Source: a virus
Strand: one strand, 5' to 3'
Length of the DNA stretch: 64,000 nt
Virus record (IMG/VR): IMGVR_UViG_3300045115_000211
Location: 1-64,000 of that record
A program made the position numbers and the translations under genes. The notes under the pieces were generated by a model. That model was not told where the DNA came from and made no database searches. It saw nothing but the letters and a program-made list of their open reading frames with translations. The stretch's first letter is position 1; every line of letters begins with the position of its first letter. This document shows, piece after piece, positions 1-64,000 of the stretch.

Positions 1-46
1 GTCTGACGGGGGACGACTCGACCCCATACCAGATAGGCGGTGACAG

Positions 47-301
47 ATGATGGGCTCGTCACGCAACAGGACGATGGAGAGGATGGCGTCGGTCAGCATC
101 GCGGCGTCCGACCTGGCCAAGGAGACGTACGACTCCCGCAACGCCATGAGGCACGGGACGGTCGCGACGATATGCGCCCAGTACGGCGTGACGGTGAGGC
201 GCGAGGGCAAGCTGGCCGTCCTTTCCGCGCGCAGGGGGCGCCTCCAGGCGGTCGTCGAGCTTCTCCACTACTGCGCCGTCGACTACCTGATCGTGTCCTG
301 A
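47..301 (+). CDS. hypothetical protein
   Basis: 84-aa ORF with GC-rich third positions; ends just before a promoter. Confidence 0.5.
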   Translation: MMGSSRNRTMERMASVSIAASDLAKETYDSRNAMRHGTVATICAQYGVTVRREGKLAVLSARRGRLQAVVELLHYCAVDYLIVS

Positions 302-327
302 CGCCGCGGTCCCTGTATAATCGGGGC

Positions 328-972
328 ATGAACAGCGACGTCAGCCGGCAGGAGTTGGCGAGGCAAGCCCTCCTGTTCTTCCGCGACACGAGGATGGCGA
401 TGGAGCGCCTGGAATGCTCCGGGATCGTGCCGTCGCTGGTCATGGCCTCGGAATCAATCTGCGGGTGCCGCGGCAAGGTCGTCACGACGGGCATGGGCAA
501 GGCCGGGCACGCCGCCCAGAAGATCGCCTCGACGTTCTCCTCGCTCGGCATCCCGTCCTGCTACCTGCACCCCGCCGAGGCGTCGCACGGGGACATCGGC
601 ATAGCGACCCGGGGCGACATCCTGCTCGTGTTCTCGACGTCGGGGAAGACCCGCGAGGTCATAGAGACGGCGGAGTTGTTCCGCAGGCTGTCGGCCGGGG
701 GGATCGATGACGACGGGGGCAAGGTCGTGTCCATCACGTCCCATCCCGACTCGCCCATCAGGAGCATGTCGGACGTCGTCGTCGACATCGGGATAGTGAG
801 GGAGGCAGGCCACCTTTCCCTGGCGCCGACGACGTCCATCGTCGTGATGCTGGTCGTCGCGGACGCCATCGCCACGATGTGCGCCTGGAGGCGCGGGCTG
901 ACGAAGGACGAGTTCGGCATGCGCCACCACGGCGGGTACCTTGGCAGGAAATGCCGTGGGGAGGAGCCATGA
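328..972 (+). CDS. SIS-domain sugar-phosphate isomerase (KdsD/GutQ-like, no CBS domains)
   Basis: TGMGKAGH, HPAEASHGDIG, STSGKT, APTTS and HHGGYLG motifs; ATG 6 nt after TATAAT (316-321). Confidence 0.85.
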   Translation: MNSDVSRQELARQALLFFRDTRMAMERLECSGIVPSLVMASESICGCRGKVVTTGMGKAGHAAQKIASTFSSLGIPSCYLHPAEASHGDIGIATRGDILLVFSTSGKTREVIETAELFRRLSAGGIDDDGGKVVSITSHPDSPIRSMSDVVVDIGIVREAGHLSLAPTTSIVVMLVVADAIATMCAWRRGLTKDEFGMRHHGGYLGRKCRGEEP

Positions 973-1232
973 GCGGCGACAAGGCGGCGAGCGGCGACAA
1001 GGCGTCCTTCGCGACCTTCTGCAGGAAGCACCGCATCGCGGAGGACAGCATCCGCTGGAGGGCGATAGGCGACAAGAGCGTGAAGATTTCCGTGGCGAAG
1101 TCGGACTTCGAGTCCGGAGGATGGAACCTCATGTCCGTCGGCCTCATGTTCGCCCTGCGGGAGCTGGGGGTCAGCCTCGACGTGACGATGAGGGACACGA
1201 AGCGCGACATCGAGATAGTCGTCGAGAAATAG
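969..1232 (+). CDS. hypothetical protein
   Basis: ATGA overlap with upstream gene; GAGGAG RBS. Confidence 0.55.
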   Translation: MSGDKAASGDKASFATFCRKHRIAEDSIRWRAIGDKSVKISVAKSDFESGGWNLMSVGLMFALRELGVSLDVTMRDTKRDIEIVVEK

Positions 1233-1246
1233 GAAGGAGCAGCACG

Positions 1247-2638
1247 ATGCCAATGAAGGCCAAGCCCGATCCGAAGATGGTCTCGATCACCGCGATGGTA
1301 GGCGGCGGAATCACTGGCGGCGTGCCCGACGCCGACGTCTTCGACATCGATGGGGTGGAGGACAGCGCGGACGGGTCGACCGTGATCGACCTCACGGGGA
1401 AGTTCAAGCAGCCGTCGGGAGTCGTCAAGCTGTACAGGCACCCGTCGGAGTACGCCCTCGCCATGTACGCCGTCACGAAGCTGGTCAACCAGTTCGGCAA
1501 GATCGTCAGGAACGCGCGGGCCATCAACGGGGAGCCGTCCGTGACCTCGATCGGAACCGACGTCAGGACGGTCACGACCGTCTACAACGACGTGTGCGCC
1601 ACGCTGGAGTTCGACAAGGGCGACGGCAAGCCTCCGGCCACGGGTATGGTGCAGACCATCATGCTGGACGAGGGGTTCAGGGTGTCGTTCGCGGCGCCGC
1701 GCAAGGACTGGGTGGCCCTGATCGAGAAGGCCTACAACAGGATGCTGGAGGCCCACAACTTCTACCAGGGCAAGACCCTGCGCTTCGGGCGCGAGTGCGT
1801 CGAGTTCATCCCGGTGCCGTCCACGAGGATGGACGACGCGATCCTGCCCAAGACGACCACGGACGAGATCGAGCTCAACGTCATGCAGTTCCTGAGGAAC
1901 CCCAAGATGCACGCCATCACCAAGAAGCGCGGCATCCTGTTCTATGGGCCGCCGGGCACGGGCAAGACCACGAGCATCAAGGCGATGTTCAAGGCCCTGT
2001 TCGACAGCAAGATCACCTGCATCTACGTTTCGGACGCCAGCTTCGACAAGCTGTCGGTCGAGGACGTCTTCGGCTTCATCAACAAGTACCTCGCCCCCGC
2101 GCTGGTGGTTTTCGAGGACATCGACCTGATCGCCCCGGACAGGCGGGACGGCGGCAGCAGGCTGATCGGCCCCCTGCTCTCGGCCCTGAACGGCATCGAG
2201 GAGCAGAGGAAGCCCATCGCCATCGTCGCGACGACCAACCGCGTCGAGGTGCTGGACGCCGCCGTGACGAGGCCGTGCCGCTTCGACCGCAGGATCAAGG
2301 TCGACTTCCCGTCGGAGGCCGACATGCACAGGATCTTCCGCAACGTGTCTGGATTCGACGCCCCGGCAGGGTGCTTCAAGGCCGCCGAGCCTCGGCTCAC
2401 GGGGGCCCACGTCGAGGAGATATACCGCACGGCGGCCCTGCTCGCCGAGCAGCGCGGCAAGCCCGTCGAGGAGTGCGTCTGCGAGGCGGTCGAGACCGTC
2501 AAGAAGCACTTCATGATCGTGTCCCCCAAGGTCAAGGGGTTCGGCGTGGACGACGACCGCCCCAGCGACTCCGGGGTCTGCGCCGAGACCACCTCCCCAG
2601 GGAAGTGCCCCAGGCCACCAGACCCCTTCAGGGGTTGA
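1247..2638 (+). CDS. AAA+ ATPase
   Basis: Walker A GPPGTGKT, Walker B VVFEDID, ATTNR, RPCRFDR; AGGAG RBS. Confidence 0.9.
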   Translation: MPMKAKPDPKMVSITAMVGGGITGGVPDADVFDIDGVEDSADGSTVIDLTGKFKQPSGVVKLYRHPSEYALAMYAVTKLVNQFGKIVRNARAINGEPSVTSIGTDVRTVTTVYNDVCATLEFDKGDGKPPATGMVQTIMLDEGFRVSFAAPRKDWVALIEKAYNRMLEAHNFYQGKTLRFGRECVEFIPVPSTRMDDAILPKTTTDEIELNVMQFLRNPKMHAITKKRGILFYGPPGTGKTTSIKAMFKALFDSKITCIYVSDASFDKLSVEDVFGFINKYLAPALVVFEDIDLIAPDRRDGGSRLIGPLLSALNGIEEQRKPIAIVATTNRVEVLDAAVTRPCRFDRRIKVDFPSEADMHRIFRNVSGFDAPAGCFKAAEPRLTGAHVEEIYRTAALLAEQRGKPVEECVCEAVETVKKHFMIVSPKVKGFGVDDDRPSDSGVCAETTSPGKCPRPPDPFRG

Positions 2639-2684
2639 CAGGCCTCCAGGGAGGAGATAGGATTCGCGGACGGAGGACGACAGG

Positions 2685-3329
2685 ATGGCCGACAAGGCAC
2701 TTCTGATGGAGGCCGTGAGGCGCACCGACCTGGACCCGAAGGCAAGGCTGTCCATGGTCAGGGAGTCGGGATCCGTCCTCTACGAGTACGTCGGCGGATC
2801 GCACGCCTATGGCACGTCCCTTCCGACGAGCGACAGGGACGTCAGGGGCGTGTTCTGCCTTCCCGCCAGCGAGTACCTTTCGACGACCAAGCCGGCGGAC
2901 GGGATGCAGGACGACCGCAAGACGGACGGGAAGAAGAGGAACGACGACTTCTTCTTCACGCTCCGGAGGTTCTTCGAGCTCCTCAAGGGGGCCAACCCCA
3001 ACGTCATCGAGGCCCTCTGGATGCCCGAGGACTGCGTCGTCAGCGCCTCGCCCGAGATCAGGCTCGTGATCGCCAGGCGCGAGCTTTTCGTGTCGAAGGC
3101 GTGCCTCGGGTCGCACTTCGGCTACGCCAAGGACCAGATCGCCAAGGCGAGGGGCAAGAACAAAAAAGTGAACAATGCAGGTTTTTACGAACCAGGGATG
3201 AATAAGTTGGTGAGCCTATTGAAGGCTGGGGAGGTCACCAATGAATGGGTCAAGTCTAGGTTCGGAGAGGCAATCCTCAACGAAGCCTTGCGAAGAATGG
3301 AAGTGTCTGGCGTGCGACAAGGAGCTTGA
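2685..3329 (+). CDS. Pol-beta-superfamily nucleotidyltransferase (YcgL/RlaP-like), N-terminal half of a split gene
   Basis: GGSHAYGTSLPTSDRDVRG, NPNVIEAL, GYAKDQIAKARG; diverges after NKKVNN. Confidence 0.85.
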   Translation: MADKALLMEAVRRTDLDPKARLSMVRESGSVLYEYVGGSHAYGTSLPTSDRDVRGVFCLPASEYLSTTKPADGMQDDRKTDGKKRNDDFFFTLRRFFELLKGANPNVIEALWMPEDCVVSASPEIRLVIARRELFVSKACLGSHFGYAKDQIAKARGKNKKVNNAGFYEPGMNKLVSLLKAGEVTNEWVKSRFGEAILNEALRRMEVSGVRQGA

Positions 3330-4260
3330 GTCGTGCAGGTCACTAGGACAACACGTTCGGTCATATCACGGAACGAAGTTCTATTACGACAAGCACCTGA
3401 AGACTACCACGGAAGGACTTTGTCTGGTTTGCGGAGCATCGACCAGGTTTGTCAACCTGGTTCGTGGGTACAGGCTTCATTGTTCAGACCGTTGTTATCG
3501 AAAAGGGGTTTCTGGAGAGGGCAATCCTTTCTTCGGCAAAACGCATTCGGAGATCGTCAAGCAAGCCATTCTACAGAAACGCCATCCTCCTTCTGGGGTA
3601 AACCATCCAATGTTCGGCCGACGAGGAGCATCTCACCCAGCGTGGGGGCGCCGCCATACTGCGGAAGAACTTGTCAGAATGAGCCGTGCTCTGAAGGGTC
3701 GGAATCCGCCTGTTTTTACGGCAACCGTCTTGAGACGGATGTCGGAAACCCGCCGTGGTCGAAAGCATTCGGAGGAAACAAGACGGAAGATAGGGGAGTC
3801 TGGAAAAGGCAAGCATCATTTGTCGCCAGAGTTGCGCCAGAGAATATCGGCAAAGGTGGCACAGGCTTATGTGGACGGAAGGTTGAACCAGTTCCCATTC
3901 AATTCGGGATGGTATGTCTCCGAACGCTTCGGGAAGACCTTCTTCTACAGAAGTTCGTACGAGTTGAGGGTGGTGAAGATTATGGAGGCAGATGCGGCTG
4001 TGGTAGACCTGGACTACGAACCATTCAAGGTTCGCATTGTGGTCGATGGGGTTGTGCGTCATACGGTTCCAGACTTCCTGGTCAAGATGACCAACGGAGA
4101 GTCGTTCGTCATCGAAGTGAAGCCTCAGAAAATGACGCTTGTGCCAAAGGTTGCCGCCAAACTGGATGCCACCAGGATGTATTTCGAGGGTCAAGGAGTG
4201 GGATATGAAGTTTGGACAGAACGAGAAATCTCTACAAGAGATGGACTGCCATTTGGATGA
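3241..4260 (+). mobile_element. homing-endonuclease-like gene (Zn finger, NUMOD3 repeats, C-terminal TnsA-like PD-(D/E)xK domain)
   Basis: GEGNPFFGKTHS, HSEETRRKI, YRSSYE...PDFLV...IEVKP; lower GC; GGAGGT RBS. Confidence 0.8.
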
Positions 4261-4999
4261 TCCGGACATCAGAAGGTTGATGCGCCCTCGGAAACTGGAC
4301 TTCTGCAGGATCATTCCCTGCGTGCCGGGGGCGAAGCCGTGGACTCACCCCGACGTCAAGTCGTCCAGGTTCCCGTTCAGGCCGATCCCCCTGTCCGAGA
4401 TGCCGTGGGTTGACCTCAAGGACTACCACGTGGCCGCCGTCGAGCACATGGCGAGTGCCTACAGGCTCTACTGCTACTACGGCGATCCGGCGTGCAAGGG
4501 CGTCTTCCGCGGCGACGACATGCTGGTCTGCGAGTCGATCCCCGTTGAGGACGAGCACGCCCGGTTCAGCGGCATCCTGCTCTACGACGAGCACGAGTAC
4601 GAGCGCGCCGTCAGGGACTGGAAGTCGTACTGGGACTGGATCGAGAACCGCAACCCCAACAGGTGGCTGGACCAGGAGCGTGGCAACCTGACCTTCGACC
4701 AGAAGAACATGACGCACTGCGTAAGGCTGCTCTGGTCCGGGCTGAACATCGTCAGGAACGGGGAGCCGATCGTCAGGTTCGACGGGGAGCAGCTCGGATA
4801 CCTGATGGCCTTGCGGACGGGCAGGATCACGGACTACGAAGCCGTCATGGCGAAGGTCGAGGGGCTCGTCGCCGAGATGGACGAGGCCGCCAAGACGTCC
4901 CCGATCCCGGAGTCCATCGACGAGGCGGCGGTCGAGGGTCTGCACGCGGAGGTGTCGCGGATGGCGTGGGACAGGCTGTTCGGGGAGAAGGTGGCATAG
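4241..4999 (+). CDS. nucleotidyltransferase, C-terminal half (start 4241 or 4280)
   Basis: LDFC...YWDWIENRNPNRW...FDQKNMTHCVRLL...LMALRTG, the C-terminal region typical of this NTase family. Confidence 0.8.
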   Translation: MDCHLDDPDIRRLMRPRKLDFCRIIPCVPGAKPWTHPDVKSSRFPFRPIPLSEMPWVDLKDYHVAAVEHMASAYRLYCYYGDPACKGVFRGDDMLVCESIPVEDEHARFSGILLYDEHEYERAVRDWKSYWDWIENRNPNRWLDQERGNLTFDQKNMTHCVRLLWSGLNIVRNGEPIVRFDGEQLGYLMALRTGRITDYEAVMAKVEGLVAEMDEAAKTSPIPESIDEAAVEGLHAEVSRMAWDRLFGEKVA

Positions 5000-5013
5000 G
5001 GTCGCTTGAACAC

Positions 5014-5469
5014 ATGATAACGTCATTCAGGGGCGAGCACTTCTTCCTGTCGAACTTCTTCGAGAGGCCGTTCGAATGGGACGGCATGACCTAGAGGTCT
5101 GCCGAGCACGCCTACCAGGCGTCAAAGGCCGACGGCTCCGACAACATAGGCAGGCTCGCCATCAAGATGGCGAGGACCCCAGCGATCGCCAAGCGCCTCG
5201 GGCGCAAGGTCAGGATGAGGGCGGACTGGGACGAGGCCAAGTACGACGTGATGAGGAGCGTCGTCAGGGCCAAGTTCTCCGACCCGGAGATGGCGAGGCT
5301 CCTGCTCGCCACCGGCGACGAGGAACTGGTGGAATTCAACATATGGGGCGATGTCGTTTGGGGTCAATGTGCTGACTCTACTGGGAAATGGGTTGGTCAG
5401 AACTGGCTGGGTAAGTTGCTAATGGAACTTCGCATCGACCTTCGGAGAAACGCCGGCCATGATCATTGA
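5014..5469 (+). pseudogene. NADAR (YbiA-like) protein with in-frame TAG at 5092-5094
   Basis: FRGEHFFLSNF...T*RSAEHAYQASK...AKRLGRKV...KFS...LLATGDEELVE...WG...GQNWLGKLLMELR, all in one frame. Confidence 0.8.
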
Positions 5470-6163
5470 AGAAATAGCGGTTGGTTTTGTATCCCTTTCG
5501 TTTTTCTGCGGCAATGACGTGAAGTAGAGGATCGAGAGTCCAGCCTTTGTGGTGGAGTTTTCTGCCCCTGACGACCTCACACATTCTCGCTGGCGACAGG
5601 TCGTGGTCTTTGCAGAATTTCCTCATGTTGTGGATTGTGGTTTTCCTTCCGTCTGGCGAATACAGCACGTAGGTTTTCGCACTAACTTCCGACGACCGCT
5701 GGTAGCAGTATGTCGTTCCTGGTTTTCCCCGATTTGCTTCTGACAGTTTCCGCTTGGCGTCTTCGGATAGTCTGATTCCCATATGAGACTTTGACAACTT
5801 TGCCCTTGTCTCTGGCGTGGCTGTTTTCCCAGTCATTTTTGCCGACAGTTTGGCCCTCGTTTCTGCTGATACTGACCCGGTCCCATTTCCGGCACGCAGA
5901 TTGTAACCGTTCGGAGAGAAGGTTCCGAGTTGAGTGGCGTAATGCAACTCCATTCGATCTAGTTCCTCTTGGGACGAGCAAGAACAAATGACCTCGATTT
6001 TGAAGTTGATGGCACCATACTTGGCGATGGCCATGGCGATCGGCATCCTTGTCCTGACGGTGCTTCGCCAACAGTGATGTTTGAAGCGTTGTTGTGTCGT
6101 TCTTGTAGTCTGACCAACATACCGCTTTCCGTTGACCAGGTTTGTGATCAGGTAGACGACCAC
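5378..6163 (-). mobile_element. GIY-YIG homing endonuclease with NUMOD3 repeats
   Basis: VYLITNLVNGKRYVGQT, GYN, ETRAKLS repeats; GTG start after GGGAGG; lower GC. Confidence 0.9.
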
Positions 6164-6300
6164 TTTTTCGTCCTCCCGTTCTGGCGCTCGACATCCCAAT
6201 AGGCCGTCTTGCATCTGGGGCACAGCCTAATCTCGGATTTTCTAGGAACCCATTTCCATCCGCATCGTTTGCAGTCTAGGGTTGGCAGTGTGACTTTCAT
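6148..6300 (-). CDS. 50-aa Zn-ribbon micro-protein (not in ORF track)
   Basis: MKVTLPTLDCKRCGWKWVPRKSEIRLCPRCKTAYWDV...; paralog at 33565-33693. Confidence 0.8.
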   Translation of the reverse strand: MKVTLPTLDCKRCGWKWVPRKSEIRLCPRCKTAYWDVERQNGRTKKWSST

Positions 6301-6356
6301 TCTTACCTATTCTCTATACCATCGGTAAATCCCTGCTTGCTGTGTATAATGCTGAC

Positions 6357-7097
6357 ATGAGCAGACGCATCAGGCAGCAAAACGGCCTAGACATCCCGCC
6401 GAAGATCAGCGTCGAGGTGTCGGCGGCGTGCACGAGGAGGTGCCCGTGGTGCCCCCAGCACGACCACACGAGGATGCAGGAGCTGATGCCGCTTGAGGTC
6501 ATCGAGAAGATAGCCAGGGAACTGGCGGCCGTCGGGTTCGACGGGACCTTCGGCCTGCACCTCTTCAACGAGCCGCTGGCCGACGCCAGGCTGGAGGACA
6601 TCGTCCGAAGGGTCAAGGCCATCCTCCCCAAGGCCGCCGTCTACTTCCACACGAACGGCGACCTCCTGACCGTCGAGCGAGTCAGGGGGCTGCTCGCCGC
6701 CGGCCTCGACCACATGACGGTCAACCACTATGACGGGCAGTCCCAGGAGCGGTTCTCCGCCCTGTGGGGGCAGCTTTCCGACGACGAGCGCGCCCGCGTG
6801 AGGGACAGGAAGTTCAGGCACCACCACATCTACAACCGCGCGGGCCTCGTGGCCACGAAGAGGCAGGTCCCCCTGCAGAGGCAGTGTCGGCGCATCCGCC
6901 AGATGTGCGTGAACTACCGGGGTGACGTCGTGCTGTGCTGCAACGACTTCCTCGGGCAGGTCAGCGTCGGCAACGTGAGGGACAAGGGCGTCGTCGAGCT
7001 CTTCAACGACCCCGTCCTCAAGCGCTACCGCGAGCTGCTGCAAGGAGGCAAGAGGGCGGGACTCAAGATGTGCGACAGGTGCGACCTCTTCGGCTGA
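6357..7097 (+). CDS. radical SAM protein with SPASM/twitch domain
   Basis: CTRRCPWC, NEPL, HTNGD, GDVVLCC, CDRC. Confidence 0.9.
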   Translation: MSRRIRQQNGLDIPPKISVEVSAACTRRCPWCPQHDHTRMQELMPLEVIEKIARELAAVGFDGTFGLHLFNEPLADARLEDIVRRVKAILPKAAVYFHTNGDLLTVERVRGLLAAGLDHMTVNHYDGQSQERFSALWGQLSDDERARVRDRKFRHHHIYNRAGLVATKRQVPLQRQCRRIRQMCVNYRGDVVLCCNDFLGQVSVGNVRDKGVVELFNDPVLKRYRELLQGGKRAGLKMCDRCDLFG

Positions 7098-7141
7098 CGA
7101 GACGGGTTGACTCCTTCGCCTCCGTGTCGTACAATCCGCCC

Positions 7142-7381
7142 ATGAGCTGGAAGAGGATACCGGCGGACAAGCAGGAGGTCGCGCTCGACGAGTGTCCGTT
7201 CTGCAGGACGGGGGAGACGTATTTCCTGTCCAGCGACAAGCCGCCGTTCCTCCAGATCGTCCACTATCCCCTGAAGGGGGTGGTGTGCCCGGCGCGGATG
7301 GAACAGGTCTGCGACAGCCAGGCCCAGGGGGCATCGTGGTGGAACGACAGGACGCCGAAGAAGGGGGTCGAGGAGACATGA
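7142..7381 (+). CDS. Lar-like small Zn-finger protein
   Basis: CPFC...WWNDR; preceded by TTGACT-17-TACAAT. Confidence 0.5.
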   Translation: MSWKRIPADKQEVALDECPFCRTGETYFLSSDKPPFLQIVHYPLKGVVCPARMEQVCDSQAQGASWWNDRTPKKGVEET

Positions 7382-8796
7382 TAACGGGAAGGGACCTCAT
7401 CGACTGGGGCGTCAAGGGACCAGCCATCAAGACCGGGCTCCGCCTGCTCGTGCCGAACCCCAAGGACTTCGGCAGGGCGCAGATCGAGGCCAAGGTGAGG
7501 GACATCGTCGCCGACCCCTCGGCGTTCTTGGGCGACTGCGTCCCATGGGTGGCGTCGCTCGCCGCCGCAATGGCCTCCAAGGCCGAGGAGGACGCGAAGG
7601 CCACGCCCATTCGCATGTCCAAGAACCATTGTCCACTGACCATCTTCGGCGACTCGATGATCGAGCCCGGGGCCATCGGCCAGATACACGTCGCCGCCAA
7701 GCTCCCCATCTCCGTCAGGGCCGCTTTGATGCCAGACGCGCATCAGGGATACGGAATTCCGATTGGTGGGGTGCTGGCGACGGACAATGTGGTCATACCT
7801 TGGGCGGTCGGCGTCGACATATCGTGCCGCATGCAAATGACTATCTTCGACATCCCTGCAAAGGATGCGTCTGGAATGAAGGATCGCCTTGTCAACGTGC
7901 TTTCGTCCAACACGGTGTTCGGGGCTGGTCAAGACATTGATGTGAAGGTTGACTCAAGGGTTCTTGATGATGTTCGGTTCGACCTTCCATCCATCAGGGG
8001 CTTGCACCTGCGAGACTTGGCCACCAGACAGTGCGGAACTAGCGGCGGTGGGAACCACTTCGTATCATTCGGGTTCGTGTCGTTGCCAGAATTCGACGGG
8101 GAAAGGCTCGCCGTTTTGTCGCATTCTGGCTCTCGTGGGGTTGGGTACAAGATCGCAGATGTTTTCTCCAAGATGGCCGAGAAGGAATGCCCGCTTCCTG
8201 GGGATGCGAGGCGGCTCGCATGGCTTCGTATGGACTCGGATGCTGGGCGCGAATACTGGGACGCCATGATGTTGGCGGCAGATTTTGCCAAGGCGTGTCA
8301 TGATGTGATCCATGGCAGGATAACGAGGGCCATCAAGGCGGAAAGGGTCGGGTTCTTCGAGAACGTGCACAACCTCGCATGGAGAGAGCGACTTGTTGAT
8401 GGCAGGGATGTCATCGTTCATCGCAAGGGGGCTACCCCTGCCCATCTCGGAGTGTATGGGATCATCCCTGGGTCAATGACAACCCCCGTCTATGTTTGCA
8501 GGGGCAAGGGAAACGAGGCATACCTTTTCTCGTCATCTCATGGGGCTGGTCGCCTTATGTCGCGCAAGGCAGCCAAGGAGCAGTTCACAATGGCGCAGAT
8601 GAGGGGCGACTTGGATGTGGCGGGCGTCACCCTGATCGGCGGTTCGCTTGATGAGTGCTCGATGGCCTACAAGGATGTCACGAAGGTTATGGCATGCCAG
8701 AGCGAATCCGTTGATGTCATCGGGTCGTTCCGCTCGTTCATTGTTCGTATGGCGGGAGAGAGCGCGAAGCCGTGGGAGAAAGACATCGGAGAGTAG
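7378..8796 (+). CDS. rtcB: RtcB RNA ligase
   Basis: MPDAHQGYGIPIG, VGVDISC, GGGNHF, HSGSRG, HN, HRKGAT, PGSM, SHGAGR, DE...AYK. Confidence 0.95.
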   Translation: MITGRDLIDWGVKGPAIKTGLRLLVPNPKDFGRAQIEAKVRDIVADPSAFLGDCVPWVASLAAAMASKAEEDAKATPIRMSKNHCPLTIFGDSMIEPGAIGQIHVAAKLPISVRAALMPDAHQGYGIPIGGVLATDNVVIPWAVGVDISCRMQMTIFDIPAKDASGMKDRLVNVLSSNTVFGAGQDIDVKVDSRVLDDVRFDLPSIRGLHLRDLATRQCGTSGGGNHFVSFGFVSLPEFDGERLAVLSHSGSRGVGYKIADVFSKMAEKECPLPGDARRLAWLRMDSDAGREYWDAMMLAADFAKACHDVIHGRITRAIKAERVGFFENVHNLAWRERLVDGRDVIVHRKGATPAHLGVYGIIPGSMTTPVYVCRGKGNEAYLFSSSHGAGRLMSRKAAKEQFTMAQMRGDLDVAGVTLIGGSLDECSMAYKDVTKVMACQSESVDVIGSFRSFIVRMAGESAKPWEKDIGE

Positions 8797-8855
8797 GATT
8801 CGGATGCAGGATTGTTTGATTCGGTTGCGGAATGATGTGCGTAGGAGGCAACCCT

Positions 8856-9599
8856 ATGTACATCTACAAGACGACCAACCTGCTAAACGGGAAAATCTAT
8901 GTCGGACAGTCCAAGTTCAACCCAGAGGATAATCCGACCTATCTTGGGTCTGGCTGTCTTCTTATCAGGGCAGTACGATGCTATGGCTCACAGAACTTCC
9001 GGAAGGAGATTCTTGAACTGTGCGACAACAAGGACCAACTTTGCGAGCGAGAGCGGTACTGGATTGCGACCCTGAAGTCGAATGTCCGTGGAGTGGGGTA
9101 CAACATCTGCGAAGGAGGAACTTGGGGAGACACGTTCTCGTCCAACCCTCGCGCGGAGGAGTTGCGGACCAAGTTCAGGGAGCTAAACGGCGGGCAACGC
9201 AACCCGAACTACGGCAACAGGTGGACGACAGAACAGAGATTGGCGGCATCGCGACGATGCAAGCGTACCAACAGAATCATCGACAAGGAGACTGGCCTGA
9301 ACGTCGCCAAGTTGCCGCATGTGCGGAGAAAAATCTCCGACACGAAGAAGGGACTATTGAACCCGCAGGCGTTCTTGTGGAGGTTGATTTCCCCCATAAA
9401 CGAGGAGTTCCTGATAGAGGGCGGCGTTAAGGACGGGGTCAAAAGGTTCGGGGTCGACTACCAACAGTTCCGTCGTAAAGTCGGAGACAACATAAGGGTA
9501 AACAGAGCAGGGTGGATGTTGATTAGGGTTCCGGCTCAAGATGCCAGGTTCCATCAGAGGCTTTTGGAAGGCGAGGACTGGGACTCGTGTTGTGGTTGA
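8856..9599 (+). mobile_element. GIY-YIG homing endonuclease (SegB-like)
   Basis: YIYKTTNLLNGKIYVGQ, YLGSG, GYNI; AGGAGG RBS; lower GC. Confidence 0.9.
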
Positions 9600-9626
9600 T
9601 AATGTATGGCAGAAGGGGGACGGGGA

Positions 9627-9860
9627 ATGACAAGGCTGCAGAGGCTGTCGTTGGAGCGTGTCAAGAAACTCCTGGAAGGACTCCACCGAGGCTTCCCAGG
9701 CCCAATGTACTTGCCGACGGGCCTGGATGCCAAAGACCAGAAGCGCATCGAGGAGGAGCACCGCGAAAAGATCAGAAAGAACTGGGCGGAGGACTCGTCG
9801 GCGTGCACGGAGATGACGGGGATTCTGGACGCCATCCTTGCCGAGAAGGAGGAGGAATGA
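9627..9860 (+). CDS. hypothetical protein
   Basis: ORF coupled to next gene. Confidence 0.45.
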   Translation: MTRLQRLSLERVKKLLEGLHRGFPGPMYLPTGLDAKDQKRIEEEHREKIRKNWAEDSSACTEMTGILDAILAEKEEE

Positions 9861-10192
9861 GCAGGCCTCTCGACCAGATGACCGACGTGCAGGGCGCCAG
9901 GAGGATCCTCGTCCTGTGGGTCCCCCGGAAGTTCTCCCGCTGGAAGAGGTTCGGATGGGGTGCCTGCATGGGGCGCCTGTGGGTGCAGTTCACCCCAGGG
10001 GAGAAGACCGGCGGGGTCGACGTCAGGTCCCTGCCGCGCCTCGGGTCTGAATGCCAAAGGGCTCTCGCCTGCCTGCACATCGCCGTCGAAGAGGACGCGG
10101 CGTTCGACGTGAACCGGAAGGTCGGAGCATACCTTGACGAACTGGAGCGCTGGTGCGGAGCCGACCGCTCCGCGATGCGCGGGGGATCATGA
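9857..10192 (+). CDS. hypothetical protein
   Basis: GGAGG RBS; ATGA overlap. Confidence 0.5.
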   Translation: MSRPLDQMTDVQGARRILVLWVPRKFSRWKRFGWGACMGRLWVQFTPGEKTGGVDVRSLPRLGSECQRALACLHIAVEEDAAFDVNRKVGAYLDELERWCGADRSAMRGGS

Positions 10193-10193
10193 C

Positions 10194-10550
10194 GTGAGCA
10201 GGCAGAAGAGGAGAGCCGAGGATCGGGGCTACGTGATGGCGTGGGACTCCGAAGTCCCGATGTACGGGGACGCCCCTCTGGCCCATGACTTCGTCGCCGT
10301 CATGGGGATCGTGTTCGTGGAACGCGCCAAGTTCGAGGCGATGGGAAGGTTCGCGTCCCACGATCCCGCCGTAGTGTCGTTCGAGAACGGGAGCGTCTCG
10401 GTCAAGGTCTTCAAGGCCGCCGGCAGCAAGGCGTGGCTCAAGAAGGCGCTTCCGGGCAAGGTCAAGGAGGCCCTCGAAGCGGCATACGCCGACAGGGCGG
10501 CCACGATGGCCGGTAAGATCAAGAAGGCACACCAGAAGGCGAAGCCGTAG
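10194..10550 (+). CDS. hypothetical protein
   Basis: GC-biased codon usage; tiles the operon. Confidence 0.5.
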   Translation: MSRQKRRAEDRGYVMAWDSEVPMYGDAPLAHDFVAVMGIVFVERAKFEAMGRFASHDPAVVSFENGSVSVKVFKAAGSKAWLKKALPGKVKEALEAAYADRAATMAGKIKKAHQKAKP

Positions 10551-10566
10551 AACAGGAGTACTAGGG

Positions 10567-10824
10567 ATGAGCTGGGAATACAACGTCGTCGACTGGCAGG
10601 ATCGGGCCCGCAAGTCGGAGCGCAAGGCGCGGCGCCTTGGCAAGGAACTCAAGGACATCAAGGGATCCCGCAAGCCCGTCGATATGACCCGTTGCGCCGC
10701 CGCCGTCGTGCGAGGCCTGAACGAGAAGCAGTGGGACAAGGCCGTCTGCATGGGCGCCACGGCCGACTCCTGGCTCAATGGCCTGTTCGAATACCTGCGC
10801 CAGCAGGGAGTGGAGCTCAAGTAG
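10567..10824 (+). CDS. hypothetical protein
   Basis: ORF with RBS. Confidence 0.5.
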   Translation: MSWEYNVVDWQDRARKSERKARRLGKELKDIKGSRKPVDMTRCAAAVVRGLNEKQWDKAVCMGATADSWLNGLFEYLRQQGVELK

Positions 10825-10896
10825 CCATTCCTCGGTTGACTCTTCCGGCCGAACATGGCATCCTTCTCGCCGTGAGCAACGAGGAGGAAACACATC

Positions 10897-11799
10897 ATGT
10901 CCGTCCGTCGCGACATCATCGACAGCTTCAGGGGTTTCTCCATGGCGATGTGCTCGACGTGGCTCTGGCACAGGCCTAGCCGCTCGATGTTCGACGCCGG
11001 GGAGGGCATCAGCCCCCACATGAGGAACCACGTCTTCGCCATCGAGAACGTGTTCCTCACCCACGGGCACCACGACCACCTCGGAGGGGTCGCCGGGCTC
11101 GCCCTCGCAAGGGGCGCCGCCCGCGGCGACAAGGACAAGCCGTTCGTGATCTTCCATCCCGGCGGGTGGGGCGAGATCGAGGCGCTCAAGAGGTACATCG
11201 ATGCCGTCTGCGACAACAGCCGCGTGATCGCCTGGAAGGAGATCGTCCCGGGCGACTCCGTGACCATGTCCGACGACGGCAAGACGTCCGTCAGGGCGTT
11301 CGAGGTCAGGCATGCCAGCAGGCTCTGCCTCGGCTACGCGATGGTCGAGAAGAGGGTCAGGCTCCGCAAGGAGTTCTCTGGCCTTCCCGGCAAGGAGATC
11401 GCCGCCATCGCCGCCGAGAGGGGCAGGGACGCGATCAACGAGCCGTACGAGAAGATCGTCTTCGCGTACTCCGGGGACTGCTCCGGGGTCGACCCCGACT
11501 CCGTCCCCGGCGCCGACGTGCTCTTCCACGAGGGCACGTTCGTCGAGAAGGGCGAGCTCGTCGGGGATGGCGAGGAGACCGCCATGCGCGCCGGGGGCGG
11601 CCATTCGACCGTCCGCGGGGCCGTCGGGGTCGCCGCCAAGGCCGGGGTCGGAGTCCTCGTGCTCGTGCACCTCTCCATGAGGTATTCGGTCGAGTCCGCC
11701 GTGGCCGAGGCGCGCGCGACGGCCGGCGAGTTCGGGTTCGCCGGCGGGATCAGTCTGCTCCACGGCAGCCGAATGATCGAGGTGGGGGCGGCTTCATGA
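10897..11799 (+). CDS. metallo-beta-lactamase-fold ribonuclease (RNase Z-like)
   Basis: FDAGEG, THGHHDHLGG, YSGD, HEGTF, HST, HLSMRY. Confidence 0.85.
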   Translation: MSVRRDIIDSFRGFSMAMCSTWLWHRPSRSMFDAGEGISPHMRNHVFAIENVFLTHGHHDHLGGVAGLALARGAARGDKDKPFVIFHPGGWGEIEALKRYIDAVCDNSRVIAWKEIVPGDSVTMSDDGKTSVRAFEVRHASRLCLGYAMVEKRVRLRKEFSGLPGKEIAAIAAERGRDAINEPYEKIVFAYSGDCSGVDPDSVPGADVLFHEGTFVEKGELVGDGEETAMRAGGGHSTVRGAVGVAAKAGVGVLVLVHLSMRYSVESAVAEARATAGEFGFAGGISLLHGSRMIEVGAAS

Positions 11800-12872
11800 A
11801 CACCTTCGTGATCGCCGATCCCCACCTAGACCACGAGGACATCATCCTGCACTGCAGGAGGCCGTGGTGCGTCCCCAACCCGGCGTACGATCCCGCGCTC
11901 CCCTTCGACTTCAAGGGGAACAACCCCCTGACGGTCACGAGGGAATCGATGGAGGCGCACAACCAGGCGTTCCACGACGCGTGGAACAGGATGGTCGGGA
12001 GGCGCGACAGGGTCATAGTCGTCGGAGACTTCGCGTTCAGGAACCACGCGAGGCACGCGGCGGCCCTGAACGGGCACAAGGTGCTGGTGCTGGGCAACCA
12101 CGACGACATGAGCAAGGAGGCCATGGGCCACTTCTCCGAGGTGCACGACTTCGGCTGCGTGAGGAGGATGGACACGGGCAGGCTGCCGGACGGCGGGGCG
12201 GAAAGGGAGAAGGTCACGTTCTGCCACTACGCGATGCGGGCTTGGCCCGGATCGTGGGAGGGCACTGCGGCCCTGCACGGACACAGCCACGGCAGGATGC
12301 CTGAGCTGGACATCCTCCTGTCGTTCGACGTCGGCGTGGACGTCTGGGGGTACTTCCCGATCCCGTGGGAGGCCATACGGCTCAGGATCGACCAGAAGCG
12401 CGCCTCGATGGGGGCCAGGGAGGCTTCGGAGAATGGGGACGGCAGGGCAAGGGGGGCATATTCGCCCGATCCCGACGAGCGCGTGCTGGAATCGAGGGCC
12501 AGGAACTTGGCCGTCCTCAAGGCGGTCGGAATCGAGGTGCCTCAGGACCACTTCTCCATGTCGGTCGAGTGCGTGGCGGCCGTGCGGGCCCAGCGCGAGG
12601 CCGACAGGATGGTGTCGTCCGTCGTGGCGACCGCGGGGGCGACGAACCGCCACGGCAGGACGTACGACAGGGCATACCTGCGCTCGATCGCTGACGGTTC
12701 GTCCCTGTTCTGGGACGAGGGCTCCGGAACGCTGACGTTCAGGTGCAGGACGGGGTTCGCCGCCGACCAGGAGGCGGTGCGCAGGTTCTTCAAGGACAGG
12801 CTGTCGGGCGGATCCGCGGCCACAGGGACAGGGGAGGACGCAAATGGACAGGATGGCGGAAAGGCAGTATGA
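11796..12872 (+). CDS. calcineurin-like metallophosphoesterase with C-terminal extension
   Basis: ADPH, VGDF, GNHD, HGHSHG, DVGVD. Confidence 0.85.
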   Translation: MNTFVIADPHLDHEDIILHCRRPWCVPNPAYDPALPFDFKGNNPLTVTRESMEAHNQAFHDAWNRMVGRRDRVIVVGDFAFRNHARHAAALNGHKVLVLGNHDDMSKEAMGHFSEVHDFGCVRRMDTGRLPDGGAEREKVTFCHYAMRAWPGSWEGTAALHGHSHGRMPELDILLSFDVGVDVWGYFPIPWEAIRLRIDQKRASMGAREASENGDGRARGAYSPDPDERVLESRARNLAVLKAVGIEVPQDHFSMSVECVAAVRAQREADRMVSSVVATAGATNRHGRTYDRAYLRSIADGSSLFWDEGSGTLTFRCRTGFAADQEAVRRFFKDRLSGGSAATGTGEDANGQDGGKAV

Positions 12873-13629
12873 GGCTCACGCCAGGGCGGTGCCTGCGATC
12901 ACCCCGGCGCGCGAGAAGGAGCTGTCCAAGCTGATCCTCGGCGGCGACACGTCCACGGCGGTCGCGGAGCTGGTCGAGGGCAACATGCGTCTCGTGCTCA
13001 GCCTCACCCGCAAGTACCGTCCGCTCCCCGACTACGTCGACATCCTCTTCGACGGCAACCTCGGCCTCGTCGAGGCCGCCTGCACGTTCGACTCCGATAA
13101 GGGCCGGTTCTCCACGTGGGCCACGCCGAAGATCAGGACCGAGATCAGGGAAGGCATCTACCAGAGGACGTCAGCCCTGTCCTCGCTGCGCTCCGCCATG
13201 GAGGTGCTCAAGAGGGCGGAGGAGTCCGGCAGGGGACGCGACGCCGCCATCGTGAGGCTCGCCATGGCCGGGATCATCCCCCTGTACGGCGACGACGACA
13301 AGCCGATCGACGTCATCGACACGAGCATGGGCAACGTGTCCGACGACCTCCACAAGAGCGACCTCCTCGCCCTCGCGGCCAGGGCCGTGCGCGAGCTTGG
13401 CCTCACGGACGACCAGGTGGAGCTCGTGGCGGAGGCCAACGAGAAGAACGGCAATGGGGAGGCGGTCGCCGCCATGTCGAGGAAGCTGGGCGTCACGCGC
13501 TCCGCCGTCCGGATGATGAGGGCGAAGCTGGTCTGGATGCTCAGGAAGAAGATCCTCGGGTACGTCGGGAAGGACGAGTACCTGCTCCTGTCCGCTACGG
13601 GGCAGCTCCCCGGCAGGCGCTGGAAGTGA
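12844..13629 (+). CDS. sigma-70 family RNA polymerase sigma factor
   Basis: ELVEGNMRLV, GNLGLVEAACTFD..KGRFSTWAT (region 2); KLGVTRSAVR HTH. Confidence 0.85.
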   Translation: MDRMAERQYEAHARAVPAITPAREKELSKLILGGDTSTAVAELVEGNMRLVLSLTRKYRPLPDYVDILFDGNLGLVEAACTFDSDKGRFSTWATPKIRTEIREGIYQRTSALSSLRSAMEVLKRAEESGRGRDAAIVRLAMAGIIPLYGDDDKPIDVIDTSMGNVSDDLHKSDLLALAARAVRELGLTDDQVELVAEANEKNGNGEAVAAMSRKLGVTRSAVRMMRAKLVWMLRKKILGYVGKDEYLLLSATGQLPGRRWK

Positions 13630-14371
13630 CCGCCTCCGACGCGCGCCTCCGAGCGTCGGCGGCGTGTTCTGGATCCCTCTCCACGCAGACGAACCTCCTG
13701 CCGGAGTTGGCGCACGCCACGGCCGTCGTCCCCGACCCGGAGAAGGGATCCAGCACGACGTCGCCGGGGTCGCTGTACGTCCTGACGAGGTACTCGAACA
13801 GGGGGACCGGCTTCTGGGTGGGGTGGACCTTCGACCTGTCGCGGTTCCCCACCACGTCGCAGGGAAGCACGGAGTGGGGGTTGACCTGCGCGCTCCACAC
13901 GAATGGGACGCCCCCGTCGACCGAGTAGAGCTTCGAGGCCCCGTTCCTGTACGAGTAGCCCCTGCGGCTGTGGTTCTGCGACGTGAGCGACCCGGTGACC
14001 TTCTGCGGGTTGAACTTCGGGGCCCTGCGGCAGAACACGGCGACCGTCTCGTGCCGCCTCATCGGCGCCTTGCCGGCGAGCATCATCCCGGAAGGCGCGT
14101 TCTTCACCCACACCCAGTCGTGCCTGAACATCCGCCTCGCGCTGGCTATCAGGTCGGTCGTGAAGGGCTGGGCGCACGTGAGGACGAAGGCGCACCCCGG
14201 CTTGCCGACGCGCAGGAGCATGGCCCACATGTCCGCCAGCCGGGGTGCGACGTCCCACTCCAGGGCCGTCTTGCCGTATGGGGGGTCGGTCAGCACCATG
14301 TCGAAGCTGGCCTCGGGCAATGTCGGCAGGACGTCGAAGCAGTCGCCCTCAAGCACCACGTCCGTCTGCAC
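13595..14371 (-). CDS. DNA N4-C/N6-A methyltransferase (beta class)
   Basis: TDPPY, HPTQKP, LDPFSGSGTT. Confidence 0.92.
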   Translation of the reverse strand: MQTDVVLEGDCFDVLPTLPEASFDMVLTDPPYGKTALEWDVAPRLADMWAMLLRVGKPGCAFVLTCAQPFTTDLIASARRMFRHDWVWVKNAPSGMMLAGKAPMRRHETVAVFCRRAPKFNPQKVTGSLTSQNHSRRGYSYRNGASKLYSVDGGVPFVWSAQVNPHSVLPCDVVGNRDRSKVHPTQKPVPLFEYLVRTYSDPGDVVLDPFSGSGTTAVACANSGRRFVCVERDPEHAADARRRASEAVTSSACRGAAP

Positions 14372-14555
14372 GCTTGCCCCTCCACCAGTTGAGAAGGCCA
14401 TACTTCGCCAGGGCCATGTTCCACAGGACACCAGGCAACCTCGGGAACACGACGCGAGGCTTGACCTTCCAGATCCACCAGAGGAACGCCGGGACGAGCC
14501 ACGGCAGGTTCTCCAGCGTCCCGTAGTGCTGGTTCGTCATCCCGCGCTTCGCCAT
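14349..14555 (-). CDS. small hypothetical protein
   Basis: fills the gap between nrdJ and the MTase. Confidence 0.4.
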   Translation of the reverse strand: MAKRGMTNQHYGTLENLPWLVPAFLWWIWKVKPRVVFPRLPGVLWNMALAKYGLLNWWRGKRADGRGA

Positions 14556-14562
14556 CGCGCCC

Positions 14563-17133
14563 TCACGAGCAGTTGGACGTGCCGCAGATCAGGCACGACG
14601 GGCACCCGCCCTTGTAGACCATCTTCGCCGCATGGCAGTTGGGGCATTCGAGACCGGAGTTCTCCCCCTCCTCGATGTACGACTTGAGGACACGGGCCAA
14701 CGCCCTGTTGTAGGACTGGAAGTCGTCCTCGGGATCCTTCGTGAGCTGCTCGCAGACGAACTTGATGGGGACGCCGTGCCTCAGGCCGAGGCTCACGATG
14801 CGCGAGAACGTGGCGTGCTCGTAGTCGGAGAAGACCTTGGCGATGTTGTTGATCACCATCCTCTTGGTCTCGCCGTCGTTCTCCAGGGCCCCCAGCACGA
14901 GGTCGTACATCGTGCGGTCGCCGTGCTTTCCGTCCTTGAGTATCCAGCCCGTCTTGAACTTCCTCGGGACCTCAAGGTCCTCGCTCTCCCCGCCGAACAC
15001 CTCGTACGGCTGGCCCTTGAGCTTGCCGACCAGGAAGACCCACTGCGAGGACTTGTCCTTGCCCCTGCCCTTGACCGTCGTCCTGACGATGTCGCATTCG
15101 AGCACTTCGGGGCGCTTCGGCGCCGACGACATGATGACGCGCCCCGGACGCCCTCCCTGCTTGACGAGCGCCTTGAACTTGTCGGCGGCGTCGTCGCAGT
15201 TGTCGCAGTTGCCGTTCTGCGACCCCTTGGACACGAGGATGCCCTCGCGGCTCCCCTCGCGGTAGACGGTGATGCCCTTGCAGCCGAGCTCCCATGCGTC
15301 CATGTAGATCTGGGCGACCGTCTCGATGGCGACGTCCTTCGGCAGGTTGACCGTCGAGGAGATCGCGTGGTCGACGAATGCCGTGGCGGCGGCCTGCATC
15401 CTGACGCGCCTGGAGTGGTCGATCTCGCCGGCCTGCGCCCCGGCGTACGGGCTCTCATCCATCCCCTTGCCCGTGACCTTGCAGAACAGCCCGAGCCCGG
15501 GGTGCCTGACCTCGAAGTGCCTGTACCTCTCTCCGTCGCTGCCCACGGAGTCGGCGTCGCCCTTGTCGCCGGCGACCATCTTCTTCTTCCGGACGTACGA
15601 GGCGAGGAACACCGGCTCGAACCCCGACGTCGTGCCGTAGTTGCCGTCGCTGCACCACGTCAGGTTGCTGACGGTCCCGGCGGGGGCGGTCGTCAGGCAC
15701 GCGATGTTGCGGCGCCCGTGCCTCGCCATGTCTTCGAGGACGTCCTTGGGCAGCCTGGAAAGGAACGGGTGCCCCTTCTCCCTCTTGGCGTCGAACAGCG
15801 GGAACTTCCCGCGCTCCTTGGCGAGGACGACGGATTGCCTGTAGGCGTTGTCCCTGAGCGCGGCGTAGACCTGCTCGACGAACCCGACCGACGCGTCGTC
15901 GCCGTACTTGTGCCCCAGCATCGCCACGGCGTCGCCGAGGGCGGTGATCCCCAGCCCCGTCCTCCTGCCGCTGACGCACTTGTCCCTGACCATCCTCCAG
16001 AGAGACAGCTCGTTGGCCTTCACGTCGGGGGGCTCGGGGTCGGCTTCGACCTTGGCGATGATGCGCTCGACGCTCTCGATCTCGATGTCCACGAGGTCGT
16101 CGGTGATCCGCATCGCCATCCCCACGTGCCTGGCGAACAGCTCGAAGTCGAACCTCGCCTCCCTGGTGAACGGGTCGATGACGTAGGAGCAGAGGTTGAG
16201 GACGACGAGGATGCAACTGGAGCCCTCGGCGAGCGGCAACTCACTGCACGGGTTGGTCGTGACCGTGGCGAAGCCGAGGTCGGAGTAGCAGTCGGCGGGG
16301 CTGTTGCGGGTGATGCTGTCCCAGAACAGGACGCCCGGCTCGGCCTTCAGGAAGGCGTGCTTGACGATCTCGTCCCACACCTCCTTCGCCGAGATCCGTG
16401 ACCGCATCGATGGCTTCTCGGCATCGACGGGCCACCGCAGCTCGTAGTCCTTGCCGGTCTTCACCGCCCGCATGAACTCGTCCGTGAGGCGCAGCGAGAT
16501 GTTGGCCCCCGTGATCGCCGCCAGCTCCAGTTTGGAGCGCACGAAGCTGAGCACCTCCGGGTGGTGGACGGAGCACGAGATCATGAGCGCCCCGCGCCTC
16601 CCGTGCTGCGCCACCTCCTTGGAGGTGTTGGAGAAGCGCCGCATGAAGACGATGACCCCGTCGGTCGTGTGGGCGGCGTTGTGGGTCGGCAGGCCCTTCG
16701 GGCGTATGGGCGACACGTCGATGCCGACGCCGCCGCGGCGCTTGCTGATCTGCGCTATGCGCTCGTCGGCGCGGCAGATCCCGCCGTAGCTGTCCACCGT
16801 GGCGATGGCGAAGCAGTTGGACTGCGACACGATCTGGTGCGGGTTCCCCACGCCGAACATCGGGCTGCCCTGCGGCACGACGTGCTTGAAGTCCTTGAAC
16901 AGGGCGAAGATGTCCTGCTCGGACATGGGGTTGGGGTATTTCCCCTCTATCCTCGCGAACTCCCTGGCGAGCCGCCTGTGCATGTCGGCGGGCGTCAGCT
17001 CGTGGTACTTCCCTCCGTTGTCGCGCAGCGCGTACTTCTTCGTCCAGATGTCCGCCGCCAGCTCGTTGCCACCGAAATACTCAAGGGCAGCGGCGTGCAC
17101 CTCCTCGAACTCATGGGGCTTCTTGTCAGGCAT
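14563..17133 (-). CDS. nrdJ: adenosylcobalamin-dependent (class II) ribonucleotide reductase
   Basis: KYAL, PQGSPM, SNCF, RGGVG, GRRGA, TNPCSE, APAGT, CKGITVYR; C-terminal CPNC...CLICGTSNC. Confidence 0.93.
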   Translation of the reverse strand: MPDKKPHEFEEVHAAALEYFGGNELAADIWTKKYALRDNGGKYHELTPADMHRRLAREFARIEGKYPNPMSEQDIFALFKDFKHVVPQGSPMFGVGNPHQIVSQSNCFAIATVDSYGGICRADERIAQISKRRGGVGIDVSPIRPKGLPTHNAAHTTDGVIVFMRRFSNTSKEVAQHGRRGALMISCSVHHPEVLSFVRSKLELAAITGANISLRLTDEFMRAVKTGKDYELRWPVDAEKPSMRSRISAKEVWDEIVKHAFLKAEPGVLFWDSITRNSPADCYSDLGFATVTTNPCSELPLAEGSSCILVVLNLCSYVIDPFTREARFDFELFARHVGMAMRITDDLVDIEIESVERIIAKVEADPEPPDVKANELSLWRMVRDKCVSGRRTGLGITALGDAVAMLGHKYGDDASVGFVEQVYAALRDNAYRQSVVLAKERGKFPLFDAKREKGHPFLSRLPKDVLEDMARHGRRNIACLTTAPAGTVSNLTWCSDGNYGTTSGFEPVFLASYVRKKKMVAGDKGDADSVGSDGERYRHFEVRHPGLGLFCKVTGKGMDESPYAGAQAGEIDHSRRVRMQAAATAFVDHAISSTVNLPKDVAIETVAQIYMDAWELGCKGITVYREGSREGILVSKGSQNGNCDNCDDAADKFKALVKQGGRPGRVIMSSAPKRPEVLECDIVRTTVKGRGKDKSSQWVFLVGKLKGQPYEVFGGESEDLEVPRKFKTGWILKDGKHGDRTMYDLVLGALENDGETKRMVINNIAKVFSDYEHATFSRIVSLGLRHGVPIKFVCEQLTKDPEDDFQSYNRALARVLKSYIEEGENSGLECPNCHAAKMVYKGGCPSCLICGTSNCS

Positions 17134-17371
17134 TTTGTCCTCTTTCGACGTGCGTGACGGCGCCACATTCTACAACCGGCAGGCGCCGCCCGAGGCGCCA
17201 TCGCCGGTCATCCGGGGGTCACGTCGACAGACCTTCCCTTATGGGGTACTGAAGAGTTCTTCTCCGGAGCGGCGGTCCCACCCAATCCCCATGGGGCACC
17301 TTTTTTGACAGAACAACCACCCACTGAAGTCAAGCGGCCGGAGGGCCGCAAGGCCCCTGTATAATGGGCCC

Positions 17372-18349
17372 ATGGCAAGCGACTTCACGGTTGCGTCCCT
17401 GTTCTCCGGGGCCGGTGGGATGGACATTGGCTTCGAGAAGGCGGGCTTCCACGTCGTCTGGGCGAACGACATCGACAAGGACGCGTGCGAGACGCACAGG
17501 CGGTGGTCGTCCGCCGAGGTCGTGTGCGCCGACGTGTGCGCCGTCGGAGCCACTGCGATGCCCAGGACGGACGTGATCGTCGGAGGGTTCCCGTGCCAGG
17601 GATTCAGCCTCGGCGGCCCGCGCCAGGTCGACGACGGGCGCAATGTGATGTACAGGCACTTCGTGCGCTGCGTCGGGCACCACCGCCCCCTCGCCTTCGT
17701 GGCGGAGAACGTGCAGGGGATCCTCTCGATAGGGGGAGGCACGGCGGTCGTGCGGAAGATCATGGGCGACTTCGAGGACCTGGGGTACGTCGTCGTGAAC
17801 CAGACGCTCGACGCCAGCCGCCACGGAGTCCCGCAGGAGCGCCTCCGCGTCATCTTCGTCGGGCTGCTCAAGGACGCCTTCGGCATCGCCGGAGGGGAGG
17901 AACTCGGGGACTACGAGAGCCCGTTCAGGTTCCCCGAGGATGACGACGGCCGCTCGCCGATGTCCGGCGTCCTCGCCGGGATTCCCGATCCCGACCCCGC
18001 GGACGTGTGCATGGACAGGTTCTCCCCGCGGTACATGAGCCGCAACAGGAGGAGGGACTGGATGGAGCCGTCGTTCACGATACCCGCGATGGCCAAGCAG
18101 GTCCCCCTGCACCCCTCGTCCCCGCCGATGAGGAAGGTCGGCAAGGACGCGTGGGAGTTCGGCGACGGCGAGACGAGGCGACTGTCATGGAGGGAGGCGG
18201 CGCTCGTGCAGACCTTCCCGGCAGGGCTGGAGTTCGCCGGCGACCTGAGGTCGAGGTACAGGCAGGTCGGCAACGCCGTCCCCTGCGCCCTGGCGGAGAG
18301 GGTGGCGCGCAGACTGATGTCCGCCATGGTCAGGGCTCGACCGCGGTGA
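17372..18349 (+). CDS. DNA cytosine-5 methyltransferase
   Basis: LFSGAGG, GFPCQGFS, ENV, PQERLR, QVGNAVP. Confidence 0.95.
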   Translation: MASDFTVASLFSGAGGMDIGFEKAGFHVVWANDIDKDACETHRRWSSAEVVCADVCAVGATAMPRTDVIVGGFPCQGFSLGGPRQVDDGRNVMYRHFVRCVGHHRPLAFVAENVQGILSIGGGTAVVRKIMGDFEDLGYVVVNQTLDASRHGVPQERLRVIFVGLLKDAFGIAGGEELGDYESPFRFPEDDDGRSPMSGVLAGIPDPDPADVCMDRFSPRYMSRNRRRDWMEPSFTIPAMAKQVPLHPSSPPMRKVGKDAWEFGDGETRRLSWREAALVQTFPAGLEFAGDLRSRYRQVGNAVPCALAERVARRLMSAMVRARPR

Positions 18350-19373
18350 CGGCAAGCCCGTCCAGCCAGACCTCGACGGCGCTCCTGTTCGCGCGGCGCA
18401 GGCCGCGCCTGTTGAGCCACACCCCGAGCGCGCCCAGCCGCCGGGCGATCCCCATCGTGGCGACCATGTCGTCAAGGTCGTTGGGATCCGCATGCAGGGG
18501 CCACGACATCCAGTAGATGTCCTCGGACCCGACCGTGGGCAGCCCCGCCGCCACCATGTCGGCCGCGACGATGTTGAAGGTCTCCGTCAGGGAGACCTGC
18601 ATCCCCAGATCCATCGGCGGCAGCACGCAGTAGACCAGCCTGTCGTGCGGGTACCACGGGTGCTCGACGAGCCTGTGGCCGCCGCTGGCGTCGAACATCG
18701 CCCGCAGGTTCCGCACGACGCGGTCCCCGCCCTGCTCCTCGCGCCCGTGGTTCACGTGGAAGGCGACCTTCCTGCCGATCCGGCTCGCGAACATGATCGC
18801 GGCGGCGGCCTGGGCGTAGTGGTTCTTGAGCGGCCTGATGGCCCCGAAGCAGGCCACGTTCAGGCGGCAGGGATCGAGGTCGACGATGATCGGCTCCTCG
18901 GGCGGAGGGGGCGCGACGTAGGCGTTGGGCAGCATCATGGACCGGCACCCGAAGACGTCCCGCATGAGCTCGTCGGTCTCGCGTGAGTTGGCCGACATCC
19001 ACAGGTTGCGGAGGAACGCCTGGAGCCCGGAGTAGGCGGCGATCCATTCCGACGCTATGCCCTCCATCGCGAGGAACGGCGGCTTGCTGTGGACGCGCAC
19101 GTTCCACGACACGCCGCGGTGCCTGCGGCACAGCTCCTCCAGCTTGTCCGGCGTGACCCAGAGGGCGTGGATGACGACGTGGGTCGGGCGGTGCTGGCAG
19201 ACCACCCTGTCTATGCCGTTGGCGTCGACCACGGCCTCGACCGTCGCCTCCACTCCGTGGCGGTTGAGGATGGAGGCGAGCATCCTGGCGGAGTTGAGAA
19301 GGCCGAACGATATGCCGTAGGAATCGACCCTCTTCTTGCACACGAACAGGACCTTGAAATCGCGCTGTGGCAT
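18330..19373 (-). CDS. GT-B glycosyltransferase
   Basis: FGAIRPLKN, QVSLTETFNIVAAD...GLPTVGS. Confidence 0.75.
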   Translation of the reverse strand: MPQRDFKVLFVCKKRVDSYGISFGLLNSARMLASILNRHGVEATVEAVVDANGIDRVVCQHRPTHVVIHALWVTPDKLEELCRRHRGVSWNVRVHSKPPFLAMEGIASEWIAAYSGLQAFLRNLWMSANSRETDELMRDVFGCRSMMLPNAYVAPPPPEEPIIVDLDPCRLNVACFGAIRPLKNHYAQAAAAIMFASRIGRKVAFHVNHGREEQGGDRVVRNLRAMFDASGGHRLVEHPWYPHDRLVYCVLPPMDLGMQVSLTETFNIVAADMVAAGLPTVGSEDIYWMSWPLHADPNDLDDMVATMGIARRLGALGVWLNRRGLRRANRSAVEVWLDGLAVTAVEP

Positions 19374-19512
19374 CGTGGTTACTCCCAAATGGCGCTGTTG
19401 GCGTGCGGCATCTGGCTCCTCTCGGACCCCTCGTGCCGCCTCACGCATAGTGCTTGCATGGCCCGTGGTCGATTCCCTTCTTTTCGCTGTACAATGCCAG
19501 CGGGAGGCTCGC

Positions 19513-20046
19513 ATGCTGCTGTACCACGGCACGAACATGGACAACGCCCTTGCCATACTTGGCAAGAACAGGGACGGCTTCTTCGGCGCCGGGACGTGGT
19601 TCGGCAGCGCCCTTGAGGTCGCCCTCATCTTCGGCGGGGAGTGGGTCTTCTGCGTGTTCCTGGACCCCACGCCCGGATGGGCCAGGATGGACGGGGTGAC
19701 GGATTGCGGCGAGAGGCAATGGCAGTGCAGGAACCCGGAGCCGCTGCCGTCGTACGGCAACGTCATATGGCTCAGGAGGTTCTCCTCGGAGTTGCTGGTC
19801 TGGGGGGACGTCGCGAACGAGAGGCTGCGAGCCCACCACCAGAGGATCGTCAACCCAGGCAGGACGATGTGCGTGGACTGCTCCGGGCACGGGGAGGTCG
19901 GCCCAGGCTTCGACGGATTCATGCGGGACTGCTATGTGCGCCGCTCCATTCCGAGGCCCCACACGGAGATCTGCGGGCGGTGCGGCGGGTACGGAGCCTT
20001 GGGAGTCAAGGAGGAGATGGACGCCGGCCTCGTCAGGCGAAGATGA
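19513..20046 (+). CDS. hypothetical protein, LYHGT (ART-like) N-terminus and CxxCxGxG Zn finger
   Basis: MLLYHGT...GTWF; CVDCSGHG...CGRCGGYG. Confidence 0.5.
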   Translation: MLLYHGTNMDNALAILGKNRDGFFGAGTWFGSALEVALIFGGEWVFCVFLDPTPGWARMDGVTDCGERQWQCRNPEPLPSYGNVIWLRRFSSELLVWGDVANERLRAHHQRIVNPGRTMCVDCSGHGEVGPGFDGFMRDCYVRRSIPRPHTEICGRCGGYGALGVKEEMDAGLVRRR

Positions 20047-20518
20047 ACTCGAAGCCCTTCGTCATCAGGTAGACGCATGGTCGGCCGCCCCAGTGCGACC
20101 TCGCGAAGTAGGACGACGGGTCGTCCGCGACGAGCTCGTCCATCTGCTCGCCCAGCGGCCTGTCGGGGTCGTCGAGGATGGCCGACGTCTCGCACGAGCG
20201 CATGAGCTCGTCCCGGCCGATCTCGACGCGGTCGCGGATCATCTCCTGCCACTTGCGCTCGCCTCCCGGCTGCCGGCGCAGCACGTCGCACTGGCCGAGG
20301 TAGCGCATCTGGTCTTGAGGCCTGCGATCCTTCCAGCGCCATCCGACCGCCTGCGGGTCGTGCTCGGGCCACTTCTTGACCGACAGGGCGACCCCTCCAC
20401 GCGAGCCGTCCCTCTGCGAGTATGACGGCTCGTAGACCTCGACCTCGGAAGGGTCTGCCCCGCGCGGGAACTCGGACATGGGGCGCAGCGTGGCGCCGGA
20501 TATGCGGACGATCCTCAT
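20033..20518 (-). CDS. hypothetical protein (MRIVRIS N-terminus)
   Basis: ATGA coupling; GC-biased codon usage. Confidence 0.6.
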   Translation of the reverse strand: MRIVRISGATLRPMSEFPRGADPSEVEVYEPSYSQRDGSRGGVALSVKKWPEHDPQAVGWRWKDRRPQDQMRYLGQCDVLRRQPGGERKWQEMIRDRVEIGRDELMRSCETSAILDDPDRPLGEQMDELVADDPSSYFARSHWGGRPCVYLMTKGFEFIFA

Positions 20519-20940
20519 GCCATGACCTCGACGAATTTCGACGGCACGTCGCGAAGGGGAGGCCGCACGGGCGGCATCCTGGTTTTCGGCCACGTTATGG
20601 GATAGTGCTCGCGGATCGGATCGCCCCGCAGCCGGTATTCGGTTCGGTAGGGGTTGTCCAAGATTCTTCTTCGGCGCAACTCCATCCGCTCCGGACCGAG
20701 AGCCGAGCTCGAACGATAGTCCTTCGCCATGCAATGCGGGCACTCGTCGTCGTCAGACTGGTAGAACCTGACGCGCCCGTCGGAGTCCTCGATCTCCTTG
20801 AGTGGCAACCCGTTTGGCCCAAGCCACATCCGGTTGCGGCACCTATGGCAGTCCCATGACCACCTCGCGCGGAGACGTCCTGGACTGACCTCAAGAGGGT
20901 TGGCTGGCTCCGGGGTCTGCGCTATGCGGACGATCCTCAT
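20515..20940 (-). CDS. hypothetical Zn-binding protein (MRIVRIAQ N-terminus)
   Basis: CHRC...CPHC; GCAGG-N19-GAAT upstream. Confidence 0.55.
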   Translation of the reverse strand: MRIVRIAQTPEPANPLEVSPGRLRARWSWDCHRCRNRMWLGPNGLPLKEIEDSDGRVRFYQSDDDECPHCMAKDYRSSSALGPERMELRRRRILDNPYRTEYRLRGDPIREHYPITWPKTRMPPVRPPLRDVPSKFVEVMA

Positions 20941-20947
20941 GCCAGGA

Positions 20948-21229
20948 TCATTCCTGTGGAGTGGGAACGGTTCCTGCCTGGGACTGCCCCTCGCTCGACC
21001 GCAGGACCTCGATGCGCCTGAGCTTGGACGTGATGTCGCGCTTGTCGTCCACCCGCAGCACCGACTCGTCGGCGAGGACGAGGTGCTTTCCGTCGGGCAG
21101 CAGGTCGACGTGGAACCTGACCTTCCGGCAGGTCCCCGCCTTGACCGTCGTGAACCTGCCGACCTCCAGGTCGGTCGCGCTGCCGTCGTCGTAGACGAAG
21201 CGGAGCCACATGCGAGGTTGGTCTTTCAT
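20948..21229 (-). CDS. hypothetical protein
   Basis: ORF immediately after the tRNA CCA end. Confidence 0.5.
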   Translation of the reverse strand: MKDQPRMWLRFVYDDGSATDLEVGRFTTVKAGTCRKVRFHVDLLPDGKHLVLADESVLRVDDKRDITSKLRRIEVLRSSEGQSQAGTVPTPQE

Positions 21230-21230
21230 C

Positions 21231-21304
21231 TGGTTGCCCCGACCGGGTTCGAGCCGATGCGAAGGCCTTCAAAGGGCCTCATGCTGCCATTACATCACGG
21301 GGCA
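21231..21304 (-). tRNA. tRNA-Gln(UUG)
   Basis: TGCCCCG/CGGGGCA acceptor; AGGCC-CTTTGAA-GGCCT anticodon arm; encoded CCA. Confidence 0.92.
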
Positions 21305-21310
21305 TTCGAA

Positions 21311-21384
21311 TGGCTGCCCGAAGAGGATTTGAACCTCTACCGACTGAGTCAGAGTCAGTCATGCTACCGTTACACCATCGGGCA
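21311..21384 (-). tRNA. tRNA-Gln(CUG)
   Basis: TGCCCGA/TCGGGCA acceptor; ACTGA-CTCTGAC-TCAGT; GGTTCAAATCC; CCA. Confidence 0.95.
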
Positions 21385-21391
21385 ATCGCTA

Positions 21392-22213
21392 CTACTTATG
21401 CTTGGTTTCCCCCAGTATTCTACTGATCGTACTAGGGTCATATCCGAGTTGTTTGGCTATTTCCGTTTGAGTCAAGCCGTCATTCCGCAGACTCTGTACC
21501 AAACCCCGATCAGCCGGCCTACGCACCTTGTGTGGACACAGTTTTCCGACGATGCCGCTTATGGCTCCCTTGGAATACCCCAGCCTTTTCGCAATAACGA
21601 TCTGTTTGACTCCCATCCTGTAAAGCCTAACCACCTCTTCCTTGTTAGCTGGCTTCGGCTTCTCGCGATACGACGTCATCCGAGTTTCGATCACGTCCCA
21701 TAGCCTAGTCAAGCGTTCTGCGTTCACGTGTTTCTTGGCATGACAGTTCGAGCATATGACGGTGCACTTGTCGAGTTCTGCTAGGACATCCTCCCAGTCT
21801 GCCTTGATTTGTCGTGTCGCAAGGGCGCTTATTGAGAACGCTTTGTCGCCATGATGGTGGAACTCCAAACTTGAACACCCAATATCTGTATGTCCACATT
21901 CCGAACACGCCTTTGCCCCAACCAAACGCAACAGGTTCTGCCTTGCAAGGGCGTTCCTTCCTGGATTGGCATGCAACCTTTCATGACAGTTGGAACAGAG
22001 AAGTTCGCACTTTTTAACCTCGGCCTCAATGACGCTCCATCTCGACCACTTGATGCTGTTGATGCCTGCCGACTTCTCGTTCGGATGGTGGAACTCCAAG
22101 CATCTGATGTCCGATTCGCCACACCGCTTGCATCGGTTTCCCAGCAGGCTGGCTGCGATCCTCTTCTTGGCCCACACCAGCACGAACGACTGATCCGTCT
22201 TACTAAGTTGCAT
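21392..22213 (-). mobile_element. double-HNH homing endonuclease with C-terminal HTH domains, inside the tRNA cluster
   Basis: CKRCG...LEFHH...CELLCSNCH occurs twice; AAGGAG RBS; lower GC. Confidence 0.85.
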
Positions 22214-22278
22214 GTTTGGGTCTCCTTCGCCGTTTATTCGAGAGACCCGAACCTGAAACCCTCCTATGTCAAAGAACA

Positions 22279-22377
22279 TGGCTGGCTTGGCAGGACTCGA
22301 ACCTGCACGCACGCCCATTTACGAGCGTCACGGATCGCTTAACAGGCGATTCCCTTACCAGTTAGGGCAACAAGCCA
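22279..22377 (-). tRNA. tRNA-Asn(GUU), atypical, 27-nt variable arm
   Basis: TGGCTTG/CAAGCCA-G-CCA; ATCGC-CTGTTAA-GCGAT; GCAGG-TTCGAGT-CCTGC. Confidence 0.85.
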
Positions 22378-22390
22378 ATCCTTCTCATTC

Positions 22391-22467
22391 TGGCAGCCAG
22401 GACAGGACTTGAACCTGCAGTCTCCTCCTCAACAGGGAGGCGGGATACCATTCCCCTCCACCTGGCT
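22391..22467 (-). tRNA. tRNA-Asn(GUU), atypical D region and G37
   Basis: AGCCAGG/CCTGGCT-G-CCA; CCTCC-CTGTTGA-GGAGG; GCAGG-TTCAAGT-CCTGT. Confidence 0.85.
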
Positions 22468-22477
22468 ATCGAGCCTT

Positions 22478-22515
22478 AAAACATTTCGGCCGCCGAGCAT
22501 CCCTGCCCGACGGCC
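22478..22515 (-). terminator. putative attenuator terminator hairpin (3:4)
   Basis: GGCCGTCGGGCA-GGGA-TGCTCGGCGGCC, a 12-bp stem (2 G-U), followed by GAAATGTTTT. Confidence 0.65.
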
Positions 22516-22540
22516 CACCCTAGTCGCTGGTCAGCAGAAC

Positions 22541-22606
22541 TCAACCAGCCGGGTGCCCGTCGGGCGTCCGGTTTTGCTGGTTGTTATTCTGGATGACAGC
22601 GATCAT
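22541..22606 (-). CDS. Gln/Asn-rich leader peptide MIAVIQNNNQQNRTPDGHPAG
   Basis: seven consecutive Gln/Asn codons (CAG AAT AAC AAC CAG CAA AAC) between the promoter and the tRNA-Asn/Gln genes. Confidence 0.8.
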   Translation of the reverse strand: MIAVIQNNNQQNRTPDGHPAG

Positions 22607-22632
22607 GTTCTTTTCCGTCCTCGCAATGGGAT

Positions 22633-22661
22633 AGTATGCCGGAAACCCCGTCCCGCGTCAA
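22633..22661 (-). promoter_or_regulatory. sigma70-type promoter of the tRNA operon
   Basis: TTGACG-17 nt-CATACT. Confidence 0.7.
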
Positions 22662-22670
22662 CGGCTTTGT

Positions 22671-23432
22671 TCAGGACATCGAGATCATCCAACCGCCGGC
22701 GCCGAGCGACGCCGCATGCGGCAGCCCTGCGGCGGCGAGGCCCTCCTCGAACCTCTCGCGGTCGGACGGCGTCTGGCACATGGCGTCCCTGATCCTCGCC
22801 ACGTCGTGGGCGTGGCCGAGGCGGAAGCCGATCGCCACGAGGTGCCACGCCAGGCGCGTGTCGTTGACCTCGTAGGCCCCGTCGCGCCTGCGGATCGCCC
22901 TGATCCCCTCGCCGAAGCTCAGCGTCTCGGCCACCTCGGGGCCTATCCGCACCGGGAGGCGGAAGCGCAACTGGTGGTGCCATTTGTTCGTGCCCTCGGG
23001 CGACACCTCGAAGTTGGGGTCGCCGCCAGGGTCGACGCCCGCCAGGGACTGGTATCGTCTGGCGACCTGTATCTCCTCGTCGCTGGGGACCTGGGCGTGG
23101 AGGTTGGCGCACCCTGCGAGCAGGGCGACCGAGAATATCTCCTCGCTCCCCCTCGTGAGCGTCGGGCGCACGCCTTGCTCGCGGAGCCTCTCGTTCCTCA
23201 TCCGCCTGATGACCCTGCCCTGGTCCTCCATGTCGAGCCTTTGGGTCTCCCCGACGTGGTCGCCGCCGACGTACTCGACGTCCATCATCCCGCTGGTCGG
23301 GAGGATCGCCATGACCATGTACTCGCCCTTGTGGTTCGACTGCGTCTCCCCGGTGGCGAACGTGACGTCAGGAGTCCTCTTGCAGGTGTATTCGTCGGCG
23401 AAGTCCCCTTCGGCTATCCTGAGCATGCGCAT
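22671..23432 (-). CDS. hypothetical protein (MRMLRIAE N-terminus)
   Basis: long ORF with GC-biased codons; GCAGG-N19-GAAA upstream. Confidence 0.6.
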   Translation of the reverse strand: MRMLRIAEGDFADEYTCKRTPDVTFATGETQSNHKGEYMVMAILPTSGMMDVEYVGGDHVGETQRLDMEDQGRVIRRMRNERLREQGVRPTLTRGSEEIFSVALLAGCANLHAQVPSDEEIQVARRYQSLAGVDPGGDPNFEVSPEGTNKWHHQLRFRLPVRIGPEVAETLSFGEGIRAIRRRDGAYEVNDTRLAWHLVAIGFRLGHAHDVARIRDAMCQTPSDRERFEEGLAAAGLPHAASLGAGGWMISMS

Positions 23433-23506
23433 GCCACCTATTTCCTTGGCCATCGCCAGAGCCCCTGCCGTTGACTCCGCGGGCGTCTCGCGATACAATG
23501 CCGCCA

Positions 23507-23962
23507 ATGAAAGCCAAGAATGGCCATTACGATATGTCGGGCCTGAAGGTCGGCGACAAGTTCCTCGGATGCCCCGCGTGCCATTTCCGTCACGAGGCGG
23601 AGGCGGCGGCCAAGCCGGAATGCCCCGACTGCCGCGGGAGGATGAACGTCTGTCACGTCGAGCTGGTCGACGTCATGCGCCTCCGCGATCTCGTGGCGAT
23701 GAGGGACAGGCTGGTCGACGCGATGCGCGTGAACCATCCCGACGACACGATGACGGACGACTGGGCGAGTTCGGCCCGCTTGACGGTCGTCCGGCAGGCC
23801 GTCGCCCGCCGGAAGGCCAACATCGGCGTCGAGTCGAGGGACGGCCTGCTGTGGCGTGACGGCCGTTCCCTCGATTGCCTGGAGGCCGACAGGCTCGCCA
23901 TGGGGGATGGGTACTTCTGCGCCGAGCAACTCGTCAAGGCCATGGCGGAAGGCAGTCAATGA
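23507..23962 (+). CDS. hypothetical Zn-ribbon protein
   Basis: CPAC...CPDC; TTGACT-17-TACAAT promoter. Confidence 0.6.
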   Translation: MKAKNGHYDMSGLKVGDKFLGCPACHFRHEAEAAAKPECPDCRGRMNVCHVELVDVMRLRDLVAMRDRLVDAMRVNHPDDTMTDDWASSARLTVVRQAVARRKANIGVESRDGLLWRDGRSLDCLEADRLAMGDGYFCAEQLVKAMAEGSQ

Positions 23963-24198
23963 AGGCCATGATCGTCGCGATCCTGCCGTGGGTGATGTCC
24001 GCCGCGACCTGCCTGTCCCTCTGGATGGCCGGCAGCAAGGACAGGCGGGCGTGGCTCGCCCTGCTGGGCGTCCAGGTCCTGTGGTTCGTCTGGGTGCCCC
24101 TGTCCGGCAACTGGGGGCTGATGCCGGGCGTCGTGGCGTACACGGCCGTCGCCTTCCGCAACCACGTCAGGTGGAAGAGGGAGTCCCGCGATGCCTGA
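23959..24198 (+). CDS. small membrane protein (PnuC-like half)
   Basis: three hydrophobic segments; W-rich; ends RWKRE. Confidence 0.5.
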   Translation: MKAMIVAILPWVMSAATCLSLWMAGSKDRRAWLALLGVQVLWFVWVPLSGNWGLMPGVVAYTAVAFRNHVRWKRESRDA

Positions 24199-24487
24199 CG
24201 ACAGGTGTTCATTCTGCGACAGGACTGGCTGCGCCGGGATGCACTATCACCACGTCGTGCCGCGATGCAAGGGAGGCGAGGACACGGTCCCGACCTGCGG
24301 CTCGTGCGGGTCGTTCATCCACGGCACGTGGTCCCACAACGAGCTCCGCGACGTGTTCAACACGGTCGAGAAGATCAAGGCTGACGAGCGGTTCCGGAAG
24401 TACCTGCGCTGGATCCGCAAGCAGCCGCCGGAGACGAAGTTCAAGACCGACCGCAGGAACGGTCGGGCGGAAGGGAAGTACCGATGA
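24191..24487 (+). CDS. small HNH protein
   Basis: CSFC...HHVVPRCKGG...CGSC...IH. Confidence 0.75.
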   Translation: MPDDRCSFCDRTGCAGMHYHHVVPRCKGGEDTVPTCGSCGSFIHGTWSHNELRDVFNTVEKIKADERFRKYLRWIRKQPPETKFKTDRRNGRAEGKYR

Positions 24488-25119
24488 GGGTCGATCTTCA
24501 CTTCCACTTCCGCCGTCGCAAGGAAGACCGCCTGCCGCGCCTTGCCGCCATGCTCAAGGAGGCGGAGGCCGCCGGCATCGGCGGCATGGCCCTGCTCGAC
24601 CACGACTGGTTCCCCACGGACGAGGTCATGGCGTTCGCCCGGGAATCCGCCCCATCGATCACGTTCTGGCGGGCGTGCGAGCTCACGATCTTCGACGAGG
24701 CGCGCGGCCACAAGGACCACGTCGTGGTCGCGTCCGACGCCCCGCTGGATCTCGCCGTCTCCGGCGGGCTTTCCACGAAGGACATCGGTCTGCTCGTCAA
24801 GGCCCTTGAGGGCCGAAACGACGTCCTGACGATGCTCGCCCATCCGTTCCGCCGCCGTCACGCCCTGTCCTTCGATCTCCACCAGTTCCGGCCGACGCTC
24901 ATCGATGCGATCGGGAGGTCGGCGAACCAAGAGGCCCTGCGCTCGGTCACGCGCCTTGCGGCGGCATGGGGGATGGGTCTGGCGTGCGCGTCCGACTCGC
25001 ACAGGCGGGGGGACGTCGGAAGGCACTACATGGACTTCATTGGCGCCCCCAAGACGATCAGGGAGCTCGCGCTGGAGTGCTGCCTGTCGAGGTACAGGCT
25101 TGTCGCGGCGGGCAAGTAG
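24484..25119 (+). CDS. PHP-family phosphoesterase
   Basis: DLHFH, LDHD, AHPFR, SDSH. Confidence 0.8.
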   Translation: MRVDLHFHFRRRKEDRLPRLAAMLKEAEAAGIGGMALLDHDWFPTDEVMAFARESAPSITFWRACELTIFDEARGHKDHVVVASDAPLDLAVSGGLSTKDIGLLVKALEGRNDVLTMLAHPFRRRHALSFDLHQFRPTLIDAIGRSANQEALRSVTRLAAAWGMGLACASDSHRRGDVGRHYMDFIGAPKTIRELALECCLSRYRLVAAGK

Positions 25120-25157
25120 GGCTTGACTCCGTGGCCGCAAGGATGTATCCTTTCCAC

Positions 25158-25364
25158 ATGAGCGAGCCTATCGAGCCTGATGCCGTCTTCGAAAAGAGGA
25201 GCGTGCCCTGCCGCATCATCAAGGGTTGGGAAGGCGCTGGGAGGACGGGGCAATACTTCGGGAGGTTCTTCTCGGGCGGGCAATGGTGGGCCGTCGTGAA
25301 GTGGGACGACGAGGACGATCCTGACCTGCACAAGACGTGCGGTCTGGACCTGTTCAGGATGTGA
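25158..25364 (+). CDS. hypothetical protein
   Basis: TTGACT-17-TATCCT, ATG 6 nt later. Confidence 0.5.
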   Translation: MSEPIEPDAVFEKRSVPCRIIKGWEGAGRTGQYFGRFFSGGQWWAVVKWDDEDDPDLHKTCGLDLFRM

Positions 25365-25506
25365 CGATGAGGGCATACTCCATCGGCGTCGGAACCAAGG
25401 GCCTGTCGGGCAGGCGCAGGTCGAAGGACACGCCGCACCGCCGGCGTTGCCTGCGCGTGGACAGGAAGGCCGCACGGCGGGAGGCAGCGATCGAGGCGAG
25501 GGCGAC

Positions 25507-25887
25507 ATGACGTTCTTGGGCTTCGTCTGCGCATGGCTGGTCGGATCCGTCCTCTGCTACGCGAAGCAGATGGGGACCTGCTCCGCCACGTTCTCGCACG
25601 GGTTCCGCAGGAACCTGTCGCGGTTCCCGTCGCTCTGGCGCGACTTCGACGCGCGATGGCTTGAGGTCAGGGGAAGGGCGCGCTCCTGCGCCAGGTTCAC
25701 GTTTTGGTTCTCCGTCATGACCTCGTGGATCGGCTTGCTCATCGACGTCTTGTGCAGGCCCACGTGCCTGGCGAACTGGGCGCTGTGGCACGACATGCCG
25801 AGCGAGGAGGAGGGGCGCAGGGCGGCGGGCGAGGCGCACAAGGCGTACTTGACGGGTCTCGGAATATCTCCACAAAAAGACTTCTAG
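25507..25887 (+). CDS. hypothetical membrane protein
   Basis: hydrophobic segments. Confidence 0.4.
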   Translation: MTFLGFVCAWLVGSVLCYAKQMGTCSATFSHGFRRNLSRFPSLWRDFDARWLEVRGRARSCARFTFWFSVMTSWIGLLIDVLCRPTCLANWALWHDMPSEEEGRRAAGEAHKAYLTGLGISPQKDF

Positions 25888-25923
25888 GCAGGGTTGATAT
25901 GCGAAGTTGTCGAATGATATGCC

Positions 25924-26706
25924 ATGACAACGCATATTGCTCCGAAGCCATACATCCGCAATCCATCCAAAAGAGATGCCGCTCGCGACTCTCGCAAGAC
26001 CTATGTCCTTCGATGGGCGAAAAAGCTCAAGGCGATCACTGTTGCTGGTGGCAAATGCAGTCGCTGTGGAGATGACAGACCATTCGTTCTCAGTTTTCAT
26101 CATCGCGACTCGACCGCCAAAGAACGCAGCCTGTGCTCGTTGTTCGGCGCGCACGCCAGATGGGAAGTGGTAGAGGAGGAAATCAAAGGTTGCCACTTGC
26201 TATGCGAGAACTGTCACCGGGAAACGCACGCCGAATCGTCTCCCGAATGTGATCGTCAACGCCTGAACAAGGACGTGTGTCTTCAGTTTGTTGGGCGGTC
26301 AAGTTGCTCTAGGTGTGGGTACTCCAAGAGCAATTGGGCGTTGGAATTCCATCATGTTCGCGGCGCAAAGGACGCCAAGATCGCACGGCACATATGGGCC
26401 CATGCCTGGCGAAGCGTCGGTGACCTCCAAGCCAGCGTTGTTGCGGAGTTGGATAAGTGCGTGTTGCTCTGTTCCAACTGCCACAAGGATTTTCATTTCG
26501 ATCACGACAGGTATGCCTCGGCCAGTGACGAAATCCTGTCCAAGGCGCTAACGATGAGAACCAAGCCCAAGGTGGATGTCGAGCGAGTCATCCGTCTTGG
26601 CCAGTCCGGGATGACGACCAAGGATGTTGCGGTTGCGGTCGGATGCTCGTACTGCAGGGCGTACGAGATACTGAAGTCGAACAGCCTGCACAGAAGCAGC
26701 AGATAG
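25924..26706 (+). mobile_element. double-HNH homing endonuclease with HTH; paralog of 21392-22213
   Basis: WAKK...GGKCSRCG...FHH...LLCENCH; second LEFHH...KCVLLCSNCH. Confidence 0.85.
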
Positions 26707-26761
26707 TCGTTGACAGCCCCCGCCCGCCGTGCTATCCTCTTTATGAATACAGGAGATTGAC

Positions 26762-27655
26762 ATGCGCATAGCCATTGTCCAGACCAACCCAGTCCCTGGG
26801 GATTTCGACGGCAACTGTCGGCAAATCATTGACGGCATCCGCTCCGCTGGTGAAGCGGATTTGATTGTCGCTCCGGAACTTTCCATCCCCGGCTATCTCT
26901 GCCGAGACGCCATGTTGACGGAGGGGTTCGTCGACGCAAATCTTGCGGCCTTGGGGAAGTTGCTGGATGAGTCGAAGTGCTTTCCGTCGGTCACGATATT
27001 CGTCGGATACGCCGAAAGGAATGCGACCGGTTGTGGGAAGCCGCTTTTCAATTCCGCGGCGGTCGTCAGGAACGGGATGCGGATCGCCAACTATCGCAAG
27101 CATCTCCTGCCGTTCTACGACGTCTTCGATGAGGGCAGATACTTCGAGCCAGGTCGCGATCTGTGTGTGGTCGACATGTGTGGCGCGAAGTTCGGGGTTG
27201 TGATATGCGAGGACATTTGGATGGACAAAATGGTCAGCGAGTACCTTTACGATGACAACCCAGTCGAAGCCTACCGCCGCCTCGGCGTCTGCAACCTGAT
27301 CTCCCTGAACAGCAGCCCCTACGTCTTCGGCAAGCCGCACAGGCGCCAGCAGATGATCCGCGACGTGGCCAAGCTCGGCAAGCCCAGCAGGTCTGCGAGC
27401 CAGGCAGTCGAGCGATGGATAGACGCCCACCAGCCGGAGCATGCCGGCAAGATCGTCAACCACATCGTGACCAACGGTCACTACCTGCGGACGCTCCCGC
27501 ACGGCGCCCCAGTGTTCGACCTCGAAGGGCTGAGCGTGTGCGTGGCCGACTGCATGCCGCAGTCCAACCAAGTCGGCAACGGACTCCAGCCCATCTTCTG
27601 GCCCGACGGCTCGCTGACCTACTCGTGGGAGTGGCGCGGCGCCGTCCTGCTGTAG
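26762..27655 (+). CDS. nitrilase-family (NadE glutaminase-like) domain protein without synthetase domain
   Basis: APELS, YRKHLLPFYDVFDEGRYF, ICEDIW (E-K-C triad), NSSPY. Confidence 0.8.
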   Translation: MRIAIVQTNPVPGDFDGNCRQIIDGIRSAGEADLIVAPELSIPGYLCRDAMLTEGFVDANLAALGKLLDESKCFPSVTIFVGYAERNATGCGKPLFNSAAVVRNGMRIANYRKHLLPFYDVFDEGRYFEPGRDLCVVDMCGAKFGVVICEDIWMDKMVSEYLYDDNPVEAYRRLGVCNLISLNSSPYVFGKPHRRQQMIRDVAKLGKPSRSASQAVERWIDAHQPEHAGKIVNHIVTNGHYLRTLPHGAPVFDLEGLSVCVADCMPQSNQVGNGLQPIFWPDGSLTYSWEWRGAVLL

Positions 27656-27674
27656 AATGGGGCAGGAGGCAGAC

Positions 27675-27902
27675 ATGGCGAAGCGCAAGGAGTTCGCGGC
27701 GGCCTGCCGTTACGCCTACCCGAACAGGGGGGCGGAGAGCGTGGAGCAGGCGACGCTGGAGTGCGCCGAGAGATGCCGCAAGGCACTCGGAGACGACATG
27801 AAGGTCGATGGCGTCTCCGTGGTGGCGATGCCGGACCAGACCGCCCTGGTGACCGTCCTGGCTTCCATGACGAGGGAAGAGTCGGATCCGCAGGAGGAGT
27901 AG
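27675..27902 (+). CDS. hypothetical protein
   Basis: AGGAGG RBS. Confidence 0.5.
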   Translation: MAKRKEFAAACRYAYPNRGAESVEQATLECAERCRKALGDDMKVDGVSVVAMPDQTALVTVLASMTREESDPQEE

Positions 27903-28105
27903 CGTGAGCGAGGACATGTCAATTGCCCTGTCGCGTCTCAAGGCGGTCCCGTGGCTGGTCATCCCCGGACTGTTGTGCGGGTTGCTTTGCGGCGGATGGT
28001 GGGGCGTCCTGTTCGTCCTGTCGGCCACCGGAGGGGCCATTGGAGTCGGCCTTCTGATCTCGATGCTGGTTCCCCCAAGCCACGGCGGGTTCGTCAGGTA
28101 GCGAA

Positions 28106-28336
28106 ATGGGAACGACCAGACACCCAGCGGACACCGACGGCATCCTCGACAGGTGCTCCGAATGCGGGGAGAGGGCAAGGTACACATCCAAAGACGACGG
28201 ATCGCTCCTCTGGGGAGTCGAGTGTTCCGAATGCGCCAACTGCATTGACTTCCACCAGTCTAGGGACAGGGCAATGATCGTCTGGAACCAGACCCAGAGG
28301 CGCAACCTAGCGAACAGAGCGGGGGGATGCGATTAG
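28106..28336 (+). CDS. Lar-like Zn-finger protein
   Basis: CSECG...CSEC...WNQ. Confidence 0.5.
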   Translation: MGTTRHPADTDGILDRCSECGERARYTSKDDGSLLWGVECSECANCIDFHQSRDRAMIVWNQTQRRNLANRAGGCD

Positions 28337-28345
28337 GAGGCCGAC

Positions 28346-28720
28346 GTGGACAAGACGAAGTGCGACAAGTGCAGGGAGGCGGAGGCGACCGTCTACTTCG
28401 CCGCGATCAGCGGCAAGGGGCGCGCGTCAAGGCACCGCTATTGCCCCAAGTGCGCCAAGGAGGAGCGCGTCAGGCTGCTCCCCAGCGTGATCCCGCAAGG
28501 ACAGCAGCCATCGTCCGTGCTCGACATGGTCAGGCAGGAGCTGGACAAGACCGCCTCGGGGGAGCCGACAGCGGCGGAGACGACCGAACAGGCCGTCAAG
28601 CGCCTGAACAGGGCCATGCAGGCCGCCATCGCCAAGGAGGACTACGAGAAGGCGGCCAAGATCAGGGACGAGATCGCCGCCATCCAGCCCCAGGGCGGGA
28701 CCAAGGACCAGACGAAGTGA
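28346..28720 (+). CDS. McsA-like protein (CxxC pairs plus UVR domain)
   Basis: CDKC..EATV...CPKCA; AIAKEDYEKAAKIRDEI. Confidence 0.75.
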   Translation: MDKTKCDKCREAEATVYFAAISGKGRASRHRYCPKCAKEERVRLLPSVIPQGQQPSSVLDMVRQELDKTASGEPTAAETTEQAVKRLNRAMQAAIAKEDYEKAAKIRDEIAAIQPQGGTKDQTK

Positions 28721-28990
28721 GCCCCGGCAGGATCTCAAGTTGGCTGCGATCGAAGCCTGGCGAGTCCGACCTGTTCGGCACGAACGTAAGGCTCACGTGG
28801 AGGAAATTCCTCGCCTTCGGCCTCCGCAGGAGGAGGTCAACGTGCAGGAAGACTGGTCATGAGATGAATCCGATCGACCTGGCGATCATCGCGATCAAGG
28901 CCGGAGCCCTGAACAGGGAGGCCCTGTGCGACTCGACCGCCGAGCGCCCCCGTTGCGGCAGGAGGCTGGTCTTCAGGTTCTCGGCGAAGG

Positions 28991-29236
28991 CTATCGGACC
29001 ATCCGCGCCCTGACCGCCCTGTTGTGGGTCTCCGCCCGCGCCTTCGTGGCGGCCATCGTCGGGGCCTGCAGCACGAGGTTGACGATCGCGAGGATTCCCG
29101 CCTGCAGCTTCGGGTCGATGGCGACCCCGAAGTATTGCGTGGCGATCAGGCATCCGACCGTCACGACGTTCGTCCAGAGGGTCACGCTCTTGTACCACAC
29201 CGTCTTCGCCACCGGGATCGTGGTCTCTTCGCTCAT
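28991..29236 (-). CDS. holin-like small membrane protein
   Basis: KTVWYKSVTLWTN plus two TM segments and a basic tail. Confidence 0.5.
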   Translation of the reverse strand: MSEETTIPVAKTVWYKSVTLWTNVVTVGCLIATQYFGVAIDPKLQAGILAIVNLVLQAPTMAATKARAETHNRAVRARMVR

Positions 29237-29351
29237 GGCTTCCTCCGCTTTCGCTTGTCCAGGACTGGTACTTCGCCGGCCACGCCCGTCTACCCTTCCT
29301 GGTTGACCGGGGGCGTCGGACATGCTACATTATACAGCGAAGGAGGCCAGA

Positions 29352-29654
29352 ATGGCGACTTACGTCATCAGGATGACGCACGGCGAGTTCCTGACGGCCG
29401 GGGAGGTGGTCAAGGAGACGCCGTCGGGCTACTCCGTCAAGGGGATCGAGGGCTGCCATTTCTCCCACGTCGGGGGGAGGTTCCCCAAGGACGAGGTCGT
29501 GTTCGTGTCGGACGACAAGGCGAAGGTCGTCCGCCTGATGGCCTTCTACCTCGTCCTGTGGAGGCAGCACGGCGCGGTGATCGACGCCGCGAACAAGGCG
29601 TACAGGGAGTCCCTCGCGGCGATCACGGGACGGGATCCTAGGTCGGGAGCGTGA
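29352..29654 (+). CDS. hypothetical protein
   Basis: AAGGAGG RBS; TTGACC promoter. Confidence 0.55.
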   Translation: MATYVIRMTHGEFLTAGEVVKETPSGYSVKGIEGCHFSHVGGRFPKDEVVFVSDDKAKVVRLMAFYLVLWRQHGAVIDAANKAYRESLAAITGRDPRSGA

Positions 29655-29904
29655 AGTTCCAGTCCGACGTGACCCCCGCCTCGTCGTCCGGGATGTCGTC
29701 GGGATCGCGCTTGTACAATGGCCTCGGGGGAGGCAGAGGCACCGTGCCCCAGTTCACGTCCGTTTCGTCAGGCATGAAGACGAGCGGCGTCGGCAGTGGA
29801 TCCTCCACGTCGAAGCGCCTTCCTGCGGCGATGACATCGTCCATCGGGTTGTCAATCGGTCCGTCCATGCCATATACTTCCACGCCGCATTGTACAATGC
29901 CAAC

Positions 29905-30978
29905 ATGACAACACGGCAGGACAGGGAAAGACCGACGCCGATGGAGCCTCGCGTCCTCGCGGACGACACCTTGAAGGTGCTTTCCCTGTTCGCCGGCTGC
30001 GGCGGGATGGACCTCGGGTTCGAGCAGGCCGGGTTCGCCGTGGCCGCCGCCAACGAGTTCTGGCATCCCGCCGCCGAGACCTACCGGAGGAACTTCCCGG
30101 GCACGGTCCTCGTCGAGGGGGACATCAACGACCCCAGCGTCAAGGGCGACCTCGTGGCGGCCTGCGGAGGATCGTGCGACGTCCTGATCGGCGGCCCGCC
30201 CTGCCAGGCCTACTCCATGGCCGGAAGGCGCGACCCCAACGACCCCAGGGGCAGGCTGTTCGAGGCCTACGTCGAGATGGTCGGCAGGGTCAGACCAATG
30301 TTCACGGTCATGGAGAACGTCAAGGGCCTGCTCTCGATGAGGCACGACGGCGTGAGGGTGAGGGACCTCATCCACGCGAGGATGGACGAGGCGGGATACC
30401 AGGTCTTCACCAAGGTCCTCGACGCGGCCGACTACGGCGTCCCGCAGCACAGGGAGAGGGTCATCATCCTCGGCGCGAGGAAGGACGTCGCCTTCGACCC
30501 CCCAGGCATGAGCCCGTTCCCGCCCCATACCCACTCCAGACAGATGGACATGTTCGAGCCCTTGGCGCCCCATGTGTCGGTGCGCACGGCCATCGCCGAC
30601 ATCGCCGACCTGCCAGAGGATCCGGGAAGCAACCACGTCTTCACCAAGCACTCGCCAGAGTACGTCAAGAGGATACACATGACGCCATGGGGGAGCAGCG
30701 TCACGAGGTACTCGGAGGCGTGCTTCCGATGCCACCCGGACTTCCCGAGCAAGACCGTCAAGGCCAACAACGGTGGCGTGTTCATCCACTACGACAAGGA
30801 CAGGTGCATGTCGGCGCGCGAGCTGGCGAGGCTCCAGGGGTTCCCCGACCAACACGTGTTCCACGGGACCAAAGGAGACGTGCTCAAGCAGATAGGCAAC
30901 GCCGTGCCGCCGCCGCTCGCCAAGGCGATTGCGGAGAAATTACGCAATTTGACGCAGGGTTTGGCGTTGAAGGTATAG
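29905..30978 (+). CDS. DNA cytosine-5 methyltransferase
   Basis: LFAGCGG, GPPCQAYS, ENV, PQHRER, QIGNAVPP. Confidence 0.95.
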   Translation: MTTRQDRERPTPMEPRVLADDTLKVLSLFAGCGGMDLGFEQAGFAVAAANEFWHPAAETYRRNFPGTVLVEGDINDPSVKGDLVAACGGSCDVLIGGPPCQAYSMAGRRDPNDPRGRLFEAYVEMVGRVRPMFTVMENVKGLLSMRHDGVRVRDLIHARMDEAGYQVFTKVLDAADYGVPQHRERVIILGARKDVAFDPPGMSPFPPHTHSRQMDMFEPLAPHVSVRTAIADIADLPEDPGSNHVFTKHSPEYVKRIHMTPWGSSVTRYSEACFRCHPDFPSKTVKANNGGVFIHYDKDRCMSARELARLQGFPDQHVFHGTKGDVLKQIGNAVPPPLAKAIAEKLRNLTQGLALKV

Positions 30979-30981
30979 AAT
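30954..30981 (+). promoter_or_regulatory. example of the recurrent GCAGG-N19-GAAT promoter motif
   Basis: 11 copies with identical spacing in the window (see findings). Confidence 0.7.
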
Positions 30982-30990
30982 GGTATAGAC

Positions 30991-31158
30991 ATGAAGAAAA
31001 AGAAGACTGGTCTGTATGTCAAGTTGACAGCCGATGATGTCACAACTATCAGGGAATTGCGAAAAAGGTTTGCGGTCAACATATCCCAGTTGGTCAGGAT
31101 AGCCTTGCGTCGCAACCTAGACGCGCTCATCCAATCGGGCGGAGATGCCAGCCGATGA
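30991..31158 (+). CDS. 55-aa ribbon-helix-helix-like micro-protein (not in ORF track)
   Basis: MKKKKTGLYVKL...VNISQLVRIAL; paralog at 55703-55861; ATGA-coupled to the endonuclease. Confidence 0.75.
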   Translation: MKKKKTGLYVKLTADDVTTIRELRKRFAVNISQLVRIALRRNLDALIQSGGDASR

Positions 31159-31877
31159 ACAGACCAATTGACACAAGCTTAGACGCAAAGGTGATCGATC
31201 TGTATGTCAATCATCGATGGACTATGCGTCGCATAGCACGCTCGCTCGAAACAGATCACCATGCGGTTCAGAGGCTTCTTGCTCGCCATGCAGTCGCCAT
31301 TGACAAGAGGGGAAGGGTATGCGAACCGTTCTCGGCGGAACACCGCAGGAAGTTGTCAGAAGCAAAAGTCAAGAACCCATCAGGTCACGCCTTCAAGAAA
31401 GGGGAGAAGCATTCTTGGCCCACTTGGTCGAAAGGCAAGAAAATGACGCACGATTTCAGGCTCAAGCAGATTCGGGTAAAGTTCGGATTGGATGACGTCT
31501 ATGACTTGAGTCCGTACGTTGACCTAGATCGTTTTCTTTTCTTGAGTCGATTAATTTGCAAACTGCGGAAATGGCTTGGCAGCACGGAATCCGAGAAACA
31601 TCGGGCACAGTTGGATTTTATCAAGAGGTTTTACTTCGACCAGTCTTTCAACCTGCTGTACGACGGGTGGGTCAAGAGTGGAAGGAACAAATGGCATCGG
31701 CCATCGCTTGACCACCGAACCCCCAAGTCAAGGGGCGGAACATTTGACTTGGACAACCTGCGTTTCATAACATGGTTTGAAAACAGAGCGAAGGCTGACA
31801 TGGACGACAAGGAGTGGCGAAAGTTCAAGTCTGAAACGAAGACGACTTCATCCTTGTTCGTAGACCAACCCCAATGA
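31155..31877 (+). mobile_element. HTH/NUMOD3/HNH homing-endonuclease-like gene
   Basis: SAEHRRKLSEA; PSLDHRTPKSRGG...NLRFI...ENRAK; lower GC. Confidence 0.8.
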
Positions 31878-32677
31878 ACACCGCATCCGAAGAGACCATA
31901 CTGACCGAAGGCATTCTTGTTCCAGACGCCATCGTTCAAGGGGATTGTCTGAAACTCATGCCTCTTGTTCCTGACCATTCTGTCGATCTTGTGTTGGCAG
32001 ATTTGCCTTACGGGACGACCCAAAATCAGTGGGACTCCGTCATACCGTTGGAGCCACTGTGGGCGCAGTACGACAGGCTGCTGTCCAAGGACGGGGTCGT
32101 GGTCCTCACGGCGCAGGGGAAGTTCTCCGCTATGCTGATCCTTGCGGCCCCGGAATCGATCCCGTACAGGTACTCCGCCGTCTGGTGCAAGCGCAACCAC
32201 ACGAACCAGCTCAACGCCAAGAGGCAACTCCTCCGCAAGCACGAGGACGTGCTCGTGTTCTACCGCGGGGACCCGGCCTACAACCCGCAGGGACTCGTCA
32301 GGAAGGGCACGCTCACCAAGCAAGGCAAGACCTCCACGACCTGCTACGGTGAACAAAAGCGTGACCCCTACGTGCAGGAGTGGACGAACTGGCCCACGAC
32401 GCTCATCGAGGTCGACGGGAAGACCAGCAGAACCCACCCGACTGAAAAGCCATTGGCATTGTGGGTTTATTTGATGAGGACATTCAGCAACGAGGGAGGC
32501 TTGGTTTTAGATAACTGTTCTGGCTCTGGTACAACTGCCGTGGCGGCCAGGATGTTCGGAAGGCGTTTTGTTTGTATCGAAAAGGACGCAGACATACACG
32601 CAAAATCGCTGGTCAGACTGGAACAAGAGGCTCCAGTTTGTGACCTATTTGGCTCAACGATTCCAGGGTCTTCCTGA
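31874..32677 (+). CDS. DNA N4-C/N6-A methyltransferase (beta class)
   Basis: ADLPYG, HPTEKP, LDNCSGSGTT. Confidence 0.92.
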   Translation: MNTASEETILTEGILVPDAIVQGDCLKLMPLVPDHSVDLVLADLPYGTTQNQWDSVIPLEPLWAQYDRLLSKDGVVVLTAQGKFSAMLILAAPESIPYRYSAVWCKRNHTNQLNAKRQLLRKHEDVLVFYRGDPAYNPQGLVRKGTLTKQGKTSTTCYGEQKRDPYVQEWTNWPTTLIEVDGKTSRTHPTEKPLALWVYLMRTFSNEGGLVLDNCSGSGTTAVAARMFGRRFVCIEKDADIHAKSLVRLEQEAPVCDLFGSTIPGSS

Positions 32678-33568
32678 TGCTGTCTTTGACCATCTCCTTG
32701 GACTGACTCACATCGTGCTCCCAAAAACGCAGAACAGTGTACCCGCACTTGCGCATGTATGCGTCTTGTGACCTGTCGAGGTTCATTCTTTTGGTCTGTC
32801 TTGGGCCCGGATTTCGATAGCCATGCCAGTAGTCTCCGTCCCATTGAATGACGAGGCTTGTCCCATCAACAACCGCATCTACGACGAATTTGTCGGAGAT
32901 CAGCACTTGGGTCGAGAACGAGAGACCCAACTCCCGAAGAATGGCAGATCCATTTTCTTCGAGGCTGGTAGGCTTTTGACGCCGTTGTTGTGCAAGGTTG
33001 CCTGCGATGACGGCGTTTCGTTTCCAGTCTGGGCATGCGTTTCTGCACGCCATTGAGCAGTACAGAACGGCAGCGAATTTCTTTTTGCACGGGCTGCGTC
33101 TGAACACCTTTCCGCATGTTTTGCAGGTGTGCTCAACCTTGTGTCTTCCTTGATAGTCGTTGTGGCATTTTGGGTCACAAAAGCAGTTTTTGATAGCCTT
33201 CCCAAGGGGATGTAGATTGGAACGCCGCAGTTTTTGCACCTCGATTCTGTTCCCGTAAGTCTTGTTTGCCCGAAACAGGCCCCAGAGCAATAGATCTGCT
33301 TGTCGTGGCTTGGTTGAAATTTCTTGCCGCATCGCTTGCAAACCTTGGGCGTGCTTCGAGAGGCAACGCCGGCGCATTTTCTCGAACAGTATTTGCCTGT
33401 GCGATGCTGGTTGACCACGAATCCCCTCCCGCACACGCGGCACTCTTCCATTCTTGACATCGCATCTGGGCGATAGCACCGCATTGAGCAGAAACGATAC
33501 GGTTTGTATCCGACGCGGGAAAACCCTTTTCCGCACCTCTGGCAAACATATTGACTGATGTGTCTCAT
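32613..33568 (-). pseudogene. Zn-ribbon-repeat / DUF559-Vsr-like endonuclease, frameshifted near 33190
   Basis: repeated CxxCGK.F...YCSxxC in one frame continues in a second frame ending DGDYWH...D...GYTVLRFWE. Confidence 0.75.
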
Positions 33569-33693
33569 GACTTGCTCTTTGGCACATCCCAATATGCCGT
33601 CTTGCACTTTGGGCACATCCTCACGTCGCTTTTCCTGGGAACCCACTTCCAATCGCATTTCAGGCACTTGAGGAATTGGAGTTTGACTTTCAT
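33565..33693 (-). CDS. 42-aa Zn-ribbon micro-protein (not in ORF track)
   Basis: MKVKLQFLKCLKCDWKWVPRKSDVRMCPKCKTAYWDVPKSKS; ATGA-coupled. Confidence 0.8.
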   Translation of the reverse strand: MKVKLQFLKCLKCDWKWVPRKSDVRMCPKCKTAYWDVPKSKS

Positions 33694-33730
33694 GGACACT
33701 CATACGATGTTACATAGGTAAATCCCTGCA

Positions 33731-33759
33731 TTGACTTTCGGTAGCGAGGCGCCTATAAT
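33731..33759 (+). promoter_or_regulatory. sigma70 promoter, leaderless vsr
   Basis: TTGACT-17-TATAAT, GTG 6 nt later. Confidence 0.8.
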
Positions 33760-33765
33760 GCCAGC

Positions 33766-34179
33766 GTGAGAAAAGAAACCAAAGCGCAGATCAGCCACCG
33801 GATGGCCCTCATCCGCGGCAAGTGGACCCTGCCGGAGAGGCAGGCCCATGGGTTCCTGAAGTCCATCCACGCCAGGCACAGGATGCACCCCACGATGCCT
33901 TCCAAGGACATGGGGCATCCTGACGTCGCCCTGTCGGGGACGCGCACCGTCCTGTTCGCCCACGGATGCTTCTGGCACGACTGCCCGGCGTGCGCCAGGG
34001 ACAAGGCGAGGATGAAGCCCTTCTGGAGGGACAAGGTCACGAGGAACGCCGCCAGGGACGGGCGCCAACTCGCCGCCTTGCGATCCGCCGGGTGGAACCC
34101 CGTCGTCATCTGGGAGCACGACTTCAGGAGCGGCGCCTACAAGGGGTTGTTGAGGCTGGCAGTGGACGGGGCACGATAG
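33766..34179 (+). CDS. vsr: very-short-patch-repair endonuclease
   Basis: T.PE, GHPD, FAHGCFWH, FWRDKVTRNAARD, GW...IWE. Confidence 0.85.
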   Translation: MRKETKAQISHRMALIRGKWTLPERQAHGFLKSIHARHRMHPTMPSKDMGHPDVALSGTRTVLFAHGCFWHDCPACARDKARMKPFWRDKVTRNAARDGRQLAALRSAGWNPVVIWEHDFRSGAYKGLLRLAVDGAR

Positions 34180-34192
34180 GGCGAGGCATGGG

Positions 34193-34987
34193 ATGCTGGT
34201 CATCGATGCGAACGGAAGGCTGAAGACGCCGGACGGCGTCCCCCTGGACGATTACGTGTGGCGCCGCCAGTACCGGGTCGGCGCCGACGGGACGTCGCGC
34301 CTCGCATTCTCGATGATGGGGGTCACGCGCGAGTCGTACATGGGGACCCCAGAGCCCAACCCGCGAGGGCCATTGCGGGTCATGTTCGTGCCGCCGGACG
34401 GCGTCTTCGTGCCTTCCAGCAGGCTGGTCGCGCTGAGGCCCTGCTGCGAGCACATCTCCGTCACCTTGTCGAGGGGATACCACGCCAGCGAGGACGTCAA
34501 CCCCGTCGCGGCCGATCCTTCCAGGATGTCCTACGAGATCGACGCCATAGCCGCCGTGATCTGCGAACCCGCCTCGCCTGCCGCTCCAGCCCCGTCGCCG
34601 CTGGAAGCCGTGGCCGCGGCGCGCATAGTCGCGGGATCCATATTGACGATCGATGACTCCACTTGTCTCGTGCGGCTCGCCATCGGAGGCGAGCACCCCA
34701 TCGGGGTCGCCACCGCCGCCCCCGACTCCGACGGCAACGTGGAGGCTTTCCTGTCGTCGGGAGAGACCGTCAGACTCCAGTCCAGGCAGGCCATCGTCGT
34801 CGAGCACGGCGAGCGCCTGCCGACGGTGCCCGCCGAACAGTGGCTTATCCGCGAGAGGATGCGGGAGGCCATGCGAGCCGCCCGACCGACCAGCAAACCC
34901 GGCAACCCCTTCGGCGGGCCGGCCGTCCCTTCCGATCCTGAAGTCGGCGACTTCAGGATCGCGGAGGAGGACGAGTTGCTGGGGTAG
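34193..34987 (+). CDS. hypothetical protein
   Basis: long ORF tiling the region. Confidence 0.45.
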   Translation: MLVIDANGRLKTPDGVPLDDYVWRRQYRVGADGTSRLAFSMMGVTRESYMGTPEPNPRGPLRVMFVPPDGVFVPSSRLVALRPCCEHISVTLSRGYHASEDVNPVAADPSRMSYEIDAIAAVICEPASPAAPAPSPLEAVAAARIVAGSILTIDDSTCLVRLAIGGEHPIGVATAAPDSDGNVEAFLSSGETVRLQSRQAIVVEHGERLPTVPAEQWLIRERMREAMRAARPTSKPGNPFGGPAVPSDPEVGDFRIAEEDELLG

Positions 34988-35070
34988 TTGACTCCGGATC
35001 GGCCAGCCCCTATAATGGGCGCCTGAAGGACGGAAATCTGAAAGGCTGGCAATCCACAAAGGAGGACGGG

Positions 35071-35691
35071 ATGAACGGGTTCGGATCGAGGAACGGCGGG
35101 GTCGGGCTGTACGTGCTGCTGGGGATCGGTGTCGTGGCGGTGTTCCTGGCGTTTATGCTGATGGGCTGGAGCAACGCCGAGCGGGCGCAGCGCAACCTGC
35201 TGACGGCCAAGCAGAAGGACAACACGTCCGAGTTCGACAACCTCAAGAAGAAGATCAACGGCATCGTGTCCATCCCCGAGGCCAAGATGGACGCGCTCAA
35301 GTCGATCTTCGTCGAGCACGCCCAGGCCCGCACGTCCGGCGGCAGCCAGGACGGCTCGCTGATGAAGTGGGTCACGGAGTCCGTGCCCAACGTCGGCGAC
35401 GCCGCCGGCATCTATGACCAGGTGCTGAACCTCGTCGTGGCGTCCCGCGACTCGTGGACGCAGCGCCAGAAGGAAATCCTCGACATGAAGAGGGTGCACG
35501 ACAACATCCTCGACCTCGGGTTCCGCGGCCTGTTCCTGACGTCGGTGCTCGGCAGGCAGAAGATCGAAGTCGTAATCGTGACGTCCGTCGCGACGAAGCG
35601 CGCCTTCGAGACCGGCGAGGACAACGACGACGGCACCCTGTTCAAGCGCAGGGCCGACAAGCCCTCCGAGAAGACCGCCGTCGAGAAGTAG
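35071..35691 (+). CDS. N-terminally anchored membrane protein (LemA-like coiled coil)
   Basis: one TM segment; AAGGAGG RBS; TTGACT/TATAAT promoter. Confidence 0.6.
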   Translation: MNGFGSRNGGVGLYVLLGIGVVAVFLAFMLMGWSNAERAQRNLLTAKQKDNTSEFDNLKKKINGIVSIPEAKMDALKSIFVEHAQARTSGGSQDGSLMKWVTESVPNVGDAAGIYDQVLNLVVASRDSWTQRQKEILDMKRVHDNILDLGFRGLFLTSVLGRQKIEVVIVTSVATKRAFETGEDNDDGTLFKRRADKPSEKTAVEK

Positions 35692-35697
35692 GGGACC

Positions 35698-35961
35698 ATG
35701 ATCTTCACGCTCGGCAGGAAGGACATCTACGAGCCGCTCTTCGTCGACCCGGACAAGCCTCCGAGGAAGGCGAAGGGCGGTAGCGTCTGGCAGACCTGGG
35801 GCGGGGCCGAGAAGCACAGGCTCTCGATGCCGAAGCCCAACGACTTCGCCGTGTACGGCGTCGGCGCCGACTGGCACAGCTCGCAGGTAAGGGCCGAGGA
35901 GAGGGGCGTCGAATGGCGCTCCTTGACGGTCGATGCTCCCCTCGTGAGGATAGCCGTCTGA
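35698..35961 (+). CDS. hypothetical protein
   Basis: ORF tiling the operon. Confidence 0.5.
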   Translation: MIFTLGRKDIYEPLFVDPDKPPRKAKGGSVWQTWGGAEKHRLSMPKPNDFAVYGVGADWHSSQVRAEERGVEWRSLTVDAPLVRIAV

Positions 35962-37190
35962 TGAGCGACATGGGCATGTCCTTCTTCTACGGGATGGCGA
36001 TGCTGCCGATCCTGATCGGCCTGTTCCTCTTCGCCAAGAAGCGCGAGGTCGTGTGGTGGGAGTGGCTCGCGGGCTGCGGCCTCGCCCTGCTGATGGCGGT
36101 CATATTCCATTGGATCGCCCTTGAGGCGCAGTGCCGCGACCACGAGGTCTTCTCCGGCAAGGTCGTCTCGGCGACACATCACCCCTGGTGGCAGGCCCGC
36201 GAGGAGGTTGACGACTACGAGGACGAGGAGTACACGGACTCCGAAGGCAACAAGCACACCAGGCGCAAGAAGGTCGGTTCGCACTACGAGTACCACGACC
36301 ATCCCGAGCATTGGACGTGCGAGGCGGACTTCGGATCGTACTCCTCGACCGTCGAGTACGAGATCGACCAGGCGTTCTTCCGCCAGATCGCGGCCAACTT
36401 CTGCGGCGGCAGCCTGCGGACCGTGCAGCCGTGGAAGTCGGACTTCTACAAGGGCGACAAGAACGAATACGTCGCCGACAACAAGACGGGCTACGTCTAC
36501 CCAACGACCCGCTGGATGGCCTTCAAGAACCGCGTCAAGGCGTCCCCCAGCCTGTACTCCTTCGCCCCGGTCCCCAAGGACGCCAAGGTCTTCCCGTACC
36601 CGGCCTGCAAGGACCCGTTCGCCTCCGACAGGCTCGTGGGGACGGCGAGGCAGACCATCCCCTTGAGGGACTTCGACGTGATGTGCTCGTCCCTCGGCCC
36701 AAGGAAGAAGGTCAACCTGATCATGGTCGGGTTCGGCGAGGCCGGATCCGAGGCGGCCCACGTGCAGGAGGCTGCCTGGGTTGGCGGCAAGAAGAACGAC
36801 CTCGTCCTCTGCTACGGCGGCAAGGACCAGAGGAAGCCGTCCTGGACGTACGTGTTCGGCTGGACGGACAAGGCCATCGTGAAGGTCAACCTCCAGTCCA
36901 TCCTGCTGAAGAACCCCATCGACGCGACGATCCTGCCACTCGTCGAGGCGGAGGTCTCCAGGAACTACGAGATCAAGGAATGGAGGGACTTCAGCTACCT
37001 CCAGGTCGAGCCGCCGGCGTGGTCGTACTGGGTCTACATCTTCGTGATGGTCGGCGCCCAGGTCGGGTTCTGGTTCTGGGCCAGGTCGAACGAGTTCGGG
37101 AAGGACACGCCGCGCGGATCCGGCCCGAGGAACCCCTTCGACAGGACCTTCGGCGGGTTCGGGTCGGGCGGCAGGAGGCTGTTCCGGTGA
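35961..37190 (+). CDS. membrane protein (2 N-terminal TM, large soluble domain, C-terminal TM)
   Basis: hydrophobic segments; strong codon bias. Confidence 0.65.
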   Translation: MSDMGMSFFYGMAMLPILIGLFLFAKKREVVWWEWLAGCGLALLMAVIFHWIALEAQCRDHEVFSGKVVSATHHPWWQAREEVDDYEDEEYTDSEGNKHTRRKKVGSHYEYHDHPEHWTCEADFGSYSSTVEYEIDQAFFRQIAANFCGGSLRTVQPWKSDFYKGDKNEYVADNKTGYVYPTTRWMAFKNRVKASPSLYSFAPVPKDAKVFPYPACKDPFASDRLVGTARQTIPLRDFDVMCSSLGPRKKVNLIMVGFGEAGSEAAHVQEAAWVGGKKNDLVLCYGGKDQRKPSWTYVFGWTDKAIVKVNLQSILLKNPIDATILPLVEAEVSRNYEIKEWRDFSYLQVEPPAWSYWVYIFVMVGAQVGFWFWARSNEFGKDTPRGSGPRNPFDRTFGGFGSGGRRLFR

Positions 37191-37446
37191 AGGATGGCGA
37201 CAAGACCTGCTGGAAGACCTGGAACCCCGACGGGCGCGGCCCGCGCGGAACATGCTGCTGCAACTGCGCGAGCCACAGGTCGCTCTGGTCGCACCCGTGG
37301 GTCGACGGCAAGCCCGTGACCCACAGGACCGGGTGGGCTTGCGTGTCCTCCGGACTGAGCACGCGCAAGGCCACGTTGAGCAACAGGCATGGGCTGTGCG
37401 AGCTGTACGAGCCGAGGGCAGCCGCCAAGGCGGAACGGAGGTTGTC

Positions 37447-38028
37447 ATGAAACAGGAAGTTGTTCTCGACTGCGGGGAGGCGAACAAGACGCCGGTCTAC
37501 TGCGTGTGGTTCGGTCCAGTACAGAGCCCGATGCCAGAGTTCTCTCTCGGAGTTCCCGTCGCAAAGGCCGAGTTCTTGGCTGCGCTGAAGAGGTTCGACA
37601 AGAACTACACCACATACGTCATTCGCACCGTCAAGATGGCGTCCAGTCCAGACGAGGACAGAAACCCGCCTGATCGGTACTCCCAAGAGTTCATCCGGCC
37701 AAATGGGAGGCTGTTCAGGGTGTGGATACTGCACACTCACATGACATCACTCGTCGTACGGGCAAACGACCCCGGCAATGTCGCCCCCGTGGTCGTGGGG
37801 TGGCTGTCGAACAACGAAAAGATGGGCCGCATCCAGAAGGTGACTGAGCTCCCCCTGTACATCGAGGACGACGACGGGGAGGAATGCGGCGACCTGGACT
37901 ACAGGAGGTTCGATGGGCCTCCGAAGACGGCCGGGGACTTCGACATCGTGGCGTACGCGAGCATCTTCGACGACAGGAGGAAGGATGAGGATCGCAAGCA
38001 TAGTAAGCGGCGGTCAAGCCGGCGCTGA
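37447..38028 (+). CDS. hypothetical protein
   Basis: GGAGG RBS before MKQEVV. Confidence 0.5.
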   Translation: MKQEVVLDCGEANKTPVYCVWFGPVQSPMPEFSLGVPVAKAEFLAALKRFDKNYTTYVIRTVKMASSPDEDRNPPDRYSQEFIRPNGRLFRVWILHTHMTSLVVRANDPGNVAPVVVGWLSNNEKMGRIQKVTELPLYIEDDDGEECGDLDYRRFDGPPKTAGDFDIVAYASIFDDRRKDEDRKHSKRRSSRR

Positions 38029-38461
38029 CCGTGCGGGGCTTGACGCGGCCATCTCCAGTGGCGTCCCCCACGGAGGGTGGGTGCCGAGGGGCAGGCGTTC
38101 CGAGGACGGCACGGTCCCGGAGAAGTATGCCCTCAAGGAGACTGGGGCTCCCGGATACCTCGTCAGGACGCGGCTCAACGCGACGATCTCGGACGCCACG
38201 GTGGTCTTCACGCACGGAACCCCGCGGTCAGGATCGGCCAGGACGATCGAGATCGCGGCCAGCCTCGGCAAGCCGTGCCTGCACGTCGACCTGGACGGCC
38301 AGGGTGACCACATCGCCGCCGTGCTGGGATGGCTCGAAGGCTTGCCCCAGGGGCGCGGCGTCCTCAACGTGGCCGGCAGCCGCGAGTCGTCGTGGCCCGG
38401 CATCGGGGACGAGGTGCGGCGTATAATGCTGGTCGTCATCGAGAGGGGGACGAAGGCATGA
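37985..38461 (+). CDS. SLOG-family protein (putative molybdenum carrier/YpsA-like)
   Basis: IVSGGQAGADRAGLD, GGWVP.G, RT.LN...SDAT, LNVAGSRES. Confidence 0.85.
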   Translation: MRIASIVSGGQAGADRAGLDAAISSGVPHGGWVPRGRRSEDGTVPEKYALKETGAPGYLVRTRLNATISDATVVFTHGTPRSGSARTIEIAASLGKPCLHVDLDGQGDHIAAVLGWLEGLPQGRGVLNVAGSRESSWPGIGDEVRRIMLVVIERGTKA

Positions 38462-38556
38462 GTGCCAAGAACGGGTTCACGCTGATCGAACTTCTGGTGG
38501 TCATCGCGATCAAAGGCGTCACGGGAGTGACGACCGAAGGGAGGAACGTACCGTGA
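38458..38556 (+). other. 32-aa ORF with prepilin N-terminal methylation motif
   Basis: MSAKNG-FTLIELLVVIAI-KGVTG...; coupled to both neighbours. Confidence 0.55.
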
Positions 38557-38973
38557 ACGCACTGGTTCGGATTTTCCATCGACACACGTGGGCCTACGCG
38601 CTTGGAGTATCGCCAGGCGTGTTCAGTGGCGATCCGCGCCCGCTGTGGCGTCCGCCGCGCTTGTCCGGTTTGTGGGAGACGCGAAGAGATCGAGCACTAT
38701 GGCCGCGTCGTCACGGTTGACGGCGTGGAGTACATGGCAGACCCACAATGGCGGGAGAGTGAGCCGAACATCTGCATCATGGCGAGCATCATCGTGCCGG
38801 CGGTCAAGGGGTTCAGGAGCGGGGAGTCTGGGCGCGTCCATTCGGCTCCCCCAGCGTCGACCCAGTCGTCAGCCCCGGCGTCGCATGGAAATGGCGATGC
38901 CTCCGTCGTCGTCGATGGGCACTCGTATGTCCACGACCCGGCGTGCCGCGACGCCTCGCACAGGTAGGAGTGG

Positions 38974-39726
38974 ATGGAACTCGACCGCAGGACGGAGGGG
39001 GTCAGGGCAAGCTGCCGCGTTGCGGCGGCCGTCATGGCGGCGGTTCAGCCGACCGTCAGGGCAGGGTCGTCCACGCTCGACGTGGACGCCGTGGCCGCCG
39101 AGACCATGCGCAGGATGGGAGTCAGGAGCGCCTTCCTCGGGCACCACGGGTTCCCAGGCTCCGTGTGCATCTCGATCAACGAGGAGGTGCTGCACGGCAT
39201 CCCCTCGCGGACGAGGACCATATCCCCCGGTGACATCGTCAAGGTTGACCTCGGGGTGGTCAAGGACGGCTTCTACAGCGACATGGCGCAGACGTTCGTC
39301 ATCGACGACGGCGAGGATGCGACCAGGCGGAAGAGGTCGCTGATGGACGCCGCCTTGTCCGCCCTGATGGCTGGGATAGCCGCCGTCAAGGACGGGGAGA
39401 AGGTCCTAGCCGTCGCCACAGCCATCAGCGGTGTCCTCAGGTCGAGGGGCTACGAGCCGATCGATGGGATGTCTGGCCACGGCGTCGGCGTCAGGCTCCA
39501 CGAGCCGCCGCAGGTCCCGAACAGGATCGAGGGTTGGGACTGCAGTGCGGTCATGCGGAGGGGCATGACCCTGGCCATCGAGCCGATGGTCGGGCTGGGG
39601 TCTCCAAAGGCCAGGTTCAGGAGCGACGGGTGGACGGTCGTCATGTCAGACGGGCTTCCTTCCGCCCACTTCGAGCACACGGTGCTCGTCACCGACGGGC
39701 AGGCAGAGGTGCTGACGGTAGTCTGA
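38974..39726 (+). CDS. map: methionine aminopeptidase type I
   Basis: CISINEEVLHGIP, D.G...DGFYSD, GHGVG.LHE, IEPM, SAHFEHT. Confidence 0.95.
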   Translation: MELDRRTEGVRASCRVAAAVMAAVQPTVRAGSSTLDVDAVAAETMRRMGVRSAFLGHHGFPGSVCISINEEVLHGIPSRTRTISPGDIVKVDLGVVKDGFYSDMAQTFVIDDGEDATRRKRSLMDAALSALMAGIAAVKDGEKVLAVATAISGVLRSRGYEPIDGMSGHGVGVRLHEPPQVPNRIEGWDCSAVMRRGMTLAIEPMVGLGSPKARFRSDGWTVVMSDGLPSAHFEHTVLVTDGQAEVLTVV

Positions 39727-39955
39727 CGTCCGGAGAACACGATGGGCAAGCCTCGCGACGAATGGGGCGGTGACGACGGGCGCGACAGGCGCGACCGCCA
39801 CGAGAAGGTCAACTCTTGCGAGGACTGCGGCGAGAACGGCGGCCGCAGGAGGTTCGAACGCGGCATCGACCTCGGGTTCCTGTGCGACTCCTGCTGGCGC
39901 GAGTCGCAGGCCGAGGCAGACCTCGCATCCGAATAGCCTGCTGTATAATGCCCGC

Positions 39956-41038
39956 ATGGCAACCATCTTCAGCCTCTTCACCGGAGCCGGAGGCCTTGAC
40001 CTCGGGTTCGCACAGGCTGGGTTCCGCACGACCCTCGTCGTCGAGACCGACAAGGCCTGTTGCGACACGTTCGTAGCGAACTTCCACGGCGACCTGACGT
40101 CGGTCAACGGTCCCGTCGAGAACGTGTCGTTCTCCGAGGATTCCCCGGGATTGCTGGAGGTTGCGTTCCGTGGAGCGGAATTCGAGAACCGCTTCCTTCA
40201 GCCACATCCAGACGTCGTGATAGGAGGGGCCCCTTGCCAGGCGTTCTCGGTGGCTGGCCTTCAGAACCCAGACGACCCGAGGGGCACCCTGGTGGGCGAG
40301 TTCGTCAGGATCGTCAGGGAGGTCAGACCGAAGGCGTTCGTCCTGGAGAACGTGCCCCGCCTCCTGACCTCGACGAAGCCCCATGCCGAAGCCGCCAGGC
40401 TGTCCGTGCTTGCCCTGCATGACGTCGGCTACTCCGTCACGACGCACGTCCTGAACGCCAGGGACTTCGGCATCCCGCAGTCCCGCGAGAGGGTCTTCTT
40501 CGTCGGGATGATGAGTCCACTCCCCCACCTCCGGGCCTCTTCCACCGACGGCCACATGTTCCCCCACAGGACTGCCGGCGAAGTGCTGCGCGAGATCGGA
40601 AGGGAAGGAAGGGGAAACGTGCCGAACGCCAAGGTCCAGCCGTCCAAGAAGCCCATCCTCCGTCTGACCCCGTACGCCGGGATGCTGTTCAACGGGACAG
40701 GCAGGCCGATCAGGCTGGACGGGTTGTCTGGCGCCCTGCCGGCATCGATGGGAGGGAACCGCACGCCCATCATCGACGACGAGGAACTGTACGACGGGGC
40801 AGAGCCGTGGGTCGTCCGGTACCACTCCAGGCTCGTGGCCGGCGGGGCACCGGAAGCCTCGGCGCCTGTGAGGCTGCGCAGGATGACGACCGTCGAGGCG
40901 GCGGCCTTCCAGGGGTTCCCGTCCGGCTTCAAGTTCCGTGGGAGCCAAAGCAGCGTGTTCAGGCAGATCGGCAACGCCGTCCCTCCCCCGATGGCGCGCG
41001 CCGTGGCGATGGCGGTCAAGGAGCACATGGGGCTTTGA
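39956..41038 (+). CDS. DNA cytosine-5 methyltransferase
   Basis: LFTGAGG, GAPCQAFS, ENV, PQSRER, QIGNAVPP. Confidence 0.95.
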   Translation: MATIFSLFTGAGGLDLGFAQAGFRTTLVVETDKACCDTFVANFHGDLTSVNGPVENVSFSEDSPGLLEVAFRGAEFENRFLQPHPDVVIGGAPCQAFSVAGLQNPDDPRGTLVGEFVRIVREVRPKAFVLENVPRLLTSTKPHAEAARLSVLALHDVGYSVTTHVLNARDFGIPQSRERVFFVGMMSPLPHLRASSTDGHMFPHRTAGEVLREIGREGRGNVPNAKVQPSKKPILRLTPYAGMLFNGTGRPIRLDGLSGALPASMGGNRTPIIDDEELYDGAEPWVVRYHSRLVAGGAPEASAPVRLRRMTTVEAAAFQGFPSGFKFRGSQSSVFRQIGNAVPPPMARAVAMAVKEHMGL

Positions 41039-41048
41039 GGAGGCAGTC

Positions 41049-41261
41049 ATGAGGCAGGCCGTGTTCGGGTTCGCTGGCACACAGTCGCTCGCGCTGAAGT
41101 TGATGAACGTGTTCGAGCGCCACGGGGCGAGCATCGTTGCGATAACCGAGTCGCCGTGCAAGCACGACATCGACAGGTTCAAGGTGTTCGGGTTCGTCGA
41201 GGAGCAGTCGCAGGCCGATGCCATCGCGAAGGAAATCGATAAGTTGCGGCAGGGGGCTTGA
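41049..41261 (+). CDS. hypothetical protein
   Basis: GAGGAGG RBS. Confidence 0.5.
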   Translation: MRQAVFGFAGTQSLALKLMNVFERHGASIVAITESPCKHDIDRFKVFGFVEEQSQADAIAKEIDKLRQGA

Positions 41262-41306
41262 CTCCGCATCGGACATGTCGTATCGTGTTGGCGAACGGAG
41301 AATCGC

Positions 41307-41399
41307 ATGCCGAAGACAGCCAAGCCAGTTAGCGGGACGGGAGAGTGGGCGGCCCACGTCGCCAACATCCAGAACGGGTGTGAGCACGACTGGCGATAA
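41307..41399 (+). pseudogene. orphaned 5' fragment of the gene at 42374
   Basis: KPVSGTGEWAAHVANIQNGCEHDWR* aligns to KPVSGTKEWACHSVNIQTGCENDCRY. Confidence 0.85.
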
Positions 41400-41486
41400 A
41401 TCGTGGCAGGGATTTGACGATGTATTCGAGAATGACCATAGCAATGACCTCAACGGCTGCAAACACGGCAGTCGAAAGGAGTTGCT

Positions 41487-42377
41487 ATGGAACAGACGCT
41501 CGTATGCAGGAAGTGCGGAAAGGACTGCGGCCATCGTCGGGCGATGCTTGGGTATGTGAAGCAACGAATCCTGGTCAAGTCCTGCGACCAATGTCGGGCG
41601 GATTCCAAGACCAAGATGCGGGCGTTGATGGCGGAACGCAATCGCAGTCCAAAGATGCGGGCGTTGAGCTCGAAGAGAATGCGTCGGCTCAACCCAATGC
41701 ACGATGCCAGAGTTGCTTTGCGGGTGGCCGAGACGAACAGAGAGGCGTATCGGACTGGACAAAGGCGTTCGTCGTTCTGCGATCCGGAGACGAAGTCCAA
41801 GGCGGAGGATGGCTCCAGAAGGTTTTGGGGGAGCGAACGGTCAAGAGAACTGAAGGAACGATTCAGGAAGAGAATGTCTCGGTCGAACCCAATGTTCGAT
41901 CCGCAGACCGTAGAGAGGGTTCAAGCAACCCTACGGGATGGTCGCTCCTCAGGACGCATCATCACCCCAAGAGGGAAGTTGCATTGGCTATGGAAGGGGA
42001 ACCGTTCGTTCAACCTTGTGGTTCGATCAAGGCTCTACAAAGTGTGGACAATCCCTGCCGTGGTCAGGGACGGATTTGCTTGCGTACTGTGCGGCAGAGG
42101 ACAATGCTCGTTGCAGGTTCATCATCTCAAGCCACTATCCGTCATCATCGGGGCGGTTCTAGCAAGAGAGGGAGTGCTGGATGTCGAGAGTTTGGCTGGT
42201 TCAGAGCGATACTCTCAACTGGCCGATTTGGTTGTCTCGGAGCATCGTTTGGAGGATGGAATCACGGTTTGCAGGCGGTGTCACGCTTCCATAGATCGTC
42301 AGTATCGTGGGCATGAGATGCTGAACCAAGACAGATTGAGCAACGGGATGCAAGCCGTTAGGCAGAGGACTTCATGA
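41487..42377 (+). mobile_element. HNH homing endonuclease
   Basis: NPM repeats, WKG, RDGFACVLCG...VHHLKP...GITVCRRCH; lower GC. Confidence 0.85.
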
Positions 42378-43174
42378 CAAAACCAGTTAGTGGAACCAAA
42401 GAATGGGCTTGCCATTCCGTCAACATTCAGACGGGATGCGAAAACGACTGCAGATATGGGTATTGCAAGGCCCAAGCCATCAGGTTCGGGAAGGCGACTC
42501 CCGAGTCTTGGAGCCATCCAGTAATCAACCAAAAGGCAGTCAACCAAAAGAGAAGGAAATTGGACGGAACCGTGATGTATCCTACCCAGCACGACATCAC
42601 TCCCGCCAATCTATTGCCATCCATCGGGGTGCTCTGCAAGATGCTGGCCGCCGGCAACAAGGTCCTGATCGTGTCCAAGCCCCACCTGGAATGCGTGCAG
42701 GCCATGGTCACGCAGCTCGACCAGTGGAGGGGACGGGTTCTCTTCCGCTTCACCATCGGCTCGGTCGATGACGATGTGCTCGGCTTCTGGGAGCCGCACG
42801 CCCCCAAGTTCGGCGAACGCCTCAAGGCGTTGCGGCACGCCTATGCCAACGGGTTCGAGACCAGCGTATCGTGCGAGCCGATGCTGGACGACCACGTCCG
42901 GGATGTCATCGAGGAGGTCAGGCCGTATGTCACGGACGCCGTCTGGATCGGCAAACCCAACAAACTGATGTTGCGCGCCGGCATGAACATGGGGTCGCTA
43001 CCTGAGGCGTCGGAGACAATCAAGAGAGCCAACATCCTGATCTCTACGTTCACGGACGACTTCGTCTGGACCCTGTACCGCCAGTACGATGACGACCCGA
43101 TGGTGAAGTGGAAGGACTCGATCAAGCAGGTCATCGGCCTGCCGCGACCGACGGTCAAGGGGATGGACAAGTGA
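42374..43174 (+). CDS. radical-SAM-like protein (DUF5131/SPL-like)
   Basis: GCENDCRYGYC, SKP, RFTIG, WEP.AP...ERL, SCEPML. Confidence 0.65.
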   Translation: MTKPVSGTKEWACHSVNIQTGCENDCRYGYCKAQAIRFGKATPESWSHPVINQKAVNQKRRKLDGTVMYPTQHDITPANLLPSIGVLCKMLAAGNKVLIVSKPHLECVQAMVTQLDQWRGRVLFRFTIGSVDDDVLGFWEPHAPKFGERLKALRHAYANGFETSVSCEPMLDDHVRDVIEEVRPYVTDAVWIGKPNKLMLRAGMNMGSLPEASETIKRANILISTFTDDFVWTLYRQYDDDPMVKWKDSIKQVIGLPRPTVKGMDK

Positions 43175-43349
43175 AGGAAGATGAACGGGCGTTTGGATTC
43201 GGGCAAGACCCACAGGTTCGCCTTCTCCCCAGGGCCGCCAGGTGGCCGAGGATGGTCACGCGGGAGGAATTCGAGACGATGGAGAGGGCAAGGAAAGAAA
43301 CCAAGTGCGTACTGTGCGAGGCTGGGATACCCCTCAGGAGGGCAATGGC

Positions 43350-43826
43350 ATGACGACCGACACGTCCGCGGTAGACAGGGACATCGAGCGCGAACTTTCT
43401 GATCAGGATGTCTACCCTCCCGACCTCGTGGTCGCCATGACCATCTGGGGAGAGGCGAGGGGCGAGCCGGTCGATGGCAAGCGGGCCGTGGCGGGAGTCA
43501 TCAGCAACCGCGCCGTCCGGCGCAGCATCAGGACGGGCTATCCCGTCTTCCTGGCCGCGTCGGAGGTTTGCCTCGCCCCGCGCCAGTTCAGTTGCTGGAA
43601 GGACGGCAAGTTCGTCCAGCAGAAGCCCGACGAGTCCTCGGACGCCTGGGTCGACTGCGTCGCGGCCGCCAAGGAAATCTTCCTCGACTCCTACGACCCG
43701 CCCACTGGCGCCACGCACTACTACGCCGTGGGGGCGTGCGAGCGTCCAAGCTGGGCCGACAGGATGGAGTACGTCGGCAAGGTCGGAAGGCACCTGTTCT
43801 ACTTCGAGGACGGATGGAGGGGCTGA
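43350..43826 (+). CDS. cell wall hydrolase (SleB/Hydrolase_2)
   Basis: TIWGEARGEP..GK.AVA.VI.NR, QFSCW, GATHYY, GRHLFY. Confidence 0.9.
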   Translation: MTTDTSAVDRDIERELSDQDVYPPDLVVAMTIWGEARGEPVDGKRAVAGVISNRAVRRSIRTGYPVFLAASEVCLAPRQFSCWKDGKFVQQKPDESSDAWVDCVAAAKEIFLDSYDPPTGATHYYAVGACERPSWADRMEYVGKVGRHLFYFEDGWRG

Positions 43827-43828
43827 CC

Positions 43829-44284
43829 ATGGGCGAGAATTGCGGCTTCGAGCCTATCCTGTGCTTCGCTAGGAACGCCAGGCAGACGCCTGACGAGGTC
43901 TTCGACATGCTGCAGGAGCGCATGATGGCCCTGCTCGGCAAGGCGTACGCCGACAAGGGGATGGGGACCTGCGTGTGGGACGGCAAGGCGAGCGAAGAGG
44001 AGTCCGGGGCGCTGTCGGACTGGCAGGCGTCTTCCGTCCTGCTCACGGCCGAAGACTTCGACCGCCTCGGGGCACCCCTTGGCCTGTCCATGGCGGACGT
44101 GCTCGGGCGGCCGCGGGTGCCCAAGGCGTACGGGGACGCCATCGCGAGGCGCATCAAGGCCTCGCGCGACGCCGGCATCGATCCCGTGGCGTGCTTCGTC
44201 ACGCTGTCGGCGTTCGACCGGATTGGCGACATGGTGGCCGACCGCAAGGCGATGAGCGAGACGCAAAGGGAGGGCATGGCATGA
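43829..44284 (+). CDS. hypothetical protein
   Basis: GGAGG RBS. Confidence 0.5.
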   Translation: MGENCGFEPILCFARNARQTPDEVFDMLQERMMALLGKAYADKGMGTCVWDGKASEEESGALSDWQASSVLLTAEDFDRLGAPLGLSMADVLGRPRVPKAYGDAIARRIKASRDAGIDPVACFVTLSAFDRIGDMVADRKAMSETQREGMA

Positions 44285-44523
44285 CTGGCATAGCTGGATG
44301 GACCTCGTGGATTCTTCGGCTGAACGGCCGGTACGACTCCCTCAAGGACAGGGCAAGGCTGGCGATCCTGGTCGCCCTCGTCATGCCCTTCATCGTTCTC
44401 GTCAACGTGGGATGTGCCATCTGGTCGTTCCCCGTGCTATTGCTTGGTTTCGCATGGTTCGGGGTGTTGTTCTGCTTCAGGATGGCGTGGCTGTGCGGAT
44501 CCAGGACGAGGAGGGCCGGCTGA
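44281..44523 (+). CDS. small membrane protein
   Basis: two TM segments. Confidence 0.45.
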   Translation: MTGIAGWTSWILRLNGRYDSLKDRARLAILVALVMPFIVLVNVGCAIWSFPVLLLGFAWFGVLFCFRMAWLCGSRTRRAG

Positions 44524-45041
44524 TGGGCAACACGAAGTCCGCATGGACAAGGACATCGGACGGCGAGGCGAAGGGCGAGGCCACCCTCGTCATCCTCAAG
44601 CCCGACGCGGTCGCCCGCGGCCTGATCGGAGAGATCGTGGGGAGGCTGGAGCGCAAGGGTCTTGAGATCCTGGCAATGCGGATGCACCCCATCAGCAAGG
44701 CGGAGGCCGTCGCGCTCTACTCCGAGCACGAGGGGAAGCTGTTCTTCGACAGGCTGGTCGGGTTCACGGTGTCCGGACCGTCCGTTCTCATGGTCGTCCG
44801 CGGCAACAACGCCATCGACGTCGTGAGGGCGATGATGGGGGCGACCGACTGCGCGAAGGCGGCCCCAGGGACGATCCGCGGCGACCTCGGAATCACGTCC
44901 TTCGAGAAGACCCTGGTGCATGCCTCAAGGACGCCGCAGGACTTCGACAGGGAGTGGCACATCTTCGAATGGCATGGCGACGCCCATCGGCTTCCCTACA
45001 GGTCGGATCGCGGTTCGGCCTATTCGGAGATGGACGAATGA
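44523..45041 (+). CDS. ndk: nucleoside diphosphate kinase
   Basis: ILKPDAV.RGLIG, MGAT...APGTIRGD, VHAS. Confidence 0.95.
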   Translation: MGNTKSAWTRTSDGEAKGEATLVILKPDAVARGLIGEIVGRLERKGLEILAMRMHPISKAEAVALYSEHEGKLFFDRLVGFTVSGPSVLMVVRGNNAIDVVRAMMGATDCAKAAPGTIRGDLGITSFEKTLVHASRTPQDFDREWHIFEWHGDAHRLPYRSDRGSAYSEMDE

Positions 45042-45497
45042 GCGGCGACAAGGACGGCGGGTTGCCAAGGTTCTTCTGCGGCCAATGCGGGGGGCTTTGG
45101 TGCGTGTGGTGGGGAGGGGACGCCCCGTACGTCTACGGGTTCGTCGACCGGGCCACGGCCGAGCGACTGACGAACGAACTCAACAGGCGCCTCGATGCCC
45201 TGGTCAAGGGAAGGGATGGGGCGAAATGATCGAGGCACGCGACACGGAGAAGTACGGCAGGCTCAGCGACGGCGAGCGCGAGAGGCTTGGAAGGCAGCTC
45301 GGCATGCTCGGCGACCGCGGAAGGATATGCTCCGGCACGAAGGGGGAGGTCGAGGACGAGATCGTCAAGTGGGTCGAGGAGCTCCGGATGGAGTTCCCAT
45401 CGACCTACAGGTCGCACAGCACCTGCAGGGCCCATGCCGTGAGGCTGGCGAACCGTATAATGGGGATAGTCGAGGCAAAGAAAGGGAAGGAAGCAAC

Positions 45498-46091
45498 ATG
45501 AGGACGAGCGGCAACCTGGTCCCGATCGTGATCGAGCAGACGCAGCGCGGGGAGAGGGCATACGACATCTACTCGCGGCTCCTCAAGGACCGCATCCTGT
45601 TCATCGGCACCGGGATCGATGACGAGGTCGCGAACAGCGTCATCGCCCAGCTCCTCTTCCTGCAGGGCGACGACGCCGAGAAGGAGGTCAGCCTCTACAT
45701 CAACTCGCCCGGCGGGCACGTCACGGCGGGGCTGGCGATCTACGACACCATCCGGTTCCTCAAGTGCCCCGTGGCGACCTACTGCGTCGGGCAGGCCGCC
45801 AGCATGGCGGCGGTGCTCCTGTCGGCCGGCACGAAGGGCAAGCGGTTCGCCCTCCCGAACGCGAGGGTGATGATCCACCAGCCGTGGGGCGGGGCGCAGG
45901 GGCAGGCGTCCGACGTCGAGATCCAGGCGAGGGAGATCGTCAGGGTCAAGGCCCGCATCAACGAGATCCTCGCCGCCACGACCGGCAAGCCCCTCAAGGC
46001 CGTCGAGAAGGACACGGACCGCGACTTCTTCATGGACGCCGACGAGGCCGTCAAGTACGGCATCGTGGACAAGGTCGTCGGGAAGCCGTGA
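45498..46091 (+). CDS. clpP: ClpP protease proteolytic subunit
   Basis: [36 protein letters not shown]. Confidence 0.97.
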
Positions 46092-46349
46092 GCCCTGATC
46101 TCGTCAGAGTGGCCGCGATCCTGCCGTTCTGGCGGTACGCGGTCGGGCCCGCGTCGTCGCACTCCGCGGCCGTCCCGTTCTACAGGCTCGGGTCGGCAGA
46201 GGCGTTCTTCGAGGAGACGAGGCGCAGTCTTCCTTGGGCCGGGTGCGTGCTCTACCGGAGGCGAGGATGGAGCGGGATCGAGACGTTGAGGGAGCACGAG
46301 CCGGCAAAGGCGGTTGACTCCCAAGGGAACGGATGATAGGATTCTGCCC

Positions 46350-48296
46350 ATGGGAACGAACCTCCACCAGCATTCCTGGCACACGAACGTCGCCGAGCTC
46401 GAAGGCCTGATCCGCTACCACCAGCGGCTCTACTATGATCTGAACGCCCCCGAGATCAGCGACGCCGACTTCGACGCGATGTGGGAGAGGCTCAACGAGC
46501 TGGCCCCCCATTCGCCCGTCCTCATGGAACGGTCGCAGTTCGACGCCGACTACCAGCACGCCTTCCCCATGGGGTCGCTGGAGAAGTGCAAGACCCCCGA
46601 GGAGATCGTCCGCCGCCTGGGCGGCAAGTCCAGGGACAACAAGGGCACGGTCACGGCCAAGCTGGACGGGGCGTCCCTGACGGTCCACTACGAGAACGGC
46701 AGGATCGTCCGCGCCGTCACCCGCGGCAGGACGGAGACGGGCAAGGGCAAGATCGTGACGGCGAACGCCCTGGCCATCCCGTCCATCCCAAGGACCATCC
46801 CGATCAACAACCCCGTCGAGGTCCGCGGCGAGTGCGTCATCCTCCTGTCCGACTGGGCGTCCATCGCCGACAAGTACAAGAACCCCCGCAACGCCGCCAG
46901 CGGCGGCCTGTCGTGCCAGGACCCCCGCGAGACGGCGGCGAGGAAGATCACCTTCGTCGCCTGCAAGGTCGTCAGGTACATGCGGACGATCATCGACACG
47001 CAGCCGCTCGCCGAGCTCGTCAACTGGGGCTTCGTCGTTCCCAGGGCGATGGACGTCGACCTGTCGAGCGTCGAGGGCGTCAAGGAGCTCATCGAGACCT
47101 GGCTGGAATGCCGCAGCTCTCTGGACTACTGGAACGACGGCATCGTGGTCCGCATCGCCGACCAGGACGTCTACAACAGCCTCGGGTTCTCCGGCGTGTG
47201 CCCCAACGGGGCCTGCGCCTACAAGTTCGAGAACGAGAGGGCGAGGACCGTCCTGCGCAGGATCGAGACGGAGACCGGCAGGCTGGGCTTCGTGACCCCC
47301 GTGGCGGTCTTTGACCCCGTCGAGCTCGGCGGGGCGACGGTCGAGCGATGCTCGCTCCACAACTGGGAGTGGATGAGGGTCCACGGCAACCCGTCCATAG
47401 GGGCCGAGATCACGGTCGAGAAGTGCGGGGACATCATCCCCGGCCTCGCGTCGGTCGAGAAGCCCGGCAACGGGGACACGGGCGAGCCGGTCGCCTGCCC
47501 GTCGTGCGGGTGCTCTCCCCTCGTCAGGGTCGACACGCAGGACGGCGAGGGCCGCAAGCTCAAGTGCGCCAACGGAATGGCGTGCCCGGCGCAGCGCCGC
47601 GACGCGATCCTCAACATCCTCCGCAAGCTGGAGATCAAGGGGATGGCGGAGACGACCCTCGACAAGATCGTGGCGGCAGGGCTCGTCAAGGACCCGTGGG
47701 ACATCTTCGCCGTCAGCGACGACCTCTCGAAGGCCGGACTCGGGGACGGCGAGATCCGCAACATCCTGGGCGAGCTGCGGGGGCGCCAAGGCAAGCCGAC
47801 CAACATCCTGGCCGCCGTGGGGGTCGAGGGCTGGGGGCGCAGGATGTTCGCCAAGCTCCAGAAGAACGCCCCGGCGTTCACGGACGACCGCCTTCTGTCG
47901 GGAGACTTCCCGTACGAGGAGGTCAGGGACGCCGTCGGCCCGGCGAAGGCGCGGGTGCTGTCCCTGGCGTTCGCCGAGGGGTCGTACCACAGGCTGTTCC
48001 TGCAGGGTCTGCTCAAGTGGGTCGCGCCCGTCGCCAAGGAAGCTGGCGATGCGACCAACGCCGTTGGCGGAAGCCTTTCCGGCAAGACCTTCCTGCTCAC
48101 GGGCACGCTGTCCAAGTCCCGCAAGCTCGTCGAGGCGGACATCGTGGCCGCCGGCGGCGCGATCGCCTCGGGGGTCAGCAAGAACCTGGACTTCCTCGTC
48201 GTCGGAGACGACCCGGGGTCGAAGGTCGACAAGGCCGCGAAGCTGGGAGTGAAGACGCTGGACGAAGCGGAACTGTACGCGATGATCGGCGGATGA
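46350..48296 (+). CDS. ligA: NAD-dependent DNA ligase
   Basis: ISDADFD, KLDG, TRG, EVRGE, NPRNAASG, DGIV, GDIIP, Zn finger, BRCT. Confidence 0.95.
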   Translation: MGTNLHQHSWHTNVAELEGLIRYHQRLYYDLNAPEISDADFDAMWERLNELAPHSPVLMERSQFDADYQHAFPMGSLEKCKTPEEIVRRLGGKSRDNKGTVTAKLDGASLTVHYENGRIVRAVTRGRTETGKGKIVTANALAIPSIPRTIPINNPVEVRGECVILLSDWASIADKYKNPRNAASGGLSCQDPRETAARKITFVACKVVRYMRTIIDTQPLAELVNWGFVVPRAMDVDLSSVEGVKELIETWLECRSSLDYWNDGIVVRIADQDVYNSLGFSGVCPNGACAYKFENERARTVLRRIETETGRLGFVTPVAVFDPVELGGATVERCSLHNWEWMRVHGNPSIGAEITVEKCGDIIPGLASVEKPGNGDTGEPVACPSCGCSPLVRVDTQDGEGRKLKCANGMACPAQRRDAILNILRKLEIKGMAETTLDKIVAAGLVKDPWDIFAVSDDLSKAGLGDGEIRNILGELRGRQGKPTNILAAVGVEGWGRRMFAKLQKNAPAFTDDRLLSGDFPYEEVRDAVGPAKARVLSLAFAEGSYHRLFLQGLLKWVAPVAKEAGDATNAVGGSLSGKTFLLTGTLSKSRKLVEADIVAAGGAIASGVSKNLDFLVVGDDPGSKVDKAAKLGVKTLDEAELYAMIGG

Positions 48297-48632
48297 CATG
48301 GCGACAGCCACGGGTAAGGTCAAGATGGCGGTTGCGGTCGTCAAGGCGCTCCGCGCGTCCTGGGAGACGCCGTCCGCGTCCGACCCGGATGTCAAGCGAT
48401 GGGCCGGCAAGCCGCTCAACGAGCTCAAGAGGAAGCACGACTGGGCCGTCCAGGCGATAAGCGCGATGACGTGGAACACGATGCTGGCCGGAGGGCCAGT
48501 CACTCCGCTCGGGAGGCGGAAGCGATAGCCAACGGGAGCCGAAAACATGTCACACACGACACAGGGAAGGGTGGCGACGTTCATCCACGACGGAGGCGTC
48601 GAAGGGGTGGAACTGCTTCCAAGGGAGGTCAC

Positions 48633-49046
48633 ATGAGGACCCAGGTATTCGCCCATCGCGGCATCGTGGGCATCAAGTCGAACCCGGACGCCGAGGGGCT
48701 GCTCAACAGGCCCATGGACCCCGGACAGCTCGGCTTCGTCGTGGACGGCGCACACGTGGACATCCACCCCGACGCCATCGAAGCCCTGAAGACGGTCAAG
48801 AAGTCTGCCGACTGCATCGGCGACGTCGATGTGTTCAGGGGGAACGACGGCAAGGTCGTCTTCTCATGGCTGGGCGGGCCCATGCGCATAATCGATCCCG
48901 CCACCTGCGACGGGAGCCGCGACTATGACCCGAGCCTGCTTGTGCCCAACCCGGGCGTGCAAGTCGATCCCGACTTCGTGGCATGCGTCGAGAGCAAGTT
49001 CGCGGGGGCGCCAACCCAAGCGGGACCCGGCGCGAAGGAGGAATGA
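48633..49046 (+). CDS. hypothetical protein
   Basis: GGAGGT RBS. Confidence 0.55.
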   Translation: MRTQVFAHRGIVGIKSNPDAEGLLNRPMDPGQLGFVVDGAHVDIHPDAIEALKTVKKSADCIGDVDVFRGNDGKVVFSWLGGPMRIIDPATCDGSRDYDPSLLVPNPGVQVDPDFVACVESKFAGAPTQAGPGAKEE

Positions 49047-49504
49047 CGATGCACCTTCAATACGAGCACCACGGGACGATGGTCTGGGTCAGGGAAGACC
49101 TCAAGGGCAAGCACAGGTCGTTCCGCCTGTGCCACTCGTGCGCCAGGTTCAAGCCTGGGCAGCCCGACAACTGCCACATCGCAAACGACACCTACCAGAA
49201 CTGCGTCAGGCACGGCCTGACGACCCCCGTGTTCGAGTGCCCAGCCTTCGACCACCGCAAGGACAGGCCGACGTCGGGGCAGGTCGTCACGCTGGAGGAG
49301 GCCAAGCAGGACGAAGGGCTGCGCAAGGAGCTGGCGGGAGCCATGGTCATGATCCGCTCGCGGGAGCATGGCGCCTTCTGGCGGGAGAACTGCTGCGGAT
49401 ACACCGACCAGGCGTGGCAGGCAGGCGCCTACAGGTTCGAGGACGCCTACGAGAACACGTCCCATTGCGACAGGAGCAAGGGCATCGAGTTCGTCGTGCT
49501 CTAG
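49043..49504 (+). CDS. hypothetical Cys-rich protein
   Basis: GGAGG RBS; ATGA overlap. Confidence 0.5.
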   Translation: MTMHLQYEHHGTMVWVREDLKGKHRSFRLCHSCARFKPGQPDNCHIANDTYQNCVRHGLTTPVFECPAFDHRKDRPTSGQVVTLEEAKQDEGLRKELAGAMVMIRSREHGAFWRENCCGYTDQAWQAGAYRFEDAYENTSHCDRSKGIEFVVL

Positions 49505-50397
49505 GAGGACCGCCATGGGAAAGCTATACGTCGTGAGGGACGCCACCGGCAGGCAATGGCTGTGCCCGTCGAAGCCTGTGCTCGTCGGCTCTCCGCCGAA
49601 CAGGCGTTGGGAGATCAAGGTAAGCCCGATCGACACGGTGGGGGTGTGCAAGGAGAACGGCTGCATCATGCTGGGGCCGGTAGACGCCCTCGACAGGTCG
49701 TGCTTCGACGGCGAGGACGAGTGGAAGGCATACCCGGTCGGGATCGCCCTGTGACAGCGGGACGAACATTGGAGCGCGGATGGACCGGGGCTTGACCGTC
49801 GGCTGTAGAATGCCAGTATGTCGAAGTTCATGAGACAAGAGCAGGGGGATCGAGTTCGTCATCCTGCGGGATGCGTTGTGGGCGGCGAAAGGACAAACGG
49901 GAAGACCTGCAAGAGGCAGGACGGGTGCTCCACTCACGCATGGACGAGCCTCAAAAGCGGTCCTTGCCAATCCAAGGACTCGTGCAAGGACTACAAGCCC
50001 GTGTCCGCCACCTCGCTTCTTCCTCGGCTTCACAGCCACCCGACGCTTGAGCGCAAGCTCGGCGTTCCAGAGGGGCATGCCATCATCGACTCCGAGGCGT
50101 TCCTCTTGCTGCGCGAAATCCACGGCATGGGTCCCATCCGCCGCAAGCCCGACGTGCCGCGCGACAGGCGCGGCGTGAACGTCGGCGAATGGATCGACGC
50201 GAACTGAGGCGAGCATCCATGGCCGACTGCGTCATGTGTGGAGCCCCAATCCCGGACCGGCAGCGCACCTGCAGCATGTGCTACGGCGATCCCGACCACG
50301 GGAGCGACGGCTACTACAGGCGGTGGCTTGAGGAACAGGCAAGACAGGCCGAGGAACGCCGGCAAGAGCCGGAACCGCAGGAGCGGTAGAATGGGAT

Positions 50398-50997
50398 ATG
50401 CCGAAGTTCAGCGTCATCCTGGCGGATCCTCCCTGGCGCTTCGCCCCCATGGGCATAGACCCGTCGGTCGTCGCCGACAGGTACAAGGGCAGGTCTGCCG
50501 AGAGCCACTACGACACGATGGGCAGCCAGGAGTTGACGAGTCTCCCGGTGGCGAGCATAGCCGGCAATCCGTCCGTGCTGTTCCTGTGGACGACCAGCCC
50601 CTTCCTGTCGCACGCCATCTGCACGATGTCCGCATGGGGGTTCCGGTACAAGACCGTCGCCTTCGCATGGATCAAGCAGAACAAGGCGGGGACTGACTGG
50701 GCTTCCGGGATGGGGTGGTACACGCTGTCCAACGTCGAGCTGTGCATCCTCGGGACCAAGGGGGCCACCCTCAAGCGGCAATGCCGGAACGTGAGGCAAC
50801 TCGTCGTGGCACCGAGGCGCGAGCACAGCAGGAAGCCCGACGAGGTCAGGGCACGGATCGAGCGGATGTACGGCCCCGTGCCCAAGGTCGAGCTGTTCGC
50901 GCGGGAGCGGGCCGACGGGTGGACGTGTCTCGGCAACGAGGTGACTGGGAACGACATGGCCGAGGACATCATGGCCTTGGCGGAGGAGCGGCGATGA
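50398..50997 (+). CDS. MT-A70 family adenine methyltransferase
   Basis: ADPPW, HYDTM, LFLW, WGFRY, EHSRKP, ELFAR, GNE. Confidence 0.92.
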   Translation: MPKFSVILADPPWRFAPMGIDPSVVADRYKGRSAESHYDTMGSQELTSLPVASIAGNPSVLFLWTTSPFLSHAICTMSAWGFRYKTVAFAWIKQNKAGTDWASGMGWYTLSNVELCILGTKGATLKRQCRNVRQLVVAPRREHSRKPDEVRARIERMYGPVPKVELFARERADGWTCLGNEVTGNDMAEDIMALAEERR

Positions 50998-51312
50998 GCA
51001 CGAACTACGTCCAGCATGGCAAGATCGGGTGCCCGGTGTGCGGTAAGCAACGCGACCACCTCAAGATATGGCGCAACATAGGCGGGGTTCCATACTGCGC
51101 CTGCGAGGACTGCATCGACCTGTCCTTGGACGACCCATGCGAGACGAAGGAGAAGCTCGTCGAGGCGCTGCTCAGGATGGGGTTCAGGGCCGGCAGGGAG
51201 CACACTTCCGGGCAGGTCACAGGCTTCCTGTCCCGCCTCTCGGATCCTAAAGGCCGTTGACTCCACCCTGCGGATTTGGCATCATCGCTGTGGTCACGGC
51301 GACAGGCAATCC

Positions 51313-51702
51313 ATGCGCATCCTCGTGGACAGGGAGAACGCGGTGGTGGACGAGCTCAGGGCCAAGATGGCCAAGCCCGACCGCAGGCCGGCGTACCGCA
51401 CCGCCACCAGGGACTTCGTCGTGGACGGGTGGGACGGCGAAATGCCGATCCTTCGGGGGATGGGGCAGGTGGCCGTCGCGAGGGGGCAGACCCTGAAGAT
51501 CCCCAGGATGATGAGGCACGGGTACCTCGGCGTCACGGCGGACCTCGACGGGGACGGGACGGTGCAGGCCGTGATGCCGCATCGCGACGACAGGATCGCC
51601 GACCTGCGCTGGACGCGGGAGCCGACGGGCTTCGACCCGCAGGACGACGCCGACAGGAGGTTCGACGAGATGGTCGGGGGACAGGAGGACATCTTCCAAT
51701 GA
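51313..51702 (+). CDS. hypothetical protein
   Basis: ORF after a TTGACTCC promoter. Confidence 0.5.
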   Translation: MRILVDRENAVVDELRAKMAKPDRRPAYRTATRDFVVDGWDGEMPILRGMGQVAVARGQTLKIPRMMRHGYLGVTADLDGDGTVQAVMPHRDDRIADLRWTREPTGFDPQDDADRRFDEMVGGQEDIFQ

Positions 51703-51959
51703 GCGACTTCGAGAAGGACAGCGACTGTGTGGCGTACGCCCTCAACCTGTGGGCCAACTTCATCGAGACGGGAGACCTCACGTTGACGCACGACGATGTC
51801 GTCGGCCATCTTAAGGCTCTTGAATCCAACGACCAGACGTTCTCATGCCGCCACGAGAGGCAGACTCTGTTCGGCAAGCTGAAGGTCCTGACTGGGGACC
51901 AGAAGGCGTTCGTGGCGAGGCTGCGGGAACTTGCCAAAAAGCACAGGACTGCGTCTTGA
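51699..51959 (+). CDS. hypothetical protein
   Basis: ATGA overlap. Confidence 0.5.
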   Translation: MSDFEKDSDCVAYALNLWANFIETGDLTLTHDDVVGHLKALESNDQTFSCRHERQTLFGKLKVLTGDQKAFVARLRELAKKHRTAS

Positions 51960-52923
51960 TGTGACGAGACAACGCATCTGAAGAGCATTTGAATTTCCTG
52001 TCCAGAAAAACGGTGGCATCGTGATAGAGGTATTGGTACATCCGAAAGAAGTTGCGCATCCCGTTGTGCTCGATCCTTACGACCCTTCCGCTTCGGGAGT
52101 TGTTTCTCGGTTTGGCTCTCCTCATTCCGCACTCGCGGCACACGACTTCATCAACATGGTTGATGAATTCAATCGTTCCTATCATTCCGAACGAGCAACT
52201 GCCAGAGTTTGTCTTACTGATAGACCACCAGCCATCCCCATCGAAGTACCCCCGGATGAAATGCCTAACAAGGTTTTCTCTGATGTGGGGGAATGTCAGG
52301 CTTTCGGATTTCCTTGGCGTAACGCCACACGAAATAAGAGCCTTTGCAACAAGGCTGGAAAAGACTTTCAAATGAGTTCTGTGCCGAGTTTTCCCCGTTT
52401 GTTTGTCAATGTACTGGTCGAAGGAGATGGGATGGTCGGATTTCATAGCCGACCTAATCTTTTCCAAGTGCCCACAGTCCTTCCTGTTCAAACACAGCCT
52501 GAACCCTCGTGTTTTGTTGTCGTTGTCGACGCACCCGTCGGCGGCAATGAACCCAAGCCAATAGGCCTTATCCTCGGAATCGATGCTATCAAAGAAGTGC
52601 TCATCGACGGCATGAGTTCTGCGATGTCTTGTCTCAAAGACGCCTTGTGTTTCGAGGATTTGCTTGACCTTGTTGTAATGGAGGTCAAAACTTCGTGCTA
52701 TCTTGCTGGTTGGACATCCATCAGCAAACATCCTTATGACCGCTTGGAGGGTCTCGTGTGGAACGGGACACTGATCTTGGGCTATCAGGGCCGCTCTCCT
52801 CAAACAACTCTTGACCGTATTGCGGCCCAACCCCATCTCGACGGACAGCCTTCTTATCGCTTGTCCCGCATTGAATCTACGGATGATTTCTTCCGTCACT
52901 TGCTCGGACAGTTTGGCTGGCAT
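51811..52923 (-). mobile_element. LAGLIDADG homing endonuclease with N-terminal HTHs
   Basis: YWLGFIAADG and FIRGYFDGDG; lower GC. Confidence 0.9.
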
Positions 52924-52994
52924 ATTTCATCCTTCGATGCCGTCAATCAAAAACCCTTCTCGGGATGCTGGATGTTTCAACCATAGGAGATCAC

Positions 52995-54161
52995 ATGAGA
53001 ATAGGCCTATATGCCGCAACTCTTGACCCCATCACGAAGGGCCACCGCTGGATCATCGACGAGGCCGCCGGAATGTTCGACAAGCTCGTGGTCGCGGTCG
53101 CCGACAACCACGAGAAGCGCGGCAAGGTCATGTTCAGCGCCGAGGAGCGCGTCGCCATGGTCAAGGACACCCTCCCCCTTGGCCTCGAACTCGGCAATGA
53201 CGTCGAGGTCGTGACGTACGCCGGCGGGCATACCCCGCCGTTCACGGCGCGGTTCGCCAAGGCCATCGGGGCGACGCACCTCATCCGCGGCATCCGCAAC
53301 GAGGCGGACTTCACGGCGGAGCAGGCAATCCGTCACGTCAACCAGGACATCTGCCCGGAGGTCAGGACCGTCTTCCTCGTGCCGCCGCGGCACCTCTCGG
53401 AGGTCAGCTCCAGCATGGTCAAGGGCCTTGTCGGGTTCGACGGGTGGCGGGACGTCGTGGAGCGGTACGTCGATTCGCCTGTCGTGAAGCGGTTCCAGGC
53501 CAGGCGGCTGGAGGCCAGCGAGGTCCTGATGCGCCTGGGAGCGTCATACTCGTGCGCCTTCGCCGCCAAACAGTTCCTCGACAAGGCGTACGGGGACATG
53601 TCCGAGTCCAGCCGGGTCTACCACAACGACCGCCACATCAGGGAGTGCCTTGGGCTGATGGACATGGTGGTTTCCGACAGCCACGTCAGCCCCCAGGACT
53701 TCGACGAGATCGCCGCCGCCCTATGGTTCCACGACTGCGTCTACGACGTCGGGTCGAAGAACAACGAGACCCGCAGCGCTGGGGAGTTCGGGAGGTTCGC
53801 CTCCGAGATCAACACGGACGTCGTGGCGACCGTCAAGAGGATGATCGAAGGCACGAGGGAGCATGCGTTCAGCGGCGAGCACAAGGCGAACGTCGTCAGC
53901 GACATCGATATGGCGATCCTCGCGGCGCCGGCGGCGAGGTTCGGAGAGTACGAGGACGCGATCCGGCGCGAGTACGGCCACATCCCCGACCCAATGTTCT
54001 ACCCAGCCCGAAGGAGGTTCCTTGAGAGCTGCCTAGCCGGGCCGGTCTACTATGCCGAGAAGTTCCGGCCGCTTCGCGCGCGGATGGCCGAAAACGTCCG
54101 GCGGCTGCTGGCGACCGAGCCGTACGCCAAGAGGTGGGATCTGCAAGGCAATGAGGGATAA
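52995..54161 (+). CDS. coaD: phosphopantetheine adenylyltransferase fused to HD-domain hydrolase
   Basis: DPITKGH, FSAEER, IRGIRN..DF..E, VSSSMVK; C-terminal RVYHN..H, WFHD, D.D.AIL, IRREY. Confidence 0.85.
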   Translation: MRIGLYAATLDPITKGHRWIIDEAAGMFDKLVVAVADNHEKRGKVMFSAEERVAMVKDTLPLGLELGNDVEVVTYAGGHTPPFTARFAKAIGATHLIRGIRNEADFTAEQAIRHVNQDICPEVRTVFLVPPRHLSEVSSSMVKGLVGFDGWRDVVERYVDSPVVKRFQARRLEASEVLMRLGASYSCAFAAKQFLDKAYGDMSESSRVYHNDRHIRECLGLMDMVVSDSHVSPQDFDEIAAALWFHDCVYDVGSKNNETRSAGEFGRFASEINTDVVATVKRMIEGTREHAFSGEHKANVVSDIDMAILAAPAARFGEYEDAIRREYGHIPDPMFYPARRRFLESCLAGPVYYAEKFRPLRARMAENVRRLLATEPYAKRWDLQGNEG

Positions 54162-54702
54162 GTCCACCATAACAACGGCCGACGCCGAGAGGCTCCTGTC
54201 GAAGGGGTGGAGACTGACGGAACACAAGTGCGTCTTCCATGGCCATTCCTACTACGTGCATGACGAGTCCAGAAGGGGGCTTTGTGGCAGCGCGGCTTAC
54301 ATCAACAGGGACGTCTTCGATGCGCTCGTCAAGCGCGGACATCGTCCAGTCCGCCGCACGCATGCGTGACCCGTCCTTCGCGTCTCTTTTCCTGTCCGAG
54401 CCGTCAGGATGGAGCGACCGCGACCGCAGGGCCGACGCAGCGACCGAGGAATACGAGTCGCGGTGCGAGTCCTTCGACAGGGCCGTGTGCCGGAGGAGGA
54501 ACGAGAGGGGAATAGCCATCCCGACGCTTCCCGGCGAACTGTGGGAGATCAACAGGCACGCCAGGAAGGTCCAGAAGGACGTCTGCGACAGGCACGGGGT
54601 GGAATGGAAGGCATTGAGGGAGGCCTTGTGGCGCCTCGACAGGAGCGGAACGATCGTCCGTCGCGCCGCCGCGCCGCCGAAGGAGAGACAGCGATGTGCG
54701 AC

Positions 54703-55023
54703 ATGAGGATCCAGGACAAGGCGGAGTACCGCCGCCTGCTCGACGAGATCGGAGCCGACTACTGCCCCGAGGGGAGGTACTGCATCTTCAAGGAGTTCCT
54801 CGTGGCGTCGCACCCCTCGCGTCGCCTGCTCGTCCAACTCAAGTGCTGCGACAAGGCAAAGTTCGCGTGGAGCAAGGACGGCGGCAAGGACATCGGATGG
54901 GAGGAGACGCTAAAACGCTGGGTAGATTCGGGATTGGCAAGGCGCTTTGCGGAGGTCTACGCGGACTCCCTTTCTCCAAGGGAAGTGTTCAGAATGACAT
55001 TCGAACAGCCGCAAGTCTCTTGA
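54703..55023 (+). CDS. hypothetical protein
   Basis: ATGA-coupled ORF. Confidence 0.5.
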   Translation: MRIQDKAEYRRLLDEIGADYCPEGRYCIFKEFLVASHPSRRLLVQLKCCDKAKFAWSKDGGKDIGWEETLKRWVDSGLARRFAEVYADSLSPREVFRMTFEQPQVS

Positions 55024-55706
55024 TCGTCGGCACCTTCACGATGCTTGGCTCCATTCGTGTTCCCCATCAGAGCTTTTCTGATTTTGTCCCTAGTTTCTTG
55101 GGATACTGGGTGTCCCATTCTTGCAGCACTCATCTTGGCTCGTGTGACGTCAGATATGATCTTGCCAGTTTCAGATTGACTGATCTTCAGACGCACCGAT
55201 GCTGGGATATGCCGACCCCAGTTGGGGCTTTTCGACCCCCTGAAAGCCTTGGATATTTTCGCTTTAGTCGCTTCCGACTGTGGGTGTCCTGGTTTCCCCA
55301 GTTTCGCAACTCGCATCAGCATCTTTGTATGCTCTGAATGAGGTCCGCGTTTCTTCCCAAGTTTGGCAATGCTCATCCTCCTGCGACTTTCTTCGCTATG
55401 CCTTGGCGCATGACCGCCGCCCATCATATTGTATCCATGGGCCCTGTCGGTAGTCCTATATGCGGCAATCAGGCGAGATTCTGCCTCGTCCAAGTTTTCA
55501 GGAGCGCAGTGCTCCAAGACTTCGAAAACAAAAGCATCCTCTCCGTGCTTGTTCCATGCGGCCTGAAGGTGGCGATTTGGATGGAATCCACGACGCAGTT
55601 GTCCCCTGTGCCCATTCCATCTGTTCCTGATGTCCATGGATTGACCGATGTTCCGCTTCCCGTTGACGGTGTTCGTGATGCTGTATATGCCGCTCATCTT
55701 GCTCAC
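54957..55706 (-). mobile_element. GIY-YIG homing endonuclease with NUMOD3 repeats
   Basis: GIYSITNTVNGKRNIGQS (YIG changed to NIG), HSEESRRRMS repeats; lower GC. Confidence 0.88.
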
Positions 55707-55861
55707 TTCGCGCCTCCTTCGACCCTTTCGAATGCTTCTTTGATAAGGTTCCTGACGAGTTGGGAAAGGTTCACGGAATGCTTTTTCTTGAGGACGTCGA
55801 GCATGCGTCTCTCTTCGACCCCTATTTCGACATAGAATCCAATGCGCTTGTCTGTATTCAT
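55703..55861 (-). CDS. 52-aa ribbon-helix-helix-like micro-protein (not in ORF track)
   Basis: MNTDKRIGFYVEI...VNLSQLVRNLIKEA; GTGA-coupled to the GIY-YIG gene. Confidence 0.75.
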   Translation of the reverse strand: MNTDKRIGFYVEIGVEERRMLDVLKKKHSVNLSQLVRNLIKEAFERVEGGAK

Positions 55862-56007
55862 GCCCTATGGTTCTCTATAACGACTGGGAAATCCTTCGTC
55901 CATTTTGACCGTTGACTTCCCTGTCGGGGCATGCTACGATGCAGGGCGAAAGGAAGGTCAGGACCGATGGGCGAGGCGATTGAGATGGTGGAAGAGGAGG
56001 TGTTCCC

Positions 56008-56901
56008 ATGATCAGCAGGAGCAGGTCGAGCGGTGATTGGGCGTTGAACGTGTTCGAGGGGTTCCGCATCGATACGATGCTGCCGAAGCACACGAGGGTC
56101 CGCGAGCTGGCGAAGCAGGCCCAACAGGGCGGGATCATCCAGAACGCGGTCGGCGACGGCGCATCGTCCGACCCGTTCGTGTCCATGAAGGTCCAGAGGT
56201 GGGGCACCTTCAACGGCTGGGCCGATGGCGACTCCAAGGATCTGCCAGGATGGCGCCGCAAGGCCGTCAGGTTCTTCGAGCGCGCCCTCGGCGTCGCCCC
56301 GGCCCGCAGGGACGACCCTCCGAGCGGCAGGATCGACCCCCTCAGGGTTCTCATGGAGGCGAAGGTGTCCCTCGCGGAAGTCCGCAACTGCATGGACAGG
56401 ATGGCGGCCTACGACGAGGCGATACGGCAGGCGGCGCAGGGAGGCCAGACCGCGCGGGTCGAGAAGCTGATGCTGGCCCGCAAGACAGTCCAGCAGGAGA
56501 GCGTCCTTCTCGCCGGCGGCTTCGGCAGGTTCCTGTCCGAGGCCCAGGCGATAGAGTTCGCGTCGAAGTGCCAGAAGGGGTTGCGGCTCGACTGGGCGGC
56601 CAACTTCGTCCGCCCCTTCCCTCCGGACGCCCTCGCCCGCAAGAAGGCGGCCGACGAGCTGATGGTGTTCGACAACTACGCCTTGCTGCACTACGACCCC
56701 AAGGCGAAGGCGTTCTCGCTGACGGCCGCGCAGGAGGCGGCCAAGCGCGACCCCATCCTGTTCGGGCTGATCGAGGGGGTCAGGAAGCTGTACTTCGTGG
56801 CGGACTGGAAGGACGACGAGTGCGACCTGACGATGGACGAGGTCGCGAGGGTGCTGGGGCACGGCCCAGGGGAAATCGGGATCGATCCGACGAGGGAATA
56901 G
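56008..56901 (+). CDS. conserved-looking phage hypothetical protein
   Basis: GAGGAGG RBS; FDNY..LHYDP...DPILFG...LYFVADW...CDLT. Confidence 0.6.
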   Translation: MISRSRSSGDWALNVFEGFRIDTMLPKHTRVRELAKQAQQGGIIQNAVGDGASSDPFVSMKVQRWGTFNGWADGDSKDLPGWRRKAVRFFERALGVAPARRDDPPSGRIDPLRVLMEAKVSLAEVRNCMDRMAAYDEAIRQAAQGGQTARVEKLMLARKTVQQESVLLAGGFGRFLSEAQAIEFASKCQKGLRLDWAANFVRPFPPDALARKKAADELMVFDNYALLHYDPKAKAFSLTAAQEAAKRDPILFGLIEGVRKLYFVADWKDDECDLTMDEVARVLGHGPGEIGIDPTRE

Positions 56902-56914
56902 GAAGGCGACCGCG

Positions 56915-57496
56915 ATGGGCGACGAGCACGAGTGGATGGGCAGGGTGGCCGGCGAGGCGAGGTTCGCCGCCAACCACAACGGCAGGGAGTGGTTCGAGAC
57001 CAAGTTCGTCCCTTCCCTGCCCGAGGAGCACAGGGCGTTCGCCCTGGGGAAGCTGGCGGAGTACGAGCGGAGGCGCGCCAACGCGGGAGCGGCGGCAGGC
57101 GAGAAGCACGCCAGAAGCTGCCCCTACCGCCGCGCCGGGCTCGTGCCGATCCGGACCGTCCTGGCCAACGTGGGCGGACGCGTGGTCGTCGAGGGGAACG
57201 TGGTCAGTTGCGACTCGTGGCGCATCCACCTGTACGCCGCGAAGGGCGTCAGGTGCGCCCATTGCGGGATGGAGGGCACCACGTTCGCCGCCGAGAGGGC
57301 CAAGTCGCAGTCCACGCCCAAGTACCACCTCAACCTCTACCACGTCGCCGAGGGCGGCGAGGAGACCATGATCACGGTCGACCACATCGTGCCCAAGTCG
57401 AGGGGCGGCGGGAACCACGTCTCCAACCTCCAGCCCCTCTGCATCAAGTGCAACGGGCGCAAGGGCGACAGGATGCCGTCCGACGAGGCGGCATAG
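56915..57496 (+). CDS. HNH domain protein
   Basis: TVDHIVPKSRGG.N..SNLQPLC..CN..K; native GC content. Confidence 0.85.
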   Translation: MGDEHEWMGRVAGEARFAANHNGREWFETKFVPSLPEEHRAFALGKLAEYERRRANAGAAAGEKHARSCPYRRAGLVPIRTVLANVGGRVVVEGNVVSCDSWRIHLYAAKGVRCAHCGMEGTTFAAERAKSQSTPKYHLNLYHVAEGGEETMITVDHIVPKSRGGGNHVSNLQPLCIKCNGRKGDRMPSDEAA

Positions 57497-57518
57497 GGAA
57501 AGGAAGCCTGGTGAAGCC

Positions 57519-58034
57519 GTGGACGACATGGGACTCGCTAGGGCCTTCGCGGAGTCCGATCCTGGGCTCAGGGTCTTCGTCCGGTCATGCCTGCGCGACG
57601 ACTCCGACGCGGACGACGTCGTGCAGGAAGTCTGGCTCACGGTCGTCCGCAAGCTGCCGTCGTACGACAGCTCAAGGTCGTTCAGGGCATGGGTCTTCGG
57701 CATCGCGAGGATGCAGGTGCTCAAGTGGCGCCAGTCCAAGGCCAGGCGCCGGGAGTTCGCCGTGCCGGACGAGACCATCGCCCAGATGTCGCAGGCCGTC
57801 GAGGACGGGCCTGTCGGGCCCAGCGCGTGCGAGGACGCCATACGCAGGTGCCTCGAAAGGATGGGCGGAAGGCCGAGGGAGATGCTGCGCCTCAAGTACG
57901 CCGTCGGGCTGAAGTCGGCCGAGATCGCCAGGAGGCTGGGGATGACGTCGGGGGCGGTGGACATGGGGCTGACGAGGGCCCGCAGGGCCCTGCGCGCGGC
58001 GGTCACGGGCATGTTGAGGAGGGAGGGGGAATGA
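57519..58034 (+). CDS. ECF sigma factor
   Basis: DADDVVQEV, SFRAWVFGIAR, EIARRLG HTH. Confidence 0.9.
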   Translation: MDDMGLARAFAESDPGLRVFVRSCLRDDSDADDVVQEVWLTVVRKLPSYDSSRSFRAWVFGIARMQVLKWRQSKARRREFAVPDETIAQMSQAVEDGPVGPSACEDAIRRCLERMGGRPREMLRLKYAVGLKSAEIARRLGMTSGAVDMGLTRARRALRAAVTGMLRREGE

Positions 58035-58917
58035 GCATCGCTGTTTTCGGGGACATCGTCGAGGGCAACGGCAGGACGATCCGGCAGAACAACATGGCAA
58101 GGGCGCACGCCATCCCGCTGGGGGCGTTCGTGGAGATCGACTGCCCGGACGTCCCGGAGTGGCACGGGTGCCGCCTGTTCGTCGTCAGGCACGACAGGGA
58201 CTGCGACGGGACCCCCCTCTATTCCCTCGGGAAGAAGGGCGAGGACAACCCCTATGCCCTCCGGCTCAACCAGTGCAACGGGTGGAGCGAGGAAAGCCTG
58301 AAGGTCGTCAGGAACCCGCAGGAGGAGACATGCAAAGGAAGTGCGTCTGCAACGGCGGCGGCCATATGTGGTACGCCGACTCGTTCGACAAGGACAACGG
58401 CAAGCCTTGCTCGTGGTGCAATCCCGCAGGGCTTGCCAAAAAGCACGGCGGCAGGCTTGGCGAGATCAGCGTCTGCGGCGTGTGGTCGGGGGCCAAGAGC
58501 CACAGGCTGACCGCCAGGTACGCCTGCGGATGCTCCTCCGCGATCCACGGGAACGGGCACCTGTCCCGCAAGCCGACGAGGATGCCGACCCTGTGCGCCA
58601 GGCACAAGAAGCCCATGACGTCGTTCCGCGAGTCGATGGTGATGGAGTGATGCGACCGGAAGGTGGAATCAGGAAGGGGACGCGTGTCCGGGTGCTGCTG
58701 GACGGCGAGGACGAGCCTTGCCTCGGCGAGCTGCTTGAGTCCCACGTCCAGGGATCCGAGGACATGACCCACTCCACGTCCATCCTGCTCGACGACGGGA
58801 GGGTCGTCCAGTCCGACGGGTGCTGCTGGCTGCCTTGCAACCAGCTCGCCCCTTTGCCGTTGACTCCGTGACGGTATTCCGCTATGATGTCGTTGCCCTG
58901 AAGGAGGGGAACCGAAC

Positions 58918-59553
58918 ATGAAGACGGCAGAATACGCGATCGACCGCAAGGAGTTCGAGAGGTTCTGGGAGCGCGTCCAGAAGGAGGCCAAGCGCCTCTT
59001 CCCGGACGACAGCGGCGGCTCGCGCGTCGAGGTCAGGATGCGCGACTGCACCCGGGAGACAAGCACCGACGGGCTGCCCGTGCCCCACGCTCACAACATC
59101 GAGACGGACGTCGAGTGGCGCGCCGCCATCGGCTACCTGTCCTGCAACGCCAAGTCCGCCGCCGAGCGCCTCGACACGTACCTGCGCCTGCACGACATGG
59201 AGAGGCGAGCGGCCGAAGGCAAGGCGGCCCTCGCCAGCGAGTTCGAGGCCCTCGCCCAGTCCCTCGGGGTCACGATCCGCTTCGGAATTCGGCCTGTCCT
59301 GCCGAAAGGAACGACGTGGGATCACGCCCCGTTCGGCTCCTCGCGCACGGTGGCTGGGCACCCGTCCTCCTTCAGTTGCGACAACCTCTGGGAGTACCGC
59401 GATGGCGACCGCAAGAAGATGGTGGCCTGGGCGAAGGACGGGATTTCCGCCGTCCTCAAGACGGGCGGGGCGACTCCCAAGTTCTTCCTGATCGAGCCTC
59501 ACGAGTCGTCGGGGTCGCTGTGGGCGTCCGTCGCCAAGGAGACGCAGGCATGA
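58918..59553 (+). CDS. hypothetical protein
   Basis: TTGACTCC promoter; AAGGAGG RBS. Confidence 0.55.
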   Translation: MKTAEYAIDRKEFERFWERVQKEAKRLFPDDSGGSRVEVRMRDCTRETSTDGLPVPHAHNIETDVEWRAAIGYLSCNAKSAAERLDTYLRLHDMERRAAEGKAALASEFEALAQSLGVTIRFGIRPVLPKGTTWDHAPFGSSRTVAGHPSSFSCDNLWEYRDGDRKKMVAWAKDGISAVLKTGGATPKFFLIEPHESSGSLWASVAKETQA

Positions 59554-59713
59554 AGGTCCACATCGTCAGGATGTACGGGAACGTCGAGGCCATCTGCGAC
59601 AACGAGGCCGACGTCGGGCGCATCAGGAGGGAACTCCTGGAAGGCGAGGAGCTCAAGGAAGACATCGTCGAGGTCGAGACTGTCGAGACGAACCAGGTCA
59701 TCGGAGACCACGG

Positions 59714-60505
59714 ATGAAGGTACTGCTGACGAGCGGAGGGACGCGTACGGCGATCGATGCGGTGCGCCATGTGGGCAACATGTCCTCTGGCACCTTCGGG
59801 AACCACCTCTGCAGGGCGTTCCTTGAGGCTGGCCACGACGTGACGTTCCTGTACGCCAAGGGCAGCAAGTGCCCGCACGAGCTGCGTCTGTCGCTTGGGC
59901 AGGCATTGCTGGAACCCCAAAGCGACGACTGGACGTCCTGTGTCCAGCACGGTCTTGGCGATCTCGTGGCGGAACAGTTCGGCTTCCTGGCGTCGTGCCG
60001 GGACAGGTATCGCCCCACTTGGTACGACAACTTTGACGGCTACGCCGCCGAATTGTTCCGGCTCATCGGGAGCGTCCGCCCCGACATCGTCGTCCTGGCC
60101 GCCGCCGTGAGCGACTACGCCCCCGTCAAGGCGGAGGGCAAGATCAGCTCCGAGCTGGACGAGATGACGATACGGCTGGAGAAGACCCCGAAGCTCATCC
60201 GCAAGGTCAAGGATGTCCTGCCGGAATGCTTCCTCGTCGGGTTCAAGCTCCTCGTCGACAGCACGCAGGAGCAACTCGAAGCCGCGATGGCGGACCAGAT
60301 GGCGAAGGCGAGGACGGACATGGTGGTCGGCAACGACCTGCGGGACATCAAGGCCGCGAGGCACGTCCTGACGATCCTCGGGATCGACCAGCTCTTCTAC
60401 CGGTTCGATCCTATGCCGGGCGCCGAGCTGGCGAGGGAACTGGCGGAGGAGATCACGACGCAGGCGAGGACGCTCCGCGGCGAGCACCGCCGCATCGGGG
60501 CGTAG
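59714..60505 (+). CDS. coaB: phosphopantothenate-cysteine ligase (monofunctional CoaB)
   Basis: TSGGT..IDAVR...NMSSG..G, AAAVSDY, KTPKLI, VGFKL. Confidence 0.9.
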   Translation: MKVLLTSGGTRTAIDAVRHVGNMSSGTFGNHLCRAFLEAGHDVTFLYAKGSKCPHELRLSLGQALLEPQSDDWTSCVQHGLGDLVAEQFGFLASCRDRYRPTWYDNFDGYAAELFRLIGSVRPDIVVLAAAVSDYAPVKAEGKISSELDEMTIRLEKTPKLIRKVKDVLPECFLVGFKLLVDSTQEQLEAAMADQMAKARTDMVVGNDLRDIKAARHVLTILGIDQLFYRFDPMPGAELARELAEEITTQARTLRGEHRRIGA

Positions 60506-61025
60506 GAGGACGACGATGGCATTCACGTGCAAGGATTGTGCGCCAGAGAGCGCCGGATGGCTGTTCGACTTGGCGATGGGTGTCAGCCGTGGACCGTGCG
60601 AGGACTGCGGCAGGGTCTCCGACTGCATCGACTGGCACGGGGACTCGCGTTCCACCGGCGACAAGCCGAAGGGAGAACCCCTTGACGCGCACAGGTACGA
60701 CAGCCGCGAGGACGAATGAGCCCGAAGCTCGACAGGAAGGACTGGCCCAAGCCGCCTCCGTTCGTGAGGCCGGACAGCCTGTGGCTGGTCGTCTACGAGT
60801 GCCGGTACGACGTGATCAGGGTGTCGCCCCAGGGGGACGGGTTCTTCGCGCCGGGCCAGGACGTCCTGTGGGGGTTCAGCAGCGTGACGGAGTGGGTCAG
60901 GGAGATCGTGCCGCCGGGCGAGGAGGCTGCGAGGGCGGCGTGCCCGAGGTGCGGATGCTAGGCGATGGACCCCTTCGGGATGGGCGTCGTGGTACACGAC
61001 ATCGGGAAATGCGGAGGGATCAGGG

Positions 61026-61430
61026 ATGTCAAGCACTAGGATGGCGATAGTCGTACGGCGTGACCTGAACATGCCGCCGGGGCTGCTGGCGGCGCAGGTC
61101 CTGCACGTGGGGATGCTGTTCGTGCAGGACTCATGGAAGGTGTGCCGCCACGAACTCGGCGAAGACCGGTATTCCCTTGAGTTCGAGCCTGGCGAATGCG
61201 AGTGGATACAGCAGCCATACGTCGCCGTGCTAGGCGTGGACACGCCCGAGGAGCTCGCGGCCGTCCAGAAGATGGGCGAGGACGAGAAGTTGCCCGTGAG
61301 GGTTTGGAAGGACGTCATACCGTCCAAGGTCCTCGAAGGGCGCGTTCTGGAGTGCGTGGTCGGCATATCCATCGGGCCCGCCGACTCCGACCGGATCAGG
61401 AAGGCGACGGGGACGCTGCCGCTGTTCTGA
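61026..61430 (+). CDS. peptidyl-tRNA hydrolase 2-like
   Basis: IVVRRDLNM..G.LAAQ..H, IGP, TGTLPLF. Confidence 0.75.
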   Translation: MSSTRMAIVVRRDLNMPPGLLAAQVLHVGMLFVQDSWKVCRHELGEDRYSLEFEPGECEWIQQPYVAVLGVDTPEELAAVQKMGEDEKLPVRVWKDVIPSKVLEGRVLECVVGISIGPADSDRIRKATGTLPLF

Positions 61431-61440
61431 GGAGGACGAC

Positions 61441-62598
61441 ATGAAGGTGCTGGTGGGCATGACCGGGAGCGTGGCGACGACCATAGCCCCCAAGATCGTC
61501 AAGGCGATCGAGGATGGCGTCCCACTTCTGGACTCCGTCGAGGTCGTGATGACCGACAAGGCCCAGATGTTCTTCGGGGCGGATGCCCTGCGGCGTCAGG
61601 CTGGGGTCAGGGTCTACACGGAGCGGGACGAGTGGATATGGAGCAGGAGAGAGCACCCGAACTTCAACAGCCCATACCCCATCCCACCCGAGGACAAGTG
61701 GCAGAAGGGAGACCCCATCCTGCACGTCGAGCTCGCCAAGCGGTCGTCCTGCCTCGTCATCGCCCCGGCGTCGGCCAACACCCTAGGCAAGATGGCGCAC
61801 GGCATCTGCGACAACCTCCTGACGTCCGTGTTCCTCGCGTGGCGGAGGAGCCGCCCCGTCGTCGTCGCCCCGTCGATGAACTCCCACATGTGGTCGTCCC
61901 CCGTTGTGCAGGCCAGCCTCAAGGACCTGCGGGCGACGAACCCCAACATCGTCGTCGTGCCTCCCGTCGAGAAGGAACTCGCGTGCGGGGACGTGGGGGT
62001 CGGGGCGCTCGCCGACGCGGGCGACATAGCCAAGGCGGTGGCTTGCGCCCTGCGCTGGGACTTCCCCCTTCCGGAGACGACCTGCCCTGGCATCCCCGTC
62101 GGGAACCACCTCGGCTCGTTCGGGATCGTCCGCCGGCATGGCAAGCGCCATTGCGGGGTCGACCTGTACTGCCGGAACGGGACGATGGTCACGGCGGTCG
62201 AGCCCGGGGTCGTCGTCGCCATCGATGGCTTCACCGGGGCGTCCGTCGGCTCGCCATGGTGGAACGAGACCAAGGCGGTCAAGGTGGAGGGGGCGAGCGG
62301 GGTCGTCTGCTACGGTGAAATCAGGCCGTACTTGAGCCTCAAGGTCGGCGACATGCTCGGCAGGGGAGACCCCTTGGGGCAGGTGGAGCAGGTCCTGCCG
62401 GACGGACAGTTGCGCGGCGACATCCCCGGCCACTCGCTATCGATGCTCCACATCCAGCTCTACGAGCATGGCCGCGTCCACAAGGACGAGTCGTGGCTGG
62501 AGGGGCAGCCCCAGCCCGGCGGCGTCCTCGACCCCACGCCCTTCCTGCTGGACTGCTGGAAGGGCCTGACGCTGGACATGCCGGAGGCAAAGGCGTGA
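61441..62598 (+). CDS. coaC: PPC decarboxylase (CoaC/HFCD flavoprotein) fused to M23 peptidase
   Basis: TGSVA, HVEL, APASANT..K.A.GICDNL, PSMN..MW, LACGD.G; C-terminal HCGVD...LHIQL. Confidence 0.85.
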   Translation: MKVLVGMTGSVATTIAPKIVKAIEDGVPLLDSVEVVMTDKAQMFFGADALRRQAGVRVYTERDEWIWSRREHPNFNSPYPIPPEDKWQKGDPILHVELAKRSSCLVIAPASANTLGKMAHGICDNLLTSVFLAWRRSRPVVVAPSMNSHMWSSPVVQASLKDLRATNPNIVVVPPVEKELACGDVGVGALADAGDIAKAVACALRWDFPLPETTCPGIPVGNHLGSFGIVRRHGKRHCGVDLYCRNGTMVTAVEPGVVVAIDGFTGASVGSPWWNETKAVKVEGASGVVCYGEIRPYLSLKVGDMLGRGDPLGQVEQVLPDGQLRGDIPGHSLSMLHIQLYEHGRVHKDESWLEGQPQPGGVLDPTPFLLDCWKGLTLDMPEAKA

Positions 62599-63254
62599 AC
62601 ATCCTGATCATCGCAAGGCACAGGATGCGGTACTGGTGGCGCAGGTCAGTTAAGGCCTTGGGGTTCTGCCCAGATTGCTGGAGCATCCTGAACTACACGA
62701 CGAGGGGCAGGCCGATATGCCCGAGGTGCGGGAGGTAGACCTCCACGTGAAGTGGCACGGCAAACGGTTGCGTGGCGTGACGCGGTGGGAAGTCCGGCAT
62801 TCCGAGGGCGCTGACCACGGTCTGCGCCCGCAGAGGTTCGGTTCGCGACGCGAAGCAGTGCTCCGCGCCCGCGAGTGGAACAAGGACTTTCCGGGACACG
62901 TCGTGTGCCCGGTGTTGCCACACGCCCAGCCTCGCCCTGTTCGTCACATCAAATGAGACAGACGCAGCGGTCAGGACATGCCGCGCCGAAGCGAAAGGAA
63001 ACGGGGATGAGAAAGCACACGGTCAAGGTGACGGTGTCTGGGTCGAGGGGGACAGGGCTCACGACGATCGCCGAAGTTATCCGCCAGGCCCTTGAGCAGG
63101 CCGACTTCGAGTGCGAGGTCTCGTCGGGATTGCAGAGGGAGTTCGACGACCTTCCCGGCGGCTCCTTCGACCTTCGCTGCGGCGCCGTCAGGGAAAAGAC
63201 CATGGTCGTCATCGGGGAACTCGCCTGCCGCCCTGGCAAGGCGGGGAAGTAGGC

Positions 63255-63626
63255 ATGGGCTGCATCGAATATCCCGACATGCCGGCCGACGTCGTGCCAG
63301 ACAAGTGCAGGTCGTGCGACGGGCATTGCTGCAAGATATACGCCGACCACGATCACGGAGGCGGCAGGCCGTGGACGGTGTGGTTCGAGGAGTGGTGCGA
63401 GAACTGGCTCGCCGAGTTCGCCGCGACGGAGGCCGACAAGCGCTTCGTCCCGTTGTTCGATCCGCTTGAGGTCCACATGGGAGGCAACGAGCATATGCTC
63501 GCCGACCTGCGGGCGAGGGGCATCGATCCTGACTCGTGCCAGTACCGGGGACAGTCGGGATGCTTGCTTCCGAGGGAGTTCCGACCGAAGGTGTGCAGGC
63601 TGTATGTCTGCAAGGAGGCTCAATGA
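63255..63626 (+). CDS. Cys-cluster protein (YkgJ-like)
   Basis: CxxCxGxCC...C...C...RPxxC..Y.C. Confidence 0.55.
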   Translation: MGCIEYPDMPADVVPDKCRSCDGHCCKIYADHDHGGGRPWTVWFEEWCENWLAEFAATEADKRFVPLFDPLEVHMGGNEHMLADLRARGIDPDSCQYRGQSGCLLPREFRPKVCRLYVCKEAQ

Positions 63627-64000
63627 AAGAAGTTGTTGAGGCGCGGGCGACCATGAAGGTCCGCAACTTCATGCAAGGGGCGGCGATAGGGGTTCTTCTT
63701 CTTTCGATCGTCGTTGGCGTGCTGTGCGCCATCGGGAACGACCGCCGCAAGGCGACCGCCAGGGGCGTCAGGGTCGGATCGTCGAGCCTGTCCGTCAAGT
63801 TCTCCCCCAAGGGCGGCTGCGCCGACGCCATCGTGGCGGAGATCGGCAAGGCGAAGGAGTCCGTCCTCGTGCTCGCCTACTCGTTCACGTCGCGGCCCAT
63901 CTTCGCCGCCCTGCTGGAGGCCAAGAGGAGAGGGATCGACGTCAAGGTCGTCGTGGACGGCGGCCAACTGGAGGTGAGGTCGCTGGTCTGGGAGTCCTAC
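63623..64000 (+). CDS. phospholipase D / Nuc-family protein (runs off the window)
   Basis: TM segment, then FSPKGGC.DAIV.EI..AK.SV.V.AYSFTS.PI..AL..A.RRG.DVKVVVD. Confidence 0.8.
   Translation, partial: MKEVVEARATMKVRNFMQGAAIGVLLLSIVVGVLCAIGNDRRKATARGVRVGSSSLSVKFSPKGGCADAIVAEIGKAKESVLVLAYSFTSRPIFAALLEAKRRGIDVKVVVDGGQLEVRSLVWESY

Follow-up and report, generated by a model that had tools for sequence, protein, structure and literature searches.

Four tRNA genes lie close together on the minus strand of the 64,000 bp window analysed here (positions 1 to 64,000 of IMG/VR virus record IMGVR_UViG_3300045115_000211), and no others are present in the 113,194 bp contig, which is about 62% complete according to CheckV. 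In the minus-strand order they are a 77 nt tRNA-Asn(GUU) (22391-22467) whose D stem is imperfect and which has A1:U72, G73 and G37, a 99 nt tRNA-Asn(GUU) (22279-22377) with U1:A72, G73 and a variable arm that is long, a tRNA-Gln(CUG) (21311-21384) and a tRNA-Gln(UUG) (21231-21304). ARAGORN and Rfam are concordant on all four, with Rfam scores of 42.8-63.6 bits. We note that an ORF encoding an HNH endonuclease with C-terminal HTH domains, of the homing-endonuclease kind, is located between the Asn and Gln pairs (21392-22213, minus strand) as a lower-GC mobile cassette; it is not mentioned in the initial annotation of this DNA. The tRNA-Asn/tRNA-Gln operon proposed in that annotation is therefore split by a mobile gene. 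The first downstream protein gene (20948-21229, minus strand), which codes for 93 aa and belongs to no family, has its ATG one base past the tRNA-Gln 3' end, so that read-through of the tRNAs probably carries on into the mRNA genes; no strong minus-strand hairpin is present from 22478 to 20948. Both of the genes flanking the leader are transcribed from the minus strand.

The leader starts with a sigma-70-like promoter on the minus strand (22633-22661), made up of TTGACG (22661-22656), a 17 nt spacer and CATACT (22638-22633), which matches the consensus at 9 of 12 positions and from which transcription is expected to start at about 22627-22626. Sites of this TTGAC type are enriched in a 19 kb region, with eight present against 2.2 expected. 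About 20 nt past the predicted start is the ATG (22606) of a 21-codon ORF (22541-22606, minus strand) that ends with a TGA at 22543-22541 and has the product MIAVIQNNNQQNRTPDGHPAG; there is no other in-frame start between the preceding stop and this ATG. A Shine-Dalgarno-like GAGGA can be read from the sequence about 11-12 nt 5' of the ATG (22618-22622, minus strand), and a GGA is located 7 nt ahead of the ATG. The ribosome binding signal is a weak one, modest in sequence and with a long, suboptimal spacing that falls in the tail of the contig's distribution of such spacings, itself noisy. Within the ORF are seven tandem codons (22571-22591, minus strand), CAG AAU AAC AAC CAG CAA AAC, which read QNNNQQN and are positioned 104 nt upstream of the first tRNA. 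The promoter and the ORF with its run of Asn and Gln codons had both been described in the initial annotation, and both are present on this strand as described.

The codons of this run correspond to the tRNAs that follow. All seven specify Asn or Gln and together they sample all three anticodon species, with CAG used twice, CAA once and AAU or AAC four times; the match to two Asn-GUU tRNAs, one Gln-CUG and one Gln-UUG that had been claimed is borne out by the ARAGORN and Rfam assignments. This codon-anticodon match is far above chance. QNNNQQN is the sole run of at least five Asn or Gln codons in the six frames of the 113 kb contig (226 kb of six-frame sequence), in which 7e-5 runs of at least seven such codons are expected. 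The tract is of low complexity (12 A and 6 C in 21 nt), and with a null that retains this A/C-rich composition we calculate a probability of about 2e-5 per frame for a reading of Asn and Gln only; the run avoids AAA, the codon most favoured by the composition of the tract. There is no second copy of the leader in the contig.

ViennaRNA reproduces all three of the pairings proposed for this leader in the initial annotation, and they are mutually exclusive. The 1:2 pairing is a long hairpin (22524-22602, minus strand; -40.1 kcal/mol) in which control and stop codons are both enclosed, and its core is at 22583-22542 (-21.9 kcal/mol); here CAACCAGC (22583-22576) pairs with GCUGGUUG (22549-22542), with inner CGG/CCG and GCCC/GGGC helices. 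The 2:3 antiterminator (22504-22565, minus strand; -40.1 kcal/mol) consists of three stacked helices, GCCCGACGG/CCGUCGGGC (9 bp), CACCC/GGGUG and GCUGGUU/GACCAGC, of which the 9 bp helix takes up nine of the 12 nt in the 5' arm of the terminator-like hairpin. That hairpin, 3:4 (22478-22515, minus strand; -23.5 kcal/mol), has a 12 bp stem with a GGGA loop at 22515-22488 and is followed by the tail GAAAUGUUUU at 22487-22478. The minimum free energy (MFE) structure of the leader combines 1:2 with 3:4 and has a z-score of -4.36, with none of 200 shuffled sequences being equally stable. At full length the MFE structure also pairs the start-codon region (22611-22605) with AUGUUUU at 22484-22478, which joins the two ends of the leader.

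The position of a ribosome determines which of these structures is predicted. When a 30 nt ribosome mask is placed with codons 7-10 in the A site and the RNA ends before segment 4, the MFE structure is the 2:3 antiterminator, so that masking segment 1, a check that the initial annotation had suggested, yields 2:3 before segment 4 exists. With the mask at the stop codon, where a ribosome covers segment 2, 3:4 stays in the MFE structure; the UGA (22543-22541) is inside segment 2, which is the geometry required by the classical attenuation model. An antiterminator test in which segment-3 bases paired upstream were scored was discarded as non-discriminating (78% of shuffles pass), because a free 12-mer in a GC-rich RNA almost always finds a partner, and we used instead the energy gained from upstream pairing of the terminator 5' arm with a stalled ribosome compared with none. 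The gain is -16.7 kcal/mol with the stalled ribosome and -10.5 kcal/mol without, a switch of -6.2 kcal/mol that is attained only once (0.17%) when the 55 nt in between are dinucleotide-shuffled 600 times. By the same metric the Escherichia coli leaders thrL and trpL have switches of -8.6 (0/300 shuffles) and -1.7 (7%), such that the phage leader falls between them. At equilibrium with the mask in place the terminator is still preferred (P = 0.99), but as P is 1.0 for thrL and trpL alike, this preference is not evidence against an attenuator.

No terminator-like site in 19 kb is stronger than the 3:4 hairpin, which also ranks among the contig's approximately nine most stable perfect hairpins, but the stop signal predicted for it is weak and non-canonical by E. 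coli rules. Its tail has four U residues offset 6 nt from the stem and a d'Aubenton-Carafa T-tail score of 0.33, as the initial annotation had cautioned in pointing to a short, displaced U-tract; in thrL and trpL the stem runs directly into eight or nine U residues. By our arithmetic the combined terminator score is below a threshold that is derived from E. coli and may not be that of the host. The only canonical-looking terminator in the contig is at 99329-99360 on the plus strand, with UUUU immediately 3' of its stem. The 9 nt hybrid region behind the 3:4 hairpin is A/U-rich and could allow partial termination; 20 nt separate the hairpin from the 5' end of the tRNA.

The most plausible scenario is that the leader is a ribosome-mediated transcription attenuator that senses the decoding of Asn and Gln codons and controls the tRNAs that read them, and we put the probability of this at a little over one half (about 0.55). 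We infer that the ORF is translated, that transcription terminates at 3:4 and that the unit responds to tRNA shortage, whereas the sequence features, the folding and the statistics are direct results. Transcription would begin at the TTGACG-17-CATACT promoter and a ribosome would start on the 21-codon ORF. If Asn-tRNA and Gln-tRNA are plentiful, decoding would be fast and the ribosome would reach the UGA and cover segment 2, or alternatively depart and allow the 1:2 hairpin to form; segment 3 would be left unpaired in either event, the 12 bp 3:4 hairpin would form, and some polymerases would halt in the A/U-rich stretch about 7-10 nt beyond it, just before the first tRNA-Asn. If decoding is slow, a ribosome stalled in QNNNQQN would cover segment 1 and leave segment 2 free, 2:3 would form first and hold nine of the 12 nt of the terminator 5' arm, and the polymerase would continue across both tRNA-Asn genes, the HNH insertion and the tRNA-Gln pair, and on into the mRNA genes downstream. 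A codon-matched mini-gene and switchable hairpins placed before tRNAs suggest that slow reading probably raises tRNA output, and the new tRNA would relieve the stall, giving a negative-feedback loop. The attenuator reading of the initial annotation is supported in part, by the codon match, the three folds, the behaviour under masking and a switch like those of thrL and trpL. It has against it the weak U-tract, the modest Shine-Dalgarno sequence, the interruption by the HNH gene, a codon usage of the phage genes that reveals no evident demand for Asn and Gln tRNAs, and tRNA arrays of distant jumbo phages that are without matched leaders.

Leader-peptide attenuation is a textbook form of control of amino-acid biosynthesis operons, and in E. 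coli includes multivalent leaders such as thrL for Thr and Ile and the ilvGMEDA leader for Ile, Val and Leu, as well as trpL and hisL. The phage leader resembles these in having a promoter-proximal ORF (14-32 codons in the E. coli leaders, and 21 in thrL, exactly as here), tandem control codons that, as in the multivalent leaders, represent at least two amino acids, a stop codon beside or inside segment 2, and alternative 1:2, 2:3 and 3:4 hairpins, and its switch value is comparable to those of thrL and trpL. It differs in that its four tail U residues are offset 6 nt, rather than eight or nine being adjacent to the stem, and in having neither sequence similarity to the amino-acid operon leaders nor a match to a leader family in Rfam. 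A further difference is that the phage unit controls tRNAs and not biosynthetic enzymes, so that the loop would respond to the availability of tRNA, or to decoding, and not to the supply of amino acids. In this respect a parallel is the pheM leader attenuator, which controls the E. coli operon pheST for phenylalanyl-tRNA synthetase; there too the attenuator acts on part of the machinery that decodes the sensed codons and not on a biosynthetic pathway, although that part is a bacterial synthetase protein and a single amino acid is involved, whereas here there are tRNA genes, a phage and two amino acids.

T-box riboswitches similarly make the choice between antiterminator and terminator in a leader depend on the status of a given tRNA, but they involve no translation and make direct contact with the uncharged tRNA by means of a specifier codon in Stem I and a UGGN bulge; the phage leader instead has an ORF with seven control codons. 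We rejected a T-box identity: the 261 nt leader has no match to the T-box family (RF00230) at E-values up to 10, and an AGGGUGG-like stretch has a G where pairing to the G73 discriminator needs C or U, leaving UGG-G mismatched to G73. Rfam reports no match of the leader to any known leader or sRNA family. An accessory tRNA array under control is also found in the trn operon on a megaplasmid of Anabaena PCC 7120, which is normally not expressed and is switched on when translation is compromised, with its control assigned to the transcriptional repressor TrcR (PMC8421152, PMC10272220). The words leader and terminator and forms of attenuat- are absent from both of these papers (PMC8421152, PMC10272220).

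A similar arrangement, which speaks for the attenuator reading, is seen in phiCbK-like Caulobacter phages, where a short ORF rich in the amino acids of a tRNA block is followed by a terminator immediately before that block. In phiCbK an annotated terminator is located just 5' of a Phe-Val-Ile-Ile-Val-Gln-Gln tRNA block, and the ORF that precedes it reads QFVRQIQVVRNI and is rich in Phe, Val, Ile and Gln, the amino acids of the tRNAs behind it. A CCGGGCGGGCC stretch inside this ORF is able to pair with the 5' arm of the terminator. In RBC11, which is 87% identical to phiCbK, the frame of the ORF is kept through a 3 nt deletion, there are synonymous changes and an Ile-to-Phe change within the amino-acid set of the tRNA block itself, and the terminator is identical. 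The phiCbK units have no sequence relationship to the present leader and their terminators have UUUU immediately 3' of the stem; they are also more diffuse, covering four or five amino acids with interspersed Arg, Thr and Ala, whereas the present leader is simpler, with two amino acids and seven of seven codons. We found no published account of the phiCbK mini-ORF and terminator units. A tRNA-Tyr-like stretch upstream of the phiCbK tRNA-Phe was considered and discarded as it is unsupported by Rfam.

The same observations can be read in other ways. One is that the mini-ORF is indeed a translated sensor of Asn and Gln decoding, but with an output other than intrinsic termination at 3:4, such as Rho-dependent termination, polymerase pausing, or RNase E or RNase P processing and pre-tRNA stability. 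The codon-match statistics and alternative folds fit this equally well, and it would account for the poor U-tract; moreover, the proximity of the hairpin to the tRNA 5' end (20 nt), an A/U-rich tail resembling an RNase E site and the pairing of 22611-22605 with 22484-22478 that links the leader ends would all be in keeping with it. We nonetheless consider it quite unlikely, as no specific Rho or RNase signal was noticed, the A/U-rich hybrid region might still permit partial termination, and a stop codon in segment 2 together with a 9 bp competitor for the hairpin 5' arm is precisely the architecture required for termination control. It is doubtful, too, that the codon match is a coincidence in an untranslated structured 5' leader, a small RNA or the terminator of the upstream 278 aa gene, with the A/C-rich run acting as an unpaired linker or protein-binding tract. 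The weakness of the Shine-Dalgarno sequence and U-tract, the low complexity of the run and the many alternative pairings available to a GC-rich RNA are in its favour, but the composition-corrected probability of an Asn/Gln-only reading in the ATG frame and the genome-wide expectation (about 2e-5 and 7e-5) are both very small, and the amino acids are identical to those of the contig's only tRNAs. The run is also paired in the MFE structure, because it forms segment 1, and a promoter is located between the 278 aa gene and the hairpin, while Rfam offers no family match even at E-values up to 10.

An intact, ATG-started ORF directly past a promoter-like site might instead encode a small functional peptide with no role in tRNA control. 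This we regard as improbable, given that the 21 residues are neither hydrophobic nor possessed of any other recognizable peptide feature, that the ORF is entirely within a hairpin system competing with a terminator-like stem, and that its codon set is that of the tRNAs downstream. On the plus strand, the inner 1:2 helix (22547-22573), read as its complement and followed by the T-rich complement of the Asn/Gln run, could also be viewed as an intrinsic terminator of transcription that is antisense or runs rightward, with a hairpin of -17.9 kcal/mol and a T-tail score of 2.25; a weaker form of it was also picked up in a separate scan. Its stem has G-T pairs, however, and the combined score that we calculate remains below zero; for more than 4 kb upstream there is no end of a plus-strand gene, the flanking genes are both on the minus strand, and the ATG, the frame and the amino-acid match would be left unexplained. 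The chance that this reading is correct is minute, and we rejected it for its poor score and for want of a plus-strand gene upstream.

The causes of stalling proposed in the initial annotation, anticodon nucleases and limitation of GatCAB, are speculation; no Asn synthase, class-IIb (AsnRS/AspRS-class) synthetase or GatA-type amidase is encoded in the contig, and there is therefore no metabolic link between Asn and Gln on the phage itself. A role in codon compensation is without direct support and was set aside, as Asn and Gln codons (2.4% and 2.6% of phage gene codons, respectively) are not enriched and AAT and CAA are rare. A more far-reaching proposal is that the unit is an inducible counter-defence, in which the Asn/Gln stretch acts as a 'test strip' that reveals whether host tRNA-Asn or tRNA-Gln has been cleaved (a PARIS-type nuclease being one candidate agent) or depleted in the infected cell, and only then are the unusual replacement tRNAs transcribed; the leader would exemplify a general class of tRNA-pool sensors, so far undescribed, in phages that are not related to one another. 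We offer this very tentatively and think it unlikely. tRNA-Asn(GUU) is a reported secondary target of AriB, and a U36-A-A-U39 motif is reported near the AriB site (bioRxiv 10.1101/2025.02.04.636281). This motif is absent from both phage Asn tRNAs, one of which has G37.

No relative carrying the leader was found among phages, IMG/VR, JGI metagenomes, GTDB genomes and a set of 5.8 billion proteins, searches from which very close records may have been withheld. Blastn of the locus against phages gives generic tRNA-Gln matches only, the flanking proteins have no match in IMG/VR, the upstream 278 aa protein matches only itself among the 5.8 billion proteins (its cluster includes a second member on an 8.7 kb contig), and a neighbouring 530 aa protein has relatives only at 34-40% (IMG/VR and JGI metagenomes). 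The QNNNQQN DNA pattern has 13 matches in IMG/VR, none of which has a tRNA nearby, so that these are chance matches; searches with tRNA anticodon-arm patterns returned nothing. A scan of tRNA clusters in related genomes, as the initial annotation had advised, did not extend its case: three distant jumbo-phage relatives (L017, L018 and L022) are without codon-matched leaders, as judged with a crude 8-residue window. Searches for the host found no exact match to the CRISPR repeat, and no relative of Cas7 in GTDB genomes.

Attenuation by leader peptides is thus well known, but its use to control tRNA genes is apparently new, in that a full-text literature search found no published case of attenuator-controlled tRNA genes and we know of no such account. 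The locus is an unusually clean test case, in which seven of seven codons represent two amino acids and four tRNAs follow a regulatory RNA of about 190 nt, and if the attenuator reading is correct it would represent a compact natural sensor of the availability of specific tRNAs. Phages would then be able to gauge how fast particular codons are decoded and to provide the corresponding tRNAs when they are needed. This would bear on why phages carry tRNAs at all, whether for codon compensation or for replacing tRNAs destroyed by host defence.

On the minus strand of the contig, a linear IMG/VR virus sequence of 113,194 bp (64% GC and ~62% complete by CheckV; the window is its first 64 kb), an orphan 278-aa gene ending at 22671 is followed directly by a sigma-70-like promoter, TTGACG-17 nt-CATACT (22661-22633), which matches at 9 of 12 positions; eight such sites occur in the surrounding 19 kb versus 2.2 expected. 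Next come a 21-codon leader ORF (22606-22541; MIAVIQNNNQQNRTPDGHPAG), a 12-bp hairpin with a GGGA loop (22515-22488) followed by GAAAUGUUUU and, starting 20 nt after the hairpin, tRNA-Asn(GUU) (22467-22391). The same strand continues with a second tRNA-Asn(GUU) of 99 nt whose variable arm is long (22377-22279), an HNH endonuclease carrying two HTH domains at its C-terminus (22213-21392), tRNA-Gln(CUG) (21384-21311), tRNA-Gln(UUG) (21304-21231) and a protein gene (21229-20948) whose ATG lies one base past the 3' end of tRNA-Gln(UUG). These four tRNAs are the only ones in the whole contig. The leader ORF, hairpins and tRNA genes are confirmed, and every coordinate and pairing in the initial annotation of the leader locus was verified in the sequence or the folds. 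The protein gene has room for a Shine-Dalgarno sequence only inside tRNA-Gln(UUG), so the tRNA genes and the downstream mRNA genes probably form a single transcript.

The ORF contains seven consecutive Asn and Gln codons. A six-frame scan of the whole contig for AAT, AAC, CAA and CAG codons finds, among runs of at least four, one of seven (the leader), one of four and no others; the number of runs of seven or more expected from contig trinucleotide frequencies is 7e-5. If 21 nt are forced to be A/C-rich, the chance of seven in-frame Asn/Gln codons out of seven is ~2e-5 by our own calculation, and AAA (Lys), the codon most favoured by such composition, is missing from the run. The phage genes show no excess of Asn or Gln codons. 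The two amino acids are exactly those served by the contig's only tRNAs, and the run contains codons for each of the three anticodon species. The rarity of the run and this amino-acid match together make it very likely that the ORF and the tRNAs are functionally connected, the nature of the connection being less certain than its existence.

The 165-nt leader has a minimum free energy (MFE) of -71.6 kcal/mol (z = -4.36; 0/200 shuffles equally stable) and folds into a long 1:2 hairpin and a 3:4 hairpin. The 1:2 hairpin (22602-22524; -40.1 kcal/mol), in which the control codons pair with the end of the ORF, stop codon included, is the first to form in co-transcriptional snapshots. A stalled ribosome was modelled as a 30-nt mask at A-site codons 7-10 on an RNA ending before the terminator's 3' arm. 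The MFE then switches to a 2:3 structure (22565-22504; -40.1 kcal/mol), the pairing that the initial annotation had proposed, and its 9-bp helix GCCCGACGG/CCGUCGGGC ties up 9 nt of the terminator's 12-nt 5' arm. A ribosome placed at the stop codon covers segment 2 instead, and the RNA folds into 3:4. In the full-length MFE structure the start-codon region AGAACAU (22605-22611) pairs with the would-be U-tract AUGUUUU (22478-22484, minus strand), so the start codon would be concealed in any leader RNA that is terminated or left unprocessed.

Counting segment-3 bases paired upstream was dropped as an antiterminator test since 78% of shuffles pass it, a free GC-rich 12-mer nearly always finding a partner. 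The switch was measured as the stabilisation energy from upstream pairing of the terminator's 5' arm, with a stalled ribosome versus none. The leader gives -10.5 kcal/mol without a ribosome and -16.7 when stalled, so that the switch amounts to -6.2. Of 600 dinucleotide shuffles of the 55 nt in between, 2.2% attain the stalled value and 0.17% the switch. The unchanged metric recovers the known antiterminators of E. coli thrL (-8.6; 0/300 shuffles) and trpL (-1.7; 7%). At equilibrium with the mask on, the terminator still wins in the leader (P = 0.99) as it does in thrL and trpL (P = 1.0 for both), and control of the leader must therefore be kinetic, as in textbook attenuators.

The best explanation, to which we give a probability of about 0.55, is leader-peptide attenuation in which decoding of Asn and Gln codons is the sensed signal and the phage's Asn and Gln tRNA genes are the gated output, with a mode of action likened to that of thrL or ilvL. 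A ribosome stalled on the Asn/Gln codons would let 2:3 form and hold the terminator's 5' arm, giving read-through into the tRNAs, and one reaching the stop codon would cover segment 2, so that 3:4 forms. Four of the five attenuator features tested are present; for the fifth, an intrinsic terminator, there is a 12-bp hairpin of -23.5 kcal/mol with a non-canonical tail. Whereas thrL and trpL carry 8-9 U adjoining the stem, the leader has four at an offset of 6 nt (d'Aubenton-Carafa T-score 0.33), much as the initial annotation had cautioned. By our own arithmetic the combined terminator score falls under the E. coli threshold, and the one canonical-looking terminator of the contig (99329-99360, plus strand) has UUUU directly after its stem. 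Where release is expected, 7 of the 9 positions in the RNA-DNA hybrid would be A/U, so partial termination at 3:4 is conceivable.

The Shine-Dalgarno sequence is also a weak point: GAGG(A) lies 11-12 nt before the ATG, a spacing at the tail end of the contig's noisy distribution. The main rival readings both seem unlikely: a translated sensor of Asn/Gln decoding with a different output and, slightly less improbable, a coincidental ORF within a structured leader.

A cultured phage family has an analogous arrangement of mini-ORF and terminator. The phiCbK record (JX100813) carries depositor-annotated rho-independent terminators directly upstream of three tRNA blocks. A mini-ORF with QFVRQIQVVRNI and a terminator (4340-4510) precede a Phe-Val-Ile-Ile-Val-Gln-Gln block, and gp083, rich in S, A, L, P, K and T, lies upstream of a Pro-Pro-Lys-Lys-Leu-Leu-Leu-(Ala)-Ser-Ser block. 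The fold of the phiCbK leader has z = -5.6, and a stretch inside its ORF is able to pair with the terminator's 5' arm. Phage RBC11 (87% identity) keeps the frame of the QFVRQIQVVRNI ORF across a 3-nt deletion, with synonymous changes and an Ile-to-Phe change inside the block's own amino-acid set, and the terminator before this block is identical in both phages. This raises the prior for the present leader. A crude test saw no codon-matched leaders at the tRNA arrays of three jumbo phages (L017, L018 and L022), and the arrangement is not universal among phage tRNA arrays.

No relatives of the leader were found in phages, IMG/VR, JGI metagenomes, GTDB genomes or a 5.8-billion-protein set, collections that may hold back very close records, and no Rfam family, T-box and known amino-acid leaders included, matches it. 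The neighbouring genes are orphans, the sole relatives of any nearby gene being in jumbo phages at 34-40% identity. A 530-aa protein (18330-19922, minus strand) without Pfam, PHROG or PDB sequence match is a lead for a GT4-type glycosyltransferase (protein atlas score 0.96); its homologues (36-40%) in Ralstonia phage RSL1-like jumbo phages (L017, L018 10001-11041) lie amid 27-gene tRNA arrays. The best phage matches (38-42% identity) of a class II, B12-dependent ribonucleotide reductase (14563-17166, minus strand) are in uncultured faecal, huge uncultured and crAss-like phages. We also note a phage-borne type I-C CRISPR array (contig 80662-81870), of which neither the repeat, GTCGCTCGCCACAGGCGAGCGTGGATTGAAAC, has an exact match nor the adjoining Cas7 a relative among genomes sampled at one per GTDB species.

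The second tRNA-Asn(GUU) (46.8 bits, Rfam tRNA) has a ~27-nt variable region with a 6-bp stem, U1:A72 and G73. Long variable arms are the normal mark of Ser, Leu, Tyr and Sec tRNAs. The first has G37, not the A37 usual for ANN-reading tRNAs, A1:U72 in place of U1:A72, and a mismatch in the D stem. The HNH-HTH gene, lower in GC, is a homing cassette between the Asn and Gln pairs. No sigma-70 promoter was found ahead of it; at 22213 there is only a near match (GGAGG-N20-GAAT) to GCAGG-N19-GAAT, a candidate phage-specific promoter with six sites (6309, 8806, 20950, 25888, 30954 and 41406) versus 1.03 expected (0/100 shuffles reach six). Even with the insertion in place, transcription of the Gln tRNAs probably continues to rely on read-through.

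tRNA-Asn(GUU) is a reported secondary target of the PARIS nuclease AriB (bioRxiv 10.1101/2025.02.04.636281), which makes the earlier suggestion that host anticodon nucleases may cause stalling a reasonable one. T5 tRNA variants (Lys, Thr, Asn) overcome AriB; the U36-A-A-U39 motif reported near its cleavage site is absent from both Asn tRNAs. The nearest published system is the Anabaena trn operon, whose stress induction is assigned to the repressor TrcR in papers that do not mention attenuation (PMC8421152, PMC10272220). A full-text search, which left most subscription journals uncovered and whose silence is not proof, found no published attenuator-controlled tRNA genes. If the attenuator reading is correct, leader-peptide attenuation would here be applied, with no published precedent found, to the tRNA genes of a phage.
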